A DNA stretch of 64,000 bases from an uncultured delta proteobacterium (GCA_963745035.1 CAVUVW010000013.1:1902398-1966397); one strand, 5' to 3'; positions 1-64,000 are shown, counted from the stretch's first letter. Made by a program: numbers and translations. The notes: generated by a model not told the origin, from the letters alone.

Positions 1-270
1 GCGATGTTCAAGAGCGCCGACGGCGCGCGATCGTGGACGCGCATTACGAACGGCTTGGAGGACGATCTCGATTCCATGATCTGGGCGTTGGTCCACCACC
101 CGACGGATCATCGCGCGCTATTTGCGGGTTTCGGCAACGTCGCGCGCGGCCATGCATCAGGAGCCGGCGGCTCCGGCGATCTGATGATCAGCCGCGACCG
201 GGGCGAAAGCTGGGAAAGATTGGATATCGATCTGCCTGCCGATCGCGTACTCTGGGCGGCGGCGGACTAA
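1..270 (+). CDS. C-terminal part of a BNR/Asp-box beta-propeller protein (WD40/YVTN/BNR-like), truncated by the window edge
   Basis: Two Asp-box motifs SxDxGxxW (KSADGARSW, ISRDRGESW); stop at 268-270. Confidence 0.7.
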   Translation, partial: AMFKSADGARSWTRITNGLEDDLDSMIWALVHHPTDHRALFAGFGNVARGHASGAGGSGDLMISRDRGESWERLDIDLPADRVLWAAAD

Positions 271-289
271 TTAGGCGCTACGCGCTTCT

Positions 290-370
290 GTTCAAGCCGT
301 TCAAACAGTTCAAATCCTTAAAAACGTTTTGAATTTCCGCAACGGCTTGAACGTTTTGAACGACTTGAAA
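290..370. repeat. Intergenic imperfect inverted repeat built from TTCAA and TTGAA units
   Basis: ttcaagccgttcaaacagttcaaa ... ggcttgaacgttttgaacgacttgaa; the two halves are approximate reverse complements. Confidence 0.6.
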
Positions 371-392
371 GAAAAATGAGTGGAGCAGATGG

Positions 393-2307
393 ATGGCGAC
401 AATAGATTCTGACTACGGCAATTTCTTCCCGATTCAAAGAAAGACCCGGCTCCCCGGCGGTTACATGGGCAAGATCCTGCGCGTTGACATGACGACGGGA
501 AAACTCACGGATTTGAATCTTCCCGAAGAGCCGCAGCTGCGGAAATTTTGGGGCGGCCAGCTTTTTGCCGAGTACGTGCTGCTGAATGAGCTGCCGCTCG
601 ATGTCGATCCCTATGACGCCAAGAATGTCATCGTTGGAATGACGGGCCCGGTCACAGGAACCGGTTTTACCCCCGGCGGGACCAAGATGTGTTTCGTCTA
701 TCTGAGCCCTGCTACTTACCGCACCCTCGGCCGCGGCGCCACGAGCGGCTACTTGGGCACGTCGTTCAAAGCCGCCGGCTATGACGGCGTGATCGTGACC
801 GGCGCCGCGTCGTCACCGAAATATCTTTACATCGGCGAAGACAAAGTCGAACTGCGCGACGCGAGCAATGTTTGGGGCAAGGGCATCAGAGACACCGAAG
901 AGGCGCTGCGCAAGGAATCGGGCCACCAGGATGCGCGTATCGGCTGCATCGGCCCCGCCGGCGAAAATTTGATTCGCGCGGCGATGCTGGTCAACGATTA
1001 CAATCACACCGCCGCCCACGGTCTTGGGCGCGGTGATGGGATCGAAGAAACTCAAAGCTTTCGTCGCCTGGGGCACCAAGCGTCCGCGGCTGCACGACAA
1101 AACCCGGCTGATCGACGCCGGCGTGCGCTGGACGAAAGCCATCGCATCGCGAAAAACCACCGTGAAGAAACGGCTGACGAGCGTCGGTCATGGCGAGGAC
1201 TGGGGCGCGATCACGAAGCTCAACTGGCGCAGCACGATCATCACCGACGAAGCGAAAGGCCTGGACCAGAACCGTGTAACCCTTCGACCCTGCTTCCAGT
1301 GCCCGCGCATGTGCCCATGGGACGTGGAGATCGGCGAAGGACAGTTCAAGGGAAAGATCGGCCATTTCAACGCCGGCAGCGAGTGGATGGACACGTTTTA
1401 CAATTTGGGATTCAAAGGCAACGACGTTCTTTATCTTTCCGAGCGCATCAACGATCTCGGCATAGAATGCAGCCACTACGCCTGCGGCGCGGGCTTGGCG
1501 TTCGAAGCCTGGGAAAAAGGCGTGCTCGGCCCCGATCGCACCGACGGACTCAAATTGGAATGGGGCAATCTCGAAGCCGTCGAAACTTTGCTGGAACGCT
1601 GCGCGCGGCGTGAAACCTGGCTCGGCAATATCCTCGCGGACGGCCCCAAAGAGCTCGCCGAAGAGCTCGGCGGCGAAGCAAAAAATTGGGTGGTGCACAC
1701 GAAAGGCGGCACGCCGGCACAGCACGAGTGGCGTCCGTTGCTCAGCCAAATGCTCCGCGAACTGGTGGCAAGCGGCGGCATGAAACCGCAGGGAGCAGGC
1801 GGCACGGAACCGCCGGCCGATTTGCGCTACCGTGAAAAATGGGGACCGCTCGATACCAAGCAGCCGGACGGCTGGACCCATTCGCATCTGATCACCGAGC
1901 AGGTTCGCCAGGCCTGCGGAATCATGGGTGCATGCTGGTTCGCGCTCAACGACAAACCGCCGGACGGCGTGCAGAGCATGCTCGACGCGCTCAATGCGAC
2001 GACGGGATGGGACGTGAGTTTGGATGAATTGGTCGATGCCGGTCACCGCGCGATCATTTTGCAAAGCCTCTTCGGCACCCAGCGCGGCTGGATCGCCGAG
2101 CACGACTGGCAAGATGTCGGCCCGCGCTTCTTGGAGCCCATCCCGGACGGCAAATTCAAAGGGTTCACCATCGCGAAATGGCTGCCCGATTTAGTTTACG
2201 AGTATTATCGGATCTCCGGCCGTCATGAAAAAACCGGCAGGCCGTACATGGACACGCTGCAAAAACTCGGGTTGGAAGAGTTCAAAGAGTGGAGCCAACT
2301 GGACTGA
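393..2307 (+). CDS. Aldehyde:ferredoxin oxidoreductase family protein (W/Mo-pterin), split by a +1 frameshift near 1026
   Basis: GYMGKILRVD, AAGYDGVIVTG, CIGPAGEN in ORF 393; GAVMGSKKLKA and CxxCxxxC (CFQCPRMC) in ORF 1024; removing one G from ctt-ggg-cgc restores HGLGAVMGSKK. Confidence 0.9.
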
Positions 2308-2342
2308 GCCAAATTGCAGCGGGGAAATCAATTTCACTTGCA

Positions 2343-2409
2343 GTCGTTCCCGCGAAAGCGGGAACCCAGGCTTATTCCTAACCTAGACTCCCGCTTTCGC
2401 GGGAGTGAC
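2343..2409. repeat. REP-like paired palindrome (GTCRTTCCCGCGAAAGCGGGAA type)
   Basis: gtcgttcccgcgaaagcgggaaccc ... gactcccgctttcgcgggagtgac; two inverted copies of a GAAA-loop hairpin. Confidence 0.8.
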
Positions 2410-2425
2410 GATTCACGGAGCCGAC

Positions 2426-3422
2426 ATGATTCAACATAAATTCTTTCAGAGAGTTACTCTTATCTTAATTCTCGTTATATCGCTTTTCCTCATATCCCCG
2501 ATCCACGCTCAAAGCCTCAAAAAAGTGCGCATGGGAAGCTCCTCGACCAACGTCTCTTTCCTGGCGCTCTACACGGCCTTTCACCGCGGCTTTTTCAAGG
2601 ACGAGGGCATCGACCTGGAGATCATCTACATGCCCGCCAATCTCGCCAGCACCGCGGTATTGAACGGCGACGTGGACTATAACGGCGCGGTCACCGGAAC
2701 CATCGGCGCGGCCGTGCGCGGCCAGCCGATGAAAGTTCTGCTCTTTACCGTTGCAAAACCACTGCTTTTCCTGGTCAGTAAAAAAGACATCAAAGACATG
2801 AAACAACTGCAGGGGAAAGAAAGTCGCGGGCAGCTCGCCCGGCGGGTCGGCCACACTGATTGCCGACAAAGTGCTGAAGCACTATGGCTTGGACCCGGCA
2901 AAGGATGTCTCGCTCTTGCCCATGGGCGGCGCCGCGGCGAGCCGTTACGCGGTGCTCGAAACCGGCGTTGTTGATGCGTCGTTTCTATCCGTGCCGGAAA
3001 ACATCATCGCCCTCGAAAAGGGCTTCAATGAGCTGGTCTTCGCGGGAGATGTTGTCGAGTTTCCGCAGAACGGCTTCGGCACATCCGAGAAGAAACTCAA
3101 GGAGAATCCGGATGAGGTTTATCGCATGGTGCGCGCGACTCTGCGCGGCTTGCAGTTTGTCTGGGATCCCAACAATCGCGACGCCGTGACCAACGTCATG
3201 ATGAAGCAGTGGCGGGTGAATGATCGCAAGATGGCCGGGGAAATGTCGCGCCACGTAAATCGCGTGCTCACCAGGGACGCCTACGTAAAACCGGAATCGG
3301 TCCAGGTGCTCGTCGACCTCGCGCGCGAAAGCGCCAAGGTGACCAGGCCGGTCAGCGCCATGGATGTCGTCGACTACAGTTTCTTGGATAAGGCGAGGAA
3401 AGAGTTGGGAATGGTTCGATAG
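2426..3422 (+). CDS. ABC transporter substrate-binding protein, NMT1/SsuA/THI5 family, split by a +1 frameshift near 2816
   Basis: Signal peptide; GFFKDEGIDLEII; LNGDVDY; removing one A restores LQGKKVAGSSPGG, continuing into ORF 2871..3422. Confidence 0.85.
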
Positions 3423-3430
3423 TTCGGTGT

Positions 3431-4474
3431 TTAAAGCAGCGGATCGATAATGACTTTGATCGAATCCTGCCCGCTGGCGGTGAGCTGAAATCCCAACTCC
3501 GCCTGTGACAGCGGCAGCCTGTGGGTGACCATCTCGCCCACATTCACTTTGCGATCACGAATCAGTTCCAGCGATTCTCTCAAATCGTCGCCGCTGCCGG
3601 CGTAAGAAGTGATCACCGAAATTTCATCGCGCCAATAATCGAACAGCGGAATCGGCACATCGACGCCGGCCGCCGTCGGCGCGAAGAATAGCAAGGTGCC
3701 GCCGCGGTCGACCGACTTGGTCGCTTGCTGAATCGCCGGCATTGCTCCGGTGCAAACGATCACGACGTCCGCTGGTCGCCCTTTATTGAGATCGCGCACG
3801 CGCGCCGGCACATCCTCCGAGCCGTGCAGGGTCGCATGCGCGCCGAATCGAGCCGCCGCCTTCAGACGAAATTCGCTGATGTCGGTGGCGATGATGCGCG
3901 CCGCGCCCCGGGCGCGAGCAAGCTGAATGTGCAGCAAACCGGATATCCCGCTGCCGACTACAAGCACCGTTTGCCCAGGGCCGAGACCGGCAAAACGCTG
4001 CGCTCGGACTACGCAGGCGAGTGGCTCGATGAAGGAGCCTTCATCGAAGGTCACCGTATCAGGGATGCGCAAGGTCCCAAGCTCGACGTTAATCTTCGGC
4101 ACGCGGATATACTCGGCAAATCCTCCGGGATCGAAGTGCGTCGTGCGCAGCAGATCGCATACAGACTGGTGCCCTTCCAGGCAGTAGCGGCACTTACCGC
4201 AAGGGACATGATGCGAGGAAAACACCCGATCGCCCACTTTGAATCCCTCAACCCCGTTCCCCACCACGACCACTTCACCCGTAATCTCATGGCCCAAAAC
4301 AAGCGGCGCCTTTTTTATCCGGTACCACTCCATCAGATCGCTGCCGCAGATGCCGCTCGCGCGGGTGCGAATGAGTAGCTCTCCGGATCCGATACGCGGC
4401 ACGGGCAGCTCTTCGAGCCGCACGTCACGATTATTGTAGTACATCGCCACGCGCATCTTTGCTTGGTCTTCCAT
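3431..4474 (-). CDS. Zn-dependent medium-chain alcohol dehydrogenase (sorbitol/threonine dehydrogenase-like)
   Basis: GICGSD, LGHE, CGKCRYC..C, VVGSGISG motifs. Confidence 0.9.
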   Translation of the reverse strand: MEDQAKMRVAMYYNNRDVRLEELPVPRIGSGELLIRTRASGICGSDLMEWYRIKKAPLVLGHEITGEVVVVGNGVEGFKVGDRVFSSHHVPCGKCRYCLEGHQSVCDLLRTTHFDPGGFAEYIRVPKINVELGTLRIPDTVTFDEGSFIEPLACVVRAQRFAGLGPGQTVLVVGSGISGLLHIQLARARGAARIIATDISEFRLKAAARFGAHATLHGSEDVPARVRDLNKGRPADVVIVCTGAMPAIQQATKSVDRGGTLLFFAPTAAGVDVPIPLFDYWRDEISVITSYAGSGDDLRESLELIRDRKVNVGEMVTHRLPLSQAELGFQLTASGQDSIKVIIDPLL

Positions 4475-4556
4475 CGCCGGGAATTGAACCTGAGAGCTTT
4501 CGCCGTAGAGAGCAGGTGTTCCCGTTCTCTACGGCTCCTTGCGCTATGAAAAGATA

Positions 4557-5360
4557 CTAGCTGGCCTTCCGCGCCTTGGAGTTCTTTTCGCTTTCGTAGA
4601 TCTTGAAGGCCTCTTTCACAGAGACATTCTCATGCACGATCGCGCGCACCGCTTTGATCATGCCTACCGGTGAATCGGACTGGAAAATATTGCGGCCCAT
4701 GTCTACGCCGACGGCGCCGCCCTTCACCGAGTTGTACGTCAATTCGAGGGCCTCCATTTCAGGAGTCTTTTTGCCGCCGGCAACGATCACCGGAATCGGG
4801 CAGCTCTCGATGAGCTGTTCGAAGTCTTCGCAATAGTAGGTCTTGACGATATGCGCTCCCATTTCAGCGGCGATGCGGCAGGACAGTCCGAGATAGCGCA
4901 CGTCGCGCGCCATGTCTTTGCCTACGGCGGTTACGGCAAGCACGGGAATGCCGTATTTCTCGCCCTCATCGACGAGCTTCGCCAGGCTGACCAGAGTTTC
5001 TTTTTCGAACTCGGAGCCGACAAAGATCGACAGCGCCATGGCGGAAACGTTGAGACGAATGCAATCATCGATGGACACCGTGATGTCTTCGTTGGAAAGC
5101 TCCTTGAGAATGCTGGTGCCGCCCGAGACGCGAAGCACGACCGGTTTGTCGGCCTTGGCATCCACCGATGTTCGCAACACCCCGCGCGTGAGCATGATCG
5201 AATCCGCATGCGGTATTAAGGGCTCGATGGTTTTTCGCGGCTCCTCCAGCCCGCTCGTGGGGCCGAGAAAGTAGCCGTGATCCACCGCCAGCATGACCGC
5301 ACGGCCGTCGGACTTGATGATTCGCGCCAGCCGATTTGCCATTCCCCAATTCATGGACAT
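4557..5360 (-). CDS. lsrF: 3-hydroxy-5-phosphonooxypentane-2,4-dione thiolase LsrF (class I aldolase fold)
   Basis: MNWGMANRL, LAVDHGYFLGPTSGLE, HIVKTYY, GVDMGRNIFQS; GAGGAGG RBS. Confidence 0.88.
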   Translation of the reverse strand: MSMNWGMANRLARIIKSDGRAVMLAVDHGYFLGPTSGLEEPRKTIEPLIPHADSIMLTRGVLRTSVDAKADKPVVLRVSGGTSILKELSNEDITVSIDDCIRLNVSAMALSIFVGSEFEKETLVSLAKLVDEGEKYGIPVLAVTAVGKDMARDVRYLGLSCRIAAEMGAHIVKTYYCEDFEQLIESCPIPVIVAGGKKTPEMEALELTYNSVKGGAVGVDMGRNIFQSDSPVGMIKAVRAIVHENVSVKEAFKIYESEKNSKARKAS

Positions 5361-5499
5361 ATTGGACCTCCTCAATTGTAAGTCGAATTTCGTGAGAAGT
5401 TATCAAAAATCCTGTCGATTGTTAACCTACACAAGGGGAAATGAAAGAACGCTGCGGCAATGCCGCATTGCCGCGTCGAAGAAGCATGGATGGGAAGAT

Positions 5500-6381
5500 T
5501 TACGAAAAGCCGCGCGCCGGCGCCGCCGGCTTGTTCAGCAAGAGCCAAACGTATCTCGCGCCAAGGCCGGCGACAATCATGGCGCTGCCGATGAGGGTCG
5601 CGCTCGAGGGAATCTCGTCAACCGCCAAAGCAACCCAGATCGGATTGAGCACCGGCTCGATCAAAGCGATCAGCGAAGCTTCCTGCAAAGAAACGCTCTG
5701 CAATCCCTTGGAAAAAAGAAAATAGGGCAAACCGAGCTGCACCGATCCCATGACCGCAAGAATAACGAGCTGCGGCAAGGTGAGCTCCAGATCCGAGCTC
5801 ACGACGAGTAAAAGCGCCAGTGCGCAGAATGCGTTGTTGATCCAGGTGAGATAAATCGGATGCACCTCGCGGGTTCGTCGCAGATTGATCATGTAAGCGG
5901 CAAACAGCGCGCCGCTAAAAAGCGCCAGCGCGACGCCCGCCATTTCCGGTTCTCCGACGCTGTCGAAGGAAATCACCGTCACTCCGGCCATTCCCGCCGC
6001 AAGGGTGAGCCAATTGAGCCGCGTGATATTTTCGCCCAGCGCCATCCGCGAAAAGAGAAACACGAAGATCGGCGCCGTATACTGGAGCACGATGGCGTTG
6101 GCCGCGCTGGTCAGCTTGTTGGCGGCAACGAACGCGCTGATCGCCGCCGTGTAGGTCAGCACCGAGACGAGCACCGGTCCGTTGATGCGCCATTCGGCGC
6201 GGCGCACAAAGGGAGTGAAAACCAGGAACGCAAACAGGCTCCGGTAAAATACGATCGTGAGCGGCGGCACGTCGAGAAACTTGATGAATACGCCGGCGAG
6301 GCTCCACAGGCAGGCAGCCGCGAGGATCAACATCCGGCCGCGGGTGATACTTTGCTGCGGGAGATCGGCAGGTTCTAGCAT
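5500..6381 (-). CDS. DMT/EamA family transporter
   Basis: About 10 hydrophobic segments; ANAIVLQYTAPIFV, LIEPVLNPIWV; start codon uncertain. Confidence 0.85.
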   Translation of the reverse strand: MLEPADLPQQSITRGRMLILAAACLWSLAGVFIKFLDVPPLTIVFYRSLFAFLVFTPFVRRAEWRINGPVLVSVLTYTAAISAFVAANKLTSAANAIVLQYTAPIFVFLFSRMALGENITRLNWLTLAAGMAGVTVISFDSVGEPEMAGVALALFSGALFAAYMINLRRTREVHPIYLTWINNAFCALALLLVVSSDLELTLPQLVILAVMGSVQLGLPYFLFSKGLQSVSLQEASLIALIEPVLNPIWVALAVDEIPSSATLIGSAMIVAGLGARYVWLLLNKPAAPARGFS

Positions 6382-6549
6382 TCGCCCGGCTCCACGCGCG
6401 GCGGGGAGGGCGCGGAGCAACCCGCCTGCTGAACCGGCGCGTGCAGTGAAATCTCGTCGCTCCGCCGCTTGCGGCAAGGCGCATAAAGAAAAAATGGGAT
6501 GAGAGCATTTGCCCTCATCCCATTCGAGGCTCTGATTGCGGCAAAAATC

Positions 6550-6996
6550 TTAGCTCTCGGAGACCACCGAGACTTTAAGCGGCACGGTAAGATCGGCGGA
6601 GAGCCGCACCGGCACTTCATGTTCTCCGGCGGTCTTGATGGGCTCGTTCAGATGAATCTTGCGGCGGTCCACGTCAATGCCTTTTGCCTTGAGCGCCTTT
6701 TCGATCTGGATGTTCGTCACCGACCCGAAGAGCCGGCCCTCTTCGCCGACCTTCATTGGGATCGTCAGCGCTACGCCGTTCAACTGCTCGGCGACCGATT
6801 GCGCCTGACGCAGAAATTTCTGCTTTTGATCCCCGACAACTTTCTTGTGGTGCTCGTAGGTCCTGAGATTTTTCTTGTTGGCGAGCAGCACGAGCCCGCG
6901 CGGGAGCAAGTAATTGCGCGCGTAACCATCGCGCACGCGCACGACTTCGCCGATTTTGCCAAGGTTGGCGATGTCTTCCTTCAATATAACTTCCAT
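6550..6996 (-). CDS. rplI: 50S ribosomal protein L9
   Basis: MEVILKEDIANLG..V.VRDGYARNYLLP; LFGSVT. Confidence 0.97.
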   Translation of the reverse strand: MEVILKEDIANLGKIGEVVRVRDGYARNYLLPRGLVLLANKKNLRTYEHHKKVVGDQKQKFLRQAQSVAEQLNGVALTIPMKVGEEGRLFGSVTNIQIEKALKAKGIDVDRRKIHLNEPIKTAGEHEVPVRLSADLTVPLKVSVVSES

Positions 6997-7006
6997 CATG
7001 CCTCCG

Positions 7007-7960
7007 CTACGCCGCCTGGCTCGGCGTGAGCTTGTCCTTGCCCAAGCGGCGAAAATCGCCCCATAGGTCGAACAGACCCAGGCCGACCACCAGCAGCGTA
7101 AATATTTGCTGAAAGATGATCAACACGTACGTGAGCCCGCGCAAAAAACGCGGCACGTTGTTCTTGTTGAAAAAGTAAGCGATCACCGCCAATCCCTGAG
7201 CAAAGTAGCAGGCGCCGATCACCACTAGGAGGTTCAGCGCCACCGCGCCGAGCAATCCCGCGCCCGGCAGGAACAAGACGAACCCGCAGGCAATCAGCCC
7301 CCAGACCAGCGGCTCAGGGGTCTTCCATTCGCGCAGATTGGGCAGCGAAAACCACTCGCCGCGCCGCTCCGGAAAGCGCCGCCCGAGGTAGAGAATATTA
7401 ATCAGCACGATGAACGCGAAGCTCAACAGGAGCAGCGCCGGTAAAAGCCGCAGCATCATTTCGACGATTTGCGGCGCCTGATCCTTGAGCATGGACACGC
7501 TGTCCGCCGGCAATCCCATCTTCTCCTGCAGCCGTACCGCGGAGTCGAGCTGCTGGGTCATGCCCGCCCGCAAATCTTGAAACATCGACGCCCACGATCC
7601 GAAAAAGTAATACGAGAGTCCGGCGGTAACCGACAGCATGACGGCGGCGGCGGCGCCTACCAGATACTCCACCGCTCGGATGCGTCCCAGCAAGCCGAGC
7701 AACAAACCCGCCATCACGGCGAATACGCCGTAGATGAAGGCCAGCTCTTGGGCGGCAAAAACAAAAAGCAGCAAGAATGCGGCGGCGAGCACGCCGAGGC
7801 CGGCAGCGATCCCATACTTGAAGCCGAACAGCAGCACGGGTTGGGGCACGAACGGCAGGAGAACGACGCCCAACGGCGGCAGGCTCACACCGCTCATGAA
7901 CAGAAAAACGCTCGAAGCCAAAGCCAAAAAAAACTTGCTCGTGACTTCCACCCGCTGCAT
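7007..7960 (-). CDS. YybS/DUF2232 family membrane protein
   Basis: Polytopic membrane protein ending GLFDLWGDFRR, located between rpsR and rplI. Confidence 0.85.
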   Translation of the reverse strand: MQRVEVTSKFFLALASSVFLFMSGVSLPPLGVVLLPFVPQPVLLFGFKYGIAAGLGVLAAAFLLLFVFAAQELAFIYGVFAVMAGLLLGLLGRIRAVEYLVGAAAAVMLSVTAGLSYYFFGSWASMFQDLRAGMTQQLDSAVRLQEKMGLPADSVSMLKDQAPQIVEMMLRLLPALLLLSFAFIVLINILYLGRRFPERRGEWFSLPNLREWKTPEPLVWGLIACGFVLFLPGAGLLGAVALNLLVVIGACYFAQGLAVIAYFFNKNNVPRFLRGLTYVLIIFQQIFTLLVVGLGLFDLWGDFRRLGKDKLTPSQAA

Positions 7961-7983
7961 GAGAATGGACCCGGCGAAAAGCG

Positions 7984-8277
7984 CTAGTTCTTGGCGGTGG
8001 TGAACGGCAGCAGCGCCACGCTGCGCGCCCGCTTAATGGCGACGGTGAGCAACCGTTGGTGCCCGGCGCAGTTTCCCGTGATCCGGCTCGGCGTCATCTT
8101 GCCCCGTTCGGTGACGAACTGAGTTATCATCCGCAAGTCTTTGTAATCAATCCGCAGCGTTTTGTCGGCGCAAAAACGGCACACCTTGCGCCGAAACATC
8201 GGCCGGCGGCGTGGCCCCCCCTTGTCCTCGTCCGATCTTTCCCGCGGAGGCCTCGGGCCTCGTTCCATCTGTGCCAT
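7984..8277 (-). CDS. rpsR: 30S ribosomal protein S18 (Zn-binding type)
   Basis: [26 protein letters not shown]. Confidence 0.97.
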
Positions 8278-8376
8278 CGATTGCTCTACCTCTTATTTCA
8301 ATTCCAAGTGTGCCTGTAATAATCTTTTAGTAATCTTTACTTTGCAGTTTTACCGACACGATGCGGCCCGCTCCGC

Positions 8377-8757
8377 TTACGCCGTAGGTTCGACCTTTGC
8401 GCCTTCTCGTTCGCCGGAATGGCGCGGCTCTTCGCCATGCGGCCGGGGCGCCGCGGGATTGGTGATCGCGCTCTCGTCCTCGCAGCGCACGGTCAAATAG
8501 CGCAAGATACCGTCGGTCAACTTGAGGTTACGCTCCAGCTCCTCCACGGCCCGTCCCGTCGCCCGGTAACGGAGCAGCGTGTAATGGCCTCTACCCTGCT
8601 TTTCGATCTTGTAAGCGAGGTCGCGCATGCCCCATTCATCGACTTGGGACATCGTACCTTCTTGGCCTTCGATCACTTTTTTAAATCTCTCGATAAATTC
8701 CTTTATTCGCGGCGCCTTTTCCGGGTGAACCACGAACAGGGTTTCGTATAGAGTCAC
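8377..8757 (-). CDS. rpsF: 30S ribosomal protein S6
   Basis: YETLFVVHP, DEWGMRDLAYKIEK, ILRYLTVR; likely GTG start at 8757 after GGAGGG. Confidence 0.95.
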   Translation of the reverse strand: MTLYETLFVVHPEKAPRIKEFIERFKKVIEGQEGTMSQVDEWGMRDLAYKIEKQGRGHYTLLRYRATGRAVEELERNLKLTDGILRYLTVRCEDESAITNPAAPRPHGEEPRHSGEREGAKVEPTA

Positions 8758-8817
8758 GGCCTGATTACCCTCCACAATAAGTTTTCCTGTCTAACATAGC
8801 CCCTGCGGGTTTACAAT

Positions 8818-9390
8818 TCATGCCCGGTTGTAGATCGCCATGGTCCGATCGACGCCATCGCGCAACAGGCAACCGATGGAATCGGCGGCGCGCGCGATGA
8901 TATCGCTTAGCTGCTCGAGCTCTGGAGCGGTGAATGCTTCGAGAACGTAGTCCGTCGCCTCGCACCCTTCAGGCGGCCGGCCTATGCCCACGCGCACGCG
9001 CAGAAATTGCGCGCCCGCCAACTCCTCGCTGATCGAGCTCAAGCCGCGATGTCCGCCGGCGCTACCGCTCGGACGCACGCGAATGCGGCCGAAGGGCAAA
9101 TCCAGATCATCGTTGATCACCACCAGATCATCGGTCGCAATGGCGCATGCGCGCAGCAGAGCTCCAACCGCTTGACCACTCCGGTTCATGTAGGTTTGCG
9201 GCTTGGCGAGCATCACACTTTCGCCCTCGATCGTTCCTTCGCCCACCAAGGCATCGCAAAGTCTTTGCCCGAGCGCAATGCGGTTTTGCGCTGCGAGCCG
9301 ATCAATGACGAGGAACCCTAAATTATGACGCGTCGGCTCATATCGCGCCCCAGGATTGCCCAGGCCAACGATCAATTTCACCGCTGACAA
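8818..9390 (-). CDS. pth: Peptidyl-tRNA hydrolase
   Basis: LIVGLGNPG, TRHNLGF, KPQTYMNRSG, GGHRGL. Confidence 0.97.
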   Translation of the reverse strand: MSAVKLIVGLGNPGARYEPTRHNLGFLVIDRLAAQNRIALGQRLCDALVGEGTIEGESVMLAKPQTYMNRSGQAVGALLRACAIATDDLVVINDDLDLPFGRIRVRPSGSAGGHRGLSSISEELAGAQFLRVRVGIGRPPEGCEATDYVLEAFTAPELEQLSDIIARAADSIGCLLRDGVDRTMAIYNRA

Positions 9391-9407
9391 ACCGCCAAGT
9401 CACCCGA

Positions 9408-10061
9408 TTACGACTCTTTTTCCTTGGTCGCTTCGGCCGGCGCTGCCGCAGGCGCCGCTACCGCTCCTTCGACCGGCTCTGGCGCGGCGGGGGCTTCCTC
9501 AACCGTCGGCGGCACCACCGCTACCAAGGCCTGATCGGCCTCGGAAACCGCGGTCACGCCCGCGGGCATGGTCAATTCTTCGATATGCACGGAATCGCCG
9601 ATATCGAGCGCGCTCACGTCCACATTGAAAAACTCCGGAATGTCGAGAGGCAGACATTCCACTTCGATCTCTCGGACAATCGGCTGGAGAATGCCGCCGC
9701 GCACAACTCCGGCCGCCTTACCGATGAAGTGAAGCGGCACACGAACTGTGATTTTGGCGGTGAGATCGACCTCGTAGAGGTCGGCATGAATCACGCCGCC
9801 GCTGATCGGGTGATACTGCATTTCCTTCACCAGCGCGACCTTCTCAGCCAAGCTCGGCGCTGCCGATTTCAAGCGCACCAAGTGAGAGCCCTCCAGGCCG
9901 GCAACGCGGCTCGTGAACTCGCGCTGATCCAACGCCAAGGCTACCGCTTCGGTTTTGGGGCCGTAAAGCACGGCGGGGATCTTGCCGCTGCGCAGCAGTC
10001 GCTTGGCGTCGCGTTTGCGCTGCTTGTCGCGCGCGTCCACTCGTATTTCTAGCGTTTCCAA
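9408..10061 (-). CDS. rplY: 50S ribosomal protein L25/Ctc
   Basis: LRSGKIPAVLYG, HADLY, LDIGDSVHI. Confidence 0.95.
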   Translation of the reverse strand: METLEIRVDARDKQRKRDAKRLLRSGKIPAVLYGPKTEAVALALDQREFTSRVAGLEGSHLVRLKSAAPSLAEKVALVKEMQYHPISGGVIHADLYEVDLTAKITVRVPLHFIGKAAGVVRGGILQPIVREIEVECLPLDIPEFFNVDVSALDIGDSVHIEELTMPAGVTAVSEADQALVAVVPPTVEEAPAAPEPVEGAVAAPAAAPAEATKEKES

Positions 10062-10080
10062 GGAACACTACCTCCTGGTC

Positions 10081-11022
10081 TTAGACGAATAATGAGCTGA
10101 TGGATTCTTCTTCATGGGTGCGGCGAATCGCTTCGCCGATCAAATGCGCCACCGACAACGTTCGAATCTTCCGGCAACCCTGCGCCCGCGGCCCGAGCGG
10201 AATCGTGTTCGTCACGATCAGCTCTTCGAGCGGGCATTCTTCGATGCGCTCGATGGCAGGGCCGGAAAGCACCGCGTGGGTGCAGCAGCCGAGAATGCGC
10301 GACGCGCCTTCCTTTTTGAGCGCCTCCGCAGCCAACGTCAAGGTTCCGGCGGTATCGACCATATCGTCGATGAGAATGGCGATGCGCTCCTGCACGTCGC
10401 CGATGATGTTCATTTCGGCGACCACGTTGGGGCCCGCTCGCCGTTTATCGATAATCGCGAGAGAAGCATCCAGCCGCGTAGCGATGGCGCGCGCGCGCTC
10501 CACGCCGCCGGCGTCCGGTGAGACGATGGCAACCTCGTTATGGTCTAGTTGCTTCTTCAAGTATTCCAGCAGGACCGGAGTGGCGTACACGTTATCGACG
10601 GGAATGTCGAAAAATCCCTGAATCTGTCCCGAATGAAGGTCCATGGTGAGCATGCGCGACGCGCCGGCGGTGGTAATCAAGTCGGCGACCAGCTTGGCGC
10701 TGATCGGCACCCGCGGGACGACCTTTCGATCCTGGCGAGCATAGCCGTAGTACGGAATGACCGCCGTGATGCGCATCGCCGAGGCGCGCTTGAACGCGTC
10801 GAGCATGAGCAAAAGCTCCATAAGATTGTTGTTTCCGGGCGCCGACGTCGATTGCAGCACAAACACGTCCGCGCCCCGGACATTTTCTTTGATCTCGACC
10901 TTGCTCTCGCCGTCGCTGAAGGTTTCCACCACAGCCTTGCCCAACGGCAGCTTGAGATATTGGCTGATTGCCGCGGCCAAAGGCGGATTGGAATTGCCGG
11001 CAAATATTTTTAATTCGGCCAT
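10081..11022 (-). CDS. prs: Ribose-phosphate pyrophosphokinase
   Basis: FSDGE, PYYGYARQDRK, VSPDAGGVERA, DDMVDTAGT. Confidence 0.98.
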   Translation of the reverse strand: MAELKIFAGNSNPPLAAAISQYLKLPLGKAVVETFSDGESKVEIKENVRGADVFVLQSTSAPGNNNLMELLLMLDAFKRASAMRITAVIPYYGYARQDRKVVPRVPISAKLVADLITTAGASRMLTMDLHSGQIQGFFDIPVDNVYATPVLLEYLKKQLDHNEVAIVSPDAGGVERARAIATRLDASLAIIDKRRAGPNVVAEMNIIGDVQERIAILIDDMVDTAGTLTLAAEALKKEGASRILGCCTHAVLSGPAIERIEECPLEELIVTNTIPLGPRAQGCRKIRTLSVAHLIGEAIRRTHEEESISSLFV

Positions 11023-11211
11023 CGGTTGGTAGCCTTGTTGCTTTTGCCTAAGTCGTAACCCGTTCAAGCACGTATACTCGGCGACAGCTTCTATCTACCC
11101 GCGCTCAACCGCTCCTGTCAATGTCACGCAAACGACGAGCGCCGTTCGACCCAGAACGGCGCTGTTCGGAACCATCAAATTGTATTTTCGCCAGCTCACC
11201 GATTAGGGAAC

Positions 11212-11285
11212 TGGCTGGGCGGGAAGGATTCGAACCTTCGATACCGGATCCAAAGTCCGGGGCCTTACCGCTTGGCGACCGCCCA
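11212..11285 (-). tRNA. tRNA-Gln (TTG)
   Basis: Minus strand TGGGCGG...CCGGA-CTTTGGA-TCCGG...GGTTCGAATCC...GCCA; usual position upstream of prs. Confidence 0.95.
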
Positions 11286-11334
11286 TCCTCGGGCTTCTCG
11301 TCGAGAAGCTCGCCCGGCCGCGCGGAATTTCGCT

Positions 11335-11622
11335 TCAGTCGTCGTCGAGTCCTTTTGCGCTTCCGCCCTCGGCCAGAACCTTTTGATATTCCGCGATGAT
11401 TTTCTCCTCGATCATCCTGCGCGTCTCATTGTTGATCGGATGAGCGATGTCCTTATAGGTTCCGTCCTTGCGTTTCTTGCTGGGCATCGAAACAAAGTAC
11501 CCAGTGGCGCCATGGATAATTTTCAAGTCCCGGATCACGAAACAGTGATCGAGGGTAATCGTGACATAAGCTCTTAGTTTATCTTCATCGACAGGAAAGA
11601 CCCTAACCTCGGTAACCTGCAT
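11335..11622 (-). CDS. spoVG: SpoVG family nucleic-acid-binding protein
   Basis: MQVTEVRV, FVIRDLKII, FVSMPSKKRKDGTYKDIAHPINNETR. Confidence 0.95.
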   Translation of the reverse strand: MQVTEVRVFPVDEDKLRAYVTITLDHCFVIRDLKIIHGATGYFVSMPSKKRKDGTYKDIAHPINNETRRMIEEKIIAEYQKVLAEGGSAKGLDDD

Positions 11623-11691
11623 AGGGACCCCCACTTGTGAGACGAGCGAGCTGCTTTGCTGACGGTTACTATAGGCTTTTTCGTTTCAGTC

Positions 11692-12564
11692 TTAGTTCAA
11701 AATATGGACCAAGAACGCTTGGGCTCCCTCCTCCTGCCGCACCCGACGAAATACGTTCAGCGACGCTTTCCTCGAAGCGAAAATTCCAAACACCGATGAG
11801 CCGCTACCCGACATTAAAACCCCTGGTGCGCCCCCGCGCAATAGCTTTCTCTTTAATGCCGCGATTTTAGGGTAGCGTTTGAAGGTCACATCTTCCAGGT
11901 CGTTTTGCAGCCGGCGTGCAAGTTCGTCGAAGCTCTTCGGCGAAGTCGCAATGCTAGTATTTACGATACTTTTTGTCAACTTTTCGCCCAACTTTCGATA
12001 GACCCAGGCGGTCGAGACGGGAAATCCCGGATAGACGATGACACACCAAAAATATGGCAGGTCGGGGAGCCGCCGCAGCTTCTCGCCAATGCCGCGCGCC
12101 CGCGCCGGCTTGCTCCGTATAAAAAAAGGCACGTCAGCCCCAAGCACGAGCGCCATCTTCTCCAACTGGTTCGTCGACAGGCGCAGCTTGAGCAGCCGGT
12201 TGAGCCCGATCAAGGTCGCCGCGGCGTCGCTGCTCCCGCCGCCCAAACCGGCGCCGACCGGAATATTCTTCCTTATGCGAATCCACACCGGCTGCGCTTT
12301 GCGGTGTTTTTTCATGATGAGCGCGGCGGCGCGGTAGACGAGATTGGTCCTATCCTGCGGAACCGACGGATGATCGCAGCGGACTTGGATCAGCTCATCA
12401 TTAAATTTGAATTGTCGCTCGGACAGTCGTCGCGCCTTGCGCAGCTCGATCTCGTCGTACAGCGATACGGGAACGATGACGGTGTCGAGCAAATGATATC
12501 CGTCCGCGCGCCGGCCGACGACGCGCAAGCTCAAATTGATTTTTGCCGGCGCTCGAATCTTCAC
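11692..12564 (-). CDS. ispE: 4-diphosphocytidyl-2C-methyl-D-erythritol kinase
   Basis: APAKINL, DGYH, IPVGAGLGGGSSDAA, LGADVPFF, MSGSGS. Confidence 0.97.
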   Translation of the reverse strand: MKIRAPAKINLSLRVVGRRADGYHLLDTVIVPVSLYDEIELRKARRLSERQFKFNDELIQVRCDHPSVPQDRTNLVYRAAALIMKKHRKAQPVWIRIRKNIPVGAGLGGGSSDAAATLIGLNRLLKLRLSTNQLEKMALVLGADVPFFIRSKPARARGIGEKLRRLPDLPYFWCVIVYPGFPVSTAWVYRKLGEKLTKSIVNTSIATSPKSFDELARRLQNDLEDVTFKRYPKIAALKRKLLRGGAPGVLMSGSGSSVFGIFASRKASLNVFRRVRQEEGAQAFLVHILN

Positions 12565-12610
12565 GCGCCATTAGTTAACATAGCGCTCACTCGATTGCGA
12601 AAGAGGTTCA

Positions 12611-13414
12611 GTGAGCCACGATATTTCGAAACTCTTGAATACGGCGTGGCAGGCCGCCAACGCCGCCGGCGAGCTCATCCGCGATCATTGGCACCAGGCG
12701 AAGACCATCGACTACAAAGGCCCGATTGACCTCGTCACCTCCACGGACCAAGGCGCGGAACGGATCATCGTCGAGATCTTGCAACGCGAATTCCCCGACC
12801 ATGCGATCTTGGCGGAAGAAGAAACCCGGCTTGCCGGGGGGTCTCACGAATATCGCTGGATCGTCGATCCTCTCGACGGCACCACCAACTTCGCCCACGG
12901 CTACCCGCAAGTCTCCGTGTCGATCGCGCTGGAATTTCGCGACGAGGTCATTTTAGGACTGGTTTACGATCCGCTGCGACGCGAGTGCTTCAGAGCAGTG
13001 AAGGGCGAAGGCGCGACTTTGAACGGCGCGCGCGTACAGACTTCCGTCGTACCCGAATTGGACAAGGCCCTCCTCGCCACCGGCTTTCCCTACGACCGGC
13101 GCGAGAACACGGATTTCTATTTGAGCTTCTTCAAAGCGTTTCTCACCCGTTGCCAGGGAATCCGGCGCGCCGGCTCGGCCGCGCTCGACCTCTGCTACGT
13201 CGCCGCCGGCAGGCTCGACGGTTTTTGGGAGCTGAAGCTCAACCCCTGGGACGTTGCCGCCGGCGCCCTGATCGTCGCCGAGGCCGGCGGCTCGATCAGT
13301 AATTTCTCCGGCGCGGAATTTTCGATTCACGGCAACGAAACCCTCGCATCGAACGGAGTCATACACAACGAAATGGTGAGCGTGCTCAGGACAGTGGCAA
13401 CTCGCGTTGACTGA
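12611..13414 (+). CDS. suhB: Inositol monophosphatase family protein
   Basis: WIVDPLDGTTNFAHG, RRAGSAALDLCYVA, PWDVAAG. Confidence 0.92.
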   Translation: MSHDISKLLNTAWQAANAAGELIRDHWHQAKTIDYKGPIDLVTSTDQGAERIIVEILQREFPDHAILAEEETRLAGGSHEYRWIVDPLDGTTNFAHGYPQVSVSIALEFRDEVILGLVYDPLRRECFRAVKGEGATLNGARVQTSVVPELDKALLATGFPYDRRENTDFYLSFFKAFLTRCQGIRRAGSAALDLCYVAAGRLDGFWELKLNPWDVAAGALIVAEAGGSISNFSGAEFSIHGNETLASNGVIHNEMVSVLRTVATRVD

Positions 13415-13474
13415 TTCCCGGCAGGGTGATAGAAATTTTTTGGAATTTAGCTCTGAATTTTCATTTCTTCTCGC

Positions 13475-13549
13475 GCGCCCGTAGTGAAAAGGATATCACG
13501 AGGGTCTCCGGAACCCTAAGTACAGGTTCGATTCCTGTCGGGCGCACCA
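13475..13549 (+). tRNA. tRNA-Arg (CCG)
   Basis: GCGCCCG acceptor, AGGGT-CTCCGGA-ACCCT anticodon arm, GGTTCGATTCC, ACCA end. Confidence 0.93.
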
Positions 13550-13621
13550 ATCTCAAGACTCGGACAGCCCGAATCCTTGAAAGCCGGCTCATGGCGGACC
13601 GGCGATCAATTGCAATGGAAA

Positions 13622-14143
13622 CTAAATCTTGCCCTTTTGCCGAAGTTGGTGAATGCGTTTTTGCAGAAACGCATCCGGGTCTTGCGAGTCTGGAAACTCG
13701 GGGAGAGCTTCGGCGGCGGCTCCAAGATCGAGCAGACGCCGATGAATGGCGGCGAGATCGGTATATGCTTTTTGCGACGCGTCGATTTGCACGACGCAGT
13801 CCGTCAGGCTTCGATCGATGCGCGCCACGCACTCGTCCAGTGCGGTTTGTTCCTGCTTTGCGAGTTGGCGCAAGCGCTCCGATTCCGTGCCGATGGTCTG
13901 AAGCGCCAGCGGTCGCAGGCGCTCTTCGATCTGCGCTTGCATGTCACGCAGCATGCGCAGCAAATCTTCGAATGGAGGATCTTCAGCGGTCGTTTTTGCG
14001 CCGACCGGAGGCGAGGTTTCCGGCGACGCGGCTGGCTCCCTGATCGAGCCGATGGCCGATTGAATGCGGGAGATTCGTTCCAGCAAGTTGCTGGGATCAT
14101 CGAGCAGATGCTGAAGCTGCCGGATGGGGTCTTGTTCTGCCAC
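13622..14143 (-). CDS. Hypothetical helical/coiled-coil protein
   Basis: 173-aa ORF co-oriented with and just downstream of the HTH gene; Q/E/L-rich. Confidence 0.55.
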   Translation of the reverse strand: MAEQDPIRQLQHLLDDPSNLLERISRIQSAIGSIREPAASPETSPPVGAKTTAEDPPFEDLLRMLRDMQAQIEERLRPLALQTIGTESERLRQLAKQEQTALDECVARIDRSLTDCVVQIDASQKAYTDLAAIHRRLLDLGAAAEALPEFPDSQDPDAFLQKRIHQLRQKGKI

Positions 14144-14178
14144 GAGTAAACTATCCGAGCCGGGAAATAAAACGCGAG

Positions 14179-14394
14179 CTACTTCGCGGCGGCTACGGCG
14201 CGCGGCGCGTCATCGGCGTCGGCTAAACCCATGGATTTCGTCGAAACCAGTTCGAGCACATCGGTCCTGCTGAATCTCCAGCTCCGGCCGATGCGGTTGC
14301 CTGGAATGATGCCTTTCTCTGCGAGCTTGTAAACGGTCTTGAGATGGATCTTGAGCAGCGAGGCAACCTCCGAAGGCGTCATAATTTCTTCCAT
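14179..14394 (-). CDS. Small excisionase-like (HTH_17) DNA-binding protein
   Basis: MTPSEVASLLKIHLKTVYKLAEKGIIPGNRIGRSWRF; AAGGAG RBS. Confidence 0.85.
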   Translation of the reverse strand: MEEIMTPSEVASLLKIHLKTVYKLAEKGIIPGNRIGRSWRFSRTDVLELVSTKSMGLADADDAPRAVAAAK

Positions 14395-14452
14395 CGCATG
14401 AATCTCCTTTTCTCTTTTTCCCGAAATGGGAGCACGTCGTTGCAGTTGCAAC

Positions 14453-14467
14453 GCATGACTTATGCCA
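14453..14467 (-). promoter_or_regulatory. sigma54 -24/-12 promoter
   Basis: Minus strand TGGCATAAGTCATGC (GG-N10-GC), about 60 bp upstream of the HTH gene. Confidence 0.6.
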
Positions 14468-14703
14468 GTCCCTGCCAGCCTGATGACCCATCAGATAAGA
14501 TTTGATTTTACCGAAACTTTCCGCGCGCAGGTGAACAAATGGACCCGCTGCCGCAAAAGCGTGGCAGCGCCCATCGGCTGGACAAAATTGGCCGCTTAGT
14601 GCAGTTTTTGGCAGCGCGATGGTAGCCGAGGCGAATTCTTTAAGCGCTTCGGACGACCGGCGTGGCATTTACAGGCAAGAGAGACGGTACAGCCGAAGAA
14701 TCG

Positions 14704-16197
14704 CTAGTCCCTCTGAAATCGGCTAACCGAGTGACGCGCCTGCACCTGGGCCAATTGCTTCTCCCACTTCTTCGAGTATTCGCTGCGGGTATCGTCGCTG
14801 ATCGCGCTGGTCGCGGGAAACTTGTCGCGCCATTCCCAGGGCCGCACCGCTTCGATGATCATGCGCGAGTTGTGGCCCTTCTGCCCCGGCTGGATGATTG
14901 GGTCGAGCGGGCCGCTCCAGGTGCGGCGCAGGATATCGACGGAAGTCGCCGGATCTGAACGCGTCGCGATCGCCCACAACACTTCGTTGGTGTCGGTGAT
15001 GTCGATATCGTCATCGACCACCACAACGTAGCGACCTAGATAGGCCCCGGCATGGCACTGACAGGCGATCAACGCCGCCTGTTTGGCGTGCCCGGGGTAG
15101 CGCTGCTTGATCGCTACAACGATCATGAACCGCTGTGCCGGCGGCGGCAGATAAACGCCCTTGATGTCCGGCACGCCGGCTTGCTCCATGCCGTTCCAAA
15201 CCGTCGCCGCGCGCAAGCACGAACGATACATGCCGTGGATCGTCGGCTTGAACGGCGCCGCGCCGCAGATGATCGGATCGTTGCGATGATAGAGTGCCTT
15301 CACGCGGACAAACGGCTCGGCACGCTGCGCGCTCGCGTAGTAACCGGGCCATTCGCCGAACGGCCCTTCCTGCATGGATTCGCCGGGAACGATCTCGCCT
15401 TCGATGACGAACTCCGCGCTGGCGGGAAAATGCAGGCCGGTCACCGGTCCCTCGATGACGTCGATCGGCTGGCCGATGAGGCCGCCCGCCCAGTCGTATT
15501 CGTTGACGCCGAAGGGCACGGCTTGCGATGCCGCGATGTAAAGCAGCGGATGCTGGCCGAAGGCCATCGCGACAGGAAACGTCTTGCCCGCCTTCATGGC
15601 CTTTTCATAATGCATCTTGCCGTGCTTGCCCGGCGAAATGTAAAGACCGACCTTGTCCTTGTCCTGCAGCATGACGCGGTAGCAGCCGACGTTTTCCACG
15701 CCGGTTTCAGGATCGCGCGTGACCACCAGATGGGCCGTGCCCAAATAGCGCCCGCCATCGCCGGCATGCCAGCGCGGCACGGGAAACTTCATCAGATCGA
15801 CATCGGCGCCGCGCGCGATGTTTTCGAAGACGGGGCCGGTTTTGACCACGTTGGCTTTGATCGGCTGCATCGACCGCAAGCGCGCGCGCAGCGCATCGAT
15901 GAGAGGAATGATCTTCAAGTCCATCGGTAAACTGAGCGTCAATGCGGTACGCTCCAGCGTTTCGAGCATATTGGAGAGCACGCGCCGCCCAGGGTCAAAA
16001 CCGGGGACGTTGTCGAAAACCACGGCCGGCGGCGTGGAGATTCTTTCCAGGATGATCTCGGTAAGCGCGCCGATCTCGAGATCCCAGTGAGCGCCGGAGA
16101 TCTGCTCGAGCTGCTCGAGGCGCTTGACCTCTTTCAGCCAGTCGCGGAGATCGCAAGAGTAGGTTTGCTCGGATTTGATTGCGGCCGCGGTTGCCAT
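14704..16197 (-). CDS. UbiD family (prFMN-dependent) decarboxylase
   Basis: FPVPRWHAGDGGRYLGT, NVGCYR, EGPFGEWPGYY, VVVVDDDIDI. Confidence 0.92.
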   Translation of the reverse strand: MATAAAIKSEQTYSCDLRDWLKEVKRLEQLEQISGAHWDLEIGALTEIILERISTPPAVVFDNVPGFDPGRRVLSNMLETLERTALTLSLPMDLKIIPLIDALRARLRSMQPIKANVVKTGPVFENIARGADVDLMKFPVPRWHAGDGGRYLGTAHLVVTRDPETGVENVGCYRVMLQDKDKVGLYISPGKHGKMHYEKAMKAGKTFPVAMAFGQHPLLYIAASQAVPFGVNEYDWAGGLIGQPIDVIEGPVTGLHFPASAEFVIEGEIVPGESMQEGPFGEWPGYYASAQRAEPFVRVKALYHRNDPIICGAAPFKPTIHGMYRSCLRAATVWNGMEQAGVPDIKGVYLPPPAQRFMIVVAIKQRYPGHAKQAALIACQCHAGAYLGRYVVVVDDDIDITDTNEVLWAIATRSDPATSVDILRRTWSGPLDPIIQPGQKGHNSRMIIEAVRPWEWRDKFPATSAISDDTRSEYSKKWEKQLAQVQARHSVSRFQRD

Positions 16198-16231
16198 GAT
16201 AATTTCTCCCTTTCGTTTACGGAGGAATATT

Positions 16232-17236
16232 TTATTCGACCATCTTCAGCGTGCTCGGACAGAAAATCTCTTCCGGCGCAATCCGCCGCGCCGTGATGCC
16301 CTGCGCGTCGCAATAGGCGAGGAATCTCTCGAGTACATGCCTGTTCGCTTCCAAACCGTACGCCCAGGGATCGGTCTTGAAGATGTCTCGTTCTTCGGCG
16401 AGGTAGTGATGGGGCCAGGCTTCCACCAAACTCGGAATCGACCGCCGCCAGCGCTGCGCCCAGCGCTTGGCATCAGTGTAGAGCCTAAATAACTTCTCGG
16501 GCAGCTCCGGATACCGCTCGACCACGTGCTTCTGCAGAGCGAGCACGTGCATGATCGGGAGGATTCGGGTGTTGCGGAAGTAGGCGGCTTCGACCTCGCG
16601 AGAGTCGTCGAACAATTTTCTGACCGAACTGTCGGCGAGCAAAGTCGTCAACTGCGACTCGGTCACACCCAGCGCGTCGACTTGGCCGTCGAAGAGCGCG
16701 TGGCAAGCGCGTTCGCTGGTGTTCTTGCCGCCGTTTTCGATCACGCGGATTACCGAGCCATCGCGCGGCTCCACGGTGGCGCCGGGATCATGGTCATCCC
16801 AGTGATGCATTGATGCCACATACCACTGGGAATTCTTCGCCGAGACACCGTATTCGTCGACGAGCATGCCGCGCATCCAGATCGCCGCCGTCTGCACCCA
16901 ACGGAGAAAGCCCAATTTCCTGCCGTTCAGATCCTCCGGCCGAGTGATGCCGGCATCCTTGCGCACGAAAATGAAGCCGTGGCGAAACATGCGCGAGGGA
17001 AAAACCGGAACCGCGACAAAGTCTGCTTTGCCTCTCGAAGTGTAATAGATCAATTCGCCGAGCGACATCTCGGAAACGTCGTACTGTCCTTTGAACATGC
17101 CGGCGAACATCCCCGGCACGTCTTCGGTTTCGGTGATGTCGAATTCGATGCCGGGAATTTTCATCTGGCCGCGCAGGATCGGTAACACGCCGTCGTAAGC
17201 GCGGCTGGCAAGGCGAATCTTCGTGGGGGAAGCCAT
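16232..17236 (-). CDS. 4,5-dihydroxyphthalate decarboxylase-like protein (PhtD family, periplasmic-binding-protein fold)
   Basis: YDVSEMSL, VPVFPSRMFRHGFI, QTAAIWMRG, LPIMH, DPWAYGLEANR. Confidence 0.8.
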   Translation of the reverse strand: MASPTKIRLASRAYDGVLPILRGQMKIPGIEFDITETEDVPGMFAGMFKGQYDVSEMSLGELIYYTSRGKADFVAVPVFPSRMFRHGFIFVRKDAGITRPEDLNGRKLGFLRWVQTAAIWMRGMLVDEYGVSAKNSQWYVASMHHWDDHDPGATVEPRDGSVIRVIENGGKNTSERACHALFDGQVDALGVTESQLTTLLADSSVRKLFDDSREVEAAYFRNTRILPIMHVLALQKHVVERYPELPEKLFRLYTDAKRWAQRWRRSIPSLVEAWPHHYLAEERDIFKTDPWAYGLEANRHVLERFLAYCDAQGITARRIAPEEIFCPSTLKMVE

Positions 17237-17273
17237 GGATGGAACCGGCTCTTATGGAGGCGAACCGCGGCCC

Positions 17274-18273
17274 CTAGTTTGCCGCTTCTTCCCGATAGAG
17301 CTGCAGCGAGTCCATGATCGGCCGATCGTTGATCGAGAAAAGCACCGCTTCGCCATTGCTGACGTTCTCATGCGCGTGCCACTGCCAAAGCGGCACAATG
17401 AAGCTATCGCCTCTTTGCCAATCGAGATAACCCTCGCCGACGCGAGTGCGGCCCTGGCCACGTACCACATGGTAGATCGCCGTGCTGGTATGGCGATGCG
17501 CCTGCGTCGCTTCCTTTCCTTTGAGAAGCTGCACTTCGCAGGACATAGTCGGATATGTATAGCCGCCGGTCGCGGGATTGATATAGCGCAATAACCGTCC
17601 ATCGTGCGGGTCACGATCATGGTCGCCGATGGCGCGGAGCGCCGCGTGGGTTTCTTTCCACTGATAGCGAAACGGCACACCGCGCCGGTGGCTCTCGTCG
17701 CCTTTTGGCAAGCGCGCAAAGCCCAGTCGGCTGAGCGATTCGCCGGTTGCCCGGGTCACCGGCTGCTCGGGGCTTTCCGACTCTTCAAAGAATAAGAATG
17801 TTGAAAGACTGGATCAGCGGGCCGTCCAAGCCGTCGAGCCAGATGATCGGATCCTCGGACTCGTTGTGATGCTCGTGCCAAGTCCAATTCGGCGTGAGAA
17901 TCAGATCGCCTTCTTCCATGTAGAACTTTTCACCCGCCACCGCCGTGTAAGCGCCCTTGCCCTGCACGACGAAACGGATCGCCGCCATATTGTGCCGGTG
18001 CGCCCGCGCCAACTCGCCGGGATTCACGATCGAAAAAGTCACTTGCAAGGTGTGCGAAGTCGACTTCATCGGCATATGCGGATTGACCAGACGGATGGCG
18101 CGCCGCTCAGCCTGTTCGATGCCAATCGTTTCACTCGCCTTGAGCAAGCCGTCGAGCAGCGGCTGCCACTTCCACAGATACGGCGCTTCGGCGCTGTGGC
18201 CCGGCACGCGCGTGCGCCAAAAGCCGGAGAGTTGATTCTTTTCCAGCAGCGTGTCGAGTTCGTCGAGCTTCAT
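17274..18273 (-). CDS. Gentisate 1,2-dioxygenase-like bicupin, split by a +1 frameshift near 17793
   Basis: ERRAIRLVNP, AHRHNMAAIRF, TPNWTWHEH, WLDGLDGP; second cupin YINPATGG, HRHTST, VPLWQWHAH. Confidence 0.85.
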
Positions 18274-18289
18274 CGCGTATCCTCGAACG

Positions 18290-18997
18290 CTAGGAAACCT
18301 GCGACATGGCGTGGGCCATGCCACCGAAGTAGGCGCGATGGAGATCCATGGACTCCTTGGCGGTGTGCAGCACGTCCTCTTCCCGGCCCGGTGCGACGTA
18401 TTTCTCCAGCACATCGATGAACATGTCGGAGTGTTTGACGTCGGCCTTGCTGTGCGCCGTGAAATTCGGCATCTGACCGTCGTTGAAATTGAGATCGCGT
18501 TTCCAGATCTTGTAGAGCCTCGTGCAATTGCCGCCGCCGAGGTCGCCGAGCAAGCGATCGTCGTTGGTCCATTCAGCGATCGTGGACGCCGCGATCGCCT
18601 CCTGCCATGGGCGGTTTCGCGCCAGCCAGAACCAGCCGTAGATCGCGGCCTTGGTCGTCGGCAGCGGCTCCGCCTTGAGAATATCGTCGATGCTCAAGCC
18701 CACCTCCTTGCCCTGGCGAAAAATCAGATCGAGATGACCGTGTTTGGAATGTTCGTCTTCGACCAGCTCCTCATGCTCGTGTTCGAGGATGCGCTGCTTG
18801 ACCTCGAACTCGGGGCAATTGGCGGCCACCTGCGGCCAGAAATTGCGCCGCTGGCGCACGTAGAGACTCAACTGCTGCAGATAAATCTGCGCTCTTTCAA
18901 TGGTCATCGGTATCGAATAGAAATGCTCCATCTCCGGTGACTGAAAGAGATCGCGCACGCAGTCGCCCAATTTTAGCCGCCATTCTTGTGGTTTCAT
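18290..18997 (-). CDS. Heme-oxygenase-like diiron protein (CADD/PqqC/TenA superfamily)
   Basis: LEHEHEE....GH, central AE, HSKADVKH (H-x3-D-x2-H). Confidence 0.78.
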   Translation of the reverse strand: MKPQEWRLKLGDCVRDLFQSPEMEHFYSIPMTIERAQIYLQQLSLYVRQRRNFWPQVAANCPEFEVKQRILEHEHEELVEDEHSKHGHLDLIFRQGKEVGLSIDDILKAEPLPTTKAAIYGWFWLARNRPWQEAIAASTIAEWTNDDRLLGDLGGGNCTRLYKIWKRDLNFNDGQMPNFTAHSKADVKHSDMFIDVLEKYVAPGREEDVLHTAKESMDLHRAYFGGMAHAMSQVS

Positions 18998-19277
18998 GAC
19001 ATGCCTCCGACCCATCCGACTCAATGAATTCTAGCTCGAAAAGCGCGCGCGCCGATCAAAACACTCGCGCGCAAGAAACTGGTTTACGATTTTTTACGAG
19101 TATCCGATCCGCCGAAGTATTGTCAAGCTCCGCTGCTGCGAGAAGCCGCTTAAGCGCTCGCCAGCGATCGATTGACTGGATGAACTGCGGAGCGGAGCAA
19201 ATTGACGATGAAACCCGGGGCGTGAGCGGTCTCGAAGGGAAGGTAAATGCGCCTACCGAACGTCGGGCCGACGGCCC

Positions 19278-19670
19278 TCACTGCACGTTCAAAGCTTCCT
19301 TGGGAACCGGCAGGTGGCGCAGCAATACTGTTTGCAGCTCGGTTAGGGAGACCGGTTTGCTGATCACCGCGTGAGCGCCGGATTGCAAGGCGGCCTCGCG
19401 GTGCGTCTCCGCCGTCCACGCCGTGCAGATAATCACCGGAATATTCTTCGTCGCGCCGCTTTCGCGCAAGCAGGCGGTGGCCTGAATGCCGCTCATGCTG
19501 GGCATGCCGATGTCCATGAAGATCAGATCCGGCTTTTCCGTCTGAGCCTTTTGCACGCCGAGCTCGCCGTCGTCCGCCTCGATGACCTCGAAACCGAGAT
19601 GGCGAATGAGCATGGCGAACAACTCGCGGCAATCCGTGTTGTCCTCGATCAGCAGTATTTTGTAAGCCAT
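19278..19670 (-). CDS. Single-domain response regulator (CheY/DivK-like)
   Basis: ILLIEDN, PDLIFMDIGMP, PVIICTA, ISKP. Confidence 0.92.
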   Translation of the reverse strand: MAYKILLIEDNTDCRELFAMLIRHLGFEVIEADDGELGVQKAQTEKPDLIFMDIGMPSMSGIQATACLRESGATKNIPVIICTAWTAETHREAALQSGAHAVISKPVSLTELQTVLLRHLPVPKEALNVQ

Positions 19671-19687
19671 AGATGCCGTGCTGCAAA

Positions 19688-19702
19688 GCAGAGCCCATGC
19701 CA
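19688..19702 (-). promoter_or_regulatory. Putative sigma54 promoter
   Basis: Minus strand TGGCATGGGCTCTGC (GG-N10-GC), 17 bp upstream of the response-regulator ATG. Confidence 0.5.
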
Positions 19703-19969
19703 GGGCAGAATTCGCGACATTACGCCGGTTGGCCGGACTTCTTCGTGAAAACTATGACGGCGCGCGCGCCAGGGTCAAATGACGATGCCGGAAACGGGCA
19801 TCCCCGTCCGCTGCCCAGCCAAGTTGCGGCACCTTGCGGATAATCTCCCCATAACCAAACGGTCTATTCGTACCCGGTCCACCTGATCGACCGGCTGAAC
19901 CACCGCGGTCTACCAGTGTCGCTCCAATGTTTCGAGAAACGAATGGCGACGTTCTCGCGCGGCCTTGAT

Positions 19970-21178
19970 TCAGCTTCGCAGTCTCTGCGCCGTCTCACGC
20001 GCAATAACCACCTCTTCATCGGTACGGACAACCCATACCTGCGGCGTCGAAGCGGCGGATGAGATGCAGCGATCCTCCGCCGACGCCGTAGCGTTGGCGC
20101 CGACATCAAGCACGATGCCGCACCACTCCATACCGCGGCAGATTTCTTCCCGCACCGCCGCCGCGTTCTCGCCGATGCCGCCGCTGAAGATCACCGCCTT
20201 GGCGCCGCCGAGCACCGCCAGGTAGGCGCCCAGATACTTGCGCGCGCGATGGCAGAAAACCTCTACGGCCAGCCGCGCGCGCGGATCGGCGTCGCGCGCC
20301 TCGAGCAATCTGCGCATGTCGTTGGATAGTCCCGAAATGCCGAGCAGTCCCGAGCGTTTGTTCAGCCAAGTCTCGACTTCCGCCGCTTGCACGCCTTCAC
20401 GACGCGCCAAATAGCTCACCAGCGCCGGATCGATGTCGCCGCAACGGCTCCCCATGACAAGTCCTTCGAGCGGAGTAAACCCCATCGAGGTGTCCACCGA
20501 CTGGCCGTCGCGAATCGCGGCGGCCGAGCAGCCGCTGCCGAGGTGCAGGATCACGGCGGTGACGTCCGCCGGCCGCTTGCCGACGAGCTCGGCGTAGCGG
20601 GCGACATCGTATTGATGCGCCAAGCCGTGAAAGCCGTAGCGGCGAATGTCGTATTTGCGCGCCAGGTCCCAAGGAATCGCATAGGTTGCCGCCGCGGCCG
20701 GCATCGTGTGATGAAACGCGGTGTCGAAGACCGCGACCATCGGCGTCGCGGCGCCGAAAGCTCGGTGCGCCGCGTGAATGGCGCTCACCGCCGGCGGATT
20801 GTGCAGCGGCGCGATCTCGCACAAGGCATCGAGCTCGGCGAGCGCCGCCTCGTCGATGAGCGTCGGTGCAGTATGACGAGCGCCGCCGTGCACCACGCGA
20901 TGACCCACGGCATCGGGGCGGGGCAAAGCCGGGACGGTGCCCAACCATGCGATCACGGCGCCCACCGCGGCCCCGTGATCGCGCAGCGGCATAGTCACTT
21001 CACTGCTCGCTTCGCCGGCTTCGAAGCGACACTTGGCCGCGCCGCCGATCCCGTCAATCAGCCCGCGCGCAAGTTTTCCCTGGCGCGAATAGGAAGAAGA
21101 CTGCGAATCGATTTCGATGAGCTGGAATTTGAGCGTCGCGCTGCCGCAGTTAAGCGCCAAGACATTTACAGGACTCAT
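19970..21178 (-). CDS. ackA: Acetate kinase
   Basis: LNCGSATLKF, VGHRVVHGG, APLHNP, RRYGFHG, SMGFTPLEG, GGIGEN. Confidence 0.95.
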   Translation of the reverse strand: MSPVNVLALNCGSATLKFQLIEIDSQSSSYSRQGKLARGLIDGIGGAAKCRFEAGEASSEVTMPLRDHGAAVGAVIAWLGTVPALPRPDAVGHRVVHGGARHTAPTLIDEAALAELDALCEIAPLHNPPAVSAIHAAHRAFGAATPMVAVFDTAFHHTMPAAAATYAIPWDLARKYDIRRYGFHGLAHQYDVARYAELVGKRPADVTAVILHLGSGCSAAAIRDGQSVDTSMGFTPLEGLVMGSRCGDIDPALVSYLARREGVQAAEVETWLNKRSGLLGISGLSNDMRRLLEARDADPRARLAVEVFCHRARKYLGAYLAVLGGAKAVIFSGGIGENAAAVREEICRGMEWCGIVLDVGANATASAEDRCISSAASTPQVWVVRTDEEVVIARETAQRLRS

Positions 21179-21299
21179 TGGCTTTTACTTCGCTCGCGCC
21201 GCCGCTGCGGTTGCTGAATAGAAACCAAGCTCACGCAATCGCGTGGGAGATAGATCGTGCGAGATACTGTGGGTCTTGGTCGGCTCGGAAAGCGCTCGG

Positions 21300-22169
21300 T
21301 CAATGCGCGCGAATCAACAAAACGGGATCGCCCGAGTGCTGCACGACCCGTTCGGCGACGCTGCCGAGCATCCAGCGCGTCACGCCCGATTTGCCGTGGG
21401 TGGACATGGCGATCAAATTATCCCGCGCCGCGCGCGCCAAGTCGATAATCTCGCTCGCCGGGTCGCCTTCAACGGCGCTCGCCGCGACGGATTCGACGCC
21501 CTCGGCGCGCAGCTCGTCGACTTTGGCGGCGAGGTATTGTTCTGCTTCCTGGCGGCGCGCCTCGCGAAACACCGCCGGTCCCTGATCAAACATGCCGTCC
21601 GCCACGACAAAAGCGGTTTTGGGCAAACTGAAGACCTGAACCAGATGAACTTTGAGCTTCATTTCTCTGGCTAGTCCGGAAACGTGCGCGAGGGCCGACT
21701 CGGCCAACGCTGACCCGTCCAGGGGCACGAGAACTTCGCGGCAGCCGGTCATCGCGGGCGCGGTTGAGTCCTCCACGGGGCGGATCAGTAGCAGTGGATT
21801 GACCGCCGTTTGAACCACTTTGCCGGCCACGCTGCCCAACAACCAGCGTCGCACCCCGGACACGCCGTGGGTTGCCATCGCGATCAAGCAGTCGCTATCG
21901 TCCTTGGCCCGGTCGACGATCGCGTCGGCCGGCTCGCCGGTCTGCAGTGAGCCAGTCACCCTCATAGCGCTGGTAAAATACTCTGCCGTGACTTTTTTAA
22001 AGTAACGTTCATCCACTTCGGCGGGCCAAAACGGCGCGCGCGCATCAGGATCGGCGATGGTGAGCAATTCGACGGGAATCTTATTGGGCTCCGCTAGCCA
22101 CCGCACGAGCGGCAAGATCTGCTCCGCCAGCTTCGAGCCATCGAGCGCAACCAGAATTTTGCTGTACAC
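21300..22169 (-). CDS. Tandem-domain universal stress protein
   Basis: KILVALDGS and MATHG..G..RWLLGSVA motifs twice. Confidence 0.92.
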   Translation of the reverse strand: MYSKILVALDGSKLAEQILPLVRWLAEPNKIPVELLTIADPDARAPFWPAEVDERYFKKVTAEYFTSAMRVTGSLQTGEPADAIVDRAKDDSDCLIAMATHGVSGVRRWLLGSVAGKVVQTAVNPLLLIRPVEDSTAPAMTGCREVLVPLDGSALAESALAHVSGLAREMKLKVHLVQVFSLPKTAFVVADGMFDQGPAVFREARRQEAEQYLAAKVDELRAEGVESVAASAVEGDPASEIIDLARAARDNLIAMSTHGKSGVTRWMLGSVAERVVQHSGDPVLLIRAH

Positions 22170-22191
22170 GGGGCCTCACTTTTCCGCCAAG

Positions 22192-23097
22192 TCACCCGGC
22201 GCGGACCACCAAGACCGGATCGTTGGCATGGCGCACGACGGTCTCGGTCACGCTGCCGAGCACCCAGCGCTTCATTCCCGAACGGCCATGGGAGCACATG
22301 GCGATCAAGGCGTTCGGGGTACGATTACCGAGCGCGATGATCTCGTCGCCGGCCAAGCCTTCTTTCGCCAGGCAAGTCACCTTTTCGACTCCCGACGATC
22401 GGAGCTCAGCCGCTTTCTTTTCGATGTAATCTTTGGCTTCGGCGCAAACGCTTGCGGTCATCTCCTCGAAATTGACCGCATAAAACGCTTCGTCGCCGGT
22501 ATAGACGCTGTACGGAATATGATAGGCGCGAAAGAGAAGGATCTCAGCCTCCAGCTTTTTCGCGAGGTCGGCCACCGTCGGAAGGATCCGTTCCGCCAAC
22601 TCCGAGCCGTCGAGCGCGACGATGATCGTTCTGAAACCGTCCGGCGCGGCGTTATCGGCTTCCTTGCCGGCGCGCACCAGCAACAACGGATTGGCGCTGC
22701 CGCGCAGAACCTTCTCCGCCACGCTGCCGATCAGGAAGCGGTCGACCCCTGAGCGCCCGTGAGTAGCCATGGCGATGATCGCGGCCTGTTCGACCGCGCC
22801 CTTGTCAATGATCACCTCTGCCGGGCGGCCTTTCAGGGCATCGAACCCGACCTCAACGCCGTCGAGCTTTCCCGCAAGCGTTCGTAAATAGTCCTGGCTG
22901 AGACGCAGCTCATCGGCGGTCATCCCATCCAACAGACGAGCAATTTCGGGCGAGCTACTCGCGCCGAACTCGCCGGTGTCCACCACCCTTATGAGCTCCA
23001 AGGGGATTTTCAACCTGCTTGCGAGGTAGAGAGCAAGGGGCAAAACTGCTTCGGCTGTCCTCGATCCATCGAGCGCTACGAGAATCTTGCTGTGCAT
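22192..23097 (-). CDS. Tandem-domain universal stress protein
   Basis: Two Usp domains with HGRSG....GSV motifs. Confidence 0.92.
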   Translation of the reverse strand: MHSKILVALDGSRTAEAVLPLALYLASRLKIPLELIRVVDTGEFGASSSPEIARLLDGMTADELRLSQDYLRTLAGKLDGVEVGFDALKGRPAEVIIDKGAVEQAAIIAMATHGRSGVDRFLIGSVAEKVLRGSANPLLLVRAGKEADNAAPDGFRTIIVALDGSELAERILPTVADLAKKLEAEILLFRAYHIPYSVYTGDEAFYAVNFEEMTASVCAEAKDYIEKKAAELRSSGVEKVTCLAKEGLAGDEIIALGNRTPNALIAMCSHGRSGMKRWVLGSVTETVVRHANDPVLVVRAG

Positions 23098-23153
23098 ATC
23101 CTCCCCTTTCGCGGTGGGATGTCAGAGGCGAACAACACTCAAGAATTGTCGGC

Positions 23154-23168
23154 GCAATCGTTGTGCCA
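23154..23168 (-). promoter_or_regulatory. sigma54 promoter of the usp-usp-ackA operon
   Basis: Minus strand TGGCAC-AACGA-TTGC, a perfect -24/-12 consensus. Confidence 0.75.
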
Positions 23169-23419
23169 GTAGGCGTGAGTCGCCGGCTCTTCGATGCGCC
23201 GAACAGACACGAGAAAATCAACGGATTTTTCGTGACCGTGAAATTTATTGCTTGTTTCTTGCGGGTTCGTCGCGCCTCCACGGCGACTCAACTGGGCGGA
23301 TTACGACCTGTCGCAGTTATGCGACAGCGTAGCCGACATGAACAACACGAGTGTTACGGCTTGTCAGAGCAATTCCACCGTAGGATGGTGGAAAAGCAGG
23401 AAAATCCTTCACATAACCC

Positions 23420-23448
23420 TTGACACCCTCCAGAGCCATTCTTAGGTT
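23420..23448 (+). promoter_or_regulatory. Putative sigma70 promoter upstream of the RpoD-like gene
   Basis: TTGACA-17 bp-TAGGTT. Confidence 0.5.
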
Positions 23449-23612
23449 TTAAGATAGCAGTTTTCTCAGTCAACCTGTATCCCCCAAACGCTTAATTGAT
23501 TTGAGTAATTTACACTGGGCCTACAACCGCGCCGAGTTCCGCGCCGCACGCACTCTTGGCCCAGAAATTGATTGAGATTGAGGAAACTATAGTGAACCGG
23601 GGCTTGCCTGGG

Positions 23613-23642
23613 AGCGTCTAAAACACTAGCGTCTAAAACACT
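23613..23642 (+). repeat. Perfect 15-bp tandem duplication in the leader of the sigma factor gene
   Basis: AGCGTCTAAAACACT twice. Confidence 0.8.
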
Positions 23643-23684
23643 AAAATGAAGCGCTCCTGAGCGCGAGAAACCAAGGAGAATACG

Positions 23685-25226
23685 ATGTTTCCGCCATTTG
23701 ATGCAGAAAGAGATTCTAACGAAGACAACGAAAACTTTGAAGGCCGGGACCTCGGAGTGCCCCAGATTCAAGACCAGGATGGCGAAAGCGCTGGTGAGAT
23801 CGACGGCAGCGAGGAATTCACCGATGAAGAGGAGGCCAAGCCGGAAGCGTCCGACGCCGGACTCGGCTCGGTTCAGCAGTATCTCCACGACATCGGCTCG
23901 GTTCCCCTGCTGACGCGCGAGCGTGAGGTCGAACTCGCCAAAGAGATCGAAGCCGCCAGCAACCAGATCTTTACGGCGCTCTTTTCAATCCCGTTTGTTT
24001 TGCGCCGGGTGGTTGACTTAGGCGCGCGCGTCGCATCCGGCGAGCTCGATATGCGCGAAGTCGTCGGCAAAGTCGATGACGAGGAGGACAGGGAAGACAG
24101 CCTCGATTCCAAGCCGTTTCTTCGGCAACTGGGGAAATTGTCGCGCCTAATGAAAGCACGCGACGCCATTCTCCGCCAGCTTAACCGTGCGCGCCTGTCG
24201 CAGCAGCAGCGCATGCGCCTTGCCCAGCACGAACAGGCGAACCTGGAAAAGATTTATGCATCAGTGCGGGCGCTGCGCCTGTCTTCCGATCAGCAGGAGC
24301 ACGTCGCCGAGCAGATCAGCAAGCTCAGCCTGCGGATCGCTGCGTTGGAGTTGCAAGCGGCCGCCCATCCGCGCAAAAAAAGCCTAGTGGGCGAGATTCA
24401 GTTGCTCGAGAAGACCGCCGGCTTCAGCGCGGCGCAGCTTGCCGAGCAGGCGCGCTTGATTCACGAGGGTGAGAATCGCGTCAAGATCGGCAGAAAAGAG
24501 TTTACCGAGGCCAACCTGCGTCTGGTCGTCAGCATCGCCAAGAAATACATCAATCGCGGCCTGAGCTTTCTCGATCTGGTGCAGGAAGGCAACCTGGGCT
24601 TGATGCGCGCCGTGGAGAAGTTCGATTATCGGCTGGGTTTTCGCTTTTCAACCTACGCCACTTGGTGGATTCGCCAAGGCATTACCCGGGGATTGATCGA
24701 TACCGGCCACACGATCCGCGTCCCCGTGCACCGTGTGGAGTCGCGCAACAAAGTGATTCAGACCGCGCGCGAGATGCAGCGCAAGTTCGGCCGCGATCCG
24801 AGCCCCGAAGAGCTTGCCCGCGAGCTGCGCTTGCCGATCGCCGAATTGCTCAAGCTTGTGCAGACCCACGGCGAGCCGGTTTCGCTGCAAACCCCGATCT
24901 GGGAAGATGGCGACGAGCTCGGCGATTTTATCGAAGATCGGGTCCAGCCACTGCCGGAAAATCAGGCGCTCGAAGGCGTCTTGCGCGCTGAAGTTCGAAA
25001 AGCGCTGGCGGTGCTCACGCCGCGCCAGGAGACCGTGCTGCGCAAGCGCTTCGGCATCGAGGAAAAGCGTGATTACACGCTTGAAGAGCTCGGCGAGATG
25101 TTTGCCGTCACGCGCGAACGCATCCGCCAGATCGAGCAGCGATCGCTGCAAATCTTGCGCAATCCCAATCGCCGCAAACCGCCGATGCCGGGCAAGCAGG
25201 CGGGCATCGAACAGGCTTTGAACTAA
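23685..25226 (+). CDS. RpoD-like sigma70 factor lacking region 1.1 (paralogue of the primary sigma factor)
   Basis: Region 1.2 ([17 protein letters not shown]), region 2 ([14 protein letters not shown]...[19 protein letters not shown]), region 4 ([18 protein letters not shown]). Confidence 0.92.
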
Positions 25227-25522
25227 TCATCCGGCCATCGTCCGGGGCGCGGCGCGCCGCGCCCCGACAATTTCGCCGTGGCTTCGTTCGTGCAGGCTTT
25301 CTCTCCGCTTCGATCGTCCGATTCCGGAAACCGGCCTTTCAGTCTGCCTTCCCACCGTATGTTCGTCTGTTCGTTTGCCTTCGATCCGCGCTTTAGACAG
25401 TGCCTGCCGGCGCCGAGATCGCGCGTGAGCAGCCAAAAAGCTCCGCCGTGCGCGATGTCGCGGCTCGGTCTTAGAGCGGCGCTCGCGGTTTTTGAACACC
25501 CAGATGAGGAGGATGATCACAT

Positions 25523-26146
25523 ATGCAGATCCCCTTGCAGATCACATTCCGCAACATGCCGCGATCCAACGCCATCGAGGAAAACATCCGCGAGAAAACC
25601 GCCAAGCTGGAATCGTTCTTCGACGGGATCACAAGCTGCCGAGTGATCGTGGAGGCGCCGCACCGCCACCACTACAAGGGCAAAGCGTATGTTGTGCGTA
25701 TCGATATGTCGGTTCCGGGCGATGAGTTGGTGATTAACCGCGCGCCCAAGCGGCTCGATGCGGCGAAAACCGCCGACCCGCAGGAGCTCGAGACCGATTT
25801 GGCCGAAAGCCACGAACCGAGCAAGCACGCCGCTCACGAAGACGTATACGTGGCCGTGCGCGACGCCTTCAACGCCGCCGGGCGCAAGTTGCGCGATTAC
25901 GTGCGCCGCCGGCGCGGCAAAACCAAGGCGCATGAGCCCACACCGCTCGCGCGCGTGGCCAAGCTCTTTCCCGCCGAGGCCTATGGTTTTCTCGAAACGG
26001 CGGACGGTCGCGAAGTGTACTTTCACAAAAACAGCGTGCTGCAGCCCGGCTTCGATCACTTGGAGCTCGGCACCGAGGTTTATTTTTCCGAGGAGGCCGG
26101 AGAAAAAGGCCCCCAGGCAAGCACCGTACGCATGGCCGGGCGGTAA
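25523..26146 (+). CDS. HPF/RaiA ribosome hibernation domain fused to a cold-shock domain
   Basis: PLQITFRNM, HEDVYVAVRDAF, YGFLETADGREVYFHKNSV, GEKGPQASTV. Confidence 0.9.
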   Translation: MQIPLQITFRNMPRSNAIEENIREKTAKLESFFDGITSCRVIVEAPHRHHYKGKAYVVRIDMSVPGDELVINRAPKRLDAAKTADPQELETDLAESHEPSKHAAHEDVYVAVRDAFNAAGRKLRDYVRRRRGKTKAHEPTPLARVAKLFPAEAYGFLETADGREVYFHKNSVLQPGFDHLELGTEVYFSEEAGEKGPQASTVRMAGR

Positions 26147-26264
26147 ACGCCGCTCCTCTACGACGCCTGAGTAACTTTGGCTGGGCCTAGCTGGGCGGAT
26201 GGCTTGACGATCGACGCCCCGTGCCGACGAAAGTTATAAGTTTCAGCTGCGCTGACGCCTCGAC

Positions 26265-26932
26265 CTAACGCGAGATCGGCGCGCTGTCGTAGGATTCTAA
26301 CAGCTCGGCCGGGTCCCGATAGATCGCGATGCATTCCGGCTTGCTGTAATTGATTGACCGTCCAACCGCCGCATAACAGTCCCGATCATGCGTAAATTCA
26401 ATTTGCCGGCTGCCTGGGCATCATACGGCGTGTCTCCGACGACAATCCCTTCATCCGGGGCGATTGCGCCCAGCCGTTCGAGAGCGAAGGCAAACACATC
26501 CGGGTGGGGTTTGGATTTTTCGACATCTCCGGAAGAAGTCTCGGTCGCGACAAGATCTTCGATAGCGGCAATTTTCTTGTAAGCATCGAGTTCATCTTTT
26601 TTTGCGGAAGATGCCAGAGCAATCAGCCTTTCGTCCTGTTTGATGCGCCGGAATAGATCGCGGACCTTTGGAAAACTCTTCACATGCGGCAGGTACTCTC
26701 TTTTGAAGAGCTCACCGCGGTACTTGTCCAATTCCTCACCGAATCGATCAAGTTCATCCTTGGAAAAAAAGACCGGCAGGAGCTGATCGGCACCCTTGCC
26801 AATTTCCTTGCGGATCGCGGCCACGGAGACCTCCTTTCCGAATTCCGCGAACGCGACTTGCCAAGCCTTCGCGTGCAAATCGACCGAATCGACGATAGTA
26901 CCGTCGATGTCGAATATCACTGCGCGAAGCAC
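26265..26932 (-). CDS. HAD family hydrolase; two +1 indels near the 3' end
   Basis: FDIDGTIVDS, KSKPHPD, VGDTPYD; shifted frames give GLLCGGW and IAIYRDPAELL. Confidence 0.85.
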
Positions 26933-27222
26933 AACTTCATTCCTCAGTTCGTCTCACAGCTAACGTCACAAGGAGGACAGCCCCATGACAGGAGCTTTTC
27001 TGCGCCAGATGCGTGATCAGTTGCAGCGTGAACGCCGCGCCCCGTCGCGCCCAGGTTGTCTGGTTTCGGTAATCGCATGAAACGTTTCGTCCGCATCCTT
27101 TAACTCGTCCACGAATAGCAACCCGGCTAACGTCAAGACGCTTGGCGCGCGCGGCCGGTATCTGTTCGAGATCGACAACTCCGTCTCCGACACGAATTTC
27201 GACCGCGATTCGCGTTTAATCC

Positions 27223-28038
27223 TTACAGTTGATTCAGCTTCACGACCGGCCACGCAACGACCTCCTGATAACAAGCGAAGTGGCAGAGCGGGCTTGTATC
27301 GGGCAGCTCGACACCGATCGGACGGGTCATGGTATTTACGCGGACCTCGACTTCGGCCGTTTGCAGCGGCCACTGGCGATGGTGGATATCTCCGTATACG
27401 AGAGGCTCCGGCTTGAAGGCAGCGTAAAGCCGATATCGTTCCGTGAGCCAGTGATCGAGTGTGCCTGGCGCGGCGTGATAAACGCCGCCGTTCTGCCGAT
27501 AGTTCGCCTCGAACTCCGCAGCGGGCTGACCGTGAATCCGGGCGCTTCGATATTTCACCTCCGCGCCCTGCCCCTCCACCTTCATCTCGGCGTCGTAATA
27601 GGGAAGATTCATGCAGCGCGCCGCCCTGACCGCCAGCCAGCTGCTTGCATCTAAACTAAAAAACCAAACGCCCGGGCGGTCTTGAATCTTCACGTAAGTG
27701 CGAACGTTCAGTTCGGCAAAGGCAAGAGATATCGGAACGTAGCGCAGGCGCACACCCGACATGTGAAACGGCACGATGCCGATCCAGCATTGGCCATCAA
27801 ATGCATCGAGATCGATTTCTCGAGGGATCAAGGGCCTGATGAGCTTCGGATGCACCGGCCAATGAAGAAACAAGAGATCGTGCCAGCGCATGGACATCGC
27901 CCAGCGTGTCTCGGGCATCGGCCAAGGCCGGTGCGCTGTCTCGGCGGTAACCGACTTACCGCCTATGGAACAACCGGCGGCCAAAGCGCTCGCCATAGTG
28001 TATTGGGTGATCCGAAGAAAGTTGCGCCTGTACATCAA
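27223..28038 (-). CDS. YqjF/DUF2071 family protein
   Basis: HRPWP, WHDLLFLHWPV, ELNVRTYV, GVWFFSLDA, WLTERY. Confidence 0.88.
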   Translation of the reverse strand: MMYRRNFLRITQYTMASALAAGCSIGGKSVTAETAHRPWPMPETRWAMSMRWHDLLFLHWPVHPKLIRPLIPREIDLDAFDGQCWIGIVPFHMSGVRLRYVPISLAFAELNVRTYVKIQDRPGVWFFSLDASSWLAVRAARCMNLPYYDAEMKVEGQGAEVKYRSARIHGQPAAEFEANYRQNGGVYHAAPGTLDHWLTERYRLYAAFKPEPLVYGDIHHRQWPLQTAEVEVRVNTMTRPIGVELPDTSPLCHFACYQEVVAWPVVKLNQL

Positions 28039-28249
28039 GGCCTTCCTTGCTGGTATCCGGAGTATCTTCGCCGCAAGCCGGACGCCGAAACCGGCCTGGC
28101 GCTGATCGACCTGTCAGGCGGAGAAAATCGATGAACGCGCCAGAGCGGTCAACTCTCGTGTCGCTGGCGATCGGGCGCGAACGCAATCGGCGCAGCTCGA
28201 TGCGGGCTGCCGGAGCCAGGAGAAAACGAAATTTCCACCGCGGCGGGAA

Positions 28250-28935
28250 TCAAGAGACGAGCTCAACGCTTACGCCCGGCGCAGCATCAGCGACCGTTTC
28301 CGTCTGCGCGGTTGTCATAAGCCGCTCCGGATCCACCCCACGCTCGATGAGCTCCCGGCGTACGAGCTCGGCGCGGTTCTGCGCCAGCGCGGCTATTTCC
28401 TTTGGATTGATTTCGATACGCTCCAGCACAAAGCGCTCCAGCGACTCTTCGGCTATAGGGCTGAGTGGCATGGCCGGTTGCGTGACGCCGCGCAAATCTT
28501 TGTAGACGCGCACGAGAGCTTCCTGGTAGTGAGCGCCCTTCGCCGCGTCGATGCGCTGCCAAAAGATTTCACGTTTCAGCGCCGCCAGATCGCCCTCGCT
28601 GACTTGGCCGCTGAGGCGCAACTCGGTCCGCGACTTGTCTTTCAGGAGCTTACTCACGACATCGAGCTGTTGCGCGCTTTGAGACTGCACGGCGGCCATG
28701 CCCGGCTCGAACAAAATCGGCTCGACGCGCAGCCCGCCATGCGGCCGCCCAGCGTAAGCATGTTGCCCATGAAACGAAACGGCGCCGAGATTGCCCTCAC
28801 GATCGCGTTGCGAACGGCCGTCCAGATGAGACTCGGCGCGTCGATCTGCGGCCGCCTTGGCCATCCAGCGCGAGCTGCCAGCGAATCGCGCCGCTGATGT
28901 CTTGGAGCAGCGTCAACGGCCATATCCAGCGGTAT
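28250..28935 (-). pseudogene. 3' remnant of a DUF748-family outer-envelope protein gene
   Basis: LLQDISGAI..., LIWTAVRNAIVRAISAPFRFMG and LAQNRAELVRRELIERGVDPERL are spread over several frames; N-terminus missing. Confidence 0.55.
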
Positions 28936-29420
28936 GCCGATGCGGCGGCTGAATTCTTTTGGATGCGCGCTAGTGGTGGGTGGCTGGAGAGAAAACCGCG
29001 CCCGCCGTCTTTGAGGCCGCGGCGACCCATCTCAACGCATCGATCAACGCCTCTTTGGAGTAACCGGCGCGACGTAGGATCTCCACGCATGGCGATCAGC
29101 CGTGTTCTTCACTCCGACTATACCCGCGCGTCGTATTCGACGATCCACCCGTGCAATCGCAAAATTGTCGAAGATCGCTCATGAACTCGAGTCGCACCTG
29201 AACCAGGATCACGCGGCTTTTCGCACCGATCGGGCCTTACCCGATCTCCCGTGCACGACTTCTCGCGTCCTCTGTCGGATTCGTTTCTTACACCGAGCCA
29301 TCGCGGCATCACCCGGGGCAGACAATCTCCCACTTTTCCCACTAAACTTCTCCCATAACCCGCCCGTTTGCAATGAAATCGTAAATCAAATAGTTAGACA
29401 AACCCGGAAGAGAGGCCCTC

Positions 29421-30326
29421 ATGCACTTAATTAGGTTTTACCTTCGAAAAAGCCCATGGCTCATTCGGTGGGCGCGTATAACTCGAGCGATGATCATGCT
29501 CGGACCGGGTCGCGGGGCCCTTCTCAGGCTCTGCCAGAATTTAAGCAAGTGTGCGGCGCCGGCATTGGAACCGGATCGGGCGTTTACCGATGTTAACGTT
29601 GACAAAATTGTCGCTCACATAGAAAACAATGGGTATGCTCATATCGCTCGTCTATCGTCGGACTATCTGAGCGAGATTCTCGACTATTGCGAACAAAATA
29701 ATCAAAGCTCTTATTGGAACCCACACCAGAACTGTGACGCAATCGACCGGCTTGCTCGCAACGAAAAGCTTGTAGAGATCGCTCGCAACTATCTAGGCGC
29801 CGAACCGAAATTATGGCTCACACAGCTACGCTGGACATTCTGTGCGGAAGATCAGAACAGGAGCGCGGATGCGCGCCGGAAAAATTCCGCCGACTATAAT
29901 TTCCATGATTTTCACTACGATTGTCGTGACTTCAAATCGGTGACGTTTTTTATATACTTGAGCGACGTCACCATGGACTCGGGGCCGCATATGTTTGTTC
30001 GAGGCACGCACAAAAACAAAACGCTCCGCGAGCTTATGAATATCTCGATCAGCGATGATTTTGCCAAGAAATTATACGGCGACAAGATTCAGGTAGTTTT
30101 AGGAGAAAAAGGCACTATTTTCGCCGAGGACACAAGCTGCTATCACAAGGCCGCTGTCTGCGAGAAAGCAAGCCGATTAATAGCTTCTTTTGACTACGTC
30201 GTTAGAAAGAAGGCTCCCCCTGTCCCATTTTCGGCCGCGCCGGGATTCAAAGAGGAACATTTCGCCTTACCAAAGCATGATGTTGGCTCGGGGCGCGCGA
30301 AAATCACCGCCGATCTTCAAACGTGA
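29421..30326 (+). CDS. PhyH-like Fe(II)/2-oxoglutarate dioxygenase
   Basis: FHYD (HxD), FFIYLSDVTMDSGPHMFVRGTH, distal YHK. Confidence 0.7.
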   Translation: MHLIRFYLRKSPWLIRWARITRAMIMLGPGRGALLRLCQNLSKCAAPALEPDRAFTDVNVDKIVAHIENNGYAHIARLSSDYLSEILDYCEQNNQSSYWNPHQNCDAIDRLARNEKLVEIARNYLGAEPKLWLTQLRWTFCAEDQNRSADARRKNSADYNFHDFHYDCRDFKSVTFFIYLSDVTMDSGPHMFVRGTHKNKTLRELMNISISDDFAKKLYGDKIQVVLGEKGTIFAEDTSCYHKAAVCEKASRLIASFDYVVRKKAPPVPFSAAPGFKEEHFALPKHDVGSGRAKITADLQT

Positions 30327-30337
30327 GGAGATCCGTT

Positions 30338-30492
30338 ATGGAAAAGGCTCTTGCTGCCTTTGCCCCGTATGCGTACGCCATTCTGCGAATCATGCCGGGC
30401 TACTGTTCCTTTGTCACGGTGGGCAAAAACTCTTTGGCTGGTTCGGCGGCCAACCGGTTCCGCTCGGGTGTCACCCCTTAGCGTTTCTATAA
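30338..30492 (+). pseudogene. Truncated, frameshifted DoxX family gene
   Basis: GAGGAG RBS; MEKALAAFAPYAYAILRIM, then shifted frame AGLLFLCHGGQKLFGWFGG, then stop. Confidence 0.65.
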
Positions 30493-31151
30493 CGCCGCAC
30501 AAGCCAGTTCTTTTTCTCTAGATACTGCTCCACGAAGGACAGAGCCTCGTATAGAGCTGGTTTCCGGATCTCTCTTTTGTGATGATCCTCGGCGCCGCGG
30601 CGAGAATGTCCACTGCTCGCGCGACATCCCTCGGTGTTAGCTAGTAAGAGGGCGCCGGTAGAAATTGATCCACCGAACCGGTGCGCTGCGGCGGCTGCAG
30701 TTTCCGGCTCTCCGCAAGTAGCCGCGCGGTCACTGACAAGTCGGATTAACGCTATTAGGGCCGTTTGGATGACATTCTTACCTGCGCCTTGCAAAATGGT
30801 ACGCCCAAACGTCTTTGATCAGTTCGTCATCAAGCGCGTTTATTCATTACAAACTCCTCATTACTTGATTACTCTGTCCGCCCCTTGCCATTACCTTTTT
30901 TTTTGCGGAATCGTGACAGGCCACGCGCCGGTAACTGGCCGCGAGATCGGCGCCGTAGTACAAAAAGCCCTCCGGCAACCCAGAAGCAGAGATAGACCCG
31001 CCTTTCCGCTATGAGCTTGGGCACTCTGCGGATAGCCGCGCGAACGAATCCGCCCCATTTAAGTCCCGGGGGCACCGTTTGCTTACCGAGTGGAATTCCT
31101 GTATTGGCACGGCCGACCGAAGGTAGGAACAGATGCCGACTTATAACATAG

Positions 31152-31907
31152 ATGTACTTTCCGTTTTTGGATTTTGAGAAGTTGAGCGCCCAATTGCGTC
31201 CGTATCTGATTTTTTGGGGTTTAGGGCTGATCGCTTTTTCCGCAGAGTACCTTTTTCCTGCGCGAAACGTTCCATATCGAGCCGTTTTTTTTCGCGATTT
31301 GGTTGCCCTCGGAGTGTACAACCTCAGTTTTCTGTTGGTGCTACCGGTTTCTGATCGCATTCCGATTCCTAACTACGTGCCTGCGATCGTATCGAGCCTG
31401 CCGCTCGCTGTTAAACTGCTGCTGTTTTACATCGTCGAAGATTTCGGTCTGTACTGGGTTCATCGCCTAATGCACACGAAACCCCTCTGGCGAACGCATA
31501 AGTGGCACCATTATCCGAGCTACATGTACTGGCTGGCGGGAGTCCGAACTTCGATCCCGCACATTTTCTTGTTCAATGTGACGTTTATCGTGGCGAGGCC
31601 ATTACTAACCGGCGCTCCTTACTGGATTTTTCAGCTGATCGTCTTCGAGCACATGCTGCGCAACAACTGGATGCATATGAACGTATCGTGGAGTTCACGC
31701 TGGTTGGAACATTTCGTGGTTACTCCTCGATACCACCATGTCCATCACAGCAGTGATACCGAGCATTACCGCTCAAATTTTGGCTCCTTGCTGACCGTGT
31801 GGGACAGAATCTTCGGGACTTACACCGACCCTGGCAAGGTGAAACAAGATTTAAGGTTCGGCATCGGCGAACGAGTCGCTCCCCATCGTCTCGTTCTCGG
31901 CGTTTAG
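31152..31907 (+). CDS. Sterol desaturase/fatty acid hydroxylase family protein
   Basis: His boxes YWVHRLMH, HKWHH, WMH, YHHVHH; NFG..LTVWDRIFGT. Confidence 0.9.
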   Translation: MYFPFLDFEKLSAQLRPYLIFWGLGLIAFSAEYLFPARNVPYRAVFFRDLVALGVYNLSFLLVLPVSDRIPIPNYVPAIVSSLPLAVKLLLFYIVEDFGLYWVHRLMHTKPLWRTHKWHHYPSYMYWLAGVRTSIPHIFLFNVTFIVARPLLTGAPYWIFQLIVFEHMLRNNWMHMNVSWSSRWLEHFVVTPRYHHVHHSSDTEHYRSNFGSLLTVWDRIFGTYTDPGKVKQDLRFGIGERVAPHRLVLGV

Positions 31908-31971
31908 TTCACAAACCGCGGAGGCCTGATGCGCAGCGTCACACGATGCGATTAGTCGCGCCGGCTTTCCG

Positions 31972-32271
31972 ATGATCAGCCCAGCCGACTTCGATCAGCA
32001 ACACGGCAAGAACTCTTTTTCTCGCCTGCGGACACCGCTCAAGAATCCAGAGTTGAGCTATAGAGATATCGGCACGAAGCTCGGTCTAACAAAGCAGCAG
32101 ATCGCACAACTTGCAAAGCAGATGGGCCTTGAAGCTGCCAAACGAATTCCGAAGCGATTGATCGCTTTTCGGGAGGTAGTCGACAAGGACTATCCGGTAC
32201 AAGTCGCAGCCGTGATCAGGAAGATCAACAGACAGGCGTCTCAGCATCGGCCCAACGTGCTGCCCACATGA
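31972..32271 (+). CDS. Hypothetical HTH protein, possibly truncated
   Basis: LSYRDIGTKLGLTKQQIAQLA; 3' end runs into the nuclease remnant. Confidence 0.4.
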   Translation: MISPADFDQQHGKNSFSRLRTPLKNPELSYRDIGTKLGLTKQQIAQLAKQMGLEAAKRIPKRLIAFREVVDKDYPVQVAAVIRKINRQASQHRPNVLPT

Positions 32272-32416
32272 ACAGCGCTTCGGACCGCTGTGCTTCATAT
32301 TTCGATTTAGCTTTTCGAGTAATGCTTGGACGGAAGCGGCGGCTTGCGGATTCTGCGATTGGAGAAGCCGGTGCGCCATCGCGTCGGTAATCATGAGGGT
32401 GGGGATGTTCCAGGCG
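32258..32416 (-). pseudogene. S1/P1 nuclease N-terminal remnant
   Basis: AWNIPTLMITDAMAHRLLQSQNPQAAASVQALLEK...EALFMWAA, homologous to 60565-60760. Confidence 0.7.
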
Positions 32417-32690
32417 GACGCATCAGTTGTGGCGACGAGCAGCGGCAGAGCAATGAGGGGGGTGAGATGACTAATTGAGGCTCGGCGCGACTATGGTCGC
32501 ATCCTGCCTCACGGCAATATAGCAATTTACAATGAGCATCAATGTGAAGATGCCCGTAACTGCCCTCAACAGTCATGTAATTCTCTTCGGTCCTATTAAA
32601 TGACCAACGTCTACTAATGTTAGCGTTTCTTATGCCTCTTTGATTAGCAATTAGGTTATTTCCGTCTCGTCTATTTTTGTTACTTGCTCA

Positions 32691-32724
32691 TTATCCGCAG
32701 CTTATCCACAGATTTTGTGGATAA
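32691..32724. promoter_or_regulatory. Cluster of three DnaA boxes next to an AT-rich tract
   Basis: TTATCCGCA (32691), TTATCCACA (32702), inverted TGTGGATAA (32716). Confidence 0.6.
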
Positions 32725-33170
32725 CCTGAACGGAGGCACGAGGTCGCGTAATCTACGATAATCGAGAGGGTCGGTCGGCTACATCAGGGAAGTACGAGGT
32801 GCTAGCCAGGGACACTCAAGGCACTAGATTGGGGCTGTCAACGCAACTCTATTGGTCTGTACCCGCCGCACACGCCGGTGGCATGACAGGCGTGTCGCAA
32901 GGTGCACGGAATGTGTCATCGCTGTCATTCCTCGCGCAATTGTCGACTTCAATACTGCTATGCCACTCCCAACCATTTTTCCACATAGTTTCGGAAGTTT
33001 AGCGCTGTACCATTACGAGCAAGCTCCCGCAGGAACTCCAAGATAGCTGATTGGCATCCGTTCTGCTCTCCTGTACTCGTAAATTCCGTCAAGTGGTCTT
33101 GAGTCGCCCATTTAGACTCAGACCCGAGTCGCGGGTAATGATTGCCTTCATTTATATGGGGAGGGAAACT

Positions 33171-33372
33171 GATGGCGAATAAGAGCACAAACGGTAGCCC
33201 CGCAGCCCAAGTTTGCCTGGAGTTATTTCCTGATCCATTTGACCAGCTGCAAGACATTAAAAGCCGCATGACGAAATGGGATGAGCGGCATCGCTCTTTG
33301 CTCTCAGAGGCCGCGCAAACTGAAATCGAGCTGTATGGAAGACTCACCCCTCCTCATCCGAAAAGCTCTTAG
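33171..33372 (+). CDS. Small hypothetical protein
   Basis: GGGGAGG RBS, then MANKSTNG...; about 66 aa. Confidence 0.4.
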
Positions 33373-33459
33373 ATAGATATAGCCCTCTATGGCTAGAGAC
33401 CCGATGCTGGCGCCGCCGTGTCGCTTGAGGGTTTCGAGCCTAGTCGTTACGTGACCAAT

Positions 33460-33817
33460 GTGTCCATCGATAATGCGATCGGCAGCCTAGCTGTGAAAGA
33501 ACTCAAATCGTCCGTTGAGTGGTATCAGCGACATTTCGGAAGATCGCCGGACTCGATTCCCATGGCCACGGTTGCTGGAATGGAAGTTTCCTCGCGGCGG
33601 GTGGTTACAGGTATACGAGTTGCCGGACCGTGCTGGGCAGGGATCCTGCACGTTGGCGGTAAGCAATATCGACGAGATGATAGCAGTTGTCGAGAAGCTC
33701 GGAGTCAATACACGTCAAAGAACGTCGGAAGAGAAGGTGAAAACTCTGATGATCACTGATCCTGACGGGAATCACATCGCCTTCGCTGAGGCTATCGACA
33801 AAAACATGGCGAGATGA
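33460..33817 (+). CDS. VOC/glyoxalase family protein with a +1 frameshift near 33577
   Basis: LAVKELKSSVEWYQRHFGR then WKFPRGGWLQV...ITDPDGNHIAFAE. Confidence 0.75.
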
Positions 33818-34150
33818 ACCAGACTGTCGGACTCGACTTGACCGTACGGCAGAAATTCGTCTCCGGATCGACAATTTCTCGCCTGCCGGTTGACGGATTC
33901 ACAGCCGTCCAGAGTTCGACGCCTTGATAGCCTTTTATCATGGCCAGGACCTTACGGCGGGACCAGCCGTACGTCTACGAGTCTGAAGCACCGCTCTTAT
34001 AAGTAAAAAATGTTATGCAGATGAGTTGCAGGTCTTAAAGGCCAAAAGTATTTGTGCGTGCACGTCGGGAACTGAGAGCAGTTATCGGCCATTTTATGCC
34101 TGGCATCTGGGTTGCGACCATTTGGAACCGAAATCTTCCGGTGTCATCGC

Positions 34151-34993
34151 ATGAAGCAGCCGAAGCGACAAAAGCAGCAAGAGAAGCTCGATGATCTAAT
34201 CAGAGACTTGGAGCGTGATCTTTCGGAAGGTAAAAGCCAGGTTGCTGTGCTTGAGGAAGCCTACAAACGCCTGGACGAAAGCGAGCGACTTTGCCGAGAA
34301 CTTGTCGACGAGAACAGGCGTCTGTTAACAGAAAACAGTGGCTTGCGGGAGCGCTCTGCTAAGAATGAAGAGAACGAAAGACAGCTAAGTACACTTCAGC
34401 AACAGCTCGAAACATTACAAGCACAGCACGAACGAGCAGTCGAACGAAACCGGGAACTCGAACAAAAACTGACGCTTGGTAGGGATACGCAGATCAGTAC
34501 TTCACAGGCTGCTCAGAGTGACGGCACCGGTATTAGCCAGAATACAGCTAACGCATTTCAAGCAGTTGTCCGGTCAACACAAATCGCCGGCGCGTGGATC
34601 CGTGGCAATTCGCGTGTTGCCTTGGCATTTGCTTGTGTCGTTATTCTCGTGATTGCCGCAGCACTCACGCTCGGAAGAAAGGAAGCGGGACCATCGAAGC
34701 GTCTACCTGCCTACGAATCAGAACATAGAACGGAAATTGAGCACGCGCCGGAACCGACGGTAAAGCCCGTGGTCAACACTGTTCGGCCCATCCGAGGTGT
34801 GTTTCAAACTGTCCGTCCGGCTATCGTGTATAGTAGACCAGGTGAGGAGTCAGAGATTGTAGCTAACATCACAAAAGGAACCCGGGTGAATGTTGTGAAT
34901 TCGCGCAATGGCTGGCTAGAAATCCACTCTAAGCACGGGAGACCGCCGGGATTCATACGCCAAGAGGTCGCGGAACGTGTAGCCTCGAACTGA
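34151..34993 (+). CDS. Coiled-coil / single TM / C-terminal bacterial SH3 domain protein
   Basis: Heptad-rich N-terminus, TM ALAFACVVILVIAAALTL, IVANITKGTRVNVV..RNGWLEI...GFI. Confidence 0.7.
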   Translation: MKQPKRQKQQEKLDDLIRDLERDLSEGKSQVAVLEEAYKRLDESERLCRELVDENRRLLTENSGLRERSAKNEENERQLSTLQQQLETLQAQHERAVERNRELEQKLTLGRDTQISTSQAAQSDGTGISQNTANAFQAVVRSTQIAGAWIRGNSRVALAFACVVILVIAAALTLGRKEAGPSKRLPAYESEHRTEIEHAPEPTVKPVVNTVRPIRGVFQTVRPAIVYSRPGEESEIVANITKGTRVNVVNSRNGWLEIHSKHGRPPGFIRQEVAERVASN

Positions 34994-35192
34994 CCTCTGA
35001 ATCGGTTTTCATTGAATTTTGGCTTCCCCTCATAACGACTCGCGAAAAGTCATCTGCGTCCTCGGCCACTCAATATCGCTGGTCCCGTACTTCAAATTGA
35101 TGGTCTTGCGGTGAGTTAGCTTCCCGTTCAGCATGATTCCGGCCTCAAGGTCGATGGTGCCGACGTAAATCCAGTTGCTCGCCTGATAATCG

Positions 35193-35211
35193 CTGAAAAT
35201 CGTCGTGTCGG
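35193..35211 (+). mobile_element. tRNA-Phe fragment starting at the anticodon loop (att-like remnant)
   Basis: CTGAAAATCGTCGTGTCGG versus typical tRNA-Phe CTGAAAATCCTCGTGTCGG. Confidence 0.5.
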
Positions 35212-35665
35212 ATCAGGTTCTCGATATTGATGTGGAGGCGGACAATTTGCGGACAGGTTGGTGAAATCACCAGTAGGCATCGATAGTGAGTGCAGCCCTG
35301 CTGATGTTCAATCAGTTGGTCTGAAGCGATCAGACACGGCTCGGAACGAAAGAGGATCACCAATTACGAGCGAGAGTCTTATTTGTGAATTCGTTCGAAG
35401 AATCCGACGTTTTCAAGTTCCTTCATGGGCGTGGCCGTCCGCCGCACTGGATATTTTTTTGGAGCACATCACTCCATAACTCTCACGATCAGTCATGGGG
35501 ATGGACGCTTCTTCGGGACTTTGGTGTGATCCAGACAGACTAGAGCGCTACTCGTTTGTCCGCCGGGATGAGGCGACTACGGACAGTGTTCGCTGGGTTT
35601 GGTTTGAACGCGTTTTGTTTCACAAGTCTTTTTTGGACTTGCATGGAACAGGCTCGATCTCAAAT

Positions 35666-35762
35666 TGGTGGAGGCGGGGGGAATTATACTCCGGCCATAA
35701 GTAGTTGACTTCGTGGATATTAACTCATCAAGAAATGTTTCGTGCCCCCAAAGTGGCCCCCA
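35666..35762 (-). mobile_element. att remnant: tmRNA (ssrA) 3'-end fragment with arm-like repeats
   Basis: TGGTGGAGGCGGGGGGAAT is the reverse complement of ATTCCCCCCGCCTCCACCA; followed by TAAGTAGTTGA and GCCCCCA twice. Confidence 0.65.
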
Positions 35763-35978
35763 TGTACAGTAGCTTCAGCCGGACAGCGTCGGACGATCCT
35801 GGACATACCGCGAATCAATTCAATCCTCCGGGCTACTGCGCAGAACGGCAAAGTGGAATCAGCAGCAGCTGAATCCAACGACAGCATTTTTCCTCCGTAA
35901 TAAATCACGAGGATTGAATCGCTGGAGAGCGTACTTCAAACTGGACTTTGAAACATGGCGGAAACGGCGCTCCCACAT

Positions 35979-36054
35979 TTCCGGAACGACGATTCTTTAC
36001 GACAGCAACTAACGGTCAACCAGTAGGTCGCTGGGATCGAGCCGGCTACGGAAG
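35979..36054 (+). pseudogene. Heavily degenerate tRNA (Asn/Asp-like)
   Basis: TTCCGGA/TACGGAA acceptor, AGGTC variable loop, GCTGG-N7-CCGGC T arm; D arm lost. Confidence 0.3.
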
Positions 36055-36056
36055 GT

Positions 36057-36216
36057 ACCCGACACGAGGATTTTCAGTCCTCTGTTGGTAGCGGGACTAT
36101 ATGACACTATCGGTCGCTATTGGTATCTATTCAAGCATTTAACGGCGGTCTCAGCCGGTCGTTTTACCGATTCGACCAAATAGTGGCATATAGTTCTGGC
36201 AAAGTTGTGACAAAGT
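36057..36216 (-). mobile_element. att remnant: tRNA-Phe(GAA) anticodon-arm fragment plus arm-type repeats
   Basis: CCGACACGAGGATTTTCAGTCCTCTG is the reverse complement of the tRNA-Phe anticodon arm; GGCAAAGT/GACAAAGT with 11-bp period at 36198-36216. Confidence 0.7.
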
Positions 36217-36462
36217 AGAGATCCAATCCTCCTGTTTATCTGTCGTTACCGAGCTTCAAGGTCCCGGCTCGGAACGGAGATCAGGAGAGGCATCAATGGC
36301 AAACATTTGAAAGGATGACAGTGCGCTTGCGAGGCTGAGGGTATCAATAGATGACTGCACTTATGGAATCAGTCATCTAGTCCAGCACAGGCTTGGCACA
36401 ACGTAAGCTGGGTTTCTATGGGATAAGACTTGCTACAGTTCAAAGCCCAACAAAACACCGCT

Positions 36463-38439
36463 TCAATCATATGCGGTACGCGGCGACTGGGGCTTGTTTA
36501 GGTCATCTTGTCCATCCCGAAGCGTGCGAATCAGGTTACCCCGAATAATCAGATCCGAAATCTCCAAACGTGTCATGGCTTCGTTGTGGCGCTCCTGAAG
36601 GTTGGCACAAGGAACGGTCGATCCGTTCGATGCGGCGTAGCACGTTGAGAGGTTTATTGGACCATAGCGCTTCACAAGATAGTGCTCCCCATCGGCGAAG
36701 CTACCGTCGCGGAATACAACTAACGAGGGCCGGTTCGCAGTAAGGTCCTGCCCGAGCATGATCGAACTAGAGTCGTTGACTCCCAGTAAGCCGAGGAGTG
36801 TCGGAGCAATATCCACCTGACCACCGGTAACAGAGCGAGTACCAGCGTGCTCTCCATTTGGCAGACGAATCAACAGCGGCACTCTCTTCATCGTTTGTAA
36901 GTCACGAAGGCGATCTTCATGTGAGTAATTAAGAAGTCCTGGAAGGTCAGGTGCCAAGCCTGTGTACGCCCTGTGATCTCCATAGATTGCAAACACCGTC
37001 CGATCCAATACTCCGTCGGCCCGCAGTTGTTCGACGAACTCTCCAATTGCCTGATCGAAGTAGTTGGAGGTGTGAAGGTAATCGCCAAGAATCGTTCCCT
37101 CCAGTTTCCCAAGGTTAAGGACACGTTGCTTGGGCAGAAGCTTGTATGGGTGATGATTAGAGGCGCTGAGAATGAACGCAAAGAACGGCTCGGCCAGGGC
37201 ACGCAGCCGCGGAACTGTCTGATCGAAGAAATCACGATCTGCCATCCATGGACCGATCCGTTCCCGAATATTATAGCTATCTTCGAAGTAGGACTGCTGG
37301 ATCCCGTACTTGCCGTGCATCACACGCATATACCAGAAGTCGGCATGCGCCGCGTGGGCTGACATCGTCGCGTATCCGCGCTTCCGTAGAATCGTTGGGA
37401 GTCCGTAAAAATCGTTATGGCGATAATGAGCCACGACTACACCAATTGGAACGGGGTGCAGCGCCTGTAACGCGAGGAACTCACCATCAGAAGTAGTGCC
37501 AAGGTGCGTTTGCTCATGAATATTATCGAAGTAGATACTTTCTTTTACGAGCCGGTTAAGGTGCGGCGAGATGGCCTGCCCGTTTACCTCCATCCCTATC
37601 AAGAATGTCTGAAACGATTCCGCGCTGATCAGGACCACGTTGCGATTCGCCGCTGCGCCGAAAAGCCGAGAGCGTGGCTTTCTCCGAGCATCTTCAATGA
37701 GGTAATCCCGCACACGCTGCACCTCTTCTGGCGGGACGACCAGGTTCCTGTAATTGGTCGTCAAGAAGGTATGCAGATCCCACGCATGGTATGGAAGCAG
37801 TCCAAGACTGGCAGTAACCTCGCGCGGCCAGTAGGCAAATGCCAACAATCCGGTCCTTTCCTGCGTAAGTAGGCGGACGCTGGGTGCGGCTACTATAGCG
37901 CTCAGCCCGCAGGCGATTAGAAAAGCCCCTAACATGTACGGCCACTGCAATGGTGGAGCATCACGGCTGTTGCGGATATAGACCGGCACGAGCAGCGCAG
38001 CGACAATGATGTCCAAGTAGAGAACTCCGTAAGCAGGTTTGATTAATGCGAGGATGCTAGGAATCAGGGTTCCTAGATGCATCAAAGCAGTCTTGCTCAT
38101 CCATGCCGAAAGGGGACCCCCGTAGAATGTCGCATGGATCATATTTGCGACCACTAGTGTGGTCACCACAAAGTTGAGTATCAGTAGCAGTAGAAATCGA
38201 GGAGCGCGCGAAAACAGGAGCAGAGGCGTACAGACCAGGAGCAATGAGGCGAAATTGGCCCCGAGTACTTCCGGATGCAGTTGCAATAGTCCGCTCACGG
38301 CGACCTTTGAAACCCACGTCACATCTACCGCCACGTGGAAAATCAACATCTTGATCCAGAGAAGACAAACAGTCGCGGTCAACGGCACCGCGTCCAGTAG
38401 GGCGGTGCGATTCAGGGGATATAGCGTCGGAATCTTTAT
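36463..38439 (-). CDS. LTA synthase family protein (membrane-bound sulfatase/phosphoglycerol transferase fold)
   Basis: 5 N-terminal TMs; AES, GTTSDGEF (catalytic Thr), SNHHPY, YGDH; start unclear (ATA after GGGAGG; the TTG at 38490 lies in the IS remnant). Confidence 0.88.
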   Translation of the reverse strand: MKIPTLYPLNRTALLDAVPLTATVCLLWIKMLIFHVAVDVTWVSKVAVSGLLQLHPEVLGANFASLLLVCTPLLLFSRAPRFLLLLILNFVVTTLVVANMIHATFYGGPLSAWMSKTALMHLGTLIPSILALIKPAYGVLYLDIIVAALLVPVYIRNSRDAPPLQWPYMLGAFLIACGLSAIVAAPSVRLLTQERTGLLAFAYWPREVTASLGLLPYHAWDLHTFLTTNYRNLVVPPEEVQRVRDYLIEDARRKPRSRLFGAAANRNVVLISAESFQTFLIGMEVNGQAISPHLNRLVKESIYFDNIHEQTHLGTTSDGEFLALQALHPVPIGVVVAHYRHNDFYGLPTILRKRGYATMSAHAAHADFWYMRVMHGKYGIQQSYFEDSYNIRERIGPWMADRDFFDQTVPRLRALAEPFFAFILSASNHHPYKLLPKQRVLNLGKLEGTILGDYLHTSNYFDQAIGEFVEQLRADGVLDRTVFAIYGDHRAYTGLAPDLPGLLNYSHEDRLRDLQTMKRVPLLIRLPNGEHAGTRSVTGGQVDIAPTLLGLLGVNDSSSIMLGQDLTANRPSLVVFRDGSFADGEHYLVKRYGPINLSTCYAASNGSTVPCANLQERHNEAMTRLEISDLIIRGNLIRTLRDGQDDLNKPQSPRTAYD

Positions 38440-38479
38440 TGTAGCCCTCCCGCCCAAATCGCGCGACGAACTGGTATCA

Positions 38480-38672
<193 letters not shown>

Positions 38673-39078
38673 ACCCAGGCGCGATCGATCTGTCCCGGCC
38701 TAGTTAGGTTTGGTATGATACACCAAAATCAAGATAGAAGATGCTAAAAAGAATCCAGGCTTGCATAGCGAGAAGAGGAACAACCGTCTTCGCTTATTCC
38801 AACGTCCGACGTTCGGGCTGCAGCTGAAATGATCTCGCCGATTCTAGTTAATTCGGTAATGAGGCTCTCATGCAAGTCACATCTGTGTCACATGAGGAAT
38901 ATTTCACGAAGTTGACAGCTCGTTGGCGGGAGTTCACGCCCGAGGAAATCGCACTGCTTTCAGTCTGATCTTAGGCTTTATGGCTCAAATCGTTCAGGGC
39001 TACGCTCAGTCGGAATCGGTTAGCGGCCCTGCTCGTTATAGTTCTTCTGTTATTCAGAAGCTAAGTGAGGAGGCCTAG

Positions 39079-41040
39079 ATGACGATGCGGCGACGTCCTA
39101 AAATCGCATTGAGCCTTTGCGCTGCCATTCTGGTGGCTGCTTGGGTAAGCGCTGGGCAGCCGTTAAAGACCTGGCTTTATTTCTTCACCCAATCACTGGT
39201 GCAGCTTGTGGAGGAGGTGGCGCAACAACGAGAAATACAGCGTGATCTCGCGGTCGGGCTGAGTTTCAGTGACGGCTCTCTGATCTCTACAGGTTTTAAA
39301 GGAACAATCATTTATGTCTTAGGCGATTCGACCGCGCGGCGTCATCTCTCGCTCTACGGTTATCATAGGCAGACAACCCCGAAACTCAACCGGCTTCACG
39401 ATTTCCTGCTGGTCCAGCAGGACACGAGCTCGCGATATTCGGACCCGACGCTGTCGCTGGCCGAGAACTTGAGTTCAGACATTCTCCGTCGAGAGGGCTC
39501 TCGAGAGAGTTACCGGTTGAATCTTATCACGGAACTGCGCCGGGCCGGATTCAAAACGTGGTGGCTTTCGAACAAAAACGATTTCAGAATGTGGGATGAC
39601 CCATCCTCTCTGATCGGCAAGCAAGCTCACGTCCAGCACTTCAGCATAAAGTCAGTCGGAACCTCGCTGTGGAGCGAGTTTTACGACGACCAACTGTTTC
39701 CAGATCTGGACGCAGCGCTGCAAGATTCGGCTTCGAGAAAGTTTGTCGTCATGAATCTCTATGCCCTGCATTCGGGTTATTGTGACGGGATTCCGCAACA
39801 GTTCAGGAACGTTCTCAAGGAGGACGATGGCTTGGGCAAGAAATTCTTCGGCGATGCTCCAGACCTTAGCGCCCGCGTCAACTGCTATGATAATGCGGTT
39901 CGGTACGTCGACGACATTCTTGATCGGATCATCACCAAAGCAAAGTCGCAGACGACTCCTACCATCATGATCTATCTGTCCGTTCGCGGGGACAGTCCAG
40001 CCCAAAAAAGCTGGCGAAACCCGCTCGCACCCTCTAGTTATTACAATGAGGTGCCGCATTTATGGTACTTCAACAATGACGCACGTGAGGTACTGTCCCC
40101 CAAGATCACCGCGCTGAAGGCTAATTTGGATAAGCCTTATGCAGCGGGCGACATGTTCCACACGGTGCTCGATCTAGTTGGAGCCAATCCAATACAATAC
40201 GATGCCTCTCTTTCTATCGCTTCAAACGAGTTTCTATCACATTCACGAAAAACCGTCTCAGGCGGCGATTTGGGCCAGATCGTTTACCACGCACGCGGAG
40301 CGCTGGGTAAGATGGATTATCTTGAGATTGCACGTCTAGAGCTTGCATATGTAAAGGCGACGCGGCCGTTGGACTACAGAAAGTTAGGGGCCCATCGCGT
40401 TAACACAATTGGCAAGTTGATAGAGGCAAAATCTCTTTTCGCAGGTGTAGAGGTTGACGTTGTATTTGACAACAAAGCTGGCGATTTCTTTGTCTACCAT
40501 CCGCCCAAGGAAAGTCACGGCCTCAAGCTCCGAGAACTTCTACTTGCTGCGAAGGACCGCACTGACCTTTGGTTCTGGTTAGACTGGAAGAACGCCAAGG
40601 AAGAGTTTTTCGATGCGGCATTCGTTCGCCTCGTCGCTCTTGAGAAGGAGTTTTCGATTAAATCTCGGACCTTGGTAGAAACTGGATCAGATGCGATCTT
40701 TTCTTCACTGCGCGGTCTATCCAGGTCAGGATTTACCCATAGCTATTACGTACCCACACGTGAAGCAATCTTGTGCACGCAGCAACCTAGAGAAACGAAA
40801 TGCGTCGAATTTGCAAAAGCGGTGGCCGCTCGTGCAAGGCAAATAGGAGCCGGTGTAATCAGCTTTGATGGTAACGCTTCCCAGTTTATCAACGCGAATA
40901 TGCATAACTTCGCAGACTTGCGAATTGCGAGTTGGCAGCTTAATCTATCCGCTTCCGATCAAGGCTTCTCATCTAAGATCGGCCCTCTCGATGGAATCGA
41001 TATCCTACTTGTCAGATTCCCTTCCGTTTTTTCTTATTAA
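39079..41040 (+). CDS. Phosphoethanolamine-transferase/sulfatase-like domain fused to a C-terminal GDPD-like domain
   Basis: YVLGDS..RRHLSLYGYHRQTTPKL, AGFKTWWLSN, YDNAVRYVD; C-terminal AHRVN...GVEVDV...YHP...WLDWK. Confidence 0.75.
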   Translation: MTMRRRPKIALSLCAAILVAAWVSAGQPLKTWLYFFTQSLVQLVEEVAQQREIQRDLAVGLSFSDGSLISTGFKGTIIYVLGDSTARRHLSLYGYHRQTTPKLNRLHDFLLVQQDTSSRYSDPTLSLAENLSSDILRREGSRESYRLNLITELRRAGFKTWWLSNKNDFRMWDDPSSLIGKQAHVQHFSIKSVGTSLWSEFYDDQLFPDLDAALQDSASRKFVVMNLYALHSGYCDGIPQQFRNVLKEDDGLGKKFFGDAPDLSARVNCYDNAVRYVDDILDRIITKAKSQTTPTIMIYLSVRGDSPAQKSWRNPLAPSSYYNEVPHLWYFNNDAREVLSPKITALKANLDKPYAAGDMFHTVLDLVGANPIQYDASLSIASNEFLSHSRKTVSGGDLGQIVYHARGALGKMDYLEIARLELAYVKATRPLDYRKLGAHRVNTIGKLIEAKSLFAGVEVDVVFDNKAGDFFVYHPPKESHGLKLRELLLAAKDRTDLWFWLDWKNAKEEFFDAAFVRLVALEKEFSIKSRTLVETGSDAIFSSLRGLSRSGFTHSYYVPTREAILCTQQPRETKCVEFAKAVAARARQIGAGVISFDGNASQFINANMHNFADLRIASWQLNLSASDQGFSSKIGPLDGIDILLVRFPSVFSY

Positions 41041-41045
41041 TGATG

Positions 41046-41090
41046 CTGGCATCCGCCTCACGCAAACGGTCAAAAGGAACTTTCAACAGT
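41046..41090. repeat. 45-bp exact copy of 62820-62864
   Basis: ctggcatccgcctcacgcaaacggtcaaaaggaactttcaacagt at both loci. Confidence 0.85.
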
Positions 41091-41867
41091 GGTCGGTCTC
41101 GGCCTCGACAGTCACATCTTCGAGTTCGATTTTTTCTTCGCGCATGAAGGTTACACACGTCCTGCAGTCGGGCTGGCTATTTTCGTTCTAGCGATCTTGT
41201 AGCAACAAGTCTTCGCCAGTTTTAATCGCCTGATACAACGTGCCCAGCCGGATGATTTGTGCGATGAGCTCGGTGCGGGTCGCCTGACTATCTTTAAGCC
41301 GCCCGAGCTCTGCGGCTAGGGTATCCATCAGCTTGTCGACCAATTCCAATTGTTCTTTTGTGTCCGTGGCTTCACCCCGCTCTAATGACTTTGGTCATTC
41401 GCACGACTAGTTTAAGAGCGAGCGCCTTCCCCCGAATCACCAGTCACGCCATCTGATAATTACAAACCACGCACGTCCGTTCACCGCTTGTACACGCACA
41501 TTCTTCGCCGGCTCACGCACCGTGATTCCGACGTATCCGCCGCAACGCGGTCATGCTCCGGCGAGATAGCGGCCATAGCTCAGGCGTACAGGTAAACCGT
41601 CCAGGTACACACCGAAACCGTTGCGATAGTGAGCCAGAAAAGGCCTCGACGATAGGGCATTGTCCACCTCCAGAATTACGCGGAGACATAGCGCGTTTGA
41701 GTGAGACAGGTCAACCAACCAGCTCGAAAGGGGCCCTTTCACTCAAGCAATATTATGACAGGCTGTATTTAGTGAGCACGAAGAAGCAGTCGAGTTGAAG
41801 GCTGTTCGAGCGAAAGGGTTGCCCATACATGTTCGTTTAAGGAGGCCGCAATAATAGGAGATTCGAT

Positions 41868-42866
41868 ATGCGAAACCTCATTCGAGCTATCGGTCTTATA
41901 TCGGTCTTATTCTACTTCCCTGACATGGGTACAGGGGCTCCGTTTGCCTACATCACAAACCTAGAGGACAACACCGTCTCGGTTATCGACACGGCTTCGA
42001 ATGATGTGAAGACGGTGCAGGTGGGAACTCGCCCTAAAGGAGTTGCGGTACACCCCGATGGGAGCCGTGTCTACGTAGCAAATTCCATCGACCATACCGT
42101 CTCTGTGATCAACACAGCTTCGAATACTGCGATAGCAGCGGTCGCAGTTGGGAATTCCCCTGAGGGTGTGGCGGTAAACGCTGATGGGAGCCGTGCCTAC
42201 GTGACAAGCAACGGCGATAGCACCGTCTCTGTCATCGATACGGCTTCAAACACTGTGATAGCAAGAGTAGTGGTGGGAAGGTTCCCTTTAGGCGCGGCGA
42301 TACAACCTAATGGGAGCCGTGTCTATGTGGCAAACGCGATGGACAACACTGTCTCTGTCATCAATACGGCCTCAAACACTGTGATAGCGACGGTGCCGGT
42401 GGAGAGTTTCCCTTACGGCGCGGCTGTACACTCTGATGGGAGCCGTGTCTATGTGACAAATAGGAACAGCAACACCATGTCGATTATCAACACGGCTTCG
42501 AATACAGTTGTGGGAACCGTGGAGGTAGGAGTTTGGCCCATTGGAGTTGCGGTACACGGTAGCGGGAGCCGTGTCTACGTGACAAACTCCCTCGACAACA
42601 CCCTCTCGGTTATAGACACGGCTTCGAACACGGTCGTGAGATGGGTGGGAGTGGGAATTAGTCCTGGTGGAGTTGCAGTACACCCTGACGGGAAACTTGT
42701 GTACGTGGCAAACACAGGCTCAAATACCATCACTCTGATCGCCACGGCCCCAAGCTTTCCCCTGGGGACCGTCGCGGTGGGACGTAGGCCTTTCGCGTTC
42801 GGGCATTTCATAGGACCCGGCGTAGTGCCGTCCGCAGCAGCCCCTCAAAGATTGCAGTTGCGGTAG
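41868..42866 (+). CDS. Secreted YVTN/YncE beta-propeller protein
   Basis: Signal peptide and about seven 42-aa repeats (DGSRVYVxN..DNTVSVIDTASN). Confidence 0.9.
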   Translation: MRNLIRAIGLISVLFYFPDMGTGAPFAYITNLEDNTVSVIDTASNDVKTVQVGTRPKGVAVHPDGSRVYVANSIDHTVSVINTASNTAIAAVAVGNSPEGVAVNADGSRAYVTSNGDSTVSVIDTASNTVIARVVVGRFPLGAAIQPNGSRVYVANAMDNTVSVINTASNTVIATVPVESFPYGAAVHSDGSRVYVTNRNSNTMSIINTASNTVVGTVEVGVWPIGVAVHGSGSRVYVTNSLDNTLSVIDTASNTVVRWVGVGISPGGVAVHPDGKLVYVANTGSNTITLIATAPSFPLGTVAVGRRPFAFGHFIGPGVVPSAAAPQRLQLR

Positions 42867-43072
42867 GAAGATCCATCAGCCTACGTGCGATGGCTTCGGT
42901 CGGCTTAAGCGATTCTAATCTCTTGACCGTAATTTGAGATACTCCCTGCGTCAGAAATGAATTTGCATGATTTGGAACGAAGACAATCTTGTAGAATTCG
43001 CATCCAGTGCCCTTGCTAGGGCGCGGTACCGTTGTAGCGCCACTTCAATGATCGTCCCGCATCGATTCAGAG

Positions 43073-43680
43073 CGACACGAGGACTAGTGGTCCTCTTCCC
43101 GCCCCGAACACGGAAGTCAAACCGGGCGCGAAAACGCAAACCCTCATAGAGCAGTTTCCACGCTCGGTCAGGACAATCACCCGCGACGCCGGGAGAACGG
43201 CTCTTTTGCTCCAAAACGTAAACAGCAGCACGGCGCGCATTGCTTAATGCCTTATTTAATCCGAAATACCGGGTGTCGAGGCGCTTCGAGGGCGAAATCT
43301 CTCAGATCAGAATGTACCGTTACGTCAAAGAATGGTCGAACCACTGGAACCTGTGCAAGATACGTTTTCAGGACGGGAGCCGCTTCTTCAGCCGGAAGTT
43401 CCTGGACCTTTACAATCTCAGATCGCCGACCACGTTGCAGCGTGACTTGGCCCGCTGCACGAGCGTTTCTCACCCAACCAACCTCACCGTAGGGCGCGAC
43501 AAGCCAGCGCTGCCGCTCGTGTTCGACGAGTGTCACCGGGGTTGAGTAGGAGCGACCCGTTTTTCTTCCTCTAACCGTTAGGAGATAGGTATGCGGAGGA
43601 CTCATGTCCAGTCGCAACAAGGCGCGGATGATCAAGTTCACTAGCTTGCGCCATGTCCCTAAGTGGTATGCCCAAGCCAT
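43073..43680. repeat. About 600-bp direct repeat, copy 1 (att-like element plus FDOR gene)
   Basis: Aligns to 46946-47536; CDS nearly identical, non-coding part more diverged. Confidence 0.85.
43252..43680 (-). CDS. Deazaflavin (F420)-dependent nitroreductase family protein (FDOR-A/Ddn-like), copy 1
   Basis: LLTVRGRKTG...TPV, WVRNARAAG, HPVFRI. Confidence 0.88.
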   Translation of the reverse strand: MAWAYHLGTWRKLVNLIIRALLRLDMSPPHTYLLTVRGRKTGRSYSTPVTLVEHERQRWLVAPYGEVGWVRNARAAGQVTLQRGRRSEIVKVQELPAEEAAPVLKTYLAQVPVVRPFFDVTVHSDLRDFALEAPRHPVFRIK

Positions 43681-43780
43681 ATTGCGTTCAGATACAGCAG
43701 TTTCAAAACCGGTACTCGTCTTTTTCGCGTCTCACCGCATACTCGACTAAGAAAGCCGAAGACAGAAGGGTCTCGCCACT

Positions 43781-44740
43781 TTATAGCTGTGTTTTTCTTA
43801 GTTCGTTTTGTGCCTGCTTTAGAATGCTCAGGTCTGCGACTTCATTGAGAGGAACTTCGCGTGTGATCTTAGCAATTTTTTTGTTTTCCTCAATCACAAA
43901 ACGCAATCCTTTCTCGGGAAGACCGCCATCGTCGCTAAATAATTTGCCCAATGAATTGTACGTGTTGACGGCGCTGTCCCTGTTCGTTTTTTGCCAATCG
44001 ATCAGGAATTGAATGGTGCCTTCGCGTTCTGCTCTGATATAGCGGCTCGCCTTGATCCCGGCCTTGATGACGCGTTTCACTTCATCAGGTTTAAGTTTGA
44101 TTTTGCTGATTGTGGTGGTCAACCCGGCGTCCGGATAGCTAAAGAGCTCATACGTTTTAGCGAGCACGTGAAAGCCCATCTTCACGCCTTCTGCATCTGC
44201 GGGCACACTAAATACACTGCCGGCGATCAGCCCCTGCTTCATGGCAGCAAATCGGTTTTCTGCCGCCGCGCCGAGAGCGAGAAATTTGACATCTTTGTCG
44301 GGGTCCAAACCAAAGTGCCTGAGAACAAGCCGCGCCATTACCTCCGGTGCCCCGCCGAACGTGCTCGTGCCCAACGTTTGTCCCCGGAGGTCGTGGACTG
44401 ATTTTATATCCGGACGGGCGATTAGAGCGGAAGGATGTACTGGTAAAAAGCTCGCTGTCGCCCTGACGGGCAGTCCCTGCATTGCTGAACGAACGGCGAA
44501 ACCGATCGCTCCCCAGTAGTCGAGTTCACCGCTCACTAACGCCGCCATTGCGACCTGCCCAAAGATCCGAATGTGTTCGACTTCCAATTTCTCTTCCGCG
44601 AAGAAGCCCTTTTTGTGGGCCAAGGGAAACGTCATGAATTGCGCACCGATGTTAGGGATACCGATCCTGATTCGATCAGCAGCACTCGATGACGTGCAAA
44701 GTAGAACCACGCTGAGAAATCCTACAATGAGCTTGTACAT
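43781..44740 (-). CDS. NMT1/SsuA family ABC substrate-binding protein
   Basis: Signal peptide; KKGFFAEEKLEVE, ALVSGELDY, IKSVHDLRG. Confidence 0.85.
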   Translation of the reverse strand: MYKLIVGFLSVVLLCTSSSAADRIRIGIPNIGAQFMTFPLAHKKGFFAEEKLEVEHIRIFGQVAMAALVSGELDYWGAIGFAVRSAMQGLPVRATASFLPVHPSALIARPDIKSVHDLRGQTLGTSTFGGAPEVMARLVLRHFGLDPDKDVKFLALGAAAENRFAAMKQGLIAGSVFSVPADAEGVKMGFHVLAKTYELFSYPDAGLTTTISKIKLKPDEVKRVIKAGIKASRYIRAEREGTIQFLIDWQKTNRDSAVNTYNSLGKLFSDDGGLPEKGLRFVIEENKKIAKITREVPLNEVADLSILKQAQNELRKTQL

Positions 44741-45154
44741 AAAAATCCTTTCTACTCTGTAGTTAGAAGATTCTCATCAATGCCTGCAAACGCAGACCCA
44801 GCTCATTGAAGAAGCTCGTTTGCGATCTGAACCCATGGGTGTAATTCATGCATCATTCGATGAGGGCTCGGTTATAACATGTTTGCCATGGGCTACCGGA
44901 CCCACGTTAGTCGGACTCCAGTACAAGTGGTCCGGGTCTGTCAAGAGTTGCTTTTGTACTACACGGGTGGGGAACGATCGGCATTCGGGAGTACGATCAA
45001 ACCCAAGTTTTGATCAGATACTCAGGACGATACGGATTGACATTGGTGTAACAGCCACACTACGCTGCTGCCCGACCGAACTGTCCAGCATATGTTTAGT
45101 CGAGCACGTATTGAATGATCCAGAGTGACCGCTGGAGATTGGAGGCGTGGAATT

Positions 45155-46255
45155 ATGGCATTGGTCGATCAAAATAAAATTAAACGCTCAGGTGTTGGGC
45201 TACGTGCATGTGATCGCGACGGAGCCTTTGCGGGCTTTACACTATTCACGCCAATCAGCGGCACAGGTAAGGTTTACCTGATCGATTTGGCTGGAGAGGT
45301 CGTCCATACCTGGCAGATGCCTTATCCCCCAGGCATTTACGGTTATCTCACCGATAGGGGCACGTTTTTCTATAACGGCAAAACGGTCGAGAACTCGACG
45401 CGCTTCATCAGCAGCAAACCCTGGAAAGGCGGTGCGGCACTCGAAGCTGACTGGAACGGTCGTGTTCTTTGGGAGGTGCACCACCCAGATCATCACCACG
45501 ATGGAATAAGGCTCAGGAATGGCAACGTGTTACTGATATGTCTCGCTTCGCTCCCCAACGATATAGTCCCAAAGATTCAAGGCGGACTCGTCGGCACCGA
45601 ACATAACGGCGAGATATATGCAGATTATCTCGTCGAGATGACTACCAGCGGCCAAATTGTGTGGGAATGGCGGAGCTGGGAGCACCTTGACCCTGGAACA
45701 GATCGCATCATCGCCGTGCAAGATCCTCGAGATGAATGGACGCATGCAAACGGTCTCGCCGAGCTAACGAACGGCAACATCGTTGTGAGTTTTCGCCACA
45801 TCTCGACGGTGATCATCATCGATCGTAAGACAGGCAATATTGTTTGGAAACTTGGAGCGCCTCCTTTGTCCGGCCAGCATGCACCGACGCCGCTGCCGAA
45901 TGGCAAACTCTTGATCTTTGACAACGGGCCGCACCGTCTGGATCACACGATGCCATTTTCTCGCATAATCGAAGTGGAATTAGCAACTAAACAAATTGTT
46001 TGGAAATACCAGGAACGGCGGGAGTATGAATTTTTCAGCCCACGCATCTCAAACGCACAGCGATTGCCGAACGGCAACACCTTAATCTGCGAGGGTGACT
46101 TCGGACGCTTGTTTGAAGTAACTGCTGAAGGCGAATTGGTTTGGGAGTACGTCAACCCGTTTTTCAGCGAAGGCCCAAATGGTTTAAACAACCGCGTTTT
46201 TCGTGCGTACAGATACAGCGCGGATGAGATTGAGACAGCCAAGGCGAATGCGTGA
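45155..46255 (+). CDS. Arylsulfotransferase (ASST) family beta-propeller
   Basis: GFTLFTP, HHHD, WTHAN, GQH, IFDNG, SNAQRLPNGNTLICEG, VFRAYRY. Confidence 0.88.
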   Translation: MALVDQNKIKRSGVGLRACDRDGAFAGFTLFTPISGTGKVYLIDLAGEVVHTWQMPYPPGIYGYLTDRGTFFYNGKTVENSTRFISSKPWKGGAALEADWNGRVLWEVHHPDHHHDGIRLRNGNVLLICLASLPNDIVPKIQGGLVGTEHNGEIYADYLVEMTTSGQIVWEWRSWEHLDPGTDRIIAVQDPRDEWTHANGLAELTNGNIVVSFRHISTVIIIDRKTGNIVWKLGAPPLSGQHAPTPLPNGKLLIFDNGPHRLDHTMPFSRIIEVELATKQIVWKYQERREYEFFSPRISNAQRLPNGNTLICEGDFGRLFEVTAEGELVWEYVNPFFSEGPNGLNNRVFRAYRYSADEIETAKANA

Positions 46256-46467
46256 AATCAACCCCACCGCGGCGGGAAACGCTCCATGCCCCACAATGTC
46301 AAGTAGCACCTGGCAGCGGTCCAGGACTCATGCTGAGTTCCAGTGCCGCTGTCCGCTCTTTATCTCTTGTCGTTTGGATTAGCGCAGCGGTAATGAGCTT
46401 GCCCGTAGCATTTGCCGATGTTAGTCTAGGCGCCACTCTGTATATTCATACTGAACGGGAGTGAAGT

Positions 46468-46857
46468 TTGGAAGGACTGGTTGGCTTCATGTTAGAGGGA
46501 AATCGGGGGGTCTATCGGCCTGTCGCTTCCGTCACATTCGACGAAGCCGTCGCCCAGGTCCGCGCCGCTATCGCATTTGCCTGCTCAACCAGGATCAAGG
46601 ACTTGTTGGTCGATACTACGGCGCTGACTGGGTTCGCTTCGCCCGATACATTCCAGCGGTTCTTGGCCGCCGTGGCATGGGCGGGAGAGGCGAATGGGCG
46701 ATTGCGCTTGGCGATGGTTGCTCGTGAGGAGATGATCGACCGCAAAAGATTCGGGGTGACGGTTGCGAGAAACCGTGGATTGGTCAGCAATATCTTTAGC
46801 ACCGAGGCGGAGGCCCGCGCCTGGCTCGACCGTTTCTTGCCGGAGCCAGGGAGATGA
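46468..46857 (+). CDS. Hypothetical protein, possible STAS/SpoIIAA-like fold
   Basis: LLVD.T.L...RLAMV...FGVTVARNRG...IFSTEAEARAWL. Confidence 0.55.
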   Translation: MEGLVGFMLEGNRGVYRPVASVTFDEAVAQVRAAIAFACSTRIKDLLVDTTALTGFASPDTFQRFLAAVAWAGEANGRLRLAMVAREEMIDRKRFGVTVARNRGLVSNIFSTEAEARAWLDRFLPEPGR

Positions 46858-46945
46858 TGACTATTAAGCGGTTAACGATTGATGCTCTATCGAATGCACG
46901 CATCTGTTCTACAAGCGTGAAGTGGTTTATAACGCATGAACCACC

Positions 46946-47536
46946 CGACACGAGGATTATTGATCCTCTTCCCGCCCCGACCACGGAAGTCAAACCGGGC
47001 GTAGAAAACGCAAGCCTCAATAGAGCAGTTTCCAAAAAATCCGCTACGCCGGTAGAACGGCTCTCTGCCCCAGAAGCGTAGCAGCACGACGCGCACTGCT
47101 TAATGCCTTATTTAATCCGAAATACCGGATGTCGAGGCGCTTCGAGGGCGAAATCTCTCAGATCAGAATGTACCGTTACGTCAAAGAATGGTCGAACCAC
47201 CGGAACCTGAGCAAGATATGTTTTCAAGACGGAAGCCGCTTCTTCAGCCGGAAGTTCCTGGAGCTTTACAGTCTCAGATCGCCGACCACGCTGCAGGGTG
47301 ACTTGCCCCGCTGCACGAGCGTTTCTCACCCAACCAACCTCGCCGTAGGGCGCGACAAGCCAGCGCTGCCGCTCGCGTTCGACGAGTGTCACCGGGGTTG
47401 AGTAGGAGCGACCCGTTTTTCTTCCTCTAACCGTTAGGAGATAGGTATGCGGAGGACTCATGTCCAGTCGCAACAAGGCGCGGACGATCAAGTTCACTAG
47501 CTTGCGCCATGTCCCTAAGTGGTATGCCCAAGCCAT
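46946..47536. repeat. About 600-bp direct repeat, copy 2
   Basis: Aligns to 43073-43680. Confidence 0.85.
47108..47536 (-). CDS. Deazaflavin-dependent nitroreductase family protein, copy 2
   Basis: Differs from copy 1 at about 5 of 142 residues; GGAGG RBS. Confidence 0.88.
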   Translation of the reverse strand: MAWAYHLGTWRKLVNLIVRALLRLDMSPPHTYLLTVRGRKTGRSYSTPVTLVERERQRWLVAPYGEVGWVRNARAAGQVTLQRGRRSETVKLQELPAEEAASVLKTYLAQVPVVRPFFDVTVHSDLRDFALEAPRHPVFRIK

Positions 47537-47554
47537 GCTGCCTCCGGCAGGAAA

Positions 47555-48885
47555 TTACGACGGTGTCGGCGTTTTGGTTCCGACGGCACAATGAAACGGT
47601 TGAGCAATGAAATACGTTCCATCCAAAACCGCTTGCGCCATACCCGCCTTCCATTCCTCCGTCTCGATGTTAGTTAGGGCGCCGAGAATAGCGCCATGCG
47701 CAAAATGCGCTTGGGGTGTGTCGGGTTCCGGAGAAGCGGCAAATTGCGGCCATATCGTGGTGTTCGCCAGACCTAAATTGTGAAAACGTCGATAAAGACT
47801 CGCATCCGCACATCCCTCTGCACCAACGAACCCGCGTGGGATTTGCGTCTTGGATTTTAACTCTGGGCTTAATGGAATATTAACGACCAATGGAATGTCG
47901 ATCGCTCTCACCATCACAGCCACACGTCCTCCAGGCTTCGTCACCCGGACTAATTCGCGCAGCATGCGGTCGGCATTTCCTTCCTCTAAAACTGTAAACG
48001 ACACTGCCATGTCCACGTGGTTGTCTGGAAACGGGAGGGCTTCCGCATTTCCTTCATGAAATGTAATCAGATTTGAAAGACCCTCCTCTACGGCCAGAGC
48101 GGAGGCTTCGCGCAGGAGATAACGGTTAACGTCAACGCCGATAATATTGTTGTTCTGGCCTGTGTAGTGGGCGAGCCAGCGATCTACAACACCAGAACCA
48201 CAACCGACTTCCAAGATGATCTCGCTAGGCCGCAACTGCACAACGTCGATCACGCGCCGTACTGCGTTCAGATAGCCGACTGAATGGCCCCGAGATTCCA
48301 ACATGGCTAAAAAACCCAACTCAGGCCCCCCGAGAGTGACAGTGCGATACCGGGCGCAAAGAACCGGTAACAGAGGCTCCCATTGGGACGATGCTAAACT
48401 CAGCGGCAGCAGCACGAGCGGTGTTCCTGCGCCCTCGCAGGTGTACCTAATACCTGCAATTGTGGCCCTCCGAATTCTGCTCCGCCTTATTGTCATTTCG
48501 CGGTGGCTCTTCCGTGATCACATTGAACAACGCATTTTCCACATGGGTGGTAAAGTCTGCGATGGGATCTGCCCATGGGGGACTGAAGTACGCAGGGAGC
48601 CAGATTACTCTAGCATCGGGCAGGCTATTCGCAGCCTCTCTCACCATTGAGGCAGGGCGACCTTGATCACCGCTAACTATTTGTAAACGTGTACCGAGAG
48701 CACGCAAACTACCATCGAGACGCGGCGGACAGACAAGCGTGAGCGATTCAATACGTTCCGGATGCGCCAGAGCAAGGCCCGCTACGTCGGCCAGCATGGA
48801 CGCTGCGAAGTGAGCACGCTCCATTCCCAAATGGTCGAGCACGTCGGAAATGCGAGCGGTCCACAGTAAGTTCTGCTGCGGTCAT
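47555..48885 (-). CDS. Degenerate alpha/beta-hydrolase-like region fused to a class I SAM methyltransferase; +1 indels near 48860 and 48465
   Basis: LDHLGMERAHFAAS...HPERIESLTLV; ILEVGCGSG, EGNAEALPFPD, LVRVTKPGG. Confidence 0.75.
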
Positions 48886-49231
48886 CAGCCCATCTCCTCG
48901 GTTTCTGCTGATGGACGTTGTTTCGGAAACACCAGGAGGTATAGCTCAGATTTCGGCGATTGGGCAATCGTGAACTAGATGCAAATCGACGCACCGCTCT
49001 CGGACAATCTACTTTTCTAAAGCGACCCAGCACGCCGTGAGAACGGCTCCATACCCCCCAATGTCAGTAGCACCGGCAGCGGGCCAGAATCCGCGTGAGT
49101 TTGGCGGGTGGAACTAAAATTTGGTGGAGCTATGATGTTAACTCGACGCTAGTCGCCGTGATTCAGACGACGTCGTGTGGCTGATTTAGTCTGCCGGGAT
49201 TGAGGGATGAGACTGAAAGGAGAACCCTATC

Positions 49232-49435
49232 ATGGCAAAACACTCGTACAAGAATCACGAAATCGAAGTCTCCACGAGAGATAACGGCGATTTCATAGAG
49301 GCAAGCGCGAAATTTAAACCTATGCACGGGTATTTAGGGACTTTTAGCATGTGGGGCAAATTCTCAAGCCTCCAAGCAGCGGAAGAAGCCGTTTTAGAAG
49401 AAGCAAAGAGGATCATTGATAACCGCAGCAAATAG
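49232..49435 (+). CDS. Small hypothetical protein
   Basis: AAGGAG RBS; 67 aa, YKNHEIEV...FSSLQAAEEA..EEAKRIID. Confidence 0.6.
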   Translation: MAKHSYKNHEIEVSTRDNGDFIEASAKFKPMHGYLGTFSMWGKFSSLQAAEEAVLEEAKRIIDNRSK

Positions 49436-49696
49436 GTACCGCGCCACGAACAGAATGGGTCGCGCGCTGACTAAGAACAATCAGTCTGCTTTTCACATAA
49501 ATAATGCTCATTTTTATTTTTTCACGCATGCGTTCTGCTCATTGTGGTTCATTACACTCGTCTTAGGAGCGCGAACCGGGACGCCGAAACTATAGTATAG
49601 AATTAGCCTGAATTAGACCTGCCAATAATTTGGAAAATGAGATGGAATTCGAGCGAGGTGGGAGGGCCACCTCGCCCGCCGAAAATCCGAAGAAAC

Positions 49697-50026
49697 TTAC
49701 TTGGTTGCTTTTTTCTCTTCAGCCTTTTTCTCTTCACCCTCAAAGCCGACTTTCGTATCGCGGGCTTTTCTTTCGCCCTGCGCACCGGCCTTAGTGTCAG
49801 CGGCTTTCTCTTTGCCGTCGGTTTTCTTCTCTTCACCCCCAAAGCCGACTTTCGTATCGCGGGCTTTTCTTTCGCCCTGGGCACCGGCCTTGGTGTCAGC
49901 GGCTTTCTCTTTGCCGTCGGTTTTCTTCTCTTCACCCGTAACGCCGACCTTCTTATCACCTTCCGCAGCGTAGGCTGCCGAAGCCAAAAATGCAGAAGTA
50001 ACTAGAACACTCAGGAAGCGTTTCAT
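49697..50026 (-). CDS. Secreted low-complexity K/E/D/G-rich protein with a 33-aa tandem repeat
   Basis: AGGAGG RBS, signal peptide ending AYA, GEEKKTDGKEKAADTKAGAQGERKARDTKVGF twice. Confidence 0.75.
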   Translation of the reverse strand: MKRFLSVLVTSAFLASAAYAAEGDKKVGVTGEEKKTDGKEKAADTKAGAQGERKARDTKVGFGGEEKKTDGKEKAADTKAGAQGERKARDTKVGFEGEEKKAEEKKATK

Positions 50027-50295
50027 TTATGATCCTCCTTCATGAATATCGTGAATATATTATCGTTACGTCCCAAACTAACAACCCAATGGTGCCCTCC
50101 CTCCACTCGGCTCCATCAGATTATGTAAGTTAGACGCCTATTTGGACGTGCCATTCACCACTATACTGCCACGTTGTCGATATTCCCTTCTGAAGGTCGG
50201 GTCGAAATAGCAGTCTCCGGGGGCCAAATGCAGTCTAGGGGTATTTGTGGGCGGCGGTCCTCGTAGGTAGGCAACAGCAGGGGGCAAACCAAACC

Positions 50296-50560
50296 ACCCG
50301 ACACGAGGACTCTCAATTCTCGTAGCACCTCTAACCAGCAGAGAACAAAGAGGAATTTTATGACTTTGCCATTACTTTGTCGGTCAGAAATTCCATCTAG
50401 AATCGAATAGAATCTCGTCTGACAGATCGAATCGCGCTGTTCACACAGCAAAAACGGCGCTATTCTGTCGTCATGGCAGGGATACGCGGGAAATCCGGGC
50501 CACCAGGCAACCAGAACCGTTTAACACGGTCTGGCTCGCGCAACGCCGGGTAAACGGCGT
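50296..50560 (+). mobile_element. Internally deleted element: tRNA-Phe-derived core, arm repeats and 5' remnant of a terminase-small-like gene
   Basis: ACCCGACACGAGGA-CTCTCAA-TTCTCGT; ACTTTGCC/ACTTTGTC at 50363-50381; MAGIRGKSGPPGNQN..HGL from 50473. Confidence 0.6.
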
Positions 50561-50617
50561 GCTATCGCCAGCAGAGCAGTCCATCCGGGAGGAGCCGTTG
50601 CTGGTGGTCAGGTCACG

Positions 50618-51532
50618 CTAGGCGGAAAGCGCTTTCGCGGCGCCCCTGATCTTTTCCGGTCCTTCTTGAGTCAACTCGTTGATGAGTTTGACAAAGTGGG
50701 GATGCTCCAATCCCGATACCAGGAAAGTCCATCTCCAGGCGTGTTGGGTCTTTGTCGAAATCTCCTCTTTCTCTGCCTCCGTGAACCTGCGGCCGGTCAC
50801 GTTCTGCAGAGTCTCTATGTTCAGCTTGATCTGCTGCAACAGTAACCCGTCGATAGCTCCCCCAAGTTCGAGGAGCTCATCGACGGCAGTTTCTCGCTCC
50901 TCTAGGGTGGCCGTGTCGGCAATTTCGTCGATGAGCAGGGTATCAAGCTTGGCGTGTTGGGCCTCTTCCATCCAATGAAATCTCAAAAGATCGCGGAACA
51001 GCTCATCGAGACCCGAACCATCACGTACGTGTTCGACGTAATGGAGCTGGGTAAACCATTCGATTACCGTGGTCAAATACAGCGCGGCCAGCACTGACTT
51101 GCTCAGGACGACCTTCGCCACATCTTCCCGACCGGCGATTAAGCCGCACCTCGTGCCGAAGCTTTGGTCGAACAAAGCCATCGAGCGGCGAAAGAGCTCC
51201 TGATGCTTGAGCTCCTCCTCGGCGAACCGTAGCAATGAGCGGAGCCTGACTTCCTCCCCGTAGGCGTCCTTCAACGCCGCTTGCATCACCATGGGAATAA
51301 TAAATTCCTCCACGAAAGCGAAGATGTGGCAGTAGGCATTGCCCATGATCTGGTTTAACTGGCGCTTCTCGTTGTCGTTCAGACATGTGATGTTGTCAAC
51401 ACCACTCAACCGATTCGGCAGGAAACGCTTCGAGAAATCGAAGTTCTTGCCTGCAAAAACATCGTCCTCTTTCCACGCAACCTTCTTGGAATTGTCGAGA
51501 CATTGCTGGTAGGAGTAATTGTGTGAAAGCAT
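50618..51532 (-). CDS. Ferritin-like diiron protein (AurF-like)
   Basis: FVEE, EEELKH, IEW, EEAQH (paired ExxH motifs). Confidence 0.75.
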   Translation of the reverse strand: MLSHNYSYQQCLDNSKKVAWKEDDVFAGKNFDFSKRFLPNRLSGVDNITCLNDNEKRQLNQIMGNAYCHIFAFVEEFIIPMVMQAALKDAYGEEVRLRSLLRFAEEELKHQELFRRSMALFDQSFGTRCGLIAGREDVAKVVLSKSVLAALYLTTVIEWFTQLHYVEHVRDGSGLDELFRDLLRFHWMEEAQHAKLDTLLIDEIADTATLEERETAVDELLELGGAIDGLLLQQIKLNIETLQNVTGRRFTEAEKEEISTKTQHAWRWTFLVSGLEHPHFVKLINELTQEGPEKIRGAAKALSA

Positions 51533-52187
51533 CGTGGACCTCATCAAAATAAAAAGGTTTTAGGCTTCTTCAAATGTTGTTAAAGGCAAGACCTCCCATC
51601 TCTGGCTTGGGTCCTGCGGCCTAAGTGAAAGAAAACTTCGACGGTTGAAAGTGTAAGTCTGTGCATTGAAGCTTCCTGCTGTCAAGCACAACTTCCTAGC
51701 ACAAGGCAATCAAAGGTGTGATTGCATCCAACCAAAAAAAATCGAGCATAGCTCCAAAGCACTCCAGAGGCTGGACGGGTACAAGCGGGGGCTCGTGAAC
51801 AGTTAACCGGAAATCTGCAGCGATTCGGGTTCGAGAAGCCGCCGAAAACCGAAGCGCTTCGCGGAAATTATCGAGAATATGCCCGAACACGATGCGAGTT
51901 AACATTTGTTTCTGGTACGCCGATACTATTTTAAAAGCAGCACACTCTAAACTATTTAAAATAATAATTTCTTTAATTATCTTAAAAGTAACTGGAGCGC
52001 TATCCACCCATGAACACCTGCTGATCGCCGGTGAACAGTTTGGTGTTCATCAGTAAACGACATCCCCGCCACAGATCAGTGGCGCCAACCGATCCCACTT
52101 TATCGATCCCGGTGAAAGCTCAGGCTGATTGAGTTGAGCAGGTGCGCTCTTTCACCATCAGTAATTCTTCTCTGCTTCTGGTAGAGT

Positions 52188-52652
52188 ATGTCGATAGCCG
52201 GTAAAAAAGGACACAGCGGACCTCCAGGGAACGCCAATGCTTTCCGACATGGGCTTTCCGCAATCCAGCGCCGCCGCGCCGATGGTGAGCTAACCGACGA
52301 GGAGCAGGATGTCCGGGCCGGGATTCTTGCCGGACTGATTGCCGACAAAGGCGGAAAACAGGCGATCGGCACCGCCGAGCGCATTCTGGCCGAGATCATC
52401 AGCAGCGACGTGTCGCTCTTGGTGACGGTGAATCAAGCCATAGAGGGAGTTCTGAGAAATAATCAGAAAGCGCGAGGGAACCCGAAAGCGTTGACGCAAC
52501 TCGACGGCTATAAGCGCGACCTGGTGAACAGTCTCACCGGTGATCTACAGCGGTTCGGTTTCGAGAAAGCAGCCAAAGCTGAAACGCTTCAGGACATCAT
52601 CGAGGAAATGGGCGATGGTGGCGCCGAGGGGATTCCGACCGGGCACAATTGA
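52188..52652 (+). CDS. Phage/satellite terminase-small-subunit-like hypothetical protein
   Basis: N-terminal GHSGPPGNANAFRHGL resembles the GAPxGNxNAxKHG motif of TerS-type proteins; helical remainder. Confidence 0.5.
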   Translation: MSIAGKKGHSGPPGNANAFRHGLSAIQRRRADGELTDEEQDVRAGILAGLIADKGGKQAIGTAERILAEIISSDVSLLVTVNQAIEGVLRNNQKARGNPKALTQLDGYKRDLVNSLTGDLQRFGFEKAAKAETLQDIIEEMGDGGAEGIPTGHN

Positions 52653-52848
52653 TGTAGAATCAAGTTCGTTTTCTGTTGACGGACGGCCCGCGAGAACGCC
52701 ATGCGCCCGCGGCAAAAGATATAAAAGATATACTGGTTGACCTTGCCTACCGATAAGACTAGCCTGAATTATCTGATAACTGTTTGAGCTTACCCACCCG
52801 GGGCTGCAGGTCCGGAAGCCCGAACCCTTACCAGGGAGGTCCTGCAAA

Positions 52849-53151
52849 ATGAAGCTCCGCCATCATTCGTTAATGACTAGGAAAAGTGGTTTTGTCAGTT
52901 GGCCTCCACGGTGGCAACCGGTGGACCCGCATAGGAGTGAGGTTCAAGGGGAAGTAGGCATTCTCGACGATGCGAGCATGAATGACCTAATAACAAACAA
53001 AATCTTTGTCGCAATGGTACATCTGAAGGAACGACATACTGCCGTTTTAGCGTTTGATGACGAAATGTTTACCAACCAGCTTTATCGGCTTTTCGAGAAA
53101 AACATTGGCCGTCCGATCCGGGAAATCGGCGACCTCGATCTTCCCACCTGA
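52849..53151 (+). CDS. Hypothetical protein, 'MKLR..WPP.W..IG.LD' family
   Basis: Paralogue of 60021..60368. Confidence 0.65.
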   Translation: MKLRHHSLMTRKSGFVSWPPRWQPVDPHRSEVQGEVGILDDASMNDLITNKIFVAMVHLKERHTAVLAFDDEMFTNQLYRLFEKNIGRPIREIGDLDLPT

Positions 53152-53486
53152 TCTAGTACGTACTCTTTCCCTCCAAACTGCCTGCGTCAGAGCACATTCA
53201 GCACTTGATTCGGAATCAAGTTCGTTTTTTCTCCGTTCTGTCTTGACCCGGCTGTGTGTCCTGCCACAACTCCTGCCGTGTGGTGACTGGACCCACATCG
53301 TCGCAAACTCGACCGTTAGCGCCGCTCGCGCGTTGATAAGCCGCACCGGTCATGCCTAAACACTGAAACTTTCCCTCCTAGCCTGCCATCTCATTGGCCG
53401 GCGTGATCGGGTTCCCTTCGAGGCACTTTCGTGACATTACCGAAAATTACTTTGACAGTTGGCCGTGGGCGGGTTTTAATTGGGAA

Positions 53487-53771
53487 ATGCAACTAAAACT
53501 TTCGATCGGAGATGCAACCAACCCCAATGTAAAGAGCTACGGCGTTTCTGTCTCCTGCAACAAATGTGGAGGCATACATGACATGGAGGTCTCGGTCACA
53601 ATGACGGATGGCCCGATTGTAATGCAAAGTATCGCTTCCTTATTTGACGCGAAGGCCCTTTCGAAAATCCTCTCGGACCTGAGCGGCAATAGTGTCACCT
53701 GCCCCAAGACGGGAAGACAAACCTCGCAAAAAAACAGTCACCATATCTTTTTAGTTCCACCCAAAAGCTGA
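53487..53771 (+). CDS. Small putative Zn-binding hypothetical protein
   Basis: CxxCxxxH...QS.A.LF...CPKTG...IFLVP; paralogue of 59355..59609. Confidence 0.55.
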   Translation: MQLKLSIGDATNPNVKSYGVSVSCNKCGGIHDMEVSVTMTDGPIVMQSIASLFDAKALSKILSDLSGNSVTCPKTGRQTSQKNSHHIFLVPPKS

Positions 53772-54195
53772 TCGTCAAGCTTGTCAACACGTTTCCGATC
53801 GTCGCACTACCAAACGGTCTTTTTGCACCCTGGGCACCGACTGGTAAACCCACACACCGTTACCATCGCAGTCACACGGACAGCGTCGCTCCCCGACAAG
53901 ACAATAAGTTTAAGTATCTGTTGCCGCTGGATGAGAAAGTCACCGAGCGCATCCAAACAGAGACATCGCTGCGCCAGACCTCCAGTCTGGAGAGGCCGGG
54001 GAAGCACCGAGCGCGGCGCTCCAGTGATAAACCACGTCGGATTGAATCGAAGGAAAATTCAGTTCATTAGACCGTTAAAGCGAAAGGCAGCGGTCCTGAG
54101 AAGCCCGGGGCCGCGAGCCTCGCGAATCGGTCCGAAGGTCTTTCTCAAGCCGCTGGAAAGATGCCATCTATCCATGAGAACCGCTTCTGACTCTT

Positions 54196-55857
54196 TCAGC
54201 CCAAATGCCGCGAAAGGCGCAATGCCAGACCCGCGAGAGTGCGGACGGGATTGGCGGCCGTGCTGATTGGCATGACAGACATATCGCAAACATAGAGGCC
54301 GGTGGAGCCTCGGACCTTGAGGGTTTCGTCCACAACCGACTCGTGGTTGAAGCTAGCGTTGCGATTAGGTTTCCAGGGCATCCGCAAGGTGCCGCAGGCA
54401 TGATGCACAGTACCCCAACCGAACGGCCATTGTTTACCGTGACCGCTACCGTATTCACCGGTAATCCAGTCCACATCATTGAACTCCGCGAAAACACGAT
54501 CCCGAGTCTGGTTGAGCAGATCGAAAAAGTCCTGCTGCCCCTTTGTCCATCCTGCGAGCGCAGGAAAGCGGAACTGTAACAGATCATCCAGAAATGCGAA
54601 GCGCTTGAAGCGGATTTCAGGGGTATAACCGTCGCTAGCGTGCGAGAAGATGCCATTCTCATCGTCCAGGCAGTTGGCGAAGCTGAACTTGATATCAACA
54701 CGGGTCTTGCTGGTGTCGTCAATGACAGGTTCGGCGGAAGCATCATTGTTTCGCAGGTGCCAGTATTCGTGATTGACGTTCATCTCTATGTTAAAAGGAA
54801 ACTTAGTATGGCCGTTTTGGTCAGGTCTTCCACGTGAATAGAAAATGATTTTGGCGTGATCCCGACGATTGAGAGAGATACTGCCAAGCGACGAAACATA
54901 AGCCTGTGACTCCGCAGTAACTGGGTGATCCGTCAAGCCAAAGCCTACCCGCTGCTTCAAGTGACCGGGAAGTCTCTGGTAGATTGAGGAACGATTGATC
55001 AGCTTCGGGCTTTCGATTGAGCCGGCGGCAATAACGACCCGTGGTGTGTAAAAGCTGACTTGCTCGCCAGTGATGGTGTTGGTGGTTCTGACTTCGTACC
55101 AATCGAAAGGCACGTCATTGATAGCTTCAACGAAACAGTTGAGCTTAATAAAAAGTCCACTGCCATCTTGATTGACGCCAGGCGTTAATCCCACCTGACT
55201 GATGAGTAGTTCAGCCGTATTGAATACTCCGGTCGGCTCCACAAAGAACTGATCCCGCGGCGTGCCGTCGGGATTAAGATAGGGTTGATGTAGCGCGCGA
55301 GGTGTCTGTTTTATCACAAAATCATCATTCAGGCTGCTATTGCGGAAATGCTGTACCAGGTCTTTGGCCTTTGCTCCGAGAGAGAACGATACGTTCATTC
55401 GATTTGCAGCCAGCTTAAAGTACTCTGATGTCAAATCCTCGCGGACGCTATCCGGGAAGAAATGCAGTTCCCAATCCTGAGCCTGCGGGATCAGGCCGGA
55501 CCAAAATATCGAACGACCGCCAAACGCCAATTGAGGCTTTCCGCCAATGAAATGGTTGCCGGTCGGGTTCTGTGTAAAATTATCAACGTCAAAATGAGCG
55601 GCTATGGAAAAGTTTGGCACCCGGCTAACATTGTAGACATGGGTGGGATAGATAAACGAACCGGCATCCAAAAGTAGAATGCGATGATTCTGTCCTAATC
55701 GGTCCGCCAGATCGTCAGCCAGGATACCGCCGCCCATACCGGAACCGACAATAATGAAGTCAAAGTCTCTGTTAGTACCATCATAGTCTCGGATCAAGCG
55801 GGTATGGGCCTGGGTTTTCTCTGCAACCAGATTCACATAGTTGTTTTGAAATGGCAT
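54196..55857 (-). CDS. GMC family FAD oxidoreductase
   Basis: DFIIVGSGMGG, GGRSIFW, AAGSIESPKL, LTDH, HHACGT, ANPVRT. Confidence 0.88.
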   Translation of the reverse strand: MPFQNNYVNLVAEKTQAHTRLIRDYDGTNRDFDFIIVGSGMGGGILADDLADRLGQNHRILLLDAGSFIYPTHVYNVSRVPNFSIAAHFDVDNFTQNPTGNHFIGGKPQLAFGGRSIFWSGLIPQAQDWELHFFPDSVREDLTSEYFKLAANRMNVSFSLGAKAKDLVQHFRNSSLNDDFVIKQTPRALHQPYLNPDGTPRDQFFVEPTGVFNTAELLISQVGLTPGVNQDGSGLFIKLNCFVEAINDVPFDWYEVRTTNTITGEQVSFYTPRVVIAAGSIESPKLINRSSIYQRLPGHLKQRVGFGLTDHPVTAESQAYVSSLGSISLNRRDHAKIIFYSRGRPDQNGHTKFPFNIEMNVNHEYWHLRNNDASAEPVIDDTSKTRVDIKFSFANCLDDENGIFSHASDGYTPEIRFKRFAFLDDLLQFRFPALAGWTKGQQDFFDLLNQTRDRVFAEFNDVDWITGEYGSGHGKQWPFGWGTVHHACGTLRMPWKPNRNASFNHESVVDETLKVRGSTGLYVCDMSVMPISTAANPVRTLAGLALRLSRHLG

Positions 55858-56718
55858 ATCTGCTCTCCTTGAGCTTCAGTCGCTCGTACTCCAGCCATCA
55901 GAATAACAGTTTGATCGGGCTGTTGGGCGGCTAACGAGATGCCGCTGAGCCGTTATCAAAAGTGAATCATCCATTGCTGAATAGCGCCATCGGCTCGAGC
56001 GGCGGGTTAGATGTCGGAACCTAACATAAGCCGTCCGGCGATGGCAGTAACGAAATCTCGGTCGTTTCGTCCCACCACTGAACACGGTTCGGCGCTCCAG
56101 GTTTGCAAAACGGTTCGATTAATCCAGCAACGTTTGCCCAACTGTGCCGCCGGAAGAACACATTCCCAATTTGATTCCACGCCTCCATCATAACCACCGC
56201 CGTTGCTCCGACCCGTCGGCGACGAGCACCCACTGTCTACCAAGGTGATTTCTTGTCGCTCGTCGAGAACAATCCCGCCCACCTAACCATCCCAGAGATT
56301 GACGACCAGCCGGAGCAAACGAGTGGCGGCTGCGGCGTCCAGGTCATATAGCCGAATCAAAGGACAGTCGAGAGATTCAACTAAGCGATATTCAACGCGC
56401 ATAGGAAGAGACATCTAAGTAATAAAGCTACCGCCTAACCTCCCGGCGGTATATCACGCTTTTCTTTTGATCCTGCAAAAGCGAAACGCCTGAAGTGCCC
56501 CCGGATTGCCAAGATCTTGTCAACGATATTAATTCCGGCAAACGCAATGATCTTGATATTGGCCCACAGTATATCAATGCGAATTGACGACGACGCTCAG
56601 CGCAGGATTGAACTGAACGACGCTTCAGTCTTAGCTGGATGAGAGGGCCAGGCAGCACGGACCGTGGCTCCATTCCCCTGGTTGACAGACGGCTGGTGAC
56701 CGCCGTAGGCTCCTGGCG

Positions 56719-56931
56719 ATGATAAAAGGCTATCAAGGCGATGAACTCTGGACCGCTGTAAATCGAGCGACCGGCAAGCGCGAAATCATCGATCCGGAAG
56801 CGGAATTGATAACGGGCGAAACTATCGTCAAGCTGTATTACTGCAAGCGGCTGGATGGTTATGTGACGATTCCCGGTGCTTCAATTTTCAAGGTTTCACT
56901 AACCGGCGACTCTCTCCAGCCCGCAGACTGA
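56719..56931 (+). CDS. Small hypothetical protein
   Basis: 70-aa ORF with normal globular composition. Confidence 0.4.
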   Translation: MIKGYQGDELWTAVNRATGKREIIDPEAELITGETIVKLYYCKRLDGYVTIPGASIFKVSLTGDSLQPAD

Positions 56932-56939
56932 TCTCTTCC

Positions 56940-57015
56940 GCGCCGCACAAGCAATGACACGTTGCGCCTGGAGTCCATCCAGGAGAGGGTGTGTGAATCC
57001 GACCGTGGCGCTCCG
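56940..57015 (+). ncRNA. Non-canonical tRNA-Gly(TCC)-like cloverleaf
   Basis: GCGCCGC/GTGGCGC acceptor, GCAA-N7-TTGC arm, CCTGG-AGTCCAT-CCAGG arm, TGTGAAT T-like loop, T discriminator followed by CCG; 76 nt. Confidence 0.55.
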
Positions 57016-57087
57016 ACCCGAGAATTACTCTGGCCCAACGATCGTGCTGAGTTGATAAAACACAGCAGAACGCTCGATCAGGGCTCC

Positions 57088-57276
57088 TTAGCGCCCCTCG
57101 ATTATCAAACCAGCACCTGGGCGATACGTGAATGTAGGCGTTGAGGAAGACTTCCGAACTTCTTCCTGTTTGGGTCGGCTTGCCTCCTGTTGCTTCGGTC
57201 GCTCCACGACCTGCGCGCTGCAACCGATGCACGCGGTGAAAAGAAGAATCACGCTTACAGCCGTGAAACGTATCAT
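57088..57276 (-). CDS. Small lipoprotein
   Basis: GGAG RBS; MIRFTAVSVILLFTACIGC lipobox-like signal. Confidence 0.55.
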   Translation of the reverse strand: MIRFTAVSVILLFTACIGCSAQVVERPKQQEASRPKQEEVRKSSSTPTFTYRPGAGLIIEGR

Positions 57277-57291
57277 TTTATCTCCACGTGT

Positions 57292-57325
57292 GAGAGCACA
57301 GTGTGAATCTGACCGCCGCACTCCA
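57292..57325 (+). repeat. Diverged 3' partial copy of the tRNA-like element
   Basis: GAGAG..CAG-TGTGAAT-CTG-ACCGCCGCAC-TCCA. Confidence 0.55.
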
Positions 57326-57479
57326 CTTTGGTTCTCATAGTCATTCCCGTACCGAAGTTCTCGATTGTTGCTGCTTAATACGCCTCGGCCACGAACAATT
57401 CCTGCACTACCTAGAGCGATGAAGCACCGGTGATATACTTGTCCCACACGGATTCATTTTTCCGACGTATGAGGTAGCC

Positions 57480-58157
57480 ATGATTTCGGAGCTTCTCACT
57501 GACCTTAGGGCGTACAAAGAAAATACTCTCGATCCTCATCCGATCTTCACGCGAATCGCCGCCGGTGATTTCACCCGGTTCCACTATCTGGCGTACCTAC
57601 GAGAAACCTATCACCTTGTAAAGCATACTCCCAGATATTTGACGGCTGCGGCAGATCGACTCGCAACAACGGATCAACGGCTTTCCGGGTATTTTCGGCG
57701 GTTCTGTGCAGAGGAGACCGGGCACGAATTGTTGTGCATCAAAGATATTGATGCCCTCGGCGAGAATGTGGACCGCGTATTATCAGGCGAAATGAATCCC
57801 GGCGTATGGGGGATGGTAACCCAGTGCTACTACTGGGCGAGCCACGGCAACCCGGTGGCTCTCTTAGGTGACACATTCGCGACTGAAGAACTGGGCGTTG
57901 CACGCGGTCTAGAGGCAGCGAAGGTTGTTGAGGCAACTCTAGACATTCCGCGTGAGGCAACCAATTTCTTGCAGGTCCATGGGAGCGAAGACGCCGCACA
58001 CCTCAACGCGGCAGCACAGGCGATTGAATGGTATGCGGATAATAGCAATCAGGTTTCAGACATACGTTATGCCACAAAGATGACCTATAGGAACTACGGA
58101 CAGCTATTCACAGACGTTTTGGAGTTGGGTGACTTTTGGAGAAAGCGGACGGTGTGA
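57480..58157 (+). CDS. Heme-oxygenase-like iron-containing redox enzyme
   Basis: YLAYLRETYHLVKHT, EETGHE, ATEE, HGSEDAAH. Confidence 0.82.
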   Translation: MISELLTDLRAYKENTLDPHPIFTRIAAGDFTRFHYLAYLRETYHLVKHTPRYLTAAADRLATTDQRLSGYFRRFCAEETGHELLCIKDIDALGENVDRVLSGEMNPGVWGMVTQCYYWASHGNPVALLGDTFATEELGVARGLEAAKVVEATLDIPREATNFLQVHGSEDAAHLNAAAQAIEWYADNSNQVSDIRYATKMTYRNYGQLFTDVLELGDFWRKRTV

Positions 58158-58176
58158 ATCCGACCGTGGCGCTCCA
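58150..58176 (+). repeat. 3' partial copy of the tRNA-like element; supplies the stop codon of the upstream gene
   Basis: CGG-TGTGAAT-CCG-ACCGTGGCGC-TCCA. Confidence 0.75.
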
Positions 58177-58308
58177 TCCCCGTGGGGTTCTGTCCATGAT
58201 GTGCATCCCGGAGGGGGCCGGCAGACGGACCGGGGCGCTCTGAGATTATAGCAATTCAATAGATGGAAAAGTCGATTTTATACACACCGTCCCAGCTAAA
58301 GATTCCCC

Positions 58309-59028
58309 CTACATGTGCGAAAGCGAGGCTTTTAAGGACTCAGAGAGCCCGTATGAAAACATGCCGTCAGCGGAAATGCGCCTTTTGGTTAAAAATCCCT
58401 GCTGAATTAGCGTTTCGAGGCGATAAAAAAGTTCAGGCGATGCATGGGAATGCTGCATAGCTTTTTCGATGTAGCGCTGCGTTACCTCAGCCCCATTCTG
58501 ACATTGCTCCACAATATAGCCGAGTAGTTTTGCCTGCCCTGCGCTAAGTTCATCTCGCATTGCGTTGAGAGACTTGGGACGTGGAACCTCCAATTGCAAG
58601 GAGGAGTAGCTCTCAACGACGAGCTGAAACAGTTTCTCGGTCGCTTTTCTGGCCAGCGATTCGATTGATGCACGCCCGTAATCGGCTAGTCGCAGGAAAA
58701 CTCGCTGTGAAAGTTCGGGCGGCAGGTCTTCCGCGACAGCTTCGGGCAGTAGCACAGGAAGGACGAAAATCCTTTTTAACTCGCGCTCGCGTTGTATCGC
58801 CCATGCAAGCTCCTGGCGCACCCATGTAGACCGCAGGGCATCCTTGTCCAGGAAGATCACAAGAAAATCGACGCCGGACTGAATCGTTGACCGCAACTCC
58901 GTCTCTAAGGAGATGCCCCACGTTAGGCTCTCGTCATCCAGCCACGGGTTGAGGAATGACGGTAATAATTTTTTGAAATCATTGACGAGCGGTTTGTCCC
59001 TGCTTCGATGCGAAAGGAAAATCTTCAT
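58309..59028 (-). CDS. TIR domain protein with C-terminal winged helix
   Basis: MKIFLSHRSRDK, PWLD, STWVRQEL (catalytic Glu); C-terminal LSAGQAKLL...ELFYRLETLIQQGFL....Y.LS. Confidence 0.85.
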   Translation of the reverse strand: MKIFLSHRSRDKPLVNDFKKLLPSFLNPWLDDESLTWGISLETELRSTIQSGVDFLVIFLDKDALRSTWVRQELAWAIQRERELKRIFVLPVLLPEAVAEDLPPELSQRVFLRLADYGRASIESLARKATEKLFQLVVESYSSLQLEVPRPKSLNAMRDELSAGQAKLLGYIVEQCQNGAEVTQRYIEKAMQHSHASPELFYRLETLIQQGFLTKRRISADGMFSYGLSESLKASLSHM

Positions 59029-59096
59029 TGAGACATGATTTCTTTCAAACAAAGACTGCTTCTCCTAGCTATTTGAAGCCATCTCACCGAGCTGAA

Positions 59097-59124
59097 ATTA
59101 TGGTTTTCATCGACCGCTTGTCAA
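59097..59124 (-). promoter_or_regulatory. sigma70 promoter of the TIR gene
   Basis: TTGACA-16 bp-CATAAT on the minus strand. Confidence 0.6.
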
Positions 59125-59138
59125 CCGGCTTTTCAAGA

Positions 59139-59197
59139 ACGTTGCGCCTGGAGTCCATCCAGGAGAGGGCGGTGTGATTCCGACCCGTGGCGCCCCA
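59139..59197 (+). repeat. Long 3' partial copy of the tRNA-like element
   Basis: ACGTTGCGCCTGGAGTCCATCCAGGAGAGGG identical to 56959-56989, then CGGTGTGATTCCGACCCGTGGCGCCCCA. Confidence 0.85.
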
Positions 59198-59354
59198 CCC
59201 ATCCTCGCGATCGAGAAGAGGTTCTAATCACAGAGAACATCTTTGCGATTCCATACAAATCCAAGCTCCGCAGACTGAAGCTCTAGATCGCACAACTTGC
59301 GCTGTTATGCTTTCATTATGAGCCGGAACCGCGCTCATCTGAAGTAAAGATACT

Positions 59355-59609
59355 ATGCCGGTCTATGACGTCGTTTTTCATTGCGAGGATTGTGACGGTG
59401 AGCATCCGCTCCTGATGAGACTTTATCTAATAGACATTGTGGAACGGAAGCAAAGCGTTGCAGAGCTGTTTCGCGGTCGCGTGGCACCTCCACAGGTCTC
59501 TGCGCTCAGGAATCATACCGCGTTGTGCCTTAAAACAGGAAAAAAGTTCAAACTGGATGCAGACGAAAGAATCTTTCTTATTCCGGCCTCACCTTTCCAG
59601 CCACCATGA
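59355..59609 (+). CDS. Small putative Zn-binding hypothetical protein
   Basis: CEDCDGEH...CLKTG...IFLIP. Confidence 0.65.
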   Translation: MPVYDVVFHCEDCDGEHPLLMRLYLIDIVERKQSVAELFRGRVAPPQVSALRNHTALCLKTGKKFKLDADERIFLIPASPFQPP

Positions 59610-60020
59610 GATCGACTGGTTATCACATAAGGGTATTTCCATGGCGCTACATAGCCGAGTTCTCCAGATGATCACAAACCAACAATGGCTGGAGACCTTG
59701 CAGCCTATTACATCTGGAAAAATGACGGCGAACCACAGGGGCGTGATGCTTATTACTGGGAAAGAGCCAAAGCTGAACTAATGCAGCTCCAAAAGGAGGG
59801 AAATCTCCCACGGCACCGGACCCGTTAGACGAGGAGCGTTAACAATCCCACACGTTAATTGATTAATTTGGGGCTACGGATGGCTTAGAAAGCCGCGGCC
59901 GGATACAAGCGTTCCCGTCCCAGCCGTTTTTCTCCCTGATTCGTGGAGGGATGATCGATCAAAAACTTCGCTTCCTCTTTGGTGATAAGCCCGTGCATCA
60001 TCCGCGCTTCGATCTTATTC

Positions 60021-60368
60021 TTATTCAACGTCGCCTGCTGTTGAAAAATACCGATTACTCGGAACCCGGAAAAATTGGTTGGTGTTGTCCTGGACGTCAA
60101 GTTCGCCAAGTTGGCTTACGGATTTGCCGATATTCTCCCGGAGCAGGCAATAAACCGTGAGGCAAACCGCGGAGTTTTTGCACAAGAGAGTACCCATGTA
60201 CGCCTCTTCGCCAATCCTGGTTGTTAAATAGCAAATCGTCGCCGGATCAATCCGAGAGCGCGCGACGTTTATAAGCGTTGCGGATTCACTCGGTTTGTCG
60301 TGCAATCCGGACAATGTGATCCAATTAGGAGGCCAGGAGCCTACTCCAAGGTATTCTCTAAGTTTCAC
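60021..60368 (-). CDS. Hypothetical protein, 'MKLR..WPP.W' family
   Basis: MKLREY..SWPPNW...ENIGKSVSQLGELDV; paralogue of 52849..53151. Confidence 0.6.
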   Translation of the reverse strand: MKLREYLGVGSWPPNWITLSGLHDKPSESATLINVARSRIDPATICYLTTRIGEEAYMGTLLCKNSAVCLTVYCLLRENIGKSVSQLGELDVQDNTNQFFRVPSNRYFSTAGDVE

Positions 60369-60564
60369 GGAGCCCCGAGTAGACAGGAAGTGCGAGAACT
60401 TGTCAATAGCGAAAGAAAGTGTCAGAAAAATGACAAATAAATCTTGCCACTAATTTTCCGCTACTGCGATTCCGGGCAATGACACGCCTCAATCCGGCGC
60501 TCGGTCAAGTTGTAATGCACCTGTGTCCGCGGTCACACTCGAAATGCTCGATTAAGTTCTTCAC

Positions 60565-61192
60565 GCCTGGAACATCCCCACCCCACATGATCACCGGCGC
60601 GCTGGCGCGCCGGCTTCTTCAATCGCAAAATCCGCAAGCCGCCGGTTCCATCCAAGCATTACTCGAAAGGCACCCCTGGCATGCCGACCGCTGGCGGGAT
60701 GAAATCGCAAGACTACCCGAAGAACAGCGAAACCGAAGCGCTGTTCATGTGGGCAGCGCGTTGGGCCGATGACATTCGCACGCAAGCAAGGCTTCAGCGC
60801 GAAGTGGTTTGGCATTACATCAACTATCCGTTCAAGCCGGAGCGTGAGCCTGAGCACATCAACCACTTGCCGCCGCACCGTGAGAATATCCTGACTGCGA
60901 TTGCTGAGAACAGCTCGTCGTGGGCGAGAGTATCGAGCCGGAGAAAAGGGCAATTGCGCTCACTTGGCTGTTTCACCTCGTCGACGACGTACCATCAGCC
61001 GCTTCATGCCGTCCAGCTGTTCACGCGTGAATATTCAAACGGGGACCGTGGCGGCAACGAGCTTTGCGTGCGTGTTGCTGCCGATCGGGCGGCGATCGAT
61101 CTGCACAGGTTGGGATGGATTGATTACGTCGACGAACAACTTGGGGTAGCTTGTCCAAAATCGTGAGTGAGCTGATGGCGAAGTTCTCCAAG
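60565..61192 (+). pseudogene. S1/P1 nuclease pseudogene (multiple frameshifts, truncated)
   Basis: WNIP..H, AARWADDIR, WHYIN, HQPLH, GDRGGN, LHR.WD motifs across frames. Confidence 0.82.
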
Positions 61193-61411
61193 CATAAATG
61201 GCCGACGCAACGAAAACCGATAAGTGACGCTCGAAGAACTCATGGTGAGCACGCTCGCATGGCCGATGCCACGGCGAAACTCTTGATTGCAAAAAGCGTG
61301 TTTACCGAGGGGGAGTTTAAGGCACCGCTGAGTGCTGAACGGCAAATTACCTCGCAGCGCTGAAGCGGGTTTCGTAAGCTCACTTACGCTTGTTTGTACG
61401 CTCCGTTGCAA

Positions 61412-63364
61412 CTAATTCTGTTTGGTTAGGCTCTGGAGTATCTTGATGACTTCATCCGGCATGTAGGGTTTGCGTAGCAAATACTTAACTCCGGCCTGAT
61501 CAATGTCTGAGTTCATCTCGTCCTCAAAATGGCCGCTGGCGATAACCACTTTGACATCTGGGTTTCTATTTTTCATTCTAAGCAACACATCTCGACCCGA
61601 CATTTTCGGCAGGCCCATATCGAGTAGGACGACATCGATGGCTTGATTGTGCCGCTCATAGGTGTCTAATGCCATCTCCCCGTCGGAAGCCTTCAAGACC
61701 TTGTAACCTTGTTGGGCGAGTATTTTCTCCAGCGCATGGAGCATCCTCTCTTCATCTTCTACGACAAGAACTGTCGCAGTGCTGTTCGATACCATCGTTG
61801 GTTGCGCAGCGATTTTGGCAATCGGTTCTTTGAGAGCGGCGTCTGAAGATTGAGCCGGAAAATACAACCGAAAAGACGTGCCGGCCATGGGCTTACTGTC
61901 CACATCGATAAAGCCGCCGTGGTCCTTGACGATGCCGTACACGACAGAAAGTCCCAAGCCTGTTCCCTGGCCCTTATCTTTGGTCGTGAAGAACGGCTCG
62001 AAGATTCTCGTCCGAACCCTCTCATCCATTCCCACCCCGGTATCTGTCACCTCGATATACACGTACTGCCCCTCTAAATTTTCGCCCAAATCTTGCAACG
62101 TTGCGCCGGAAACGGATCGAGTTTTAAACGTCAGTGTTCCCCGATTTGCCATTGCATCACGAGCGTTGACACAAAGGTTCAGCAGTGCCTGTTCGATTTG
62201 ATTTTTGTCCCCCGCTATTGGCGGTATATCCGTCTCGAGTATGGGCTCCAGCTCGATGGTCTTGGGGAACGTTTGTCTGATGAGTACGATTAATCTTTGC
62301 ACCAGAATATTGATATTGACTGGTTTCAGTTCGATGCTCCGGCTTCTACCGCCTAGCGTCAATAGTTGATGGACGAGGGCAGACCCGCGTTGGACGGTAT
62401 CGTTGATTGCAACAAGACTTTCCTCCATCTCCTCATTCTGCTCACAATGACCGCGCAAGATGAAAGCGTATCCCTGAATAATGTTGAGAAGATTATTAAA
62501 ATCATGGGCAATGCCGCCTGCCAATGTGCCGAGGCTTTCCATCTTCTGGGCCTGGACAAGCTGCTTTTCGAGCGCTTTGCGTTGCTCGATGTCACGGACA
62601 AGCGCTGCATTGGCTTGCTGCAACTGCTCCGTCCTCTGGGCCACCCGTCTCTCCAGTTCTTCATTGAATCGCTTGAGTTCGTCGAGAATGTCGGTGACTT
62701 CGTCCTTTGCATGCTCGGCGTCTCTTTGCTTAATCTCAGCTAGGAGACGTTGCTCATGTTCCACTTCGGCTGCGACTCTTGCTTTCAAAAGAGATCTCTT
62801 CAGCTGCCCAACCAAGATCCTGGCATCCGCCTCACGCAAACGGTCAAAAGGAACTTTCAACAGTTCGAGCGCCACTTTGGGCTCTGTTTGAAAGCTGTCG
62901 AAAAAGTCGTCCCGCCGGATCTCACTCACTAAAGTCTCCGTAACGGCGGTCACGGTTGCGCTCCGCGGCTTCTCGTCAATCATGCTCATTTCGCCAAAGG
63001 TTTCTCCCGCTCCAAGGTAAGCCAGGTGTACCTTTTGCCCGTCTAGTTGCTTGCTTACTTCAACCTTTCCTTGTGCGATGACATAGGCCGTTTCGCCAAC
63101 ATCGTTTTCTCGAATAATAACTTCTCCAGCTTCATACCGGCGTGAACTCCCATCGCGTGTGTGCTGCGCCGCGATCGTTAACTTGACCGGTTCGACGTCC
63201 GGGATTGCTTCAGCAGAATTTGCGCGAGCAGAGATCGAATCCGAGATCTTCGTTCGAATCCGTTTGGAAAACCAGGCCGGTTTTTGAATATCGGCACGAC
63301 CCTTGGATAGGGGGAAAAGATTACGGAGCTTCGATACCACTGAACCTCCGCCGCACCAACGCAT
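61412..63364 (-). CDS. Hybrid histidine kinase: cNMP-binding, HisKA, HATPase and receiver domains
   Basis: [16 protein letters not shown]; [21 protein letters not shown]; NARDAM; [14 protein letters not shown]; VLLDMGLP; start uncertain. Confidence 0.92.
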
Positions 63365-63522
63365 CTATTGAGGAACGTTAAGCCAGAAGAGACCAAACCG
63401 TATCGTGATCGCGTAAACGTGTCAACAGATTTTTAACGAGCACGATCAATAGGGTTTAAATCGGCACGCGGCCTATCTCCCCCATCGGCTGCTTATTTAC
63501 GCCAGACCAATCGCAAAGTCCC

Positions 63523-63752
63523 CACGTGAATGTCCAAACGGGGACCGTGGCAGAAATGAGATTTGCGCGCGCGTTGCTGCCAATCGCGGGGCGACCGATC
63601 TGCACAGGCTTTGGGATGGGTTGATCACGTCGAACAACAACGTGGGGCAGCTTTCCAGAATCGCAACTGCCCTAATGGCGAAGTTCTCCAGAGTCGGGCT
63701 CCGTGAACTGGAGCACACAACTCCGGAAGCGTGGGCCAAAGAAAGCTCACGA
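63523..63752 (+). pseudogene. S1/P1 nuclease C-terminal remnant
   Basis: NGDRGRNEIC...DLHRLWDGLIT...EAWAKES; homologous to 61022-61190. Confidence 0.75.
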
Positions 63753-63759
63753 AGCGTCC

Positions 63760-63957
63760 GAGAGACAGATCAAAAAGCTCCGTCTTAGGCACTACGAGAT
63801 CGTAATTCGATATCTGCAAGGGCAGAAGCTTACACAGATAGCCAGGGACATGGAACTGGACGTTGCGTGGGTGAGTATTGTGGTGAATTCGCCAATCTTC
63901 CAGGAGGAGATTGAGCGAAGGTTGAATAGCGACGACCAGAAGGTCATGGAGAACTAA
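63760..63957 (+). CDS. Phage-type HTH protein fragment joined to the nuclease remnant
   Basis: QIKKLRLRHYEIV..YLQG.K..QIARDM....WVSIVVNSPIFQEEI. Confidence 0.45.
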   Translation, partial: ERQIKKLRLRHYEIVIRYLQGQKLTQIARDMELDVAWVSIVVNSPIFQEEIERRLNSDDQKVMEN

Positions 63958-64000
63958 GAGGGGAGCGGGAGCGGGAACTGGAAGCCCTGGCGCGGGCGAT

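What the first reader, a model, noticed from the sequence alone, without database searches (positions are those of the whole stretch)
56940..59197. Tandem single-gene cassettes bounded by 3' copies of the tRNA-like element
Seen: the full element is followed by co-oriented 3' fragments ending in CCA at 57325, 58176 and 59197. They define units of about 0.31, 0.85 and 1.02 kb, each with exactly one gene (lipoprotein, HO-like diiron enzyme, TIR-wHTH) in mixed orientations. The diiron gene's stop codon lies inside the repeat, and the TIR unit carries its own sigma70 promoter. Established: a full tRNA followed by 3' duplicates is the footprint of integration, normally by multi-kb islands encoding an integrase. 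Inference: an integron-like minimal gene-capture array using a tRNA mimic as the recombination site, possibly collecting defence genes. This is the best candidate for an undescribed system in the window.
Basis: partly seen in the sequence, partly recalled or inferred. Interest (0 to 1): 0.8.

Follow-up and report, generated by a model that had tools for sequence, protein, structure and literature searches.

The report
Relics of a mom-linked glycine tRNA mimic
The repeats are whole and cut-down copies of a glycine-tRNA look-alike that normally sits at the end of a phage DNA-modification gene (mom), and the small genes between them look like the debris of decayed mobile elements, not a working gene-capture machine.

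Summary
The repeats are real and exceed chance, but the array is larger than reported: seven co-oriented copies lie between 53.95 and 59.2 kb.

The element is a 76-nt cloverleaf. ARAGORN and Rfam do not call it. Compensatory changes support all four stems.

In soil metagenomes (at least 120 contigs), 14 viral contigs and three cultured phages, the same or a related glycine tRNA (anticodon UCC) sits at or overlaps the 3' end of a Mom-family gene.

The published determinants for glycyl-tRNA synthetase (G1:C72, C2:G71, C35, C36, U73) are kept. U33 and the usual T-loop are not.

Published biochemistry (2023 preprint, 2026 paper) shows that Mom transfers glycine from Gly-tRNAGly to adenine in DNA. 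The element is therefore best read as a glycine-donor tRNA carried by the mobile element itself.

The window holds only relics. One copy still follows a mom 3' remnant, and the single intact mom gene is on another contig.

Copies keep their 3' end and lose their 5' end, and arrays are mostly co-oriented, so recombination at the element is plausible. However, I found no recombinase, no attC cores and no excision variant. The integron-like capture reading is not shown.

The mom-tRNA linkage did not turn up in my literature searches.

The parts
52188..52652 (+). TerS-like gene (motif GNxNAFRHG) of the same family that opens the intact mom-bearing modules
   Evidence: tblastn with the L069 protein: 66% identity over 139 aa. 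The intact modules are seen in L135 and L069. A conserved ~300-nt leader lies at 50277-50593 and recurs on at least 6 other contigs.
53900..53947 (+). 3' remnant of a mom gene (reads ...KFKYLLPLDEKVTERI)
   Evidence: Direct comparison with the intact Mom-tRNA-like locus on contig C17.
53948..54023 (+). tRNA-Gly-like copy, subfamily 3; the 5' acceptor strand is lost through a small deletion
   Evidence: nhmmer E 2.4e-07, model positions 7-76. It is 87% identical to C17:2918-2806. Aligned in A2.
54040..54070 (+). Degenerate copy of the hairpin that follows the tRNA-like gene in most full copies (loop GGAGAA-like)
   Evidence: Read.
54196..55857 (-). GMC-family oxidoreductase gene between copies 1 and 2
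   Evidence: PF05199, E 1.1e-12.
56641..56680 (+). 3' part of a subfamily-2 copy
   Evidence: nhmmer E 7.8e-4, model positions 43-74. The same layout (subfamily-2 copy, then the 70-aa gene) is seen in L057, L116, L145 and L143.
56719..56931 (+). 70-aa gene of unknown function that recurs just after or just before tRNA-like copies
   Evidence: It is upstream of 9 of 88 metagenome copies and downstream of copies in L057, L116, L145, L143 and L086. There is no Pfam, NCBIfam, PHROG or Atlas match.
56940..57016 (+). Copy A: full cloverleaf of subfamily 1, with a 1-nt deletion in the T arm; ends CCG, not CCA
   Evidence: nhmmer E 5.3e-17. MFE fold is a cloverleaf, -32.5 kcal/mol, z -1.98. Aligned in A2.
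57088..57276 (-). 62-aa lipoprotein-like ORF
   Evidence: ORF list and lipobox-like LFTAC read. It is duplicated, together with copy B, on C26.
57292..57325 (+). Copy B: T arm plus 3' acceptor strand only, degenerate
   Evidence: the repeat finder 69%. nhmmer E 0.31. Paralogue at C26:90641-90674.
57480..58157 (+). Haem_oxygenas_2 (iron-containing redox enzyme) gene; its last ~6 codons and its stop come from copy C
   Evidence: PF14518, E 2.9e-16. The sequence was read. Mom ORFs of subfamily 1 use the same TGA in the T loop.
58144..58176 (+). Copy C: T arm plus 3' acceptor strand, ends CTCCA
   Evidence: nhmmer E 3.3e-06, model positions 44-76.
58199..58243 (+). Copy C2: 3' part of a subfamily-2 copy, 22 nt after copy C, followed by a degenerate downstream hairpin
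   Evidence: nhmmer E 1.3e-3, model positions 31-74. Read.
58309..59031 (-). TIR-domain gene with its own promoter-like site at 59124-59097
   Evidence: PF13676, E 8.9e-15. Promoter-like site matches 11 of 12. The C-terminal MarR_2 hit is only E 0.052.
59135..59197 (+). Copy D: model positions 15-76 of subfamily 1; lacks the 5' acceptor strand, has 1 extra C, ends CCCCA
   Evidence: nhmmer E 4.8e-16.
59200..59626 (+). Block holding an 84-aa ORF (59355-59609), duplicated at C1:6008-5584; the homology starts right at the 3' end of copy D
   Evidence: blastn 94% over 430 nt. Junction read. No recognisable copy precedes it on C1.
35051..35188 (-). Isolated mom fragment (Mom residues 124-169) elsewhere in the window
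   Evidence: tblastn 72% over 46 aa, E 6e-16.

Best explanation
The repeat is a 76-nt tRNA-Gly(UCC) mimic carried by mobile elements. In intact form it overlaps the 3' end of a Mom-family gene, within a module TerS-like / HTH_17 / TerL / ParB-like / Mom.

Mom is known to take glycine from Gly-tRNAGly and put it on N6 of adenine in DNA. The most likely function of the element is therefore an RNA. It would be transcribed with or just after mom, charged by the host glycyl-tRNA synthetase, and used by Mom as its own glycine donor.

Its derived shape is a 7+6 bp acceptor/T helix, with no conserved U33 and no usual T and D loops. This suggests that it is kept out of translation.

The window's 53.95-59.2 kb stretch is not a working system. 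It holds seven co-oriented, mostly 5'-truncated relics of such element ends, one still attached to a mom remnant. Unrelated small genes (GMC oxidoreductase, 70-aa gene, lipoprotein, HO-like enzyme, TIR) are trapped between them.

The array most likely grew by repeated arrival of mom-bearing elements at the same spot, then deletion and recombination that used the conserved copies as homology.

Shown: the family, its fold, its link to mom, the kept glycine determinants, the arrays, the intact 3' ends and variable 5' ends, and the lack of a nearby recombinase.

Inferred: transcription, charging, use by Mom, insulation from translation, and the way the array formed.
For: Fold.
- On 43 full copies (42 distinct) the cloverleaf pairs 88.2% of cells, against 33-45% when partners are slid.
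- 55 cells carry changes on both sides, against 18.9 +/- 3.5 in shuffles (0 of 500 reach it).
- 7 of 22 pairs, spread over all four stems, have changes on both sides.
- Three subfamilies differ in the D, anticodon and T stems by compensatory changes. These changes alter the overlapping peptide completely (LESIQ against QTASL), so selection acts on the fold and not on the protein.

Glycine identity.
- C35, C36 and U73 are invariant.
- G1:C72 is kept in 36 of 42 copies and C2:G71 in 38 of 42. Positions 33 and 34 vary.
- C35 and C36 were not fixed by my search pattern.
- These are the published eubacterial determinants. Loop sequences matter little for GlyRS (PMC10464925: abstract and passages).

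Link to Mom.
- The ORF that ends in the element is Mom: PF25680 E 2.6e-47, phrog_1384 E 2.7e-50.
- blastx labelled 47 of 88 metagenome copies with one of the two Mom classes upstream. About 31 of these extend beyond the tail that the element itself encodes (my reading of the rows).
- All 14 viral contigs picked only by Mom similarity (39-55% identity) have a tRNA or tRNA-like sequence at the Mom 3' end. ARAGORN calls four of them tRNA-Gly(tcc).
- Three cultured phages show the same. Salinibacter phage B2_17 and Microbacterium phage Phonegingi have an annotated tRNA-Gly next to the Mom homologue. Arthrobacter phage JKerns has an unannotated one.

Biochemistry. Mom uses Gly-tRNAGly (PMC13219725: abstract and passages; bioRxiv 10.1101/2023.03.24.534169: search listing and one passage).

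Relic status.
- The genome has one intact Mom, at C17:2926-3516, followed by a subfamily-3 copy. There is no TerL anywhere in the genome.
- The 53.95-kb copy follows a mom remnant.
- In L104, three of five co-oriented copies follow mom remnants.
Against: - Copies A to D have no mom remnant next to them. Their neighbours are other genes, and two of these (the 70-aa gene and the diiron gene) end at or inside the copy just as mom does. That looks more like a cassette rule than like random decay.
- Of 97 copies not cut by a contig end, 87 keep the exact 3' end, while the 5' start ranges from position 1 to 45. Nine of 12 multi-copy sources are fully co-oriented. This one-sidedness calls for a directional process that plain decay does not supply.
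- Hybrid copies exist, with a subfamily-2 D arm and a subfamily-1 T arm (L058, L131). One duplicated block starts exactly at a copy's 3' end. Both point to recombination at the element.
- No data show that the RNA is made, processed or charged. The one RNA-library run laid consists of contigs and cannot show it.
- Phage Mu Mom works with host tRNA-Gly, so a dedicated tRNA is not required.
- Three distant Mom homologues (27-29% identity; Listeria LP-026, Salmonella FSL SP-038, Yersinia vB_YpM_23) have no tRNA within 500 nt.
- My metagenome pattern fixed positions 42-50 and 62-76, so their invariance is by construction.
Confidence: 0.6

Rival explanations
1. The tRNA-like DNA is itself an attachment or recombination site. 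Small units are added one after another at a resident copy by a recombinase acting in trans. Each event leaves a 3' partial copy, as in island accretion at tRNA genes (tycheposon-like) or, more loosely, as in integrons.
For: - All seven copies in the window are co-oriented.
- Nine of 12 multi-copy sources are fully co-oriented, including five copies in L104 and three in L141.
- The 3' end is intact in 87 of 97 copies, with variable 5' loss.
- Several independent truncated copies start near positions 41-45: window copy C, L063/L076, L093/L077 and a second G018 locus (L048).
- Hybrid D-arm/T-arm copies exist.
- The block at 59200-59626 starts at the end of copy D.
- Two copies are fused head to tail with nothing between them at C14:73075-73151, and copies C and C2 lie 22 nt apart.
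- Gene content between copies differs between genomes.
- ORFs run into the copy, as some integron cassettes run into attC.
Against: - No tyrosine recombinase lies on the 1.97-Mb contig or within 20 kb of any copy in this genome.
- No integrase-like ORF stood out among the ORFs listed around copies in the contigs inspected. Only L135 and L069 were scanned with Pfam and PHROGs; L101, L076, L100, L110, L104, L116 and L145 were judged from the ORF translations alone.
- The 5' starts are spread over positions 4-45, with only a mild peak at 14-15 (10 of 97). There is no single crossover.
- In L069 the intact module is not flanked by a second copy.
- The lipoprotein unit and part of the diiron gene are duplicated as one block that ends in the middle of the gene.
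- No contig from three DNA runs of three studies bridges two copies with a unit missing. The joints seen are explained by paralogous loci on C1 and C14.
- The target is not a host tRNA gene.
Confidence: 0.25
2. The element is an RNA-level 3' module that serves whichever gene lies upstream, independent of Mom. For example, it could be a tRNA-like processing or stabilising signal cut by RNase P or RNase Z.
For: Four unrelated co-oriented genes end at or inside a copy: two Mom classes, the 70-aa gene and the diiron gene. The fold is under selection. CCA is encoded in most copies.
Against: The kept features are precisely the GlyRS determinants, including C35 and C36 in the loop. A processing signal does not need these. 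Linkage to Mom holds across 39-55% protein identity and several phyla of hosts. Many copies follow opposite-strand genes or no gene at all.
Confidence: 0.08
3. This is a classical integron cassette array (a cluster of attC sites without an integrase) served by the genome's IntI.
For: The genome encodes a full integron integrase: TIGR02249, 445 bits against a cut-off of 265, at C6:42134-43036. The region consists of small ORFs, mostly without family matches.
Against: My regex scan found no RYYYAAC...GTTRRRY pair 45-150 nt apart on either strand of 50-64 kb. The element folds as a cloverleaf, not as one imperfect hairpin. The nearest copy to IntI is 36 kb away on C6. The same element is tied to mom in phages. 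IntegronFinder itself could not be run.
Confidence: 0.02

Closest known systems
Mom of phage Mu: tRNA-dependent DNA aminoacyl-transferase (PMC13219725; bioRxiv 10.1101/2023.03.24.534169)
   Same: The gene that carries the element at its 3' end is a Mom-family member (PF25680). Mom takes glycine from Gly-tRNAGly. The element keeps the determinants that GlyRS reads.
   Different: Mu uses host tRNA-Gly. The main-text passages I searched mention no tRNA gene linked to mom: 0 hits for 'tRNA-like', 'adjacent', 'neighborhood', 'downstream of' and 'phage-encoded tRNA'. I could not see the supplements. Here the tRNA is embedded in the mom ORF and is structurally derived.
Phage-encoded tRNA genes
   Same: In some relatives the mom-linked gene is an ordinary-looking tRNA-Gly(tcc). 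ARAGORN calls it in L199, L200, L204, L205 and in phage Phonegingi.
   Different: Phage tRNAs are usually explained by codon usage (recalled). These ones sit at one fixed place next to mom. In the soil lineage they have lost the features needed for decoding: U33 is variable and there is no usual T loop.
Non-proteinogenic tRNA-Gly of staphylococci, which feed Fem transferases for cell-wall bridges (recalled, not checked here)
   Same: A glycine tRNA set aside for a GNAT-fold-related transferase instead of the ribosome, with altered T-arm features.
   Different: The acceptor is DNA, not peptidoglycan. The gene is on a mobile element and overlaps the enzyme's ORF. Insulation from EF-Tu is only inferred here.
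Tycheposons and other islands that accrete at tRNA genes (bioRxiv 10.1101/2020.12.28.424599: abstract and passages)
   Same: [quoted passage not shown] Degenerated remnants and further partial tRNAs are scattered in the island. Some elements are PICI-like and carry terS and xis.
   Different: Tycheposons carry a tyrosine recombinase and target genuine host tRNA genes. Here I found no recombinase. The 'tRNA' belongs to the mobile element. Units are as small as 0.3-1 kb.
Integron cassette arrays (attC sites with IntI)
   Same: One small gene per unit. A structured repeat lies at the unit's end. Some ORFs run into the repeat. The structure is kept while the sequence varies between subfamilies.
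   Different: There are no R''/R' cores, the fold is a cloverleaf and not a hairpin, IntI is not adjacent, and gene orientations are mixed.

Membership tests
Canonical tRNA gene | Detected by tRNA gene finders or the Rfam tRNA model | tested here: not met
   ARAGORN finds only tRNA-Gln and tRNA-Arg at 11-13 kb. Rfam gives no tRNA hit at 56.7-59.4 kb even at E<=10, and none in seven related loci at E<=1.
Canonical tRNA gene | Cloverleaf with four stems supported by covariation; about 76 nt | tested here: met
   88.2% of cells are paired, against 33-45% for slid controls. 7 of 22 pairs have changes on both sides. Length is 76 nt.
Canonical tRNA gene | Invariant U33, the G18G19 / T54-Psi55-C56 elbow, and a 7+5 bp acceptor/T helix | tested here: not met
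   Position 33 is G, T, A or C. The T loops read TGTGAAT or GGCAGCA. The T stem has 6 bp with a fixed G.A mismatch, which makes a 7+6 helix. The list of canonical invariants is recalled.
tRNA-Gly identity (substrate of bacterial GlyRS) | G1:C72, C2:G71, C35, C36, U73 (PMC10464925) | tested here: met
   In alignment A2, C35, C36 and T73 are invariant, G1:C72 is kept in 36 of 42 copies and C2:G71 in 38 of 42. Thirteen distinct Mom-linked sequences were picked by protein only. In nine of them my script found a GCG...CGC acceptor, CC at loop positions 4-5 and N73 = T. I parsed the other four by eye; three have T73 and one (L202) has A73. Actual charging was not tested.
Mom-linked tRNA-Gly (the class proposed here) | Lies at or overlaps the 3' end of a Mom-family gene | tested here: met
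   Met for the family and for the window copy at 53948-54023, which follows a mom remnant. Not met for copies A, B, C, C2 and D, whose neighbours are other genes.
Integron (attC array with IntI) | IntI with attI next to the array | tested here: not met
   IntI is at C6:42134-43036. The array is at the end of contig C13. The nearest copy on C6 is 36 kb from IntI.
Integron (attC array with IntI) | attC with RYYYAAC / GTTRRRY cores and a single imperfect hairpin | tested here: not met
   The regex scan of 50-64 kb found 0 candidates. The element's ends read GCGCC.C / G.GGCGC, and it folds as a cloverleaf. IntegronFinder was not available.
Islands that accrete at tRNA genes (tycheposon-like) | A full tRNA at one end and co-oriented partial 3' copies between units | tested here: met
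   Seven co-oriented copies. Copy A is full. Copies B, C and C2 are 3' parts.
Islands that accrete at tRNA genes (tycheposon-like) | An element-encoded integrase specific for that tRNA, or fragments of one | tested here: not met
   There is no PF00589 match on C13 at E<=0.001. No integrase-like ORF stood out among the ORFs listed around copies in the nine contigs inspected. Only L135 and L069 of these were scanned against Pfam and PHROGs.
Islands that accrete at tRNA genes (tycheposon-like) | Excised or empty forms exist in populations | tested here: inconclusive
   Contigs of three DNA runs show no unit-less form. The joints seen match paralogous loci. Contigs drop rare variants, and raw reads were not available.

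The most novel reading that the evidence does not exclude
Mom-bearing mobile elements of soil bacteria carry an orthogonal glycine tRNA. GlyRS charges it because the five determinants are kept. The ribosome and EF-Tu ignore it because of the 13-bp acceptor/T helix, the lack of U33 and the lack of the usual elbow. Activated glycine is thus channelled only to Mom for DNA hypermodification. The same 76-nt sequence also acts as a one-ended recombination anchor. It builds co-oriented arrays and traps single genes, among them defence genes such as the TIR protein.
Probability: 0.25. Interest if true: 0.8.

Novelty: new variant of a known kind. Interest (0 to 1): 0.6.

Why it matters
Mom's chemistry stayed a puzzle for decades. 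It was only recently shown to use charged tRNA-Gly.

A glycine tRNA, or a tRNA mimic, is physically built into the end of mom genes. This holds in soil elements, in viral contigs and in cultured phages of Salinibacter, Arthrobacter and Microbacterium. It is independent genomic support for that chemistry.

It also offers natural examples of a tRNA that may have been taken out of translation to feed a DNA-modifying enzyme. Such tRNAs could serve as orthogonal parts and as markers for finding Mom-type modification systems.

For genome annotation, it explains a class of 'tRNA-like' repeats and partial copies in soil MAGs that tRNA finders miss.

How the co-oriented arrays of relics form is still open. 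If a recombinase is found, this would be a new route of gene accretion.

Tried and rejected
- Rfam at gathering and at E-value thresholds: no family. Only chance-level hits appeared (SNORD37, P9, sucC).
- ARAGORN on the window, on soil loci and on phage B2_17: no call at the element.
- First HMM built from five copies: it missed subfamily 3. I replaced it with a 43-copy HMM.
- Integron route: IntI exists but is not linked to the copies. The attC regex found nothing in the window. It found one plausible attC at C6:34636-34695.
- Tyrosine recombinases: 20 matches in the genome, none on C13.
- Left end of the intact module in L069: no second copy of the element.
- Read laying on three DNA runs and one RNA-library run. 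There was no joint that removes a unit.
  - The joints 54026>59151 and 56627>56959 match the paralogous loci on C14 and C1.
  - The RNA-library run gave 150-416-nt contigs over parts of the stretch. These cannot show transcription, ends or strand.
- The 70-aa protein: no Pfam, NCBIfam or PHROG match and no usable Atlas hit.
- A cobalamin-riboswitch resemblance of the T arm and a dif/Xer-site idea: I considered both from memory and dropped them. Rfam found nothing, and the sequence is unlike dif.
- A reverse-transcription (5'-truncation) idea and a rolling-circle idea: no RT or HUH gene appeared in the modules, so I did not pursue them.
- One search failed on a mistyped coordinate. I repeated it without that ORF.
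- Of the 13 genome-contig hits, I set aside L059 and L067 as chance matches inside GC-rich coding sequence.


Full report
**The observation**

The window is the last 64 kb of a 1.97-Mb contig in a 7.4-Mb, 28-contig genome. Direct repeats on the + strand end at 57325, 58176 and 59197, as reported, and a fuller copy lies at 56940-57016. The 24-nt and 31-nt cores each occur twice, against none in 100 shuffles.

The three intervals hold one gene each:
- a 62-aa lipoprotein-like ORF on the - strand;
- a Haem_oxygenas_2 gene on the + strand, whose TGA stop lies inside the repeat;
- a TIR_2 gene on the - strand, with an 11-of-12 promoter-like site upstream.

A profile built from 43 full copies finds seven copies in the window, all on the + strand: 53954-54023, 56641-56670, 56946-57014, 57292-57325 (weak, E 0.31), 58144-58176, 58199-58240 and 59135-59197.

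**What the repeat is**

ARAGORN and Rfam do not call it. Copy A nonetheless folds as a cloverleaf.

The element occurs at 13 places in this genome and in 10 of 90 genomes of the same GTDB family, counting this one. It also occurs in 11 credible contigs of a 185,579-species collection. Their record titles name Binatia-type, Pyrinomonadaceae, Blastocatellia, Chloroflexota and Udaeobacter MAGs.

Among 88 distinct metagenome copies, 73 had 48 nt of upstream sequence. Of these, 49 have an intact 7-bp acceptor stem.

Three subfamilies differ by compensatory changes in the D, anticodon and T stems. On 42 distinct full copies the cloverleaf pairs 88.2% of cells, against 33-45% for slid controls. There are 55 double-change cells, against 18.9 +/- 3.5 in shuffles.

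Two cautions apply. The copies fall into a few related groups, so the independent events are few. My search pattern fixed positions 42-50 and 62-76, so their invariance is by construction.

**It is a glycine tRNA mimic**

The element has the length and lay-out of a tRNA: 7-2-4-8-4-1-5-7-5, then a 3-nt variable region, a 6-bp T stem with a fixed G.A mismatch, a 7-nt loop, and the acceptor strand followed by T and CCA.

Positions 35, 36 and 73 are invariant (C, C, T). The first acceptor pairs are G:C and C:G. Position 33 varies freely, and position 34 is U, G, C or A.

G1:C72, C2:G71, C35, C36 and U73 are the published determinants of eubacterial GlyRS, and loop sequences had little effect on charging (PMC10464925: abstract and passages). 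The genome's real tRNA-Gly genes share the GCG...CGC-T-CCA ends but are otherwise unlike the element.

**It belongs to mom**

In most full copies the upstream sequence is coding. The ORF that ends inside the element is a Mom-family protein (PF25680 E 2.6e-47, phrog_1384 E 2.7e-50). In subfamily 1 it uses the same T-loop TGA that stops the window's diiron gene.

blastx labelled 47 of 88 copies with one of two Mom classes upstream. On my reading of the rows, about 31 of these extend beyond the tail encoded by the element itself. Nine copies follow a 70-aa gene instead, five follow TerS-like sequence, and 27 have no match.

Intact modules in L135 and L069 read TerS-like, a zinc-finger-like ORF (named from its cysteine pattern only; no family match), HTH_17, TerL, a 70-aa ORF, ParB-like, and Mom plus the element.

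Fourteen viral contigs chosen only by Mom similarity (39-55% identity) all carry a tRNA or tRNA-like sequence at the Mom 3' end, with a GCG...CGC acceptor. ARAGORN calls four of them tRNA-Gly(tcc), and in the four contigs where I read the downstream ORF a terS-like gene follows.

Cultured phages show the same:
- Salinibacter phage B2_17 has an annotated tRNA-Gly that matches my profile at E 7.9e-11.
- Arthrobacter phage JKerns has an unannotated one.
- Microbacterium phage Phonegingi has ParB-like, acetyltransferase and tRNA-Gly(tcc), the last on the opposite strand.

Three distant Mom homologues (27-29% identity) have none within 500 nt. The link therefore belongs to one branch of the family.

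**Why that makes sense**

Mom was recently shown to transfer glycine from Gly-tRNAGly to N6 of adenine in dsDNA, followed by an on-base rearrangement (PMC13219725: abstract and passages; the 2023 preprint: search listing and one passage).

An earlier paper had ruled out glycyl-adenine as the final product and could not reconstitute the reaction with acetyl-CoA (PMC7261163: passages).

I found no mention of tRNA genes linked to mom in those main texts or in three literature searches. The supplements were closed.

The best reading is that these elements bring their own glycine donor. That the soil version is kept out of translation is my inference, from its 13-bp acceptor/T helix and from the lost U33 and usual elbow.

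**What the window's array is**

This genome has one intact Mom, on contig C17, followed by a subfamily-3 copy. It has no TerL.

In the window, the 53.95-kb copy still follows a mom 3' remnant and is followed by the usual downstream hairpin. A TerS-like gene lies at 52.2 kb, and a mom fragment lies at 35.1 kb on the other strand.

The whole 41-64 kb stretch is a mosaic of segments repeated on contigs C1, C11, C12, C14, C17, C25 and C26.
- The segment 57001-57833 (end of copy A, lipoprotein, copy B, first 350 nt of the diiron gene) is 91% identical to C26. The homology stops in the middle of the gene.
- The segment 59200-59626 is 94% identical to C1. It starts right at the end of copy D.

In metagenome contig L104, five co-oriented copies are interspersed with unrelated genes, and three of them follow mom remnants. 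This is the picture of decayed element ends, not of tidy cassettes.

**What still points to recombination at the element**

Of 97 copies not cut by a contig end, 87 keep the exact 3' end. The 5' start is at position 3 or earlier in 56 copies, at 4-16 in 32 and at 21-45 in 9.

Nine of 12 multi-copy sources are fully co-oriented. Hybrid copies combine the D arm of one subfamily with the T arm of another. Two copies are fused head to tail on C14.

These facts fit accretion at a tRNA-like site, as described for tycheposons. Against this, I found no recombinase near any copy, the break-points are scattered, and there are no attC cores. Contigs from three DNA runs of three studies show no form that lacks a unit. 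The joints seen match paralogous loci.

**Verdict**

My confidence that the element is a mom-linked tRNA-Gly mimic is high, about 0.85. My confidence that the array is a pile of relics and not an active capture system is moderate. The combined statement is given 0.6.

Noticed in passing
G000 contig C6:42134-43036 (-) and C6:34636-34695: A full integron integrase (TIGR02249, 445 bits against a cut-off of 265). A 60-nt GTCTAAC...GTTAGAC palindrome, a plausible attC, lies 7.5 kb away. Look-alikes occur at C14:1057082 and C19:201657.
   Followed up: partly
window 50277-50593; also C1, C14, C17, C25, C26 and L069:1260-1457: A conserved ~200-300-nt leader lies upstream of the TerS-like genes and holds a hairpin (CGAGGA...TCTCG). 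It occurs in at least 7 copies in this genome. It may be the left end or a regulatory RNA of the mom-bearing module.
   Followed up: partly
window 56719-56931; L057, L116, L145, L086, L141, L113, L094, L146: A 70-aa gene (MKKGYQG...KLYYCKRLDGYVT.PG) with its own TTGAC.-N17-TAGG.T site. It recurs just after a tRNA-like copy, and in other contigs just before a full one. It has no family match.
   Followed up: partly
after the CCA in most full copies, e.g. L062, L063, L128 and G000 C17:2806-2848: A conserved hairpin about 20 nt downstream has GGAGAA in its loop. In phage relatives the same GGAGAA stretch is the ribosome-binding site of terS. In soil contigs a convergent ABC substrate-binding gene that ends ...VIK often follows.
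   Followed up: partly
G000 C14:73075-73151: The 3' end of a subfamily-3 copy is fused directly to a subfamily-1 copy that starts at the anticodon arm, with 4 nt between them. This is an 'empty' junction. The same junction is present in contigs of three runs.
   Followed up: partly
G000 C26:90954-91343: Two copies lie head to head, 250 nt apart. This is one of the three exceptions to co-orientation.
   Followed up: no
window 41639-42880 and 43073-43680 / 46946-47536: A 1.2-kb segment is 99% identical to C1:7322-6081 and has internal ~125-nt periodic self-similarity. A 0.6-kb block is duplicated at 91% within the window.
   Followed up: no
G000 C17:177-204 kb, C2:1-26 kb, C14:387-413 kb: Long series of ~1-kb units share a 150-250-nt conserved segment with C6:6.6-6.9 kb. 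This is a large repeated gene or element family unrelated to the finding.
   Followed up: no
L207 (Arthrobacter phage JKerns) 1795-1868: A tRNA-Gly(UCC)-shaped sequence overlaps the end of gene 71 (a Mom homologue). The record does not annotate it, and ARAGORN does not call it.
   Followed up: partly
L135:1548-1874 (-), L069:2941-3396 (-): A cysteine-rich, zinc-finger-like ORF and an HTH_17 (excisionase-like) ORF sit between TerS-like and TerL in the intact modules. No integrase lies in the 5-6 kb module, so how it moves is unknown.
   Followed up: no
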